Positions 1 to 41,378 of a stretch of DNA of 41,378 bases are shown one piece after another. A program made the position numbers and the translations under genes. Location of the stretch: assembly GCA_965205945.1 (NCBI GenBank), contig CBDBIB010000005.1, positions 1 through 41,378 of the forward strand, in the 5' to 3' direction. The notes under the pieces are model-generated. The model ran no database searches. It worked only from the letters and a program-made list of their open reading frames with translations, and was not told where the DNA came from. Every line of letters begins with the position of its first letter. The first letter of the stretch is position 1. The DNA comes from Bdellovibrionales bacterium (lineage in GTDB: Bacteria; Bdellovibrionota; Bdellovibrionia; Bdellovibrionales; UBA1609).

Positions 1-3000
1 TTATCTATTGGTAAATTAAACATTGTATTATTTGTTGTAGGATTTCCATTTATATCTACAGAACTTACAATTACTTTATTTAAATCACTAGTTTCTCGTC
101 CTAGTGCAAAATATAGTGTTACATCTTCAAACCCTGGAGTTAAGCAAGTATATTTTTGTAAATTTGGATCTAATGATGTATTCATAAATGTTATAACTTC
201 TCCTGCCTCATTACAATTCACATTTAATATTGTACTTAATCCATTTTTATAAGTTTGATCCGTCAGTATTGGCGCTGTAATTATTGGCGTTTGATCGTTC
301 ACAGGACTTGGATTTGCGTTAACAATATTTATACCTTGGGTTACACTTATAGATAGTAAATTGGATCCCACCCCACTGACATCAATACTCCCATTAAACT
401 CTCCTGATGAATTACATAAGAACTCTTTATTTACTGTTGAAGGTACTGTTACTGTAACAACTCCTAAGCCCTTATCACAGACTCCACTTATAAAGTAAGA
501 ATTTGCATTTTGAGTATTAACTGTTACTAAAGGGTCATTAAAACCTAAAGCTCCTGCCATGTTTACTATAAGATTGCTAGATTTAAGAACTGCATCCCCA
601 GTATTGCCAACATCATCTATTACAGAATAGGCTGGTACAGTTAACGTTAGCTGACCTGCTAAGGAAATAATCTCTGTAGTTATATTACAAGGGTTCATTG
701 TACAAGTGCTTGGATTTAAAGTTCCTGAACTTATAGTTGGAGTATAGTTTAAGCCTGTAATATTATCGTCTGTAACAGTGATTGTAAAACTTGCTGTTTG
801 CCCTTCAATGATATCTCCTCCATTTGAAATTAAGATTGTTGGAGCTAAAGTATCAATTGCAACATCCACACTTGTTGTACTCTGAGAAGGATTTTCGTAT
901 TCATCTATTGAGCTAATTGTTAAGTTGTTTGGAGAACTAAAACTAACTCCCTGTTCAATGTTTAATTCAAAGTTCTCTAATCCACTTCCAGCACAAATAT
1001 GTGTTTGTGGATCTGGGTCAATACCATTTCCTGTGATACTTACAATTTCTTGTGCTTCATTACAATTTATTGCAAGGTTATATGAAGTTCCTCCTATAAC
1101 AACTCCTGGAGCTGTTGCAATTGGAGCTGACACTGGACCGTTTTGATCATTTATCGGATTAGGTAAAAAACTTTTGTTATTTCCATTTTGTAATGCTGTT
1201 ACACTCATTGGATTTTCTGTTACGCCACTAATATTTAAAAAAGCATTATAAGAACCGTTTACACAATTTACTGTAGAAGACTCATTAGGCGTTCCAACTG
1301 TTACGACTACATCACCTTGACCAGTATCACAATTACCACTTACTGGATATAATAAAGCGTTAAGACTTGTACCTACTGGAGCACTTGTAATTGATAATGT
1401 TGTAGCCATGACATTTAAACTGTCACTTTCTGCTTCTAAATTTGAATTTCCAAGAGCGTCTACCACCGCACCTACTGCTACAGTTAAAGTTAATTCTCCT
1501 ACACTGGCTCCTGTTACAGTTACTGTACATGGACTTAGAGAACAAGCACCTGAGCTTATTGTTCCTGAACTAGATGTAGGTGTAAATCCTAAAAAACTAC
1601 TTTCATCATTTACTGTAACTGTAAATACGGCATCATCTCCTTCAATAATATCTCCTCCATTTGAAATTAAGATTGTTGGAGCTAAAGTATCAATTGCAAC
1701 ATCCACACTTGTTGTACTCTGAGAAGGATTTTCGTATTCATCTGTTGAACTAATTGTTAAGTTGTTTGGAGAACTAAAACTAACTCCCTGTTTAATGTTT
1801 AATTCAAAGTTCTCTAATCCACTTCCAGCACAAATATGTGTTTGTGGATCTGGGTCAATACCATTTCCTGTGATACTTACAATTTCTTGTGCTTCATTAC
1901 AATTTATTGCAAGGTTATATGAAGTTCCTCCTATAACAACTCCTGGAGCTGTTGCAATTGGAGCTGACACTGGACCGTTTTGATCATTTATCGGATTAGG
2001 TAAAAAACTTTTGTTATTTCCATTTTGTAATGCTGTTACACTCATTGGATTTTCTGTTACTCCACTAATATTTAAAAAAGCATTATAAGAACCGTTTACA
2101 CAATTTACTGTAGAAGACTCATTAGGCGCTCCAACTGTTACGACTACATCACCTTGACCAGTATCACAATTACCACTTACTGGATATAATAAAGCGTTAA
2201 GACTTGTACCTACTGGAGCACTTGTAATTGATAATGTTGTAGCCATGACATTTAAACTGTCACTTTCTGCTTCTAAATTTGAATTTCCAAGAGCGTCTAC
2301 CACCGCACCTACTGCTACAGTTAAAGTTAATTCTCCTACACTGGCTCCTGTTACAGTTACTGTACATGGACTTAGAGAACAAGCACCTGAGCTTATTGTT
2401 CCTGAACTAGATGTAGGTGTAAATCCTAAAAAACTACTTTCATCATTTACTGTAACTGTAAATACGGCATCATCTCCTTCAATAATATCTCCTCCATTTG
2501 AAATTAAGATTGTTGGAGCTAAAGTATCAATTGCAACATCCACACTTGTTGTACTCTGAGAAGGATTTTCGTATTCATCTGTTGAACTAATTGTTAAGTT
2601 GTTTGGAGAACTAAAACTAACTCCCTGTTCAATGTTTAATTCAAAGTTCTCTAATCCACTTCCAGCACAAATATGTGTTTGTGGATCTGGATCAATACCA
2701 TTTCCTGTGATACTTACAATTTCTTGTGCTTCATTACAATTTATTACAAGGTTATATGAAGTTCCTCCTATAACAACTCCTGGAGCTGTTGCAATTGGAG
2801 CTGACACTGGACCGTTTTGATCATTTATCGGATTAGGTAAAAAACTTTTGTTATTTCCATTTTGTAATGCTGTTACACTCATTGGATTTTCTGTTACGCC
2901 ACTAATATTTAAAAAAGCATTATAAGAACCGTTTACACAATTTACTGTAGAAGACTCATTAGGCGCTCCAACTGTTACGACTACATCACCTTGACCAGTA

Positions 3001-4052
3001 TCACAATTACCACTTACTGGATATAATAAAGCGTTAAGACTTGTACCTACTGGAGCGCTTGTAATTGATAATGTTGTAGCCATGACATTTAAACTGTCGC
3101 TTTCTGCTTCTAAATTTGAATTTCCACCAGCATCTACCACCGCACCTACTGCTACAGTTAAAGTTAATTCTCCTACACTGGCTCCTGTTACAGTTACTGT
3201 ACATGGACTTAGAGAACAAGCACCTGAGCTTATTGTTCCTGAACTAGATGTAGGTGTAAATCCTAAAAAACTACTTTCATCATTTACTGTAACTGTAAAT
3301 ACGGCATCATCTCCTTCAATGATATCTCCTCCATTTGAAATTAAAATTGTTGGAGCTAAAGTATCAATTGCAACATCCACACTTGTTGTACTCTGAGAAG
3401 GATTTTCGTATTCATCTGTTGAACTAATTGTTAAGTTATTTGGAGAACTAAAACTAACTCCCTGTTCAATGTTTAATTCAAAGTTCTCTAATCCACTTCC
3501 AGCACAAATATGTGTTTGTGGATCTGGGTCAATACCATTTCCTTTAATACTTACAATTTCTTGTGCTTCATTACAATTTATTGCAAGGTTATATGAAGTT
3601 CCTCCTATAACAACTCCTGGAGCTGTTGCAATTGGAGCTGACACTGGACCGTTTTGATCATTTACTGGAACTGGGTTAGCTGAGACTGTTAATTTTCCTT
3701 GAGTCACTGAAGTACTTGGGGGATTCAAAGTTACACGACTTACATTTATTGTACCTGAGAAATTTCCCTTTAAATCACATTGAAAAAACTTGGTGACATT
3801 AGGAGAACCTATAACAACTTTTACAACTCCAGCTGTGGGATCACATATACCACTTAAAGGATAAGCCTGGGAGTTTTCAGATGTAATACTGGGCAGTGGA
3901 GAGTTAAAAGAAAGATCAGTGGAACTATTTTTATCATCACCAAAATTAATACTAACTGTAGAGTTCTTTTTACTTGTAAAAAGATTTCCATCACAACCGC
4001 TTAAACTCAATACAATAAATCCTGCTATTAATACATTTAATAATAGTTTCAT
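1..4052 (-). CDS. Giant repetitive surface lipoprotein (Cys-paired Ig-like domains), 3' end outside the window
   Basis: Manual translation from ATG at 4052 (RBS AAGGA upstream) gives MKLLLNVLIAGFIVLSLSG-C, a signal peptide with lipobox LSGC. No stop was met in the stretches translated, and the frame at the edge (...NPTTNNTMFNLPID) agrees with the start frame. It is absent from the ORF track, presumably because it has no stop in the window. Homologous to 9942..12497. Confidence 0.92.
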   Translation of the reverse strand, partial: MKLLLNVLIAGFIVLSLSGCDGNLFTSKKNSTVSINFGDDKNSSTDLSFNSPLPSITSENSQAYPLSGICDPTAGVVKVVIGSPNVTKFFQCDLKGNFSGTINVSRVTLNPPSTSVTQGKLTVSANPVPVNDQNGPVSAPIATAPGVVIGGTSYNLAINCNEAQEIVSIKGNGIDPDPQTHICAGSGLENFELNIEQGVSFSSPNNLTISSTDEYENPSQSTTSVDVAIDTLAPTILISNGGDIIEGDDAVFTVTVNDESSFLGFTPTSSSGTISSGACSLSPCTVTVTGASVGELTLTVAVGAVVDAGGNSNLEAESDSLNVMATTLSITSAPVGTSLNALLYPVSGNCDTGQGDVVVTVGAPNESSTVNCVNGSYNAFLNISGVTENPMSVTALQNGNNKSFLPNPINDQNGPVSAPIATAPGVVIGGTSYNLVINCNEAQEIVSITGNGIDPDPQTHICAGSGLENFELNIEQGVSFSSPNNLTISSTDEYENPSQSTTSVDVAIDTLAPTILISNGGDIIEGDDAVFTVTVNDESSFLGFTPTSSSGTISSGACSLSPCTVTVTGASVGELTLTVAVGAVVDALGNSNLEAESDSLNVMATTLSITSAPVGTSLNALLYPVSGNCDTGQGDVVVTVGAPNESSTVNCVNGSYNAFLNISGVTENPMSVTALQNGNNKSFLPNPINDQNGPVSAPIATAPGVVIGGTSYNLAINCNEAQEIVSITGNGIDPDPQTHICAGSGLENFELNIKQGVSFSSPNNLTISSTDEYENPSQSTTSVDVAIDTLAPTILISNGGDIIEGDDAVFTVTVNDESSFLGFTPTSSSGTISSGACSLSPCTVTVTGASVGELTLTVAVGAVVDALGNSNLEAESDSLNVMATTLSITSAPVGTSLNALLYPVSGNCDTGQGDVVVTVGTPNESSTVNCVNGSYNAFLNISGVTENPMSVTALQNGNNKSFLPNPINDQNGPVSAPIATAPGVVIGGTSYNLAINCNEAQEIVSITGNGIDPDPQTHICAGSGLENFELNIEQGVSFSSPNNLTISSIDEYENPSQSTTSVDVAIDTLAPTILISNGGDIIEGQTASFTITVTDDNITGLNYTPTISSGTLNPSTCTMNPCNITTEIISLAGQLTLTVPAYSVIDDVGNTGDAVLKSSNLIVNMAGALGFNDPLVTVNTQNANSYFISGVCDKGLGVVTVTVPSTVNKEFLCNSSGEFNGSIDVSGVGSNLLSISVTQGINIVNANPSPVNDQTPIITAPILTDQTYKNGLSTILNVNCNEAGEVITFMNTSLDPNLQKYTCLTPGFEDVTLYFALGRETSDLNKVIVSSVDINGNPTTNNTMFNLPID
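802..3664. repeat. Intragenic tandem repeat, 837-bp (279-aa) unit, about 3.4 copies
   Basis: Identical landmarks recur at 811/1648/2485/3322 and 925/1762/2599. Only a handful of substitutions per unit are visible by eye. Confidence 0.97.
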
Positions 4053-4636
4053 TATTTTTCCTTTGATATCATCTTACTTTCTAACAGAATTTAATTAAAT
4101 AAAGTTAATTATTAGAAATAACAATTTTTAGTTTTTCATAACTTAACTTTTAATTATTCGTAATTTTATAATAATTTCTAAAATTATAATTTATAATTAA
4201 GTATTTAAATCTATAATTTTTAAATAAATTATTATTTATACAATAAATAAATTTAATCTAATTAAGACTATATTTTTGTTTTCTATTATTTAAAACAGTT
4301 TAAAGGAAGATAAAATTTAGACTAGATTTTAAAAACTATTTTTATGTTTCCAGTCATTTATATTTTACTTATAATGAGACACTAAATATAAAATGTTTCT
4401 TAGTTTGTGTATCAAAAACAATAACACTAAAATGACCTAATCTGAAACAAAAATAAAATATCATTACTATGATTTTTAAACTACAATATTGCAAGGTAAT
4501 CTTTTCAAGAAGCATGGTCTACTCAAACAATTTATCTTATAATCAAGAAAATTTAGACTATTTTAAATAACTTTTTAGAGCGCCAAAGACTATCTTATGA
4601 ATTGAATCTGTCTTAGAATATGATATAAGAGACTTT

Positions 4637-5305
4637 ATGAGTCAGAATTTAATTACTATTGATGGCCCTGCGGCTTCTGGAAAATCATCATTAAGCCGAT
4701 CTTTAGCTCGTAAATTGGATTGGAAATGGGTTTCTACAGGAGCTTTTTATAGGGCATTAGGCTTAATGGCTTATAAACATAATATAGACCAACATAACGA
4801 AACTGATTTAGTGAAGTTCTTAGGTGAGTTTAGGCTTGAGGTTAAACCTGACCCTATTCAAACTGCAGTATACATAGATGGTAACTTTTGTTCCTATGAA
4901 GAAATTTATTCTGTAGATAACGGTATAAGGGCGAGTAATGTAAGCAGGTTTTCTAAAATTAGGAAGGCTGTTTTGCAGCTTCAACGAGACTGTTATACAG
5001 CGCCTGGACTTATAGCTGAAGGCCGTGATTGTGGAACAGTAATTTTTTCAAATGCTCAATTAAAAGTATATTTAGTAGCTAATGTTGAAGCTAGAGCTAA
5101 TAGAAGAGCCGATGAAAGTGATGATGGCAAAAATATTAAAGAAGTTAAGGAAGCTTTAAAGAAAAGAGATACACAGGACTCAGGTAGAAAAATAGCTCCT
5201 ATGGAAGCAGCAAAAGATGCTTGGATATTGGATTCTTCAAGTTTGTCATTAGACGAGGTCTCTAATTTAGTATTTCAAAGAGCAAAAAAAATTTTTTCTC
5301 TTTGA
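4637..5305 (+). CDS. cmk: Cytidylate kinase
   Basis: IDGPAASGKSS P-loop and EGRDCGTVIF motif; directly upstream of rpsA. Confidence 0.96.
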   Translation: MSQNLITIDGPAASGKSSLSRSLARKLDWKWVSTGAFYRALGLMAYKHNIDQHNETDLVKFLGEFRLEVKPDPIQTAVYIDGNFCSYEEIYSVDNGIRASNVSRFSKIRKAVLQLQRDCYTAPGLIAEGRDCGTVIFSNAQLKVYLVANVEARANRRADESDDGKNIKEVKEALKKRDTQDSGRKIAPMEAAKDAWILDSSSLSLDEVSNLVFQRAKKIFSL

Positions 5306-5329
5306 CATCGTATATAAGTGTTTTATAAC
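5302..5329 (+). promoter_or_regulatory. Putative sigma70 promoter for rpsA
   Basis: TTGACA (5302-5307), 16-nt spacer, TATAAC (5324-5329); overlaps the cmk stop codon. Confidence 0.55.
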
Positions 5330-5403
5330 AAGCACTCATGCAAACGCCCTATGTTTGCGACCTACTTCCAGAAGGGACGAGGTTTAAGGAGGTTACAATC
5401 AAT

Positions 5404-7206
5404 ATGGTGAACCAAAGGACTAAATCTAAGGGCAAAATGTCTTCAGATGTGTTAACTATTTTAGATCAAGCTGATGACGAAATTTTAGGATCTAAAGACG
5501 AAAAAAATAAAACTGACTTTGCAAAACTTTTTGCAGCATCCACATTAAGTGAAGAAATCAATGTAGGTGATATTGTACAAGGTAGCGTTGTTGAAGTTCA
5601 AACAGACTTTGTTTTAGTTGATATTGGCTACAAAAGTGAAGGCTTAATATCTCTTTCTGAATTTAAAGTAATTGATGGGAAAACGTCAATCAATTTAGGT
5701 GATGAAGTTGAAGTATATGTAGAAAAAATTGAAAATGAAAATGGAATGGTCGTTTTATCTAAAGGTAGAGCAGATATGATGAAAGCTTGGACTGATATTT
5801 CTAAAGCTGCTGAATCTCAAGAAGTTATTGAAGGCACAGTTATTGCTAAGGTTAAAGGTGGTTTAAGCGTTGATATTGGTGTTAAAGCTTTCTTACCAGG
5901 CAGTCAAATTGATCTAAGACCTATTAAAGATCTTGATCAATTCTTAGGTAAAGTATTTAAGTTTAAAGTTATCAAGTTTAATAAGAAAAGAGGGAATATT
6001 GTCCTTTCAAGAAGAGTTTTACTTGAAGAGCAAAGAGAATTTTTAAGAAACGAAACTCTTCAAACAATGACTGAGGGAACAATCATAAAGGGTATTGTTA
6101 AAAATATTACTGATTACGGCGCGTTTATAGATCTTGGTGGAGTAGATGGGCTTTTACATATCACTGATATAAGCTGGGGAAGATTAAAACATCCAAGCGA
6201 GGTAATTCAAGTTGGTGAAGAGTTAGAACTCAAAATTCTTAAGTATGATACTGAAAAAGAAAGAGTAAGTCTTGGGCTTAAACAAATGAAAGTTGATCCT
6301 TGGAGTGCTGCTATTGAAAAATTCCCTGTTGGAACAAAAGTAGTAGGAAAAGTTGTAAGTTTGACTGAATATGGAGCATTTTTTGAAATTGGAGAGGGTA
6401 TAGAAGGTCTTATCCATATAAATGAAATGAGTTGGACTAAAAAAATTAAGCATCCATCACAAATATTAAAAGTTGGTGATAAAAATGAAGTTATCATTCT
6501 TACAATTGATACGGAAACTCGTAAAATCAGTCTTGGTCTTAAACAACTTGAAGAAAATCCTTGGATTGAGATTAAGAACTTTTATGAGGTGGGATCTATC
6601 ATTGAAGGTGAAGTTAAATCAATCACAGACTTTGGTATGTTTATAGGAGTTGCGGAAGGAATTGATGGGCTTGTTCATATTTCTGACTTCTCTTGGACTA
6701 AACGTGTAAATCACCCATCAGAAATATATTCTGTAGGTGATAAAATTAAGGCTTGTGTATTAGGCGTTGATATAGGAAGTGAAAGGTTTAGTCTTGGTAT
6801 TAAACAACTTGAGAATGACCCTTGGTCTGAAATTGAGAAAAAGTATCCAATTGGATCTCAACTTGATGTAACGGTTACAAAAATAACTGATTTTGGTGTA
6901 TTCGTAACAATTAAAGATGATATTAAAGGCTTAATTCATATCTCTGAGCTTTCTACTAAAAAAGTTGAGAACATTGATAATATTGTAAAAATTGGCAAAG
7001 TTTTAAAAGTTGAGATTATTTCAATTGATCGAGATTCTAGGAAAATTGGATTAAGTTCTAAGCTAGTGCAACTTCGTGAACAAAAAGTAAGCGTTAATGA
7101 TTATGTAAAAAAAGCCACTATAACCTCTAAAACTACAATGGGAGATGTCTTTGGTGATGCTTTAAAAGACATGAGCACAGACAATTCAACTTCTTCAAAT
7201 GATTAA
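5404..7206 (+). CDS. rpsA: 30S ribosomal protein S1
   Basis: Six S1 repeats (e.g. GAFIDLGGVDGLLHITDISW). Start moved from 5338 to ATG 5404 because AGGAGG lies upstream of it. Confidence 0.97.
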   Translation: MVNQRTKSKGKMSSDVLTILDQADDEILGSKDEKNKTDFAKLFAASTLSEEINVGDIVQGSVVEVQTDFVLVDIGYKSEGLISLSEFKVIDGKTSINLGDEVEVYVEKIENENGMVVLSKGRADMMKAWTDISKAAESQEVIEGTVIAKVKGGLSVDIGVKAFLPGSQIDLRPIKDLDQFLGKVFKFKVIKFNKKRGNIVLSRRVLLEEQREFLRNETLQTMTEGTIIKGIVKNITDYGAFIDLGGVDGLLHITDISWGRLKHPSEVIQVGEELELKILKYDTEKERVSLGLKQMKVDPWSAAIEKFPVGTKVVGKVVSLTEYGAFFEIGEGIEGLIHINEMSWTKKIKHPSQILKVGDKNEVIILTIDTETRKISLGLKQLEENPWIEIKNFYEVGSIIEGEVKSITDFGMFIGVAEGIDGLVHISDFSWTKRVNHPSEIYSVGDKIKACVLGVDIGSERFSLGIKQLENDPWSEIEKKYPIGSQLDVTVTKITDFGVFVTIKDDIKGLIHISELSTKKVENIDNIVKIGKVLKVEIISIDRDSRKIGLSSKLVQLREQKVSVNDYVKKATITSKTTMGDVFGDALKDMSTDNSTSSND

Positions 7207-7274
7207 TTAAAACATAAAAACTTAGAGTTTTACTGACTTCTACGGGAAGACTTATTTATTTTAAAGGGGTTTGT

Positions 7275-7817
7275 ATGAATACAGACATTAAAATTAATAC
7301 ATCTGAAATTTGGCCTCAAGAAAGAGACTTTATTATTAGACCAGATCGACTTAAATACGCTAGACGCTTAAAAAATCAAGATTTTTGTGTGTTTTGTAAA
7401 AGCAGTGAAGCCTTAGAAACTGACTTTTCTTTAGACAATCTCATGGTCTATAAAACTAAACATTCACAAATTTTACTTAACAAGTATCCATATAATACAG
7501 GTCATGTAATTGTCGCCCCGCTTAAACATGGTGGGTCTATGTTTGAACTCTTAGAAGAAGTGTACATAGATTTAATGAAAACGATTAGATTTGCCGGAGA
7601 GGTTTTAATAAAAACGTATGATGTTAAAGGTTTAAATATTGGTGTAAACCATGGAAAAGTTGCAGGTGCTGGAATTCCAGAACATTTACATTGGCATGTG
7701 ATTCCAAGGTGGTATGGAGATACCAATTTTTTTCCAATCATTTGTGAAACAAAGGTTTTTCCAGAGACATTAGAACAAACTTGGCATAAGATAATGACTG
7801 CTATTAAGAAAAAGTAA
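7275..7817 (+). CDS. HIT-family nucleotide hydrolase
   Basis: CVFC, LNKYPYNTGH and the histidine triad HLHWH followed by VIPRW. Confidence 0.92.
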   Translation: MNTDIKINTSEIWPQERDFIIRPDRLKYARRLKNQDFCVFCKSSEALETDFSLDNLMVYKTKHSQILLNKYPYNTGHVIVAPLKHGGSMFELLEEVYIDLMKTIRFAGEVLIKTYDVKGLNIGVNHGKVAGAGIPEHLHWHVIPRWYGDTNFFPIICETKVFPETLEQTWHKIMTAIKKK

Positions 7818-7831
7818 GTAGAGGCTAAGTT

Positions 7832-8590
7832 TTGAGATCAAATAATTATTATGTACAAATGACTGTTACTATTACTCCAATGGTGAAAGCTTTGTTAATA
7901 GCTAATACTGTTATTTGGTTTCTAGCAGTAATTGTTGCTCAAGGATTTATTTTTAAAAACAACATAGTCTTTGATGTTTTTGGACTTTCAGCAGGTGGTG
8001 TGTTAGAGAGCTTTAAACTTTGGCAACCTATAACATATATATTCTTACATTCAACAGGAATTTGGCATATACTTTTTAACTGTTTAATTATTTGGTTTAT
8101 TGGTTCTGAACTTGAAAAAATTTGGGGCCAAAAAGAATTTTTAAAATATTATCTCACATGTGGAATTGGAGCAGGAATTCTTTATGTGGTTATTATAAAC
8201 CTTGCAGTGAATCTTTTTAGTTTAAATCCAGGCTTTATGAAGGTTCCTACAATTGGAGCATCCGGAGCTGTTTTCGGTCTTTTAGTAGCTTATGGAGTTA
8301 TTTTTGGTGAACGTATAATTTTCTTCATGATGCTATTTCCCATGAAAGCAAAATATTTTATTCTACTTCTAGGTATTGTTGAGGTTTTCACATTAATCAC
8401 TTCTGGATTTGGAGGGGCTGTAAATAATACTGCTCATTTAGGCGGGTTTATTGTAGGGTTTCTTTATATTTATTTAAGTAGACACATAAATAACAAAAGA
8501 CAAAAACGTTGGCTTAAAAAACCAGAACAACGGCTAAAGCTTATCGTTGATAATGAGATTAAAAAAGAAGACAAGCCGACATTTCATTAA
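7832..8590 (+). CDS. Rhomboid-family intramembrane serine protease
   Basis: WQPITYIFLH, HILFN, GASGA (catalytic Ser) and AHLGG (catalytic His); hydrophobic segments. Confidence 0.94.
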   Translation: MRSNNYYVQMTVTITPMVKALLIANTVIWFLAVIVAQGFIFKNNIVFDVFGLSAGGVLESFKLWQPITYIFLHSTGIWHILFNCLIIWFIGSELEKIWGQKEFLKYYLTCGIGAGILYVVIINLAVNLFSLNPGFMKVPTIGASGAVFGLLVAYGVIFGERIIFFMMLFPMKAKYFILLLGIVEVFTLITSGFGGAVNNTAHLGGFIVGFLYIYLSRHINNKRQKRWLKKPEQRLKLIVDNEIKKEDKPTFH

Positions 8591-8730
8591 AAACACTGTT
8601 AAAATAATAAAAACTAGGAACCCTCTGCTCTAAAATAGATTAAAAGAAGACACTACTTTTTTGAATCTTAGAATTTTTAAATTTGTCAGGTATATATATT
8701 TAAACGTAAGCGATCTAAAACTCACCCCTC

Positions 8731-9091
8731 CTGAATGTCTCTTGTAGTCATTCCTCTAGAGTATAAAACTAAAATATTTTTCTTAAAAACCTTCCATCCG
8801 AATTTTACCTTTAGAAACAATTTGTGGCTCAAAGCTAGCCTCTCTCTCACGGGGAGTCTTGAGTTCAATCTCACCTTTTTCACCCTTAATCGTTTTTTTA
8901 CTAAAACCGTTTTTGGTGTTAGCTTTTCTGAATTCAGATTTAGTATTTTTAGAATACCCTAAATGATCATTTAACTCTGTATTTAGAGCAGATTCTAAGA
9001 CAACTTTCATAAGTTGACCTATAATATCTGATAAATCTTTTTGTGTTTTTACGTTCTTGGCAAGTTCTTTGCCTATTTCTTCTATGTTCAT
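8731..9091 (-). pseudogene. IS256-family transposase 5' fragment
   Basis: ALNTELNDHLGY, NGFSKKTIK, ELKTPREREASFEPQIV. After a frameshift near 8785 it continues KNILVLYSRGMTTRDIQE and is then cut off at the IS66 end. Confidence 0.9.
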
Positions 9092-9203
9092 TCTGCTTAC
9101 TCCTTAGGATGCTTAATTCTAATGCTAGTGGGGCTAAAAACGAAGACGAGCATGCAATTGGAAGAGAAAAGATTTTATTTTATTATAAACTTAACATCCA
9201 ACA

Positions 9204-9708
9204 TAGACCTCCCCAAAAATACTGGACACTTTTCTAAGCGCGAACTAAACCTAAAAGGAGAGGTAAAAAGGCATGAAGAAAAAGAAGAAAGAGGCTACAG
9301 AGTCTAAAAAAAGTACAATACTTTTTCAGAAGAATTTAAAGAAGAAGCTGTTGAATTGGCAAAGAGAGTTGGAAACAGCCAGGCATCAAGAGATCTAGGG
9401 ACTACTGAAACCAGCATTAGAAATTGGAGAAAAAAGCTAAATCCAACTCCTAAAAGCTTATTAAAAGAGGAAAATAAGAAGTCATATAGAGAGCTTGAGA
9501 AAGAAAATAAGCGTTTAAAAAAAGAATTTTTATATAGAAAAAGCTATACTGGAGAAAGAGAATTAAGATCGTTAGTATTTGAATATATTGAAGTTTGGTA
9601 AAACAAGAAAAGAAGGCATTCTTCTCTTGATTATCAAAGCCCTAAAGGGTATGCAATTAAACAGAACCTCGCATAGGAAAAAGTGTCCTATTTCTTTGGG
9701 GAAGTCCA
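9204..9708 (+). mobile_element. Internally deleted IS3-family element (505 bp)
   Basis: Imperfect IRs TAGACCTCCCCAAAAATACTGGACACTTTT (9204) and TGGACTTCCCCAAAGAAATAGGACACTTTT (reverse complement, ending 9708). A frameshifted OrfA HTH (FSEEFKEEAVEL...IRNWRKK...ELEKENKRLKKE) is fused to the OrfB C-terminus (VFEYIEVW*NKKRRHSSLDYQSP). No target duplication. Confidence 0.88.
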
Positions 9709-9709
9709 C

Positions 9710-9815
9710 TCGGCACTAACGGCGTACTGTTTGCGTCCAACAAAACCCTCTATTAGACTTGAAATACTTGAAGAAAGGCTGCTTCAGTAGGTTTAAAAAG
9801 TTCGAGCTCGGGTTA
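9710..9815 (+). mobile_element. IS982-family right-end remnant
   Basis: Translates SALTAYCLRPTKPSIRLEILEERLLQ*, like the IS982 transposase C-terminus (AYCxxPKKPS), followed by an end-like TCGAGCTCGGGTTA. Family assigned from recalled motifs. Confidence 0.6.
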
Positions 9816-9941
9816 TTCAGTCAGTATAGGAAAATATTTTATAAATTTTAATAAACTTTTGATTTTATAAAAAACTTTGATAATATTCTTTTTTTTAGCC
9901 AAACTATATTTAATTCATCTTTTATAAAGCTAAGTAAAAAA

Positions 9942-12497
9942 CTAATTAGTACTCGGGTGATAAACACAACGAAACCCTACATTAATACCTTCAACTAAGG
10001 GGTTAGCAAACGATACATAAAATACCCCACAATGAAGGTCAGCATGGCTTGTACTGCAACCACGAAGTATTCCCTCAAAAGAAGAAGATCTTGTGAAAAA
10101 CCCCTGCCCTAAACCACTAAACCTATTAAGGTGTCCATAATCTTTATCAGGGCCAAACTGATCTTTAGCCACCCTTGGTGTTGTGGTCGTTCCTCCACTA
10201 AGGCTTAGTTCATTAGGATTTGACTCCCTTGTTAATTTATATATGCTAACTGTGGTATTGCCATAAGAACCTTCTTTATCATCTTTTACCCATTCAGAAA
10301 CATTACCAGAAATATCCCAAACCACTTCTCCATTAGACAATGCATGTATTCTTTTATTTAAATCCCAAAAGCTATCACAATCTACCACTGCACCATGGCA
10401 ACCCTCATTATCATTCTCACTAGCCTCGACAGGGTCATTCGCCAACGCCTGGCTAAAACCCAAGCTTAAAGCAGCTATTCCCGAAAGCACACTCCAATTA
10501 GAATCCACAGATTCAATATTTCTTGCTATGGTTTGCCACTCATCGTTAGTCATAAGGTCATAGCCTTCGCCTATGCCCTGACATTTAGTAATAGCATCAC
10601 CACGAGTAATCCCCCCAACAGGCAGCCCACTGGCTTTAGACACAGCATTATCAGAATCATCATACTTTGCTTCATATTTCATTACACAAAAATCACTACT
10701 GGTATACCCAGCTAGTGCTGGAACAGGTACATAATTTTCTGGACAAGAAGTGTTTGTATCTCTAACTATTAAACTACTGCTTACAGCTAATGTATTGCCA
10801 TTACCAGCATTATCTACTACATCACCTATGCCTACTGTTAAGGTCAGTCTTCCTACACTTGCTCCTGTTACAGTTACATCACAAAATTCAAAGCATTCAC
10901 TCGAGCTCACCACTCCTGAACTTGGTGTAGGGGTAAAAGACTCAATTCGGTTTGTATCAGCAACTCTTATTCTAAATAAAGCTTCTCCACCAACTACACT
11001 ATTTGTACCTGCTAAAATCGTTATTCTTGGTGCTAAATTATCTATTGGTAAGTTAAATTCAGTGTCATTTGTTGTTGGGTTTTCATTTTCATCTATAGAA
11101 CTTACTGTAACAGTATTAGTGCCTACAATTTCTACTCCTTCTATAAAAGTTAATCCTACATTTTCAGGCCCCACAGTCGTACATGTGTGATGCTGTGGAT
11201 TTGGACTTAACCCTTTATTTCTAAAGGTCACTACTTCGTTAATCTCATTACATGGCACTGAAATCATAAAATTTAAACCATTAGTTAAATCTTGATCCTC
11301 TACCTCTGGCGCTCTTGCTATTGGACTTTGATCATTCACAGGCCCTGGACTTGCATCAATAGTGTTTCCACTTTGAATTATACTCACTGGCAATGGGTTT
11401 AAACTCACACCACTTACATCAAGTACACCACTAAATTCTCCTGGAGCATTACATGAAACACTTTTACTTACTGATGGGTTTACTCTAATTGTAACGTTTC
11501 CTGAGCCCTCTGCACAAGCCCCACTTACAGTGTAGGAACCTGCGTTCTCACTGTTGACCCTTTGAAGAGAGGCAAACCTTAAAGTTCCTGCCTCCTCTAC
11601 CATAAGACTGCTAGACTTTAGAACACTGTCTCCTCTGTTGCCAATTGCATCCTCTATAGAGTTGGCCTCTACAGTTAAGGTGAGCACACCTGATGAGGAA
11701 ATCTCTTCTGTTATTATCTCACATGGATTCTCAGAACAAGGATAAGGAGTTGAATCAACACCACTTGCGCTTACACTGTAGTTAAATTCTGAAATATTAA
11801 TGTCAGTAACTGTAATTGTAAAACTTGCTCTTTGCCCTTGAATTATGGTCCCTTCATTTAAAATCTCAACTCTTGGACCTTTATTATCAATTAAAAAACT
11901 TATAGTTTCTTCTCCACTTGATGGGTTCTTATACTTATCAGTTGATAAAATTCTTAAATTATTTGGATTAGTGGTTTCAACAAAACTTTCTAGACTTAAT
12001 CTAAAGTCTTCTTCTCCACTACTAGTGCAAGTATGTGTTTGTGTACTGGGATTAAGACCAGATCCACTAATGCTTACAATTTCTTGAGCTTCGTTACACA
12101 AAATAGGCAAATTATAAAAACTGCCTCTAACATAGGTACTTGGAGGAGTTGCTCTTGGAGCGCTTATTGGGCCTATTTGATCATTTATTGGTGGAGTAGA
12201 TGGTTTAGCAGTTTTTCCATCTTGTTCTACTAAAACCGTCATAGGGTTTGAGACTATGAGACTCACATCTAGAGTGGTTAAATATTTACCACCCGTACAA
12301 GCCACTGATTTAACAATATTAGGTGCTCCAATTGTAATTTTAACGTTTCCAGAGGAACCAGCACAGTTTCCACTTACTTTATAAGAGGAGGCATTGCTTT
12401 GTGAAGCAAAGGAAAGATCATTGACGCTTAAACTGCTTTTATCACCGCCACAACTAGTAAAAACCATCAACACACATAAAATAAACAAAGTTTTCAT
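9942..12497 (-). CDS. Surface lipoprotein with six Ig-like domains and a C-terminal FGE-sulfatase (C-type-lectin-fold)-like domain
   Basis: Lipobox FTSC and RBS AAGGAG. Two divergent three-domain units, then CPENYVPVP...FCVMKYEAK...LMTNDEWQ...DISGNVSEWV...LRG...VGFRC. Confidence 0.9.
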   Translation of the reverse strand: MKTLFILCVLMVFTSCGGDKSSLSVNDLSFASQSNASSYKVSGNCAGSSGNVKITIGAPNIVKSVACTGGKYLTTLDVSLIVSNPMTVLVEQDGKTAKPSTPPINDQIGPISAPRATPPSTYVRGSFYNLPILCNEAQEIVSISGSGLNPSTQTHTCTSSGEEDFRLSLESFVETTNPNNLRILSTDKYKNPSSGEETISFLIDNKGPRVEILNEGTIIQGQRASFTITVTDINISEFNYSVSASGVDSTPYPCSENPCEIITEEISSSGVLTLTVEANSIEDAIGNRGDSVLKSSSLMVEEAGTLRFASLQRVNSENAGSYTVSGACAEGSGNVTIRVNPSVSKSVSCNAPGEFSGVLDVSGVSLNPLPVSIIQSGNTIDASPGPVNDQSPIARAPEVEDQDLTNGLNFMISVPCNEINEVVTFRNKGLSPNPQHHTCTTVGPENVGLTFIEGVEIVGTNTVTVSSIDENENPTTNDTEFNLPIDNLAPRITILAGTNSVVGGEALFRIRVADTNRIESFTPTPSSGVVSSSECFEFCDVTVTGASVGRLTLTVGIGDVVDNAGNGNTLAVSSSLIVRDTNTSCPENYVPVPALAGYTSSDFCVMKYEAKYDDSDNAVSKASGLPVGGITRGDAITKCQGIGEGYDLMTNDEWQTIARNIESVDSNWSVLSGIAALSLGFSQALANDPVEASENDNEGCHGAVVDCDSFWDLNKRIHALSNGEVVWDISGNVSEWVKDDKEGSYGNTTVSIYKLTRESNPNELSLSGGTTTTPRVAKDQFGPDKDYGHLNRFSGLGQGFFTRSSSFEGILRGCSTSHADLHCGVFYVSFANPLVEGINVGFRCVYHPSTN

Positions 12498-12810
12498 TAT
12501 TTTACTCCTTAATAAGTAATTCTATTACATCGTTAGTTTTTTTTATATGCTGTAGTCTAAATTTGAACTTTTTTCCATTTTTCTTAACTTCCTTTTTTTA
12601 GACTTAGTTCTTATTTAGAAAAGTGTTCAGCCTTCTTGATGGAGGCTCATAAGTTTAGTCTTCGGGCTTGTACAATATTATATAGAGTGTCGTGTTTATC
12701 TTACAAAAGACTAGAATCATTTTTTATTTATATAAAACTTTAGTATTGAAAAAGTTTAAATCCTAGCTACTCAGTCTTCATTTTTTTATATTTCTTAAGA
12801 CTTAATCTAA

Positions 12811-12860
12811 AAGCTTTTTAAGCTATTGGTTTAGGTTGAGGACTCATGTGCAACAACGCC
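12811..12860 (+). mobile_element. IS5-family (IS903-group-like) terminal remnant
   Basis: Read on minus it starts GGCGTTGTTGCACA, like IS903-group GGCTTTGTTG ends. 41/50 identical to the reverse complement of 39333-39382. Confidence 0.6.
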
Positions 12861-12868
12861 TTTTTAAT

Positions 12869-13087
12869 TCATTTGTTTTTATTGCAACAGGTTTTGCTCT
12901 TAGTGTTTTTCTTTTTAGTTTTATAAAGTTCAGGGTAGAATTTTTTCTTATATCCATGGAGCGTTGAATCTTTAATGTTGTTTTCAAAACAGTATTTGAC
13001 GATGCTAGCTTTAGCATTTAGAGCGTTATCAACATGATTTTTCCAAAACTCAAAGCATTGTTTTTTATCTAAAATTGTTTTATTCAT
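12869..13087 (-). pseudogene. IS66 accessory protein TnpA-like HTH, truncated
   Basis: FWKNHV...SIVKYCFENNIKDSTLHGYKKK pattern, RBS GGAGG, first ORF inside a GTAAG end; tnpB and tnpC are absent. Confidence 0.7.
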
Positions 13088-13157
13088 CGTTTAAACCTCC
13101 CATTCTTCAAAGCTTTTAACAAAATTAAATTCTAACTTCTATGAGGTGAGTTTTAGA

Positions 13158-14068
13158 CTGACTTTTACCCACAAATAGGTCTAGGTTTTATAATTTTAAA
13201 ATCAAAATAATATTAAACTCCAAATTGATTTTAAGAATTGGAGTTTTTGTGAATATTAAAAATGAATTTAAAAATGCTCAACTTGGTGATAAACGACTTA
13301 ACCACAGACTTGAATACCTTGCTAAGGCTTTGAGTAAAAATAATGGTGAGTCTATCTCTTTTTCATGCCAAGATTGGAAACCTTCTAAGGCGGCTTATAG
13401 ATTCTTTGATAATGATAACTTTCAGGCTAAAGAAATTCTCAAACCTCACATAAAACAAACGCTCAACAGAATGAATGCTCTAGATGAAAATGATATGTCT
13501 TTAATTTTACATGACTTAAGTGAAATAACTTTCTTAAAAAATAAAGTCTTTCAAGGCAACGCAGGATACTTAGGGTCCTACATAGATCATCAAAATGGTA
13601 AAGAGTACGATACACCAGGTTTAATGATACATTCATCTCTTGCTCTATCAGTATAAACTTCGTTGGAATATAGAAATGTATTTTAAGACGTTAAAATCAG
13701 GTTTTAGTGTAGAGAAAAGTCGTTTAAGGAGTTTAGAGAGGATCAAAAAGTATGTAGCGTTTACGAGTGTTTTAGCTTGGCGAATATTTTGGATTTCAAA
13801 GATTTCTAGAGTTGATTGCGAAGTAAATGCAGATCACTGTTTTACAAAAGAGGAACAAGTTTTGTTATCAAAATTAGAAGAGCAGTCAGGCAGGTTATTA
13901 GGAGCAAATGATAGCTTGGCAAAATTTGTAAAATCGTTTGCAAGACTAGGAGGTTATTTAGCAAGGAACTCTGACCCACCTCCAGGCCAACAAGTTCTGT
14001 GGAGGGCGATGATAAAATTTAATGATATTAAAACAGATAATAACTTATGATTTGTGGGTAAAAGTCAG
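13158..14068 (+). mobile_element. Internally deleted IS4-family (IS50/Tn5-like) element, 911 bp
   Basis: Perfect 19-bp IRs CTGACTTTTACCCACAAAT (13158-13176 and 14050-14068), similar to the IS50 outside end CTGACTCTTATACACAAGT. 9-bp duplication AGTTTTAGA/TGTTTTAGA. The transposase N-terminus (LGDKRLNHRL, KAAYRFFDN) is joined out of frame to the C-terminus (YKLRWNIEMYFKTLKSG, ARLGGYLARNSDPPPGQQVLWR). Confidence 0.95.
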
Positions 14069-14281
14069 TGTTTTAGACCACTTACATTTAAACTCTAAGA
14101 GAGTCTTTAAAAAATAGCATCAAAGTCAGGAGGATATCTATTGGCCCCTCTCATCTTTAAGTATTAAGGTTTTCTTGTAGTCACATTTTCCAGTACCTTT
14201 TAGTAAGTACTTATAGTATTATAACATAGGAAAAAAAATAAAATATATAAACGGTTTTTAAAACAAGAATTAAAGTACAGC

Positions 14282-14608
14282 TTAAAAAAGTATAACTCCA
14301 GTAATCATATCTTCATTCAAAGGCTTTTGAGTCTTTTCATTTAAATTTATCATTAAAACATTTTCAGCATTTTTACTTACTTTTGAAAGCCTTAAAGGGC
14401 TATTTAAATTTGGATAAGAAAAAATCACACGATCCCCCTCTTTAGCTTCTTTTAACAGAACAAGAACATATGATGATTTACCAGTATCAATAATTTCAAT
14501 CACTCGAAAAAATGAAAGCCAAACCCAAAGACCTAATAAAAGTCCTATAAAAGCCATATAAAACTCTCTTTTAAAAAAGATTTTTTGTTTTCTAGAAAGC
14601 AAGACCAT
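14282..14608 (-). CDS. Hypothetical membrane protein
   Basis: 108-aa ORF with one hydrophobic segment, overlapping the end of the second lepB; no recognised motif. Confidence 0.55.
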   Translation of the reverse strand: MVLLSRKQKIFFKREFYMAFIGLLLGLWVWLSFFRVIEIIDTGKSSYVLVLLKEAKEGDRVIFSYPNLNSPLRLSKVSKNAENVLMINLNEKTQKPLNEDMITGVILF

Positions 14609-15374
14609 TACCCAATCTGTTTATTCTAAGACTTAAAATATTACAACCTGCATTCAGAACTATTTTTTTTTGACAACTTAAAGCTATAAATCTAGCTCTG
14701 CCAACAAGCCTCTCTTTAGCAACATACCCAAATCTTCTTCCATCATAAGAGTTTTTTCGATTATCTCCCATAACAAACATCTGCCCATAAGGAACTTTAA
14801 AAGTTTCTATATTTTTTAAAAAATCTGCTTCTGACAGCACGGCTGGAGACTTAGCATTAAGGTAAGTTAAAATAATATGTGAGTCTTGCTCCTTAATTCC
14901 TGGAAAAATTTCTCGAAAAGCTGTAAATTCCCCTTCCTCTCTTCCCATAGATTTAGCCAGTTCCAATTTCTCATCTCCAATAATTTTTTTATGACTTACC
15001 CTTTCATTATTTATAGAAACAATAAAATCTTTAATAACCTCAAGTTTGTCTCCTGAAAGTCCAACAAGCCTTTTAACTAAATACTTAGAATCATCAGGGT
15101 CTTTAAAAACTATTATAGCCCTCCTATGTGAAGGTTTAGGACCATACACCCAAGACTGCGTAAAGGGAACTCTGAAACCAAAATCAATTTTTGAGACAAT
15201 AATATAATCATTTACAAAAAGCTTAGGATACATGCTTCCTGAAGGAATCAAAAAAACTTCAAAGACAACCCACCTTATTAAAAGAATCATTAAAATAAGA
15301 TTTATAAAACTTAATGATCCTTTTAAAAGACCTGGTCTTTTCTTCTTTTTTCCTAATAACTCACTCTTTAACAT
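14592..15374 (-). CDS. lepB: Signal peptidase I (second copy)
   Basis: IPSGSMYPKL, LVKRLVGL, MGDNRKNSYDGR. Confidence 0.92.
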   Translation of the reverse strand: MLKSELLGKKKKRPGLLKGSLSFINLILMILLIRWVVFEVFLIPSGSMYPKLFVNDYIIVSKIDFGFRVPFTQSWVYGPKPSHRRAIIVFKDPDDSKYLVKRLVGLSGDKLEVIKDFIVSINNERVSHKKIIGDEKLELAKSMGREEGEFTAFREIFPGIKEQDSHIILTYLNAKSPAVLSEADFLKNIETFKVPYGQMFVMGDNRKNSYDGRRFGYVAKERLVGRARFIALSCQKKIVLNAGCNILSLRINRLGNGLAF

Positions 15375-15384
15375 CTAATCTTAC

Positions 15385-16143
15385 CTAGTGTACTGAATGA
15401 AAAAACCTACTCCACCTAAATTCAATAGGATTACAAATTGGAATCACTGGCAGTACTTCATCACAAGACATCCACACAAACATAGCTTTTCCTAAAAGAT
15501 ACTCATAAGGAACAAATCTTTTTTCAGGATCCCATTTCCTTGAGTCATGAGAAAATTGTCTATTATCACCCATCATAAAATAATGCCCTTGAGGAACTAA
15601 GTAAGGCCCTGATTCCGGCTCAATCTGATCTTTAGGCAAAAGAATACTATAGTGATGCTCCCCTAATTTTTCTTCCCAATGAACTCTTGTTTCCAAACCC
15701 ATTAAATTAAAACCAGGAAAATCTTTAGGCCTTAACCAATCAAAATCTTTTTTGTTTTCAGCTAAAGGCACTGATTTTTCAATCAATTCATCATTAATGT
15801 AAAGATTTCCACTCTCATAATAAACCTTATCACCTGGAAGCCCCACAACTCTTTTAATAAAAAAAATTTTTATATTATCTGGATTTTTAAATACTACAAT
15901 GTCACCACGTTTTGGACCTTTTGTCCTATAAATAAATTTTTCACTAAATGGATATCTTAACCCAAAAGAAAGCTTGTTTACAAAAATATGATCATGAACT
16001 AATAACGTGGGAAGCATACTTCCAGAAGGAATCACATAAGCCTCAAATAAGGCCCAGCGAATTGTTAATGCCACTAAACCTGCAAGAAGCAAGGACCCAA
16101 AGCCATCTGTCCAAAAATGTTTTGAAGTAATATCCGTGTCCAT
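15385..16143 (-). CDS. lepB: Signal peptidase I
   Basis: IPSGSMLPTL, FIKRVVGLPGD, MGDNRQFSHDSR; follows lepA. Confidence 0.95.
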   Translation of the reverse strand: MDTDITSKHFWTDGFGSLLLAGLVALTIRWALFEAYVIPSGSMLPTLLVHDHIFVNKLSFGLRYPFSEKFIYRTKGPKRGDIVVFKNPDNIKIFFIKRVVGLPGDKVYYESGNLYINDELIEKSVPLAENKKDFDWLRPKDFPGFNLMGLETRVHWEEKLGEHHYSILLPKDQIEPESGPYLVPQGHYFMMGDNRQFSHDSRKWDPEKRFVPYEYLLGKAMFVWMSCDEVLPVIPICNPIEFRWSRFFHSVH

Positions 16144-16263
16144 ATGTATCCCCTAGTGCAAAAAAGCAGCTTCTAAAAACTTAATTGTATGACTTGATTT
16201 GATTAAGGTCTATACTATTTTAAATATTTTACTCAATCAAAAAGATTGCCCAAATTCCAGGCT

Positions 16264-18063
16264 TCATCCTTCAGTCTCTAGCACTGCTAAAAAGGCCTTT
16301 TGTGGTATATCAATCTTACCAATTTGCTTCATTCTTTTTTTACCAACTTTCTGCTTTTCTAATAATTTACGCTTTCTTGTAATATCCCCACCATAACACT
16401 TTGCTGTTACATCTTTTCTTAATGCACCTAAAGTTTCTCTTGCAATGATATTAGCGCCAATAGACGCTTGAATTGCAACCTCATATTGCTGACGAGGAAT
16501 AAGCTCTTTAAGTTTTTTAGTTAAGATCCGACCTCTTGCTTGAGATTTTGTTCTATGAACTATTATAGCTAAAGCATCAACAGGCTCCCCATTAATCATA
16601 ACATCCATTTTAACTAAATCTGACTCTGCATACTTAATCAATTCATAATCCATTGAAGCATAACCTTTTGAAACAGATTTAAGTTTATCATAAAAATCAA
16701 ATACCATCTCACTTAAAGGAAGCCTGTATATAATCACTACCTTTTTTGCAGCAATATACTCTATTTTTTCTTGAACCCCTCTACGCTCTTCACAAAGTTT
16801 TAAAAGAACTCCAACATAGCTTGATGGCGTATGAAGAGAAAGCATTACATATGGTTCTTCAATTCGCTCAATAGTTGAATCCATAATAAATTGTGACGGG
16901 TTTTCAATAATCTGCATTTCACCATTAGTCTTATAAATATGATGAACAACTGTCGGTGCCGTAGTGATTAAATCTAAATTAAATTCTCTTTCTAAACGCT
17001 CTTGAACAATCTCCATATGAAGAAGTCCTAAAAACCCACATCTAAAACCAAACCCTAAGGCTGCTGAACTCTCTACCTCAAAACTCAAAGATGAATCATT
17101 TAAACAAAGTTTTTCTAAAGCATCTTGAAGCAGCTTATAATCTGTTGACTCAACAGGAAAGACTCCTGAAAAAACCATAGGCTTTACTTTTTTAAATCCT
17201 GGAAGAGCTTTTGTTCCACCAAGCTTACTTGTTGTGATTGTATCACCTACTTGGACTTCTTTTAAATTTTTAATTCCACAAATTACAAAACCAACTTCAC
17301 CTGATCTAAGCTCTAGTAAATTTGTTGGATGAGGGTTAAAGCTTCCAAGTTTTAACACTTCGTAATCCCCATTAGTTGCCATAAATTTTATACGACTTCC
17401 TTTTTTAATCACTCCGTCAACTAAACGAACTAAAATAATTATGCCTTGATAAGGATCAAACCATGCATCAAAAACCAGCGCCCTTAAGGGCTTGTCTTTA
17501 TTATCTGCTGGAGGAGGAATGTCTTTTACAACTCTTTCTAAAATATCTTTAATACCAATTTTATTTTTTGCACTTGCAAAGATAGTATCACTAACATCAA
17601 TACCAATAACCTCTTTAACCTGTTGCTTCACACCCTCTAAATCAGCCGCAGGAAGATCAATTTTATTTAAAACTAGAATAATCTCTAAATTAGCATCTAG
17701 AGCTAAATAAACATTTGCTAATGTTTGTGCCTCAACTCCTTGAGCCGCATCAACTACCAAAAGAACTCCTTCACAAGCCTCTAATGACCTAGACACCTCA
17801 TATGCAAAATCCACATGCCCAGGGGTATCAATAAGATTAAGCTGATAAGTTTCACCATCTTCAGCTTTGTAATTTAATCTTACAGTCTGAGCTTTAATAG
17901 TGATTCCACGTTCTCTTTCAATATCCATACTATCTAAATATTGATTTTTTTGCTCTCTATCTTTAATAGCACCCGTAAACTGCATAAGCCCGTCTGCCAA
18001 AGTACTTTTACCATGGTCAATGTGAGCAATAATAGAAAAATTTCGAATATTCTTAGAATGCAA
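16264..18063 (-). CDS. lepA: Elongation factor 4
   Basis: [48 protein letters not shown] start abutting the metK stop. Confidence 0.98.
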
Positions 18064-19224
18064 TTATAAACCTAGAAAATCCTTAAGAGTATCTACTCTA
18101 TCCAAAGACTCCCATGTAAAATCTATATCTGTTCTACCAAAGTGACCATATACTGCTGTTTTTTGAAAACATGGTTCTCTTAGTTTAAACTGTGAAATAA
18201 TTTTTCCAGGACGTAAATCCCAAAATTTTCTTACCACATCTTCCAACTTATTCACTGAAATTTTTGAAGTTCCATAGTCTTGAACGGAAACACTTGTAGG
18301 TTCAGCAATACCAATTGCATAAGAAAGCTGAACCAAGCATTTTTCTAACACCCCTATTGATACTAAATTTTTAGCAATATTTCTAGCTGCATAAGCTGCT
18401 GATCTATCAACTTTTGTAGCATCTTTACCAGAAAAAGCTCCGCCACCATGGGCACCGTAACCACCATAAGTGTCTACAATAATTTTACGCCCCGTCAATC
18501 CACAGTCTCCTTGAGGGCCACCGATTACAAATCGCCCTGTTGGATTAATATAAAATTTTGTATTATTTGTAATTAAATTAGCAGGTAAGACTTCTTTAAT
18601 AAGCTCTTCTCTAATAAACTCTTGAACTTGTTTTTGAGTTACATCTGGAGAATGTTGAGTTGATAAAACAACGGTATCAATCTCTTTTACTCGATTGTCC
18701 TCATAATAAACTGTGATCTGTGATTTACTGTCTGGCCATATAAAATCAGCTTTTCCTGATTTACGTTTTTGTGCTAAAACCCTTAACAACTCATGAGATA
18801 AAGAAAGTGTATAGGGCATAAAATTTTTAGATTCATTTATAGCAAAACCAAACATTATCCCCTGATCACCAGCGCCTATCTTATCTTCAGAATCAGCATT
18901 AACACCCATTGCAATATCAGAAGATTGCTTATGAATTGTATTCATTACAGCGCAAGTTTGATAATCAAAACCTTTTTCACTTGAATCATAACCAATATTT
19001 TTAACTGTGTTTTTAACAATTTCTGGAATATCAACATAGCCTTTAGTTGAAATCTCACCTGCAACCATAACAACACCTGTTGTAATCATTGTTTCACATG
19101 CCACACGACTTAATGGGTCTTGGGCAAGTAATGCATCTAAAATACCATCAGAAATTTGATCTGCCATTTTATCAGGATGCCCCTCAGAAACAGATTCACT
19201 TGTAAAAAAACCTTTTGAAACCAC
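18064..19224 (-). CDS. metK: S-adenosylmethionine synthetase
   Basis: [28 protein letters not shown]. Start placed at GTG 19224 (the track gives 19266). Confidence 0.97.
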
Positions 19225-19347
19225 AGACCTTTCCCCCCTTCTTACGTAAAGACGGAAATTTAGCATATGAGGGCCCTATAGAGAAAGGAAAAAACAAACT
19301 CTTTAATAAAATATATATCGCTTTTCACCCAAATTTTTAAGAATAAC

Positions 19348-19722
19348 TTATGCTATTTTTTTGGTTTTTCCTAGAAAACCAGCATTTTCCATCATTTCAT
19401 GCTTACGACTCCTCTTAGCTTTTCGCCTCTCTCTTCGAAATCCATGAGTTGACAGCTTTAATTTATTAATCTGAGAAACTATTTTATCAGCAGCTCTATC
19501 AAATGACTCGATTAAATCATTTGTTGATGCTAAGGCTCTAATCTCTGTCTTACCAAGCACACAAATCTCTACTGAATAAAAAATACCTTCTTTTGATGTA
19601 CACACATCAACTTTTAAAATATTAAAAGGCAGCCTTTTAATTTTTTCAAGCTTTGCCTTAATATAAGTGTGAAAATACTCAGATTTTTCCGTCCCCCTCT
19701 TGTTGTGATATCTTACCAGCAT
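19348..19722 (-). CDS. HPF/RaiA-family ribosome hibernation factor (divergent)
   Basis: Pattern YIKAKLEKI...VDV...VEI...A-S-DL-ESFDRAADKI--QI-K; GGAGGAG RBS before ATG 19722. Confidence 0.72.
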   Translation of the reverse strand: MLVRYHNKRGTEKSEYFHTYIKAKLEKIKRLPFNILKVDVCTSKEGIFYSVEICVLGKTEIRALASTNDLIESFDRAADKIVSQINKLKLSTHGFRRERRKAKRSRKHEMMENAGFLGKTKKIA

Positions 19723-19758
19723 ATTCTCCTCCTTTACAGACATACATCTATTAATTCC

Positions 19759-19785
19759 CTATCGGAAGATTTAAAAGATTACTAA
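19759..19785 (-). promoter_or_regulatory. Possible sigma28 (FliA)-type promoter
   Basis: TTAG-N15-TCCGATAG on minus, compared with consensus TAAA-N15-GCCGATAA. Confidence 0.3.
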
Positions 19786-20217
19786 GAGGGCTTTATTAAA
19801 CCAAAAAATTAATAAGTGCATTCGTATTAATTTTAAATTAATAACATCAAAATGAATCAATATAAGACAAAAACCTTATACCACAATTATAATTTTTAAA
19901 CTAACAGCCCCATTATTATAACATCAAAAGGCTTTATAGTATTTTATAAGTAAAGTGCTTAAGTTAAAATCTCTATATGCGACATTTTGAGTAAACAAAG
20001 CCTCTTTGTATAAACACAAACATAAAGCATATCAACTAAAGATTTTAACATGAATATAAGAAGCATTGTTTAGCTAATCTAGAAAGCCTGTAAATTAAAT
20101 TTTATAACTACAATTTTGAGATTTTTAAAATCCAAAATTAGAATTTTAAAAAACACTTAGAAAGCAAATAATAAAACTCCTTACTGCTTTATTTATAAAT
20201 TAATATGAACATATCTT

Positions 20218-20640
20218 TTATATTGATCCACCATTTTTTTCAAAGTCTAATAAAAACTTTTTAGTCTTAGCTCCTCCATACCCTGAATAATTTCCCAAAC
20301 CTCCTGAAAGCTGTACTACTCTATGACAAGGTATAAATAAAACTACTTTATTTTTGGCCATGGCCGTACCTACAGCTCGACTAGCATTTTTATACCCCGC
20401 CTTTAAACCTAACTCTTTATATGTAATTGTTTTGCCTAAAGCAACTTTGATAAGTTTTGCATATACTTTTTCTTGAAACTTAGACAAAAACTCAACTTTT
20501 TTAAAATCAAATTCGAATTCACCAGGAACATAGTTTGGGTAGTGGCTTTTTTTAATAAAACTTGCCTCTTTAATCCACCTATTTAAATCTATTTTTAATT
20601 CTAACCCTAAATTAAAAAATGATCTTTTTACTATTTCCAT
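20218..20640 (-). CDS. ogt: Methylated-DNA--protein-cysteine methyltransferase
   Basis: ASRAVGTAMAKN and the IPCHRVV active site. Confidence 0.9.
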   Translation of the reverse strand: MEIVKRSFFNLGLELKIDLNRWIKEASFIKKSHYPNYVPGEFEFDFKKVEFLSKFQEKVYAKLIKVALGKTITYKELGLKAGYKNASRAVGTAMAKNKVVLFIPCHRVVQLSGGLGNYSGYGGAKTKKFLLDFEKNGGSI

Positions 20641-21069
20641 AAAAGATCCTTTTATATTAAAAAAAGTTCATTATCCGTTAAAAACGGCTCTTACCAAGTA
20701 TATACTATACAAACCTATAGCTTACACTATTTTATATACAAGTAAAAAACATCGTCAACGTAAGTAATTATTTTGGGCCTATGTAAGAGAACCTAAGTAT
20801 TTTTCCAAAACTAAATCCTATTTTTAAACAAATAAAAAAAGAAGAAACACTCTATCTTTTGCTACATAATAAATTTTTAAACTAAATAGATGCAAAGATT
20901 TAAGCTTAAGTTATCTTGCATTCATTTCCATAATAAACCAAAGATGTATAATACACTTGCAAAGTCTATAAGCCTCTAATAAATTAAAATTCTGTGCATA
21001 TTCCACAATTCTACTGACTCCTTAAAATCTAAGTAGACACAATACAATATCTTCTGTAGTAATTTAATT

Positions 21070-22017
21070 ATGTCAAAAATCAAAATTATCACAGGAAATT
21101 CAAACCCTGACTTTGCAAAAGCAGTTGCTAAAGCCGCAAAACTTAAGCTTGGAGACTGCATGATTAGCCACTTTGCCGACGGAGAAAGCCAAGTTGAGAT
21201 ACACGAAAGTATGAGGGGATGTGATATTTTTGTCCTACAAAGCACATGCCCCCCAGTAAATGAAAGCTATATGGAGCTTTTTATTATACTTGATGCCTTA
21301 AAAAGAGCTTCAGCAAAATCCATTACAGCTGTAATTCCATATTATGGCTATGCAAGGCAAGACCGAAAAGTTCGTCCAAGGGTTCCTATTTCAGCAAAAT
21401 GTGTTTCTGACCTTCTTCAAACTGCTGGAGCTGATCGAATTCTATCTATAGACCTTCATTCAACTCAAATTCAAGGTTTTGTAAATTGTCCTTTTGACCA
21501 TTTATATGCCATTCCAACTTTAGCTAATAAGTTTAAAGAAACTCACGGCTCAGGCGATGATTTTGTAGTTCTAAGCCCAGATGCTGGAGGGGTTGAACGG
21601 GCTCGAGCTTTTGCTAAAAGATTAGGCTGCTCCATTGCTATTGTAGATAAACGACGTTTAGGGCCTAATGAAACCAAGGCTTATAATTTAATTGGCAGTG
21701 TAGATGGCAAAAAAGCCATAGTTGTTGACGATATCGTTGATACAGCAGGCACTTTAGCTGAAGGTTGTGGCCTTATTAAAGCCCATGGGGCTAGAAATAT
21801 TTATGCCGTTATCACCCACCCCCTTCTTTCAGGGCCTGCTATATCTAGAATCAAAGAAAGTCATATTGAGGAGCTTTGGGTAACTGACACCATACCGTTA
21901 TCTAAGAAGGCAAAAGCTCTAACAAAGATTAAAGTAGCCTCTATAGCCCCTCTTGTTGCCGAAGCTATAAAAAGAATTCATGGAAATAATTCTGTAAGCA
22001 CACTCTTTGAAGGCTAA
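21070..22017 (+). CDS. prs: Ribose-phosphate pyrophosphokinase
   Basis: FADGE, PYYGYARQDRK, VVDDIVDTAGT. Confidence 0.97.
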   Translation: MSKIKIITGNSNPDFAKAVAKAAKLKLGDCMISHFADGESQVEIHESMRGCDIFVLQSTCPPVNESYMELFIILDALKRASAKSITAVIPYYGYARQDRKVRPRVPISAKCVSDLLQTAGADRILSIDLHSTQIQGFVNCPFDHLYAIPTLANKFKETHGSGDDFVVLSPDAGGVERARAFAKRLGCSIAIVDKRRLGPNETKAYNLIGSVDGKKAIVVDDIVDTAGTLAEGCGLIKAHGARNIYAVITHPLLSGPAISRIKESHIEELWVTDTIPLSKKAKALTKIKVASIAPLVAEAIKRIHGNNSVSTLFEG

Positions 22018-22087
22018 TCTTTTGACGATTATATAAAAAAAGTATACAAAAGTTATCTTTAAGTTAAAATAAATTCTAGAGGTATAT

Positions 22088-22735
22088 ATGAGCCAAAACA
22101 CTATTGAAGTAACAAATCGAATAGCAATGAGAACCACTAATATAAAGGGACGCAAAGAAGGGTTCGTTCCAGCAGTAGTTTATGGTCCCAAACAAGAATC
22201 TACTTCTCTTTTCATTAAAAATAAATTTTTTATTTTCAATGGAACAAGAAATGATGATAATACAATCTACACTTTAAAGGGCGTCTTAGATGGAACTAAA
22301 GTGATGATTAAAAAAATCGCTAAAAACCCACTTGGAAGCAAAATCAACCATGTTGATTTATATGCTCTTGATATGACTAAATCTGTAAAAGTTGAGGTTG
22401 AGTTAAATTTTCAAGGTGAACCTGAAGCTGTAAAAGAAGGTGGAGGGCTTTTACAAACACTTAGAAGAACTATTGAAATGGAGTGCCCTGCTTCAGCAAT
22501 TCCAAAATCAATCAATGTGGATATTTCTAGCTTAAAAATTGGTGACACTTTAAAAATGGGCGACATTACTGTTGATCCTAAATATACTGTTATTTCAGCT
22601 CCAGAATACGCTGTAATTTCTGTAACTGAGCCTAAAGCTGATGATGATGAAACTACTGAAACCGTTGAAGCATCTACTGCTGATGCCGACTCTAATACGG
22701 ACACTAGTACTAATACTGACACTAAACCTAAGTAA
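22088..22735 (+). CDS. rplY: 50S ribosomal protein L25/Ctc
   Basis: G-VPAVVYG, HVD, C-terminal TL5 domain and acidic tail; located between prs and pth. Confidence 0.93.
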   Translation: MSQNTIEVTNRIAMRTTNIKGRKEGFVPAVVYGPKQESTSLFIKNKFFIFNGTRNDDNTIYTLKGVLDGTKVMIKKIAKNPLGSKINHVDLYALDMTKSVKVEVELNFQGEPEAVKEGGGLLQTLRRTIEMECPASAIPKSINVDISSLKIGDTLKMGDITVDPKYTVISAPEYAVISVTEPKADDDETTETVEASTADADSNTDTSTNTDTKPK

Positions 22736-22745
22736 TATATTTAAA

Positions 22746-23306
22746 ATGAAATTTATTGCTGGACTTGGAAACCCTGGTCTAAAATACTTATTCACAAGAC
22801 ACAATATTGGCTTTATGGCCATAGATTATTTAGCCCAAGGATTAAGTTTTAAAAAAAAATGGGAAAGTCATTTTTACAAGACTTGTTTAGCTTCTAAAAG
22901 CGTTATATTGCAAAAACCTATGTCCTTTATGAACCTTTCAGGTGGCCCGGTTAAACAAGGTCTTTTATTTTTCAAATGCAATTTCCAAAAAGACTTACTG
23001 ATTATTCAAGATGATATTGCAATGCCTTTTGGAGCCATAAGACTTCAACAAAATCGCTCTGCAGGCGGTCACAATGGAATTAAAGATATCACTCAAAAAC
23101 TCGGCTCCCAAGACTATACTCGCCTTAAAGTTGGTGTCGGTATGCCTTTAAGTGACTCTGTAGATAAATATGTTTTAAGCGAGTTTTCAAAAAAAGAGCA
23201 AAAAGAAATACCGTTATTACTAAATGATATTAAAAAAACCTTAGAAAGCTTTATAAAGTATGGCCTGGATAAAGCCGCAAATTTACATAATCGAAAAGGT
23301 CTTTGA
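22746..23306 (+). CDS. pth: Peptidyl-tRNA hydrolase
   Basis: GLGNPG, TRHNIGF, FMNLSG, GGHNGIK. The start is most likely ATG 22746, not 22641. Confidence 0.96.
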   Translation: MKFIAGLGNPGLKYLFTRHNIGFMAIDYLAQGLSFKKKWESHFYKTCLASKSVILQKPMSFMNLSGGPVKQGLLFFKCNFQKDLLIIQDDIAMPFGAIRLQQNRSAGGHNGIKDITQKLGSQDYTRLKVGVGMPLSDSVDKYVLSEFSKKEQKEIPLLLNDIKKTLESFIKYGLDKAANLHNRKGL

Positions 23307-23330
23307 AAGCTTTAAAAAAGGATTTATTAA

Positions 23331-24428
23331 ATGGCGTTACAAGTCGGAATCATTGGTTTACCAAATGTTGGCAAAAGCACTCTTTTTAATGCTCTCTCAC
23401 CTGGTGGTGCAGAGACTGCAAATTATCCATTTTGCACCATTAATCCAAACGTTGGCATTGTTCAGGTTCCAGATGATAGAATAAAGAAAATAACAAAGCT
23501 TATCACACCGCAAAAGGTTGTTCCTACTGTTATGGAGTTTGTTGATATAGCAGGGCTTGTAGCTGGAGCGAGTAAAGGGGAGGGATTAGGAAATCAGTTT
23601 CTTTCAAATATTCGTGAAACAGATGCTATTGTTCATATAGTAAGGTGTTTTAATGACTCTAATATTGTCCATGTATCAGGAAGTGTTGACCCTATTAGAG
23701 ATATTCAGATCATTGATACAGAACTTGCTTTAGCAGATTTAGATTCTATTGAAAAAAAAATTAAAAAAGCAACTAAGCTTATAAAAACTATAAAAGATAA
23801 AGAAAAAAAATTTGAAATTAAAGTATTAACAAAAATCTTAAAATTTTTAGAAAAAGGTCTTCCTATTAGATCTCTAATTTTTGATGATGAAGAGTATCAA
23901 GTCATTAAACGGTATCAGCTTTTAACCTCCAAACCTGTTATCTTTTTATGCAATGTTGATGAAGACTCTATTATTCAAGGCAATAAATACTCTAAAAAAG
24001 TTTTTGATTTTGCAAAAACTCAAGGACAACAATCTTTAATACTTTGCAACTCTATTGAATCAGAGCTTGCACAACTTGCGCCTGAAGATAAAACTGAGTT
24101 TTTAAAAAGCCTAGGTTTAAAAAAACCTGGTTTAAATAGGCTGATTAATGAAGCTTATAGCCTTTTAGAATTAGAAACTTACTTTACGGCTGGTGTTAAA
24201 GAAGTTAGAGCTTGGACTATTACAAAAGGTACTAAGGCTCCACAAGCGGCGGGTAAAATCCATAGTGATTTTGAACGAGGCTTTATTCGGGCTGAAACTT
24301 TTCACTGCACGGATCTTTTTAATTTTGGAAGTGAACAAAAAATTAAAGAAGCTGGAAAACTAAGATCTGAAGGTAAAGAATATGTTGTTCAAGACGGTGA
24401 TGTTATGAATTTTAGATTTAATGTATAA
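23331..24428 (+). CDS. ychF: Redox-regulated ATPase YchF
   Basis: GLPNVGKSTLFNAL, ANYPFCTI, DIAGLV, EGKEYVVQDGDV. Confidence 0.98.
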   Translation: MALQVGIIGLPNVGKSTLFNALSPGGAETANYPFCTINPNVGIVQVPDDRIKKITKLITPQKVVPTVMEFVDIAGLVAGASKGEGLGNQFLSNIRETDAIVHIVRCFNDSNIVHVSGSVDPIRDIQIIDTELALADLDSIEKKIKKATKLIKTIKDKEKKFEIKVLTKILKFLEKGLPIRSLIFDDEEYQVIKRYQLLTSKPVIFLCNVDEDSIIQGNKYSKKVFDFAKTQGQQSLILCNSIESELAQLAPEDKTEFLKSLGLKKPGLNRLINEAYSLLELETYFTAGVKEVRAWTITKGTKAPQAAGKIHSDFERGFIRAETFHCTDLFNFGSEQKIKEAGKLRSEGKEYVVQDGDVMNFRFNV

Positions 24429-24681
24429 AAGTTGAGTCTGTAAATTATTTTGTGTAACTGCTTAATAATAAACTAGGATTAAGCATCCTTACCCAGAAGA
24501 GATTAGAAAAATATTTCACACAACAAATAAAATTGAATCTTTAAATTCAGTAGTAAAAAAAGCTATTTGAAATAGGAAAATCTTTACAAACAATTAGTCT
24601 ACGTTGAAAATCATTTATTTAGCTGTTATAAACGCTTTTAAGAAATGAACTATGCCCTTAAAAACTTAGAAACCTGCTATG

Positions 24682-24769
24682 ACTCAAACTCACCACTCCT
24701 TAACTTGGTGTAGGGGTAAAGGAGCGAATATCATTTCCGTCAGTGACTGTTATTTTAAATAAAGATTCT
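24682..24769 (-). pseudogene. Relic of a third copy of the Ig-repeat lipoprotein family
   Basis: 69/88 ungapped identity to 10899-10986 by manual alignment. Translates ESLFKITVTDGNDIRSFTPTPS*GVVSLS versus EALFRIRVADTNRIESFTPTPSSGVVSSS. Confidence 0.85.
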
Positions 24770-24989
24770 TAATTTTACCAAAGTTTGTTATTTTTTTTAA
24801 CCTCTAAGAGACGATTTTTTTTCTATCACTTTACTAATGCTTAGGAAAAATAAAATTTTAAAAAATACCTTTTATAAGACAAATTCGTAATTTTTTTACT
24901 AAAAACTCTTATCTTAAAATTAAATCTAGGTTTTACAATCCTAACTTAGTGTCTACTCTACCATAATGCTGGTGATGCTTAAATCTTAA

Positions 24990-25790
24990 CTATAAGTGTA
25001 CTAGACTTAAATCTATTATCTGATAGGCCCCATCCTCTAAAAGATGTATATTGCCCATATATCTATTATTCCAAGGGCTAGCCGGAAGAGTATAGATTTC
25101 CTTTCCTTGATCAATAGCATACTTTGCAGTTATCATTGTTCCACTTTTTTTCTTAGCTTGGACAATTAATATTTTATTAGACAAAGCTGACAGTAAATAA
25201 TTTCTAGGATGAAACAAGGATTTACAAACTTTTTGATTAGGATGAAATTGGGAAATAAATAAAAACCTTCCACCATCTAAGTATTTATTCACATTTTTTT
25301 TTAAACTTTCAGGATATATTTTAAACACCCCAACAGGGAGAACACACACACTTGAAATTTTCTGCTTAAAAGCCTCTTGATGAGCCACTTGATCTATACC
25401 AATAGCTCCCCCTGATACAATAACAACTTTTTTATTAAGTTTTTTAAATTCTTTTTTTAGCCAATGAACAGCTAACAGGTCAGGTTTTCTACTTCCAACA
25501 ACACCTAAGCATAAACTTTCTTTTAGTAAACTTAAATTCCCAGAAGCACAAAACACCCATGGAGAATATTCTAAATTTTTTAAATTTTTTGGATATAACT
25601 TATCAAGATATGTGCAAATCCAAATGTTTTCTTTAAAAAGTCTAGTTTTTAAAGATTTAATCTCATCTTCATGTTTTTTATACATATTATATAAATCATT
25701 ACAAATCTTTTTCTCTCTTAACATTCGAAAGATTAATGTATTAAAATGCTTATCTAAATAAAACCAGGATAGAAGTAAAATATTTCTCAT
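24990..25790 (-). CDS. dprA: DNA-processing protein DprA
   Basis: GVVGSRK, IVSGGAIGIDQVAH, RNYLLSALS, A-KKSGTMITA--A--QG. Confidence 0.9.
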   Translation of the reverse strand: MRNILLLSWFYLDKHFNTLIFRMLREKKICNDLYNMYKKHEDEIKSLKTRLFKENIWICTYLDKLYPKNLKNLEYSPWVFCASGNLSLLKESLCLGVVGSRKPDLLAVHWLKKEFKKLNKKVVIVSGGAIGIDQVAHQEAFKQKISSVCVLPVGVFKIYPESLKKNVNKYLDGGRFLFISQFHPNQKVCKSLFHPRNYLLSALSNKILIVQAKKKSGTMITAKYAIDQGKEIYTLPASPWNNRYMGNIHLLEDGAYQIIDLSLVHL

Positions 25791-25854
25791 TATTTACTTC
25801 ATGCAATATAATTTTAATACTTAGTTATACTTTAAATGACTTTTAATATCCGAA

Positions 25855-27105
25855 TTAATACTTAGCCACTCCAAGTCTACTTCCTGTAGACACCTCATCT
25901 GAAAGATTAAAGACCACTCCTGTTGAGTAGTGTTTATTTGTTTTTGCAATTTTAACATACCCTATATTTTTAGGAAAATACTTTAATCTAGTCGTCTTAA
26001 AAAAATTTGCTCCAAAATTTTGAAATACAGGGTATATTGCTCCCTCAAGAATACCCCCTTTACTTCCTCCATTAAAATAAACAATTCCCCCTTCTCCAAT
26101 AATATTTAAATCTTTAGATTTATTTGCTCCAATAATCTCAACTATACTATTTAAAGCTTCACTCTTAATTTTTTCAATTCTATTAGGAAGAGTTAAAGTC
26201 TGTATTTTCTCATTAGACAAAAAATCTCCCCTACTTATAAAATCATTAGCTTGAATAATCTTAGCAAGATACTCTTCTCCCTTATTATGGCTAAGAATCT
26301 TTACCGTTCCTAACCATTCAACTAAACTAGCCTTCATTTTTTTATTCTTTAAAGGTAACCCTTCTCTAGTATACCTAAAAACCGTAAACTCTTTTAAAGG
26401 TGCTACATCTAAATTTTTTCTATCAAGAGAGACTAAAACTAAAATACCTTTTTTTGCAAAAAGCCCCCCTCCTTGAATTCTTTTTATCTTTCCTAAGGAC
26501 AAAGGTTTTTCTAAAGCAACCTCACTAGTAATCATCACTTTTCTTTGTGCAAATTGAGCTTGTCTTTTTCTTGTACTAATCAATCCAAGTTTATTGTGTT
26601 CATTCTTTCTTAATCCATTAGGTTGAAAATAATTTGGAAATATTTTTTTAGAAATAGGCTCTATGTCTTTTAAAGGCTTTGGTGGAATCAATGGCTCTAA
26701 TAACCCTGAACCGTATGTATAATTTTGAGACTTTACACTATCTATTCCAAATAAAGGTGGTAAAAAAATAGTGCCCCCTCTAAAATAAATAATATTTCCC
26801 TTTTCAATAATATGTGGATTGGTAAGATTAGAATTTATTGACCAAATTTTAGGCCAAAAATTAGGATCACCAAAAAAAGTTTTACTAATACCATATAATG
26901 TATCGCCTTTTTGAACTCTATAAAATCGTTCCACATCAGCTCTCTCTAAAATAGAACTCCAACCCTCTATAGGTTTATTATTAAACTTTACATATGATTC
27001 CACATTAAAAGACACTGACATAAGGCTTATAAAAAAAAGTATTAAAAAGGCAGGGCAAATCTTACAAAAATTCTGCCACCCTATTATTAAAAATTTAAGA
27101 ATCAT
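25855..27105 (-). CDS. LysM peptidoglycan-binding domain protein
   Basis: YRVQKGDTLYGISKTFFGDPNFWPKIWSIN...NPHII; upstream of dprA; start uncertain. Confidence 0.85.
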   Translation of the reverse strand: MILKFLIIGWQNFCKICPAFLILFFISLMSVSFNVESYVKFNNKPIEGWSSILERADVERFYRVQKGDTLYGISKTFFGDPNFWPKIWSINSNLTNPHIIEKGNIIYFRGGTIFLPPLFGIDSVKSQNYTYGSGLLEPLIPPKPLKDIEPISKKIFPNYFQPNGLRKNEHNKLGLISTRKRQAQFAQRKVMITSEVALEKPLSLGKIKRIQGGGLFAKKGILVLVSLDRKNLDVAPLKEFTVFRYTREGLPLKNKKMKASLVEWLGTVKILSHNKGEEYLAKIIQANDFISRGDFLSNEKIQTLTLPNRIEKIKSEALNSIVEIIGANKSKDLNIIGEGGIVYFNGGSKGGILEGAIYPVFQNFGANFFKTTRLKYFPKNIGYVKIAKTNKHYSTGVVFNLSDEVSTGSRLGVAKY

Positions 27106-27113
27106 TCTAATAG

Positions 27114-27136
27114 TTTTCCACAATTTTTGTGGAAAA
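27114..27136. promoter_or_regulatory. Perfect inverted repeat; each arm matches the DnaA-box consensus
   Basis: TTTTCCACAA-TTT-TTGTGGAAAA; TTTTCCACA fits TTWTNCACA. Confidence 0.4.
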
Positions 27137-27271
27137 GATGCTGACTCCAGACTTCAACTAGACCTTGGTTGCTGCTTTCAGCCCAATGCGCATTTTTCGC
27201 CCATAGCCTAAGCTCATTCCGAATTACATTTGTAATTCATTTTAAATAAGCATTTAAGCCAACCAAATTTC

Positions 27272-28075
27272 TTGCACAAAAATCCTATGAACCTACATTA
27301 TCTTTGTTTAGCTTTTTTAAATCATGAAATAACCCAAGCTTTAACCTGTGGCAAAGCACTTAATTACAGCAGCTCAAAAGATCTTATCCTTATTTTTGGA
27401 GCTTTACATTTTTTTGTCATATCTGGAGCACATCTTAATTTTTTAAAAAGAATAATACGTTTTTTAAAGCTTCCTCGATTTTTAGAAATTATAAGTCTTA
27501 GTTTATTTGTAGTTATTTGTAACTTTTCAGCACCAGTTACAAGAAGTTTTCTTCAATATTTTTTAGAAAATCAAAAAAAACTCTATATTCCAAAAGAACT
27601 GTCTCCTTTATGCTCATATATCTTTTGCCTACCCATAGCCCTCTTATTTTTAAATAATTTAGTTTCTCTAAGTTTAAGTTTTCTTTTTGGATCCGTAATC
27701 TCTATTCTTCCCAGAAAATCAAGCTCCCATCTGTTAATGTATAGTATTGCTCTTCCTGTATTCCTTAGTACCCTTGGTTTACCTCATTACTCAAGCTTTC
27801 TTATTCTTCCTTTCATAAACCTTTTAATTTTTATTATGCTTCCATTATCACTGCTCTGTGTTCTTTCAAACACTATAGAAGCTGCAACTATTAAACTTTG
27901 GTGGTTACTTAAAAGCTCACTTAATTATATACATATTTTCTACAACTTTCCTGAAAAACCTCAGTCTAATTTTCATCTATTCACAAGTTTAAATCTTTTT
28001 ATTTACGGTTTTTTAATAATTTTACTTTCATACGTATCTGGAGTCTTTTGGAAAAGATCATCATATTCTCTTTAA
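27272..28075 (+). CDS. comEC: ComEC/Rec2-family competence membrane domain (short)
   Basis: HFFVISGAHL and SAPVTRS motifs, multiple hydrophobic helices; start uncertain. Confidence 0.75.
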   Translation: MHKNPMNLHYLCLAFLNHEITQALTCGKALNYSSSKDLILIFGALHFFVISGAHLNFLKRIIRFLKLPRFLEIISLSLFVVICNFSAPVTRSFLQYFLENQKKLYIPKELSPLCSYIFCLPIALLFLNNLVSLSLSFLFGSVISILPRKSSSHLLMYSIALPVFLSTLGLPHYSSFLILPFINLLIFIMLPLSLLCVLSNTIEAATIKLWWLLKSSLNYIHIFYNFPEKPQSNFHLFTSLNLFIYGFLIILLSYVSGVFWKRSSYSL

Positions 28076-28371
28076 TACTCTTAAGCTCAAGACATTTACA
28101 AAATTCCCTAGACTTAGGCGTTCAGGTTTATTTTTTTAGAAATCGTGTAATAATAAAAGAATATAAAAACTTACCTCCTTGTTTTTATAAACTCAACAAG
28201 AATATCTTTATATTTAAAAGCATCTACTGTTTTAAAAAAACTTCTTTAAAACAACGAATGTTCCTTTCTTTAATTTTTACTAGTTCTAAAAAGAAAAAAC
28301 CACCTTTATTAAAAGATGGTTTACAAATTTTTATTCCTATTCAAAAATGGGGAATTTTTTATTTTAACTAA
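28048..28371 (+). CDS. Hypothetical protein (possibly degenerate)
   Basis: Overlaps the comEC end; K/F/I/L-biased with no motif. Confidence 0.3.
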   Translation: MEKIIIFSLILLSSRHLQNSLDLGVQVYFFRNRVIIKEYKNLPPCFYKLNKNIFIFKSIYCFKKTSLKQRMFLSLIFTSSKKKKPPLLKDGLQIFIPIQKWGIFYFN

Positions 28372-28427
28372 ACTGTAGGAAAACTCTGTTCTAACTCGCC
28401 CTAAAGTCTAGATTTAAAACCACTTAT

Positions 28428-29540
28428 TTAAATAAGTTGATTAAGAGGTGTATACCTCATTCCTAAATCTTTAGCCACCAGTTCATAACAAACTTCACCA
28501 GCATAAACATTAACACCTGTTTTAAGAAGTGGGTCTTCACTTAAAGCCTCTTCTAGGCCAAGATTTGCAATTCTTGTAGCATAGTAAAGGGTTGAGTTTG
28601 TAAGTGCGTATGTAGATGTTCTAGAAACCACACCTGGCATATTAGGAACACAGTAGTGAATAACACCACTCACTTTAAAAATTGGCTCTATATGAGAGGT
28701 TAGTCTACATGTTTGAATACAACCACCTTGGTCTACGGCAACATCAACAATAACACTTCCCTTTAACATTCTTTCCACCATACTTTTAGTTACAAGTTTG
28801 GGAGCTTTTCTTCCTGGAATTAAAACAGCACCAATTACTAAATCTGACCTTAAAACAGACTCCTTAATATTTTTAATATTTGAATGAAGAGTTTTTACGC
28901 GTCCTTTAAAAATATCATCTAAATACTCAAGCCTATTAAGATTTAAATCTAAAATAGTAACTTCTGCTCCCAAACCAATTGCCATTTTTGCAGCATTTAT
29001 TCCAACAATCCCACCACCTATAATAACGACTTTACCTGGATGAACCCCAGAAACACCACCAAGCAAAATTCCCTTACCACCATGGTCTTTTTGTAAATAA
29101 TACGCGCCAACCTGTACTGCCATTCTTCCAGCAACAGCACTCATTGGCATAAGGAGCGGTAAACCTCCATTTTTATCTTGAATTGTTTCATAAGCAACAG
29201 CTTTAACCTTTTTCTCAACAAAAGCCTTTGTAAGCTCAGGCTCAGCTGCTAAGTGAAGGTAGGCATAAATAATTTGATTTTTTTTTAGTAAACCATATTC
29301 CTCTAAAAGGGGCTCTTTAACTTTAACAATCATATCTGCGGCTGCATAAACTTCAGCCTTTGTCTCCAAAATTTTAGCACCACTTTTAATATAATCCTCA
29401 TTAGTAATTTGAGATCCAAGACCTGCATCTTTTTCAATATAAACTGTATGACCATCTTTAACCAAATGTAGAACCCCAGCTTCAGTCATACCTACTCTAT
29501 TTTCACTAATTTTAATTTCTTTAGGAATTCCTACTACCAC
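28428..29540 (-). CDS. ald: Alanine dehydrogenase
   Basis: GIPKEIK--ENRV, IVKVKEP, GGGIVG, VDVAVDQGGC, HYCVPNMPG. Confidence 0.97.
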   Translation of the reverse strand: MVVGIPKEIKISENRVGMTEAGVLHLVKDGHTVYIEKDAGLGSQITNEDYIKSGAKILETKAEVYAAADMIVKVKEPLLEEYGLLKKNQIIYAYLHLAAEPELTKAFVEKKVKAVAYETIQDKNGGLPLLMPMSAVAGRMAVQVGAYYLQKDHGGKGILLGGVSGVHPGKVVIIGGGIVGINAAKMAIGLGAEVTILDLNLNRLEYLDDIFKGRVKTLHSNIKNIKESVLRSDLVIGAVLIPGRKAPKLVTKSMVERMLKGSVIVDVAVDQGGCIQTCRLTSHIEPIFKVSGVIHYCVPNMPGVVSRTSTYALTNSTLYYATRIANLGLEEALSEDPLLKTGVNVYAGEVCYELVAKDLGMRYTPLNQLI

Positions 29541-29589
29541 TCTTCACCTCATCCCTTAAAATGCTCTTATCTACGTTATACCTATAAAG

Positions 29590-30450
29590 TTAAAAAACTA
29601 AAGTCTGCTCAGTCCAAAGCTCAGCCTTCTTATTTAAGGTTTTTACTAACTTATTCATAAGACCATGCCCAGTTTTATTTAACTTTAAATGTCCTTTTAT
29701 AGGCCTCCCTAGTGTTGAAATATCACCTAAAGCATCCAAAATTTTATGGCGTATGAATTCATCTTTATAACGCAGTCCATTAATATTTAATACCTTCTCC
29801 TCATCCATAATCACAGCATTATCCAGTGAGCCACCAAGACCAAGACCTTTTGCTTTTAATACTTTAACATCCTTCATAAAACCAAAAGTCCTTGCTTTTG
29901 CGATTTCACTTTTAAAGGATCTTGGATTGATATCAATACTCATTTCCTGCATTCCAATTACGGGGTGAGCAAATTCAATTTTAGCATCAACCTTAAGGCC
30001 CATATAAGGCTCAATGGAAGCACTTTTATCCCCTTGAATAAACTCAATTTTTTCTTGCACAACAATATAATTTTTAGGAGTAGACTGTTCAAGTATTCCT
30101 CCTGCTGACTCAAAACCTTTTAAAAACTCTATTGCACTACCATCCATTATTGGAAACTCTGGACCATTCACTTCAAAAATCAAATTGTCTAATTCTAAAG
30201 CATTTGCAGCAGCTAAGCAGTGTTCAACTGTAGAAACCGTAAAGCCCTTTCCCCCTAAGGTTGTGGCCATTACTGTTGCATAAACTCTACTTGCAAGCAT
30301 GGGAACAAGCTCTGAGTCTAAATCTGTTCTTTTAAGCAAATACCCTGTATTTACAGGGGCAGGCAAAACACGAAGAATCACCTCTTCTCCGGTATGAACA
30401 CCAATACCTTTAAATTCTACTATCTTAAATAAGGTTTTTTGGTATCCCAT
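29590..30450 (-). CDS. lpxC: UDP-3-O-acyl-N-acetylglucosamine deacetylase
   Basis: GIGVHTG, TVEH, PIMDGSA, ARTFGF, RHKILDALGD. Confidence 0.97.
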   Translation of the reverse strand: MGYQKTLFKIVEFKGIGVHTGEEVILRVLPAPVNTGYLLKRTDLDSELVPMLASRVYATVMATTLGGKGFTVSTVEHCLAAANALELDNLIFEVNGPEFPIMDGSAIEFLKGFESAGGILEQSTPKNYIVVQEKIEFIQGDKSASIEPYMGLKVDAKIEFAHPVIGMQEMSIDINPRSFKSEIAKARTFGFMKDVKVLKAKGLGLGGSLDNAVIMDEEKVLNINGLRYKDEFIRHKILDALGDISTLGRPIKGHLKLNKTGHGLMNKLVKTLNKKAELWTEQTLVF

Positions 30451-30504
30451 GAGTCCAGAGTCATTATATTTGTTTTTAAGTCAAGAAAGTTGTTTAATAA
30501 GACT

Positions 30505-31278
30505 ATGATTGAACAAGAAAATCTTGATTATTTCACTCAGCTTTTAAAGGATAACCCTGCCTCAAAAGCCTTTGCCCCTTTAGCTGAAGGCTATCGAAAA
30601 ATTGGTGAACTTGAAAAAGCTCTCCAAATTGCCAGTAATGGAGTTGCTATTCACCCTAAATTTAATAGCGGTAAAGTTGCCCTGGCTAGAATCCTAATAG
30701 ATCTAAAAAAATATGATACTGCAGAAAAAATCTTACTCAAAGTCACACACAACGACTTTGAAAACCTTTTAGCCCATAGGTCTCTTGGAGAAATCTACAT
30801 TCATATAAATAATCTTCCTAAAGCCCTTAACGCTTTTAAATCCGCACTTTTAGCAAATCCCTTAGACACCATGTCCTCTAATATGGTAGCAAAATTAGAA
30901 TCTATTTCAGCTAAATCATTTGATTCTGAAACCTTTAAATATCTACCTGTACATGAGTCTGCTGAACAGAAAATTATTCACAAAAAAAAACTCTCCATAC
31001 ACTCAGCTCTTTCCTACATAGATGCTTTGATTATAAGAAACAACTACAGTCGTGCTCAAAAACATACTAGTGAACACTTATTAAGATTTCCTAAAAACCC
31101 TGACCTTTTAAAAAGAAAACACTATTTAACAAGTCTAAAAGATCATAACCCTTTAATTTCAAGAGCTGAGGCACTTTTAAAGCCTGAGATAACTAAACAA
31201 AAACTTAAAACACTTTATAAAGCCCTAGAGCGCATTAATAATCAAATACAAACAAGACCCGAATTAATAAAAGGCTAA
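30505..31278 (+). CDS. Tetratricopeptide repeat protein
   Basis: FAPLAEGYRKIGELEKAL and LGEIY---N---KALNAFKSAL; start moved to ATG 30505. Confidence 0.85.
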   Translation: MIEQENLDYFTQLLKDNPASKAFAPLAEGYRKIGELEKALQIASNGVAIHPKFNSGKVALARILIDLKKYDTAEKILLKVTHNDFENLLAHRSLGEIYIHINNLPKALNAFKSALLANPLDTMSSNMVAKLESISAKSFDSETFKYLPVHESAEQKIIHKKKLSIHSALSYIDALIIRNNYSRAQKHTSEHLLRFPKNPDLLKRKHYLTSLKDHNPLISRAEALLKPEITKQKLKTLYKALERINNQIQTRPELIKG

Positions 31279-31281
31279 GCT

Positions 31282-31848
31282 ATGATACAAACTTCTGACT
31301 TTAAAAAAGGCTTAAAGCTTCTTATAGATAATGAGCCTTATAATCTTATTGATTTTCAACACGTAAAGCCTGGAAAAGGAAATGCTTTTACTAAGACAAA
31401 ACTAAAAAATCTTATTACAGGAAATAACCTAGAGCGCACTTTTAAATCAGGTGATAAATTTAAAATCCCTGATGTAGAATATAAAAATGTTAGTTTTCTT
31501 TATTCTCATAAAACAAACTACCATTTTATGGATCAAGTAAGCTACGAGCAAATAGTTTTTTCAAAAAAAGATTTAAATCCTAAGCACTTATATTTAAAAG
31601 AGAATGATACCGTTGTTATGCTTTTTTTTAATGAGCGTGCAATTGGTATCGAACTTGCAAATACAGTTACTCTTTTAGTAGCTCAAACAGATCCTGGCTT
31701 TAAAGGAAACACTGTAACAAACACCTACAAACCAGCAACAATGGAAACAGGCTGTGTTGTTCAAGTTCCTCTTCATACTAAAGTAGGTGATCTTTTAAAA
31801 ATTCAAACTGAAGACGGCAAATACCTTGAAAGGGTAAATCTTAAATAA
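31282..31848 (+). CDS. efp: Elongation factor P
   Basis: HVKPGKG-AF, PG-KG-T, KPATMETG--VQVPL. Confidence 0.97.
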   Translation: MIQTSDFKKGLKLLIDNEPYNLIDFQHVKPGKGNAFTKTKLKNLITGNNLERTFKSGDKFKIPDVEYKNVSFLYSHKTNYHFMDQVSYEQIVFSKKDLNPKHLYLKENDTVVMLFFNERAIGIELANTVTLLVAQTDPGFKGNTVTNTYKPATMETGCVVQVPLHTKVGDLLKIQTEDGKYLERVNLK

Positions 31849-31850
31849 TC

Positions 31851-32912
31851 ATGCTTATAAAAAAAATTCTATCTCTTTTTTCAACTGATTCAGGATTAGA
31901 TTTTAATCAATTTAAAACTCTAATTAAAACTTCTGATTCTTTTAAAAAAAACATCCTAGATTTAAATGAAGATGAGCTAAATTTATTTTTTAAACTACTT
32001 ATTGATACCAAACAACCCTTGGCAATAAAAAAACTCTTAAGATTACTTAATGACGATCAATCTGAATACAATCCAGCATTAGCAATACTTGGACTAATAC
32101 ATTTAGGAATACTAAGCTCTCTTAAAGATACCACCGCCCACACTCATCTTCTGGTCAAGATTAATAAGGAAAATGCTCTTTTATTAAAACCCTATTTTAA
32201 CTTTTTCCCTGAAAAATACCAGAAAATTATTGAAGCTTCTATTGCCTTACAAAAACAAAAAAATGAGATTTTTAGAGAGGATCTTAAGGATCAAATAGAA
32301 TTCTTAAAATCTCAAAATCTTAACGACAAGGCCCTAGAAATTGAAAAGCAATTAAAATTTCATTTTCCTGAAATCACTGAGTCCTTCTTATCTGAAAAAC
32401 AAGTTCAAGAAAAATCTAAAGAGCATAATTATTCTAAAACAATTGAACGAAATATTCCCTTTGAAGCTCGATCCAGATTACGAAAAACAACTTTAAACAA
32501 ACATAAAGAAACTCTAAATTCTGAAACTACTACAAGCTTAGAGCTTGCTAAGCTTTGGTACTCTCAACTTAAAAATACAAACCCTGAACTACTACTAACC
32601 CAATTAGAATTTATAAACTTTGATGACCCCACCTTTTACTCTAAAATGTTAGAAGAAACTAATCTAGACATTTGGACAAAAATTTTTCTCTATATAAAAT
32701 CAAAAAAATATCTAGAAGGTTTAATTTTTTTAAATATAAATGAATCTACGCTATTAGCAGAATCCTCTAACAGTATTTATAATTACTACTACACAAAAGG
32801 TGTGATGCTCTTAGGTGCAGGAATGCAAAAAGAGGCTGAAGAAATCTTTCTTATTATTAAAGAACAGAAAGAAAACTTTAGGGATATTCAACTTTTACTT
32901 CAAAGATGCTAA
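31851..32912 (+). CDS. Hypothetical helical protein (possible C-terminal TPR)
   Basis: 353-aa ORF tightly coupled to efp and tamB. Confidence 0.7.
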   Translation: MLIKKILSLFSTDSGLDFNQFKTLIKTSDSFKKNILDLNEDELNLFFKLLIDTKQPLAIKKLLRLLNDDQSEYNPALAILGLIHLGILSSLKDTTAHTHLLVKINKENALLLKPYFNFFPEKYQKIIEASIALQKQKNEIFREDLKDQIEFLKSQNLNDKALEIEKQLKFHFPEITESFLSEKQVQEKSKEHNYSKTIERNIPFEARSRLRKTTLNKHKETLNSETTTSLELAKLWYSQLKNTNPELLLTQLEFINFDDPTFYSKMLEETNLDIWTKIFLYIKSKKYLEGLIFLNINESTLLAESSNSIYNYYYTKGVMLLGAGMQKEAEEIFLIIKEQKENFRDIQLLLQRC

Positions 32913-35900
32913 ATAGGAAAAATATAACCCTTATTACTATCTTATTGTCTCTTCTAATTGGAGAATATTTTTTTCATAATAAAATCTCTGGCATAATCCA
33001 ATCAGCACTAAACAAAAAAATTAAAAAACAAGGGCTCAATATACATTTTAAAAATGTTAACTATGGATACCTACCACCACGTATATCTTTAAGTCATATA
33101 GACTATACTGATAAAAAAACTATCTTTACGGCAACAAACATATCTCTTTCTATTAAAATTTTTCCTTTAATCAAAGGACAAATAAAGCCTAATAAACTCA
33201 CAATTAAAAAAGCCAATATCTCAATAAAACTAAACACTTTAAAAGAAAAACAACCTTCTTTCTCTCTTCCTGACTTAAAATTTCAAAAAATTTCTAAATT
33301 AATTCCTCTAGATCAAATAAACTTTCAAGAATCAAAAATCATCGTATTTTTAAAAAACAATATCGTTGATTTAGATATTAAAAAAGCGTCCCTGACAAAG
33401 CTTTATAACAAACTTCAACTAGAAATTCAATCCAATATTCATATTAGAAATACTTTTTTAAAAGACAATTTTCACTTAAATACAAAATTTCTCTGGAAAA
33501 AAAGCAGCTTTTTTATAAATTTCTTCACTCTACAAAAAGAAAACTCTATTGTTCAAATCTCAGGATCATTAAAAGAAAAATTTTTAACTAATTTTAATTT
33601 AAAAACAAAAGATCTTTATAAAAACATCAACGAACTCAGGGCCCAAGCAAACATAGACCTTTTAGAATTTAGTGATCTATTCCTTTATTTTACTAAAAAT
33701 TACATTCCTTTAAAACCTAATATTGATAAATTCTCAGGCAGAGTGCAAATCTCTGGATATTATTATGACTCTAAAAAGATTAATAACAAAAGCCTTCTTA
33801 ATTTACAGGTTGATAATCTTAAAACACCCCTTCTTTCTTTAAAATCTATCTCTGCAAAAGGAGATTTAACAAATAAAGGCTTTTCCTCTAATTCTATCCA
33901 AGTTGAAGTCTCTAAAAAAAGTTCCTTTAAAATTAATAATTTAAAAATACGAAAGAAAAACGAATCTTCTTTATTATCTTTTGATTTAAAAAGTACTTTT
34001 TTAAAATTCGAAGACATCATAAAAAGTCTTAATTTAAAAACTGACAATATTTCAGCTCCAATTACATTAGATACACATTGTGGAGGAATTATATTAAAAA
34101 ATACTCTTATAAAATGTATGGGAAAAGGGGAGCTTTTAAACCTAGACATATTCAACCTAAGAGATTCTAATAAGATTTTGTCTATAAATAAACTCTACGC
34201 AGATTTTTCAGGAATAATAACTAAATCTAACTTTAAGTTTAGTGCCGACACCACATATATTGACCCTGAATCACAATTAACTTCAATGGGAAATTTATCA
34301 GGCGTTGTTGATTATATTTCAGGGTTCGACTTAAATTTTGAAGCCAGCCCTGTAAACCTATCTTTTATCAATGAAATAGGTGGTCAAAAACTAACAGGCC
34401 TTACATCCATTAAAGGAAATACTAAAGGATCTAGTAAATGGGGAGAAATTAGAGCTGAATTAAAAAATCAGAATTTAAAATTCAATGATTTATTTCTTGG
34501 AGAGAACACCACCTTATTTAGTTACAAATTCCCTTTAATTACACTCCAAAATATTAGTGGTAAAATTATTCCAAGCTCTAATTCTTATTCTGGCTTAGTT
34601 ATTTTAAATGTAGAACAAGATGATTTACTTCTAGACGTAAAGGGCAAAAATATAACAGATATTGGAGTGAGGACGCTTTTTAAAAATTTATTTTCATTAC
34701 CTGAACAAATTCAATTTAATGCCGACTTTTCATTATTTGCAAAAAAAGGTTTAGACATTAATAAAATGGACTTAAAATTTAAAAGCTCTTTAAATAATTT
34801 AGAACTTTTTGGTGAACGTTTTTTAAACGCAAACCTTAATTTAAAAGGTTTTAATGGAAAGTGGGAGATCTTTAATACAAAATTAAATAAAGATACCTCT
34901 AGCTTTAATGTTCATGGATACCTTCTTGGACTTAAAACAATAAATGCCCATATTTCCTCTTTTAATTTTAAATTAGAAGATTCAGATTTTTTAAAAGCTT
35001 TACATCTGGAGTTAAGCGGTCCAGGAAAACTTACTTTAAATGCAAAAGGACCTCTTAAAGGCCCTAAAACCCTAGGCACAATCTCTTTAACAAACACACA
35101 AGGATCTAAAAAAAATAATCTAGGCAATAGTAATTTTGACTATCGTTTATTTAAAGACAGTATTTTTTTAAAAGGAAATGCTTTTAACAACTCTCTTATG
35201 GGAGAAGCAACTTATCCATTATCTAACATTGGAACTTTAAGTTATAACGGAACAATCAACGGGTTAAATCTACTCGACTTCTTAAATGTAAATAGTGAGA
35301 ATGCTCCTGATGCAAAGTTACTTCTCTGGTCAGAACCCAATTTTTTTATAAAGAATATCTTAACAGATTCACCTATTGGAACAATTAAAAATACAAGTTT
35401 AAAATTAATCTCTGAAACTCAAACATTAATCTCTCTTAAGCAGTTAAAAAATAGTGCTCTCACCTCTACAATCAATTTTATAGTTCATCAATCAGATAAC
35501 CAATCAAGCCTTGCCTTAGATTTTTCAAACCCTTATGAAAAACAAATCTTTTTTAACGGAAGACTCTACCTTAATTTTTTAAAACCCTTTATTCCAACAT
35601 GTGAACTTATAACTGGTGAATTTTTAGCACAAGAGTTGAATTTAAAATTCTCCAAAAAAAAATTCTCTGGACTTGGACAAGGATTAATAAAAAACAGCAG
35701 TTTTAAAACTAATTCATTCCCCTATTCATTTAATGACACTTTTGCATCAATCCAACTTTCAAAAAATCTTATTAAATTTGAAAAAATCAGTTCAGCATTA
35801 GTAAACACTAAGATTAAAGGTTCTGGACTGATTAAGCTTGATCCTAATAAATACTCCATAAAGTTTAAATTAAATTATCAGGATTTAAATCTTGAATTCC

Positions 35901-36895
35901 CTCCTAAAATTTTAACTCGCTCTACTGGTCGAATAAAGCTTTCAGGAAATCGCTTTCCCCTTGTATTAAGTGGTGACATTAAAGTTAAAGAAGGCCTATT
36001 TTCTAAAGACATCCTAACCACTACAAACTTAGAAAGCGTAACTCCAAGTAAGTTTTTACCATCAAAAATTTTAAGAAAATCCACCCCTCCTGCTACCTTA
36101 GATATGCGCATTCAAGTTGAAGATAAAATGAGGGTTAAAACAAATGAGGCAAATGGGTTTGCTTATGGTTTTTTTAAGGCTTTAGGAAATCCTATAGATC
36201 CTTTTTTAGATGGAAAAATACAACTTAAACCTGGTTTTAAAATTTACTTTCATGATAAAGAGTTTCTTTTAAATGAAGGAAGTCTTTTATACAAAAATAA
36301 ACTTGTTACTAACCCTGATTTTATTATTGATGCCACTTCTAAAATCAAGGACAGTAACGACTCTCTTGAAAAATCTTATTCCCTGCGCATGCTGATTAAA
36401 GGCAGTGCTCATAAACCTGATATCAAATTTTTAAGTCAACCTTTTTTAGATGAAAGTCAAATCATCTCGCTCTTAACTATAGGTACTGTTTCTACTCAAA
36501 GTCTAGGACAAGAAATTACAACAACTGAGCAAGCTACATACTCTGGTCTACAATTTGGATCTTACTTAATGCAAAAAAATCAAGCCTTAAAAGACCTGCA
36601 AAAACAAACAGGCACACAAATAGGTCTAAGCTCATCTATAAATTCAGGTGGAGTAAATCCAAAAGTTTTTATTAAAAAGCGTTGGACCTCAAAATTCTCC
36701 TCCACTCTTAGCCAAACCTTTGGAAATCAAAAAAATTCAACCCTTAAAACTGAATACAAACTCAATAAAAAAACCTCGAGTGTTTTAGAAATTCAAAATA
36801 ATCAAACCGATGACGCCTCTCAGCTTATAAATAGAAAAACCCAACAAGGAGTTATTTTTGACCTAGGTCTCCAATATAAGTTTGAATTTGACTAA
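32906..36895 (+). CDS. tamB: Translocation/assembly module TamB (AsmA-like) protein
   Basis: 1329 aa with N-terminal anchor and beta-rich body; C-terminal SQPFLDESQIISLL and GLQYKFEFD; adjacent to an Omp85 gene. Confidence 0.82.
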   Translation: MLNRKNITLITILLSLLIGEYFFHNKISGIIQSALNKKIKKQGLNIHFKNVNYGYLPPRISLSHIDYTDKKTIFTATNISLSIKIFPLIKGQIKPNKLTIKKANISIKLNTLKEKQPSFSLPDLKFQKISKLIPLDQINFQESKIIVFLKNNIVDLDIKKASLTKLYNKLQLEIQSNIHIRNTFLKDNFHLNTKFLWKKSSFFINFFTLQKENSIVQISGSLKEKFLTNFNLKTKDLYKNINELRAQANIDLLEFSDLFLYFTKNYIPLKPNIDKFSGRVQISGYYYDSKKINNKSLLNLQVDNLKTPLLSLKSISAKGDLTNKGFSSNSIQVEVSKKSSFKINNLKIRKKNESSLLSFDLKSTFLKFEDIIKSLNLKTDNISAPITLDTHCGGIILKNTLIKCMGKGELLNLDIFNLRDSNKILSINKLYADFSGIITKSNFKFSADTTYIDPESQLTSMGNLSGVVDYISGFDLNFEASPVNLSFINEIGGQKLTGLTSIKGNTKGSSKWGEIRAELKNQNLKFNDLFLGENTTLFSYKFPLITLQNISGKIIPSSNSYSGLVILNVEQDDLLLDVKGKNITDIGVRTLFKNLFSLPEQIQFNADFSLFAKKGLDINKMDLKFKSSLNNLELFGERFLNANLNLKGFNGKWEIFNTKLNKDTSSFNVHGYLLGLKTINAHISSFNFKLEDSDFLKALHLELSGPGKLTLNAKGPLKGPKTLGTISLTNTQGSKKNNLGNSNFDYRLFKDSIFLKGNAFNNSLMGEATYPLSNIGTLSYNGTINGLNLLDFLNVNSENAPDAKLLLWSEPNFFIKNILTDSPIGTIKNTSLKLISETQTLISLKQLKNSALTSTINFIVHQSDNQSSLALDFSNPYEKQIFFNGRLYLNFLKPFIPTCELITGEFLAQELNLKFSKKKFSGLGQGLIKNSSFKTNSFPYSFNDTFASIQLSKNLIKFEKISSALVNTKIKGSGLIKLDPNKYSIKFKLNYQDLNLEFPPKILTRSTGRIKLSGNRFPLVLSGDIKVKEGLFSKDILTTTNLESVTPSKFLPSKILRKSTPPATLDMRIQVEDKMRVKTNEANGFAYGFFKALGNPIDPFLDGKIQLKPGFKIYFHDKEFLLNEGSLLYKNKLVTNPDFIIDATSKIKDSNDSLEKSYSLRMLIKGSAHKPDIKFLSQPFLDESQIISLLTIGTVSTQSLGQEITTTEQATYSGLQFGSYLMQKNQALKDLQKQTGTQIGLSSSINSGGVNPKVFIKKRWTSKFSSTLSQTFGNQKNSTLKTEYKLNKKTSSVLEIQNNQTDDASQLINRKTQQGVIFDLGLQYKFEFD

Positions 36896-36919
36896 AACTC
36901 CACGCTATAATCAGTAATA

Positions 36920-39313
36920 ATGTTTTCTATAAAAAAAACTCTCCTTACATTAAACCTAATTTTTCTAAGTGCAAATGCTTGGTCAAAAAACTCCTATACA
37001 GTTAAAACTGACAACTTAAGTCTAAAAAAAAATCTAACCTCCATCATAACTTTAAACACTCAACACAGCCAAGAAAAAATCACCTCCAAAATAAATGCTT
37101 ACCTTATGAAAAATGGCTACTATATAGCCTCTATTAAGGTAAAAGATGGAATCATCACTATTAAAAACCCTATTAAATGGGAGCTTTTCTTTGAAGGAAA
37201 TACCTTTTATTCTAGATATTTTTTAAAAAAATCTCTCATAAACTCAGTATTTAGCACTATCTCAGAAACTCTTGTCCCCGAATTTGAACAGTCCCTTACA
37301 AAAACTTATAAAGCAGCAGGTTTTCACTTTGCAGAAATAAAATCTGAACTTAAACACTATCCCAAAAAAAAATTAACACAACTAATATTTAAAATTAAAG
37401 AACATGAAATTGTAAAAATTAAAAAAATATCTATCTCTGGAAGCCTGGGCCCTTTTAAGAAAAAAGATTTTTTAAGCAAACTAAAACGCTTTTCGGAAAA
37501 ACAGATTTCAAAAGGTATTTATTATGATAAAGCACTGCTCTCAGGAATCGCTAGTTTAAAAAATCATCTATATAACCTTGGTTATTTTCATGCTTACGTT
37601 GGAATTAAAACTCTTAAATTTAATACTCAAAAAAATAAAATTTCTGTAGGAATAAAGCTCTACATAAACTCTCCAACCATTATCAGCTCCATCACTTTTA
37701 AAGATAATAAAAAAATTTCTAGTTTCTGGTTAAAAGAGCTTTTAAACTTAAAAAAAGGTGATATCCTTAACCTAAATACCTTTGAAGCAGGTCTTAATCT
37801 TATTGAAAACTATTACCTACAAAGAGGGTTTTTAAATGTACATATCCAAACTGATGATTTTTTCAAATATTTTAATGCCTTAAAAACTGCTAAAATTACA
37901 ATTTCAATTAAAGAAAATTCTCAAATTTTAATTTCCCGCATAAATATAAAAGGAAACTTTAAAACCAAGCGATCTTTAATATTAAAAGAAATTACATTTA
38001 AACCTGGAGAAGTCTTAACTGCTGATAAAATCAATACTTCTAGAAATAATTTAATACGACTTGGGTTCTTTTCAAATATTCAATTCAATATTCTCTCTAA
38101 TGAAGAAAAAAAGGTTAGTACTCTAGTTGAAATTATTCTTTCTGAACGTAAACCAGGTATCTTTACCTCTGGCTTTGGACTCAGCTCAGAGTTAAACCTT
38201 ACTGTTAAAACCTTTGCAGGGTTTGAATATAAAAATATCCAAGGAACAGGACGCTCTTTTTCAAATCGTATTGAGCTTAAACGCCCTATTAGAAAAATTG
38301 ATTATCTTGAAAATAGAATCTTTGCCAGCTACTTAGAGCCTTATCTTTTTAAATCTAGTGTTAAAGGCCGTATTAACTTATCAAGAAATGATGAAATCTG
38401 GGATATTGCGGTTGATAAAAAATCCTTTACTGTAATTAATTCTAATCGCTTAGATTTAATCCTAGAACAACAACTTACTAAACATATGACACTTTTTATA
38501 ACACCTTTTAGTTTAGATATACGAAAAGAAGAGGTTATAACAGATATTAAAAACCCTAAAAAAGATGAGCTTCATGAAATTATTGGCTCCATTAGCCCTT
38601 CAATACAAATAGACTATAGAAATAATCCTTTTTTACCAACAACAGGTTCTTTAAGTAAAATACAAATAGAGTATGCTTCTCCCTTTCTTGGATCAAATAC
38701 ACAAAGTAAAAAAGATTTAGCTACTGATGCCACTGAGCGTGTTAGCCTTGAGTTTTTAAAATTTCAAAGCTCATATACTTTTTATAAACCTCTTTCTAAT
38801 AATTTAATTTGGGCACAATCTTTTAGAGGAGGATATCTTTATAACTATTCTGGTAAAAAAACCAATGGTTTTACACCTTTTCCTAAAAGTAGAGCCTTTT
38901 TTCTAGGAGGAGCCTCAACTCTTAGAGGCTTTGATCCTAGCCAATCAAATGAGCGTATACCAAGTGATAAATATCTTGAAGATAATGGTGGAATTTTATC
39001 CGGAAATACCATTGGAGGTGGTGTTTTAAATATACCAAAATCTAGTTATTATTATTTAACTAAAACTGAAGTTCGCTTCCCACTTTCTAAAAATAACAAT
39101 TGGTGGGGCTCTGCTTTCTACGATGGGGGAAGCGTTCAAATAACAAACCTTAATGAAAATTACGATTCATGGAGACATTCTGTTGGTATTGGTCTACGCT
39201 TTAATACCCCCGTTGGGCCATTATTTAATGCAGAAATTGCTTATAAACTAGATCGTAAAACTCAAAGAAACGAATCCACCATTGAGTTCCACCTCTCAGT
39301 TTCTTCATTTTAA
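36920..39313 (+). CDS. Omp85-family (BamA/TamA) outer membrane protein with POTRA domains
   Basis: POTRA patterns (I-IKGNFKTK...LG-FSNI), FFLGGASTLRGF, GIGLRFNTPVGP, terminal F. Confidence 0.92.
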   Translation: MFSIKKTLLTLNLIFLSANAWSKNSYTVKTDNLSLKKNLTSIITLNTQHSQEKITSKINAYLMKNGYYIASIKVKDGIITIKNPIKWELFFEGNTFYSRYFLKKSLINSVFSTISETLVPEFEQSLTKTYKAAGFHFAEIKSELKHYPKKKLTQLIFKIKEHEIVKIKKISISGSLGPFKKKDFLSKLKRFSEKQISKGIYYDKALLSGIASLKNHLYNLGYFHAYVGIKTLKFNTQKNKISVGIKLYINSPTIISSITFKDNKKISSFWLKELLNLKKGDILNLNTFEAGLNLIENYYLQRGFLNVHIQTDDFFKYFNALKTAKITISIKENSQILISRINIKGNFKTKRSLILKEITFKPGEVLTADKINTSRNNLIRLGFFSNIQFNILSNEEKKVSTLVEIILSERKPGIFTSGFGLSSELNLTVKTFAGFEYKNIQGTGRSFSNRIELKRPIRKIDYLENRIFASYLEPYLFKSSVKGRINLSRNDEIWDIAVDKKSFTVINSNRLDLILEQQLTKHMTLFITPFSLDIRKEEVITDIKNPKKDELHEIIGSISPSIQIDYRNNPFLPTTGSLSKIQIEYASPFLGSNTQSKKDLATDATERVSLEFLKFQSSYTFYKPLSNNLIWAQSFRGGYLYNYSGKKTNGFTPFPKSRAFFLGGASTLRGFDPSQSNERIPSDKYLEDNGGILSGNTIGGGVLNIPKSSYYYLTKTEVRFPLSKNNNWWGSAFYDGGSVQITNLNENYDSWRHSVGIGLRFNTPVGPLFNAEIAYKLDRKTQRNESTIEFHLSVSSF

Positions 39314-39332
39314 GTTCTTAACAAAAAAAAAT

Positions 39333-39425
39333 GGCGTTGTTGCGCATAAACACTCAACCTAAACCAACAACTTAGAAATCTTCATCCACCCAATTTGCTA
39401 ACATGCCAAGGATGGTTAAAGTAGG
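39333..39425 (-). mobile_element. IS5-family (IS903-group-like) right-end remnant
   Basis: End GGCGTTGTTGCGCATAA. The minus strand encodes LTILGMLANWVDEDF*, like the T-LGMP C-terminus of IS903-group transposases. Matches 12811-12860. Confidence 0.6.
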
Positions 39426-40077
39426 TAAAAGACTTAAACAGATTAACTAAAAAAAAACTATAACAAGGAACTCATAGTATCCCGCTTAAGTGTTACTCGT
39501 AATTTTGACCCAAAGATTTAAAAAAAAAGATCATGTAAAGTAGTTTATTAAGATGCTCTCTTAAATATCTAGAATTAAGGGAAATTTATAACGTTTCTCT
39601 CTAGTTATTATATTAAAACTAAAAATTTAGGTCAGAAAAAAAGTAAACTATGACTAGCAGTCTTCTTTTTATATCCAACATTGTGATGTCTCATTAAGGC
39701 CCAGACAGATGTGTGAAGAACATTAAATGTAAATCCATTTTAAATTGCAATGAAGAATAATAAAGTTTAAGAAATAAAGAGGTTTATTTTTAAAAGAGTT
39801 TTGGTCTAATAAGAGACATGCAGGCGCTGTTTAAAAATGAAGCACGCTTTCGTTAATGGAAAGTTTTATTTTAAACTTGCTTTTTTACAGATGCCTTTAG
39901 TATAAAATTTAAATTAATATTCAATATAAATTTATAAACTTGATTAAAATTAAACTATAGACCTCAGACTTTAAACCCTGATCTCTTATTAATCTCTTTT
40001 TTAAACCTAGACATTAGACTTTTTTAAAAATATAACCTTTAAATGTTCTTTAAGAAGAACTTGGAGGAAACCGTTTA

Positions 40078-40977
40078 GTGTTTAAAAGATGGACTTTAAA
40101 AACAATTTTAATTCTTATGGGGACAGGCTGCTTAAGTCAGGAGCAGAGTTTAAAGGCTACGGCCTTTATTTCTCCAAAAGTAATTTATGGAGATGATAGT
40201 CGAAAAGATTGGTATGAAGTATCAAATCCGAATTTATTATCTATTGCAGATTCTACGTTAGGAATAATAAATAAGTTTAATCTCACTATTAATGGCTCTA
40301 CTGCTAAATTAAAAACTCATACAATTGGACTTTGCCCGAGCGAAAGATTTAGTAATCAAAAATCTGGCCCTTGGTGCTCTGGATTTTTAGTAGCTCCTGA
40401 TATTATTATCACCTCAGGGCATTGTATTAACTCACAGTCACACTGTTTAGATTTAAGCTTTATTTTTGGTTTTGCAAAAAAATCTTTTGATCATAATCCT
40501 TATCAAATAAAAACTACTGATATCTACGGCTGTAAGAACCTTTTGGGGAAAAAAAAATCACCAGATAAAAACGATTGGGCTGTGGTTCAATTAGATCGAC
40601 CTGTGACAGATCATAAGCCTTTAAAAGTAAGGCGCAGTGGATCTATCTCCCCTAACGCACCACTAATTCTAATTGGTCACCCCAGTGGACTTCCTTCTAA
40701 AATTTCTACTGGTTGGGTTTACAGTGTAAAAAATGACTATTTTAAAGCTAGCCTAGAAGCTTATAATGGAAGCTCAGGTTCTGCTGTTTTTAATACTCAA
40801 ACCAATAAGGTCGAAGGCATCCTAACTCAGGGTAAAATAGACTATGAATTTAAAAACGGCTGTAAAGTATCAAACGTATGTGAAAATCATTTTGGAGGCA
40901 AATGTAGTATTAATAGCAATCACCCTGATAGTGAATATGTCACTAAAATTAGTGAAATTCTACATTTAATACCGTAA
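40078..40977 (+). CDS. Secreted trypsin-like serine protease
   Basis: CSGFLV, TSGHC (His), DWAVVQLD (Asp), GSSGSAV (Ser); signal peptide with possible lipobox GTGC; GGAGG RBS. Confidence 0.92.
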   Translation: MFKRWTLKTILILMGTGCLSQEQSLKATAFISPKVIYGDDSRKDWYEVSNPNLLSIADSTLGIINKFNLTINGSTAKLKTHTIGLCPSERFSNQKSGPWCSGFLVAPDIIITSGHCINSQSHCLDLSFIFGFAKKSFDHNPYQIKTTDIYGCKNLLGKKKSPDKNDWAVVQLDRPVTDHKPLKVRRSGSISPNAPLILIGHPSGLPSKISTGWVYSVKNDYFKASLEAYNGSSGSAVFNTQTNKVEGILTQGKIDYEFKNGCKVSNVCENHFGGKCSINSNHPDSEYVTKISEILHLIP

Positions 40978-41166
40978 AGCTTTTTAAAAATCAGACTAAA
41001 AACTTTTTAAGTTAAGCCTAGCCCTCTGCTCAATATTGCTTTTAATTCTGTATTCGGGTTAGTTAACTCAAATTTTAACTTAAAAAAAGCTAAAGATAAG
41101 CTTTCATCTAAAATTTAAACTCAAGAAAGAATTCTTATTAGGTTATTTATTGTTTTAATTTAACCA

Positions 41167-41378
41167 GCATATGCACTTAACTACACTAACAGGGTATTTT
41201 AGACATATCAGTCTTAAAATATCCTAAAAACCTACGAGAATTTGATCAAATGCTTGGCTTTTCTTAAGGAGCAGCGTTGGGGTAAAAACTTTAAATGCCA
41301 GGCCTGTGGCAACAACACATACTGGTTAATTTCAACTAGACTTTGCAAATGTAAAACTTGTCTTTTTGCAAATTCAGT
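41167..41378 (+). mobile_element. IS1595-family transposase 5' remnant (frameshifted), runs off the window
   Basis: KYPKNLREFDQM, then in a shifted frame CLAFLKEQRWGKNFKCQACG...CKCKTCLFANSV (zinc ribbon). Possible end GCATATGCACTTAACT at 41167. Confidence 0.78.

Follow-up and report, generated by a model that had tools for sequence, protein, structure and literature searches.

A 5.38-kb stretch between two convergent operons is a single insertion of an IS66-family element, and an intact lipoprotein gene lies inside it. The best explanation, which we consider somewhat probable, is that the element was already a dead shell when a segment carrying the lipoprotein gene was imported late. The window (the whole stretch of DNA analyzed, 41,378 bp, on contig C5) had previously been interpreted from its letters alone as containing an IS66-bounded cargo element. 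The structural elements of this sequence-only reading are borne out below, and its account of how the gene travels is supported in part.

IS66 ends and coding remnants

Ends starting with GTAAGCG are a trait of the IS66 family. Two inverted ends of the GTAAG type delimit the insertion: GTAAGCGATCTAAAACTCACC from 8706 on the plus strand and GTAAGTGGTCTAAAAC inward from 14085 on the minus strand. As the sequence-only reading stated, excision of a nested IS, here Tn5-like, leaves them identical at 19 of 21 bases; to restore the right-hand end, that IS (13158–14068) is taken out together with one copy of its 9-bp duplication. A degenerate 16-nt pattern of these ends matches twice in the window, against 0.08 matches expected from shuffles. 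The octamer ATTTAAAC directly and exactly adjoins both ends, at 8698–8705 and 14086–14093 (repeat matches with no strand assigned), and the 8-bp direct repeat described earlier is thus real. With 15 occurrences of the octamer on the two strands of the window (8.3 expected), the probability of meeting it by chance exactly where a duplication requires it is about 2 in 10,000. Given ATTTAAAC at both ends, the 5.38 kb are one IS66-family insertion, in agreement with the earlier proposal, lying between a rhomboid gene (+) and the convergent group of ORF108, two lepB genes, and lepA (−). An excerpt of PMC6778807 reports 8-bp target duplications for IS66 elements, and rows of Table 2 in PMC3281130 give them lengths of 2.7–2.8 kb and 8-bp repeats.

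The end at 8706..8757 (+) is the tnpC-distal (IRR) side of the element, of which some 52 bp are left before an IS256 fragment begins; over ~32 nt it resembles further ends of the IS66 type in the genome. The left end of the element (IRL) is in two pieces on the minus strand. Its outer 17 nt (14069..14085) are severed from the remainder by the Tn5-like IS. The inner part, with the tnpA leader (13088..13157), has its first 31 nt in common with a solo end at C3 475492–475522, and its final 9 bp represent one of the two copies of the duplication made by the Tn5-like IS. Because the left end is split 17 nt from its tip, the element is immobile today.

The tnpA-like stub noticed in the sequence-only reading, with neither tnpB nor tnpC, is a remnant of 72 aa (97–110 aa in relatives) at 12869..13087 (−), identified by profile and by comparison with relatives, and it begins 78 nt inside the restored left end. 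Its match to NF047593 (E 9.9e-5, 22.8 bits) lies under the cut-off of 28, and 38 aa of it align at 53% identity (E 1e-11) with the tnpA of an IS66 relic on C3, in which tnpA is followed by tnpB fragments. Whole-genome Pfam searches (in six frames for tnpB) give no match on contig C5 to tnpB (PF05717) or to the tnpC DDE transposase (PF03050). A genome search for intact tnpABC copies, proposed along with the earlier interpretation, returned none in the window's genome (G000), where the matches on other contigs are fragments or belong to a different type with a single gene, and no active IS66 of the window subtype was found in G000 or in the sister genome G003. Intact IS66 relatives in G027 and G014 start with GTAAGCG and have the order tnpA, tnpB, tnpC. 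The window element is an IS66 relic, non-autonomous, and not an autonomous member of the family.

Other insertion sequences within the shell

The interior of the shell contains fragments of IS256, IS5, IS3 (two), and IS982 (two), all absent from the sequence-only reading, as well as the Tn5-like IS, and this mosaic of broken ISs contradicts the picture of a tidy cargo element. The IS256-family fragment (8758..9121, −; Pfam PF00872, E 3.2e-15) comprises the N-terminal 102 aa of a Mutator-type transposase and a partial 5′ leader, and is truncated on both sides: other IS256 copies extend 41 nt beyond 9121, and the genome has no full copy. The tail of a transposase fragment follows at 9122..9204 (+), assigned to IS5 by eye from a translated motif and 86% identical to L019 6338–6416; it is the first part of a segment common to G003. 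At 9205..9709 (+) lies a miniature of the IS3 family (inverted repeat I2; Pfam HTH_Tnp_1 and rve_2) that has kept both ends but is internally deleted; it is 95–98% identical to full 1.3-kb copies. Next to it, at 9710..9815 (+), there is a right-end fragment of an IS982-like IS, with 93% identity to positions 924–1030 of a 1035-bp reference copy (C2 261456–262489).

On the other side of the lipoprotein gene, a second IS3-like stub (12575..12650, −; inverted repeat I1) retains only the left end and first codons, with 77% identity over 43 nt to the IS3 left end at 9214–9256. Its terminus at 12650 points away from the lipoprotein gene, and the stub is broken on the gene side. A decayed left-end fragment of an IS982-like IS (12698..12770, −, with the outer limit set by eye) is 77% identical over 56 nt to copy positions 23–78 (E 7.6e-7).

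The nested IS (13158..14068, +) belongs to the IS50/Tn5 group of the IS4 family by its domains (Tnp_DNA_bind, PF14706; DDE_Tnp_1, PF01609; Dimer_Tnp_Tn5, PF02281), its 19-bp CTGACT... ends, and its 9-bp duplication (AGTTTTAGA/TGTTTTAGA). Its inverted ends are perfect over 20 nt (pair I6), and we take them to resemble the Tn5 outside end. An internal deletion of ~587 bp lies at 13648/13651, and the IS is 98–99% identical to six copies of 1.5–2.0 kb, five of which measure 1494–1495 bp. The duplication matches at 9/9 positions in two of seven copies and at 8/9 in two more. No duplication surrounds the two copies with GTAAG halves on both sides, which are read as recombinants. A 1491-bp type of this IS group in G003 (locus L039) has a 384-aa ORF and is a candidate for an intact transposase.

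In three Bdellovibrionales genomes the Tn5-like IS occupies one fixed position within IS66-type ends. We think it rather probable that it is a dedicated hunter of IS66-family termini and that most IS66 ends in these genomes have been struck, with insertions in both orientations and in at least three end sequences that place the 9-bp duplication at IS66-end positions 9–17 (or 18). The GTAAGC tip is the sole constant feature and presumably the candidate recognition site. If true, this would account for the fact that every IS66 here is dead and for the freezing of the shell with its captured lipoprotein gene. If real, it would also offer a natural simple system for how a Tn5-type transposase gets aimed at a specific DNA site. 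We found no account of a Tn5-like IS aimed at IS66 ends in the extracts of the literature that were covered, and one could still have been published.

A lipoprotein gene shared with a sister genome

The gene itself (9942..12497, −) is an open reading frame of 851 aa, intact as claimed earlier. The protein has a putative signal peptide ending in ...LMVFTSCGG with a lipobox-like FTSC (read by eye). It contains two rounds of Ig-like repeats and, at its C-terminus, an FGE-sulfatase-like domain. PF03781 scores 22.4 bits on it, where the cut-off is 23.3. For the C-terminal 292 aa, 309 homologs were found; many of them carry PF03781, and all of those whose source is named come from Bdellovibrio or its relatives. 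Comparison of the C-terminal 291 aa with PDB sequences (E up to 1) gave 0 matches to solved structures. There are several paralogs per genome, and the one placed about 6 kb away by the sequence-only reading is indeed found at 3–4052 (−), with at least 1350 aa. Its dN/dS relative to the G003 copy is 0.50. The gene appears to be functional, and its product is probably a surface lipoprotein of a family expanded in Bdellovibrio-like predators. A promoter scan of 9700–12900 gave 13 sites (9.7 expected), including a 10/12 match at 12706–12677 (−), and has no evidential weight.

The gene lies in a 3.4-kb segment (9122–12574) whose edges are broken IS fragments and not IS66 sequence: one is the breakpoint within the IS256 fragment, 41 nt short of its own end, and the other is the truncated IS3-like stub. 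The main part shared with G003, i.e., the gene with short flanks (9813..12574, −), is 94.3% identical (158 differences in 2762 positions), and the 138 non-coding nt downstream of the gene are 97.8% identical. Homology ends at 12574, and there is none to the G003 locus in 12498–13160 or 8706–9210 beyond that already known. The G003 copy of the segment (94% identity) is at a different locus, likewise amid IS debris, with a TPR gene on one side and a murA-like gene on the other; that site is empty in G000 and G001, and the G003 counterpart is not enclosed by IS66 ends.

The dS of the lipoprotein gene between the two genomes is 0.097, and that of 17 housekeeping ORF pairs is 0.27–0.75, for one genome pair and with housekeeping ORFs taken uncurated from stop to stop, the short antisense ORFs in the lists being spurious. 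As the former is far below the latter, the gene has moved recently between the lineages. A 2080-aa paralog is 97% identical at two other G003 loci (dS 0.034), with flanks at 83–84%, and no duplication surrounds the IS982-type repeats that bracket it. The ISs of the window's genome and G003 are 98–99.5% identical and would offer portable homology. One sample contains both alleles, on window-identical contigs at depth 3–4 and on other contigs at depth ~20, the latter having the G003 letters at 29/29 variant positions among those listed.

That these lipoprotein genes travel with mobile DNA therefore holds as far as sequence comparison indicates. This part of the idea that IS66 spreads the family stands; a role of IS66 as its general vehicle is not supported, given that neither an intact tnpABC nor a second end pair around a paralog was found in the window's genome. 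The expanded surface-lipoprotein genes of these predator-like bacteria thus belong to an exchanged mobile gene pool and not to the core genome, with synonymous divergence five to fifteen times below that of neighboring core genes and with different IS-laden sites in sister genomes. Such exchange bears on how these bacteria vary their surfaces.

Entry of the gene and comparison with known systems

Under the favored explanation, an IS66-family IS inserted itself between the rhomboid gene and ORF108-lepB-lepB-lepA, duplicating ATTTAAAC, the step that the ends and duplication document. The IS66 then died, leaving both termini, a leader of ~70 bp, and a truncated tnpA, and the Tn5-like IS split the left end 17 nt from the tip. 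By the evidence of the anatomy, the shell served as a landing pad for other ISs, and adjacent deletions removed tnpB and tnpC. The lipoprotein gene would have entered afterwards, in a 3.4-kb segment already holding the IS5 and IS982 scraps. Its likeliest entry would be recombination between near-identical IS copies common to a co-resident sister lineage, or transposition of an IS-flanked composite, and later deletions would have trimmed the junctions. As every segment edge was later trimmed, no junction records the entry, and the order of events is one that we infer. The sequence-only reading had offered two routes, passage inside an IS66 transposon or later placement into a resident IS66. The evidence leans to the second, because the segment stops at breakpoints in IS256 and IS3-like fragments and no IS66 ends enclose the G003 counterpart.

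Under the first route, IS66 ends, lipoprotein gene, and debris would have arrived here as a single unit, a non-autonomous or extended IS66 transposon mobilized in trans by an IS66 transposase that was active at the time. One perfect 8-bp duplication bracketing the full 5.38 kb speaks for it. So does the fact that at 3/3 loci examined (the window, C3 535572–544535, and G003 L019) a family member is preceded upstream by an IS66 relic oriented the same way, a pattern that would fit IS66-linked mobilization as well. The G003 ortholog, moreover, is ~150 bp from an IS66 terminus (ignoring an inserted IS982-like copy), followed by a relic of the tnpC C-terminus recognized by eye from translation. However, that end belongs to a different sequence subtype (GTAAGCGAGCTAAAGC...) and its tip points toward the gene, which places the gene outside that element; G003 shows no linkage between the tnpA/tnpB relic and the 2080-aa paralog; the segment edges, as noted, are breakpoints of other ISs; and an active IS66 of the window subtype was found in neither genome. 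If IS66 ends enclosed paralogous genes elsewhere, one would expect further end pairs, and in G000 none with a duplication was found besides the window pair, nor a second unit of ends plus cargo with its own duplication. A metagenome scan with the 21-nt end pattern gave 2 matches, about chance for the size of the collection; both are within an rsmH-like gene, identified by eye from its translation and preceded by an mraZ-like ORF, and hence due to chance. We consider this co-transposition unlikely.

It is far less credible that two separate IS66 insertions flank resident DNA and that the octamers match by chance. ATTTAAAC is AT-rich and, by the count given above, somewhat common, and the rhomboid and lepB sides are adjacent in none of the 30 relatives searched with the whole locus. 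Against this stand the low probability of an exact octamer at both required positions and the ends themselves, of one subtype, inverted, and with tnpA just inside one of them. An empty site with a single ATTTAAAC between the rhomboid gene and the lepB-side gene, which the earlier interpretation anticipated, did not turn up, nor did a relative with a plain IS66 there, among those searched. The two sides are 21 kb apart and inverted in G003, whose rhomboid flank has no GTAAG end and no ATTTAAAC, and on separate contigs in G001, G002, and G004; no joint bypassing 8706–14085 occurs in contigs of three runs over 7600–15200. An assembly chimera from collapsed repeated ISs is just as hard to credit. 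Multi-copy ISs crowd the region and the contig is short, at 41 kb, but window-identical contigs of runs X1 and X2 bridge 12327–12796 and 12774–13186, and the junctions 8757/8758, 9121/9122, and 12574/12575 are unique, being single-copy on at least one side. X1 and X2 may be source data of the window assembly and thus are not independent. The window element is an ordinary product of IS decay, so that the idea of an IS66 cargo transposon should not be carried forward as stated.

The element resembles the IS66 family (IS66, IS679, ISPpa5a, ISPpa7) in having ends that start with GTAAGCG, as in the intact relatives, and tnpA as the first gene inside the left end. It also shares the 8-bp target duplication, according to PMC6778807 and PMC3281130. 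Unlike the family, it lacks tnpB and tnpC, retains ~0.4 kb of an IS66 sequence of about 2.7 kb, has a left end split by another IS, and has its interior replaced by foreign DNA. The C-terminal 292 aa of its lipoprotein have homologs among the FGE-sulfatase-domain (PF03781) surface proteins of Bdellovibrionota, many of them so annotated, whereas the window protein falls just short of the Pfam cut-off and matches no solved structure by sequence.

With nested IS clusters and composite, passenger-carrying transposons the window shares a non-transposition gene between transposon ends, among IS copies, and the same gene at different loci in related genomes. Unlike in composite transposons, the gene segment lacks both a flanking pair of intact ISs and a matching duplication, and all of the internal junctions are deletion breakpoints; mobility is shown by comparison and not by structure. 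Finally, the Tn5-like IS resembles IS4321/IS5075 in inserting into another family's terminal repeat at a single fixed position, in either orientation, and, if the proposed targeting is true, it would be their DDE-transposase counterpart. It differs from them in its predicted Tn5-type DDE transposase and 9-bp duplication, where IS4321/IS5075 have a DEDD, RNA-guided enzyme, and in its prey, which is an IS family instead of Tn21.

The ends of an IS66 relic and its setting

Two inverted ends of the GTAAG type delimit an element at window positions 8706–14085. The left end, GTAAGCGATCTAAAACTCACC, begins at 8706, the right end, GTAAGTGGTCTAAAAC, runs inward from 14085, and the end pattern has two matches in the window for 0.08 expected. 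A 911-bp Tn5-like insertion sequence (IS) splits the right end 17 nt from the tip. This IS has perfect 20-nt inverted ends (13157–13176 and 14050–14069), is bordered by AGTTTTAGA and TGTTTTAGA, and has ORF fragments that contain the Tn5-type domains PF14706, PF01609, and PF02281. Without this IS and one copy of the duplication, the right end reads GTAAGTGGTCTAAAACTCACC and is identical to the left one at 19 of 21 positions. The octamer ATTTAAAC directly adjoins both tips; given its 15 occurrences in the window, on both strands, the chance of a match at the required position is about 2 in 10,000. Because the ends match and the octamer stands at both tips, the two ends came in a single transposition event, and the sequence-only reading, which had placed such ends within an 8-bp direct repeat, is confirmed. 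Duplications of 8 bp are on record for IS66 (PMC6778807) and for two captured Paracoccus members of 2.7–2.8 kb (PMC3281130).

Intact elements in two more distant relatives, G027 (L020) and G014 (L021), begin with GTAAGCG and have tnpA about 50–70 nt inside, then tnpB and tnpC. In the window, a 72-aa ORF with its start 78 nt inside the restored end gives a weak match to the NCBIfam IS66 TnpA model (E = 9.9e-5, 22.8 bits, below the cut-off of 28). The ORF also matches the intact G014 tnpA with E = 3e-4 and shares 53% identity over 38 aa (E = 1e-11) with the 97-aa tnpA of another relic in the same genome (G000), where tnpB fragments come next. Neither the tnpB nor the tnpC Pfam model matched contig C5 in six-frame searches of the whole genome; elsewhere in G000 these searches found only fragments and one single-gene element with different ends. 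The tnpA-like stub and the absence of tnpB and tnpC are thus borne out, and the search for intact tnpABC copies suggested earlier found none in G000. The window element is a nonworking IS66-family relic, with roughly 0.4 kb of surviving IS66 sequence.

The other relic (C3 535572–544978; L067 4573–13979) has its left end split by a Tn5-like IS and lies, in the same orientation, upstream of a 2080-aa paralog of the lipoprotein gene. The 21-nt end pattern also occurs exactly at position 2001–2021 of two metagenome loci (L100, L101), inside a gene of an unrelated organism named rsmH-like by eye; these matches were set aside, as their count equals the chance expectation.

The genome has 1.87 Mb and 32% G+C in five contigs, and the window is the entire contig C5. 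Judged by the homologs of its proteins, it belongs among Bdellovibrio-like bacteria. On the + strand, the shell has a HIT-family gene and a rhomboid gene as neighbors; the − strand has ORF108 (without family match), two genes for signal peptidases, and lepA. The operons are convergent, as proposed. A lipoprotein gene at window 3–4052 (−) encodes at least 1350 aa and is cut by the start of the contig. Its near-identical 279-aa tandem repeats (837-bp period in the DNA) also occupy the first 9 kb of contig C2, and the two contigs may be joinable through this gene.

A recently exchanged lipoprotein gene

The interior of the shell was resolved by BLAST against the genome, repeat analysis, and profile searches. 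An IS66 end of about 52 bp (8706–8757) is followed by an IS256-family fragment truncated on both sides (8758–9121, −; other copies extend 41 nt further), the tail of a transposase fragment judged IS5-like by eye (9122–9204), an IS3 miniature with both ends present (9205–9709), and the final 106 nt of a 1035-bp IS982-like IS (9710–9815). Beyond the intact 851-aa lipoprotein gene (9942–12497, −) lie a second IS3-like element reduced to a 76-bp stub with the tip pointing away from the gene (12575–12650), a decayed IS982-like left end (12698–12770), a short repeat (12810–12865), the tnpA remnant (12869–13087), and, beyond 13087, the split IS66 end with its Tn5-like guest. The short repeat (about 50 nt, 82–84% identical) is present in non-coding DNA at two other places, window 39328–39382 and C3 282269–282318. 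The segment shared with the closest sister genome, G003 of the same genus, has its left edge at a breakpoint inside IS256 and its right edge at one inside the IS3-like element; the IS3 miniature adjoins the interior of the IS982 fragment, which indicates that an adjacent deletion took place here as well. Such edges and junctions bear the signature of repeated insertion and deletion within a neutral site.

The protein has a signal peptide ending in FTSC, two rounds of Ig-like repeats, and a terminal domain just below the FGE-sulfatase cut-off. Its final 292 aa have 309 homologs, many annotated PF03781, and those with a source name are named as Bdellovibrio or relatives. “Surface lipoprotein” is a reasonable label for the predicted product.

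The flanking operons are 87–89% identical between the window and G003; window 9122–9205 (86%) and 9813–12574 (94%) have their counterparts at another G003 locus (L019), with a TPR-protein gene on one side and a murA-like gene on the other. There the lipoprotein gene is part of a 5-kb insertion comprising an IS5-like fragment longer than that in the window, the gene itself, one complete IS982-like copy, and an IS66 terminus that belongs to another subtype, behind which lies a tnpC C-terminal relic, as read by eye. Since this site is empty in G000 and in another relative, G001 (intergenic distances of about 400 and 520 bp), the same segment was inserted at two different housekeeping junctions in sister genomes. 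By the Nei-Gojobori method, the two copies of the gene differ by a dS of 0.097 (dN/dS 0.50, 858 codons), and 17 housekeeping ORF pairs from four flanking regions, taken stop to stop and uncurated, with short antisense ORFs in the same lists disregarded as spurious, give dS values of 0.27–0.75. Directly downstream of the gene, 138 nt are 97.8% identical to G003, and the ISs of the two genomes are 98–99.5% identical. The lipoprotein gene is recently exchanged. Its 2080-aa paralog (C3 538317–544535) gives the same picture more strongly, with a dS of 0.034 and a dN/dS of 0.97 (same method); it lies in a 6.5-kb block that is 97% identical to two G003 loci, while the flanks of this block are 83–84% identical and map elsewhere. 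In two runs of one coded sample (X1, X2), compared over window 7600–15200, window-identical contigs at depth 3–4 stand beside contigs at depth about 20 that have the G003 letter at all 29 of the variant positions listed; the window's lineage and a G003-type lineage appear to co-occur in this sample.

Insertion of the whole element, as proposed from sequence alone, stands, with its single 8-bp duplication. Of the two routes offered for the gene, later placement is favored: IS66 would have landed first, and the lipoprotein segment would have been imported afterwards, by recombination via shared IS copies or as an IS-flanked composite, and then trimmed. The structure itself does not say this directly; the order is favored because edges and junctions show repeated insertion and deletion within a neutral site. 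The other route, in which an IS66 transposase moved both ends together with the intervening cargo, retains some weight, as each of the three loci examined has an IS66 relic upstream of a family member and in the same orientation. However, the IS66 end beside the G003 ortholog belongs to a different subtype and faces the gene, paralog copies in G003 lack IS66 linkage, and the genome check for further end pairs enclosing paralogs found no other duplication-flanked pair in G000. Overall, what stands here is the shell of a dead IS66, filled with IS debris and a single lipoprotein gene of recent exchange.

A Tn5-like IS at IS66 ends

A side lead more interesting than the shell itself is an IS that would, with moderate confidence, be aimed at IS66 ends. 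The Tn5-like IS occupies one fixed position in IS66-type terminal repeats, with a 9-bp duplication at positions 9–17 or 18, in either orientation, in three end subtypes and three Bdellovibrionales genomes. The stretches concerned are window 13149–14085, C1 266247–267775, and C3 168762–170290, 298011–300000, 475492–477034, 535572–537106, and 581039–582550 in G000, at loci L037–L066 in G003, and at L077, L081, L082, L092, and L096 in the named Bdellovibrionaceae MAG JACKAN01.

G000 has 10 GTAAGYGNNCTAAA sites, nine of which adjoin a Tn5-like end, the exception being the window's left end; BLAST found two further decayed, uninterrupted IS66 ends. Among the 14 ends of the seven copies, nine adjoin the outer half of an IS66 end, four the inner half, and one is unclear. 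Perfect 9-bp duplications rebuild an IS66 end in two copies, and the duplications of two more match at 8/9; another two have outer halves on both sides without duplication and are read as recombinants. In G003, GTAAGYG lies 15–19 nt outside 14 of the 30 distinct ends examined (of 34 matches), and most remaining ends have the inner half (11 by our reading). This set takes in a second IS66 end type, GTAAGCGCTTCATCAGCC; a single insertion that is not in an IS66 end still has GTAAGCC 17 nt outside. In JACKAN01, three of five ends adjoin GTAAGCGC plus 10 nt, and one pair has its duplication inside a third end type. Seven other organisms share the 19-nt end, and none of their eight ends with a flank adjoins GTAAG. 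At G003 C11 472315–472361 (L059), two copies stand head to tail around a 9-bp spacer, GGTTTTAAG, which is also the duplication sequence at the neighboring IS66 end.

All seven G000 copies have the same frameshifts and stops, with a longest ORF of 103 aa in the five full-length copies and of 124 and 215 aa in the remaining pair. Despite the shared frameshift and in-frame stops, full-length copies (e.g., C3 475523–477017) are 98–99% identical; their spread seems to have followed inactivation and was presumably driven in trans. Most copies in G003 are 1.1–1.2-kb deletion derivatives, and a 1491-bp variant there has a 384-aa ORF. The insertion pattern across G000, G003, and JACKAN01 points to tip-guided targeting of IS66 ends by this IS, for which IS4321/IS5075 in the ends of Tn21-family elements provide a known parallel (PMC11187229).
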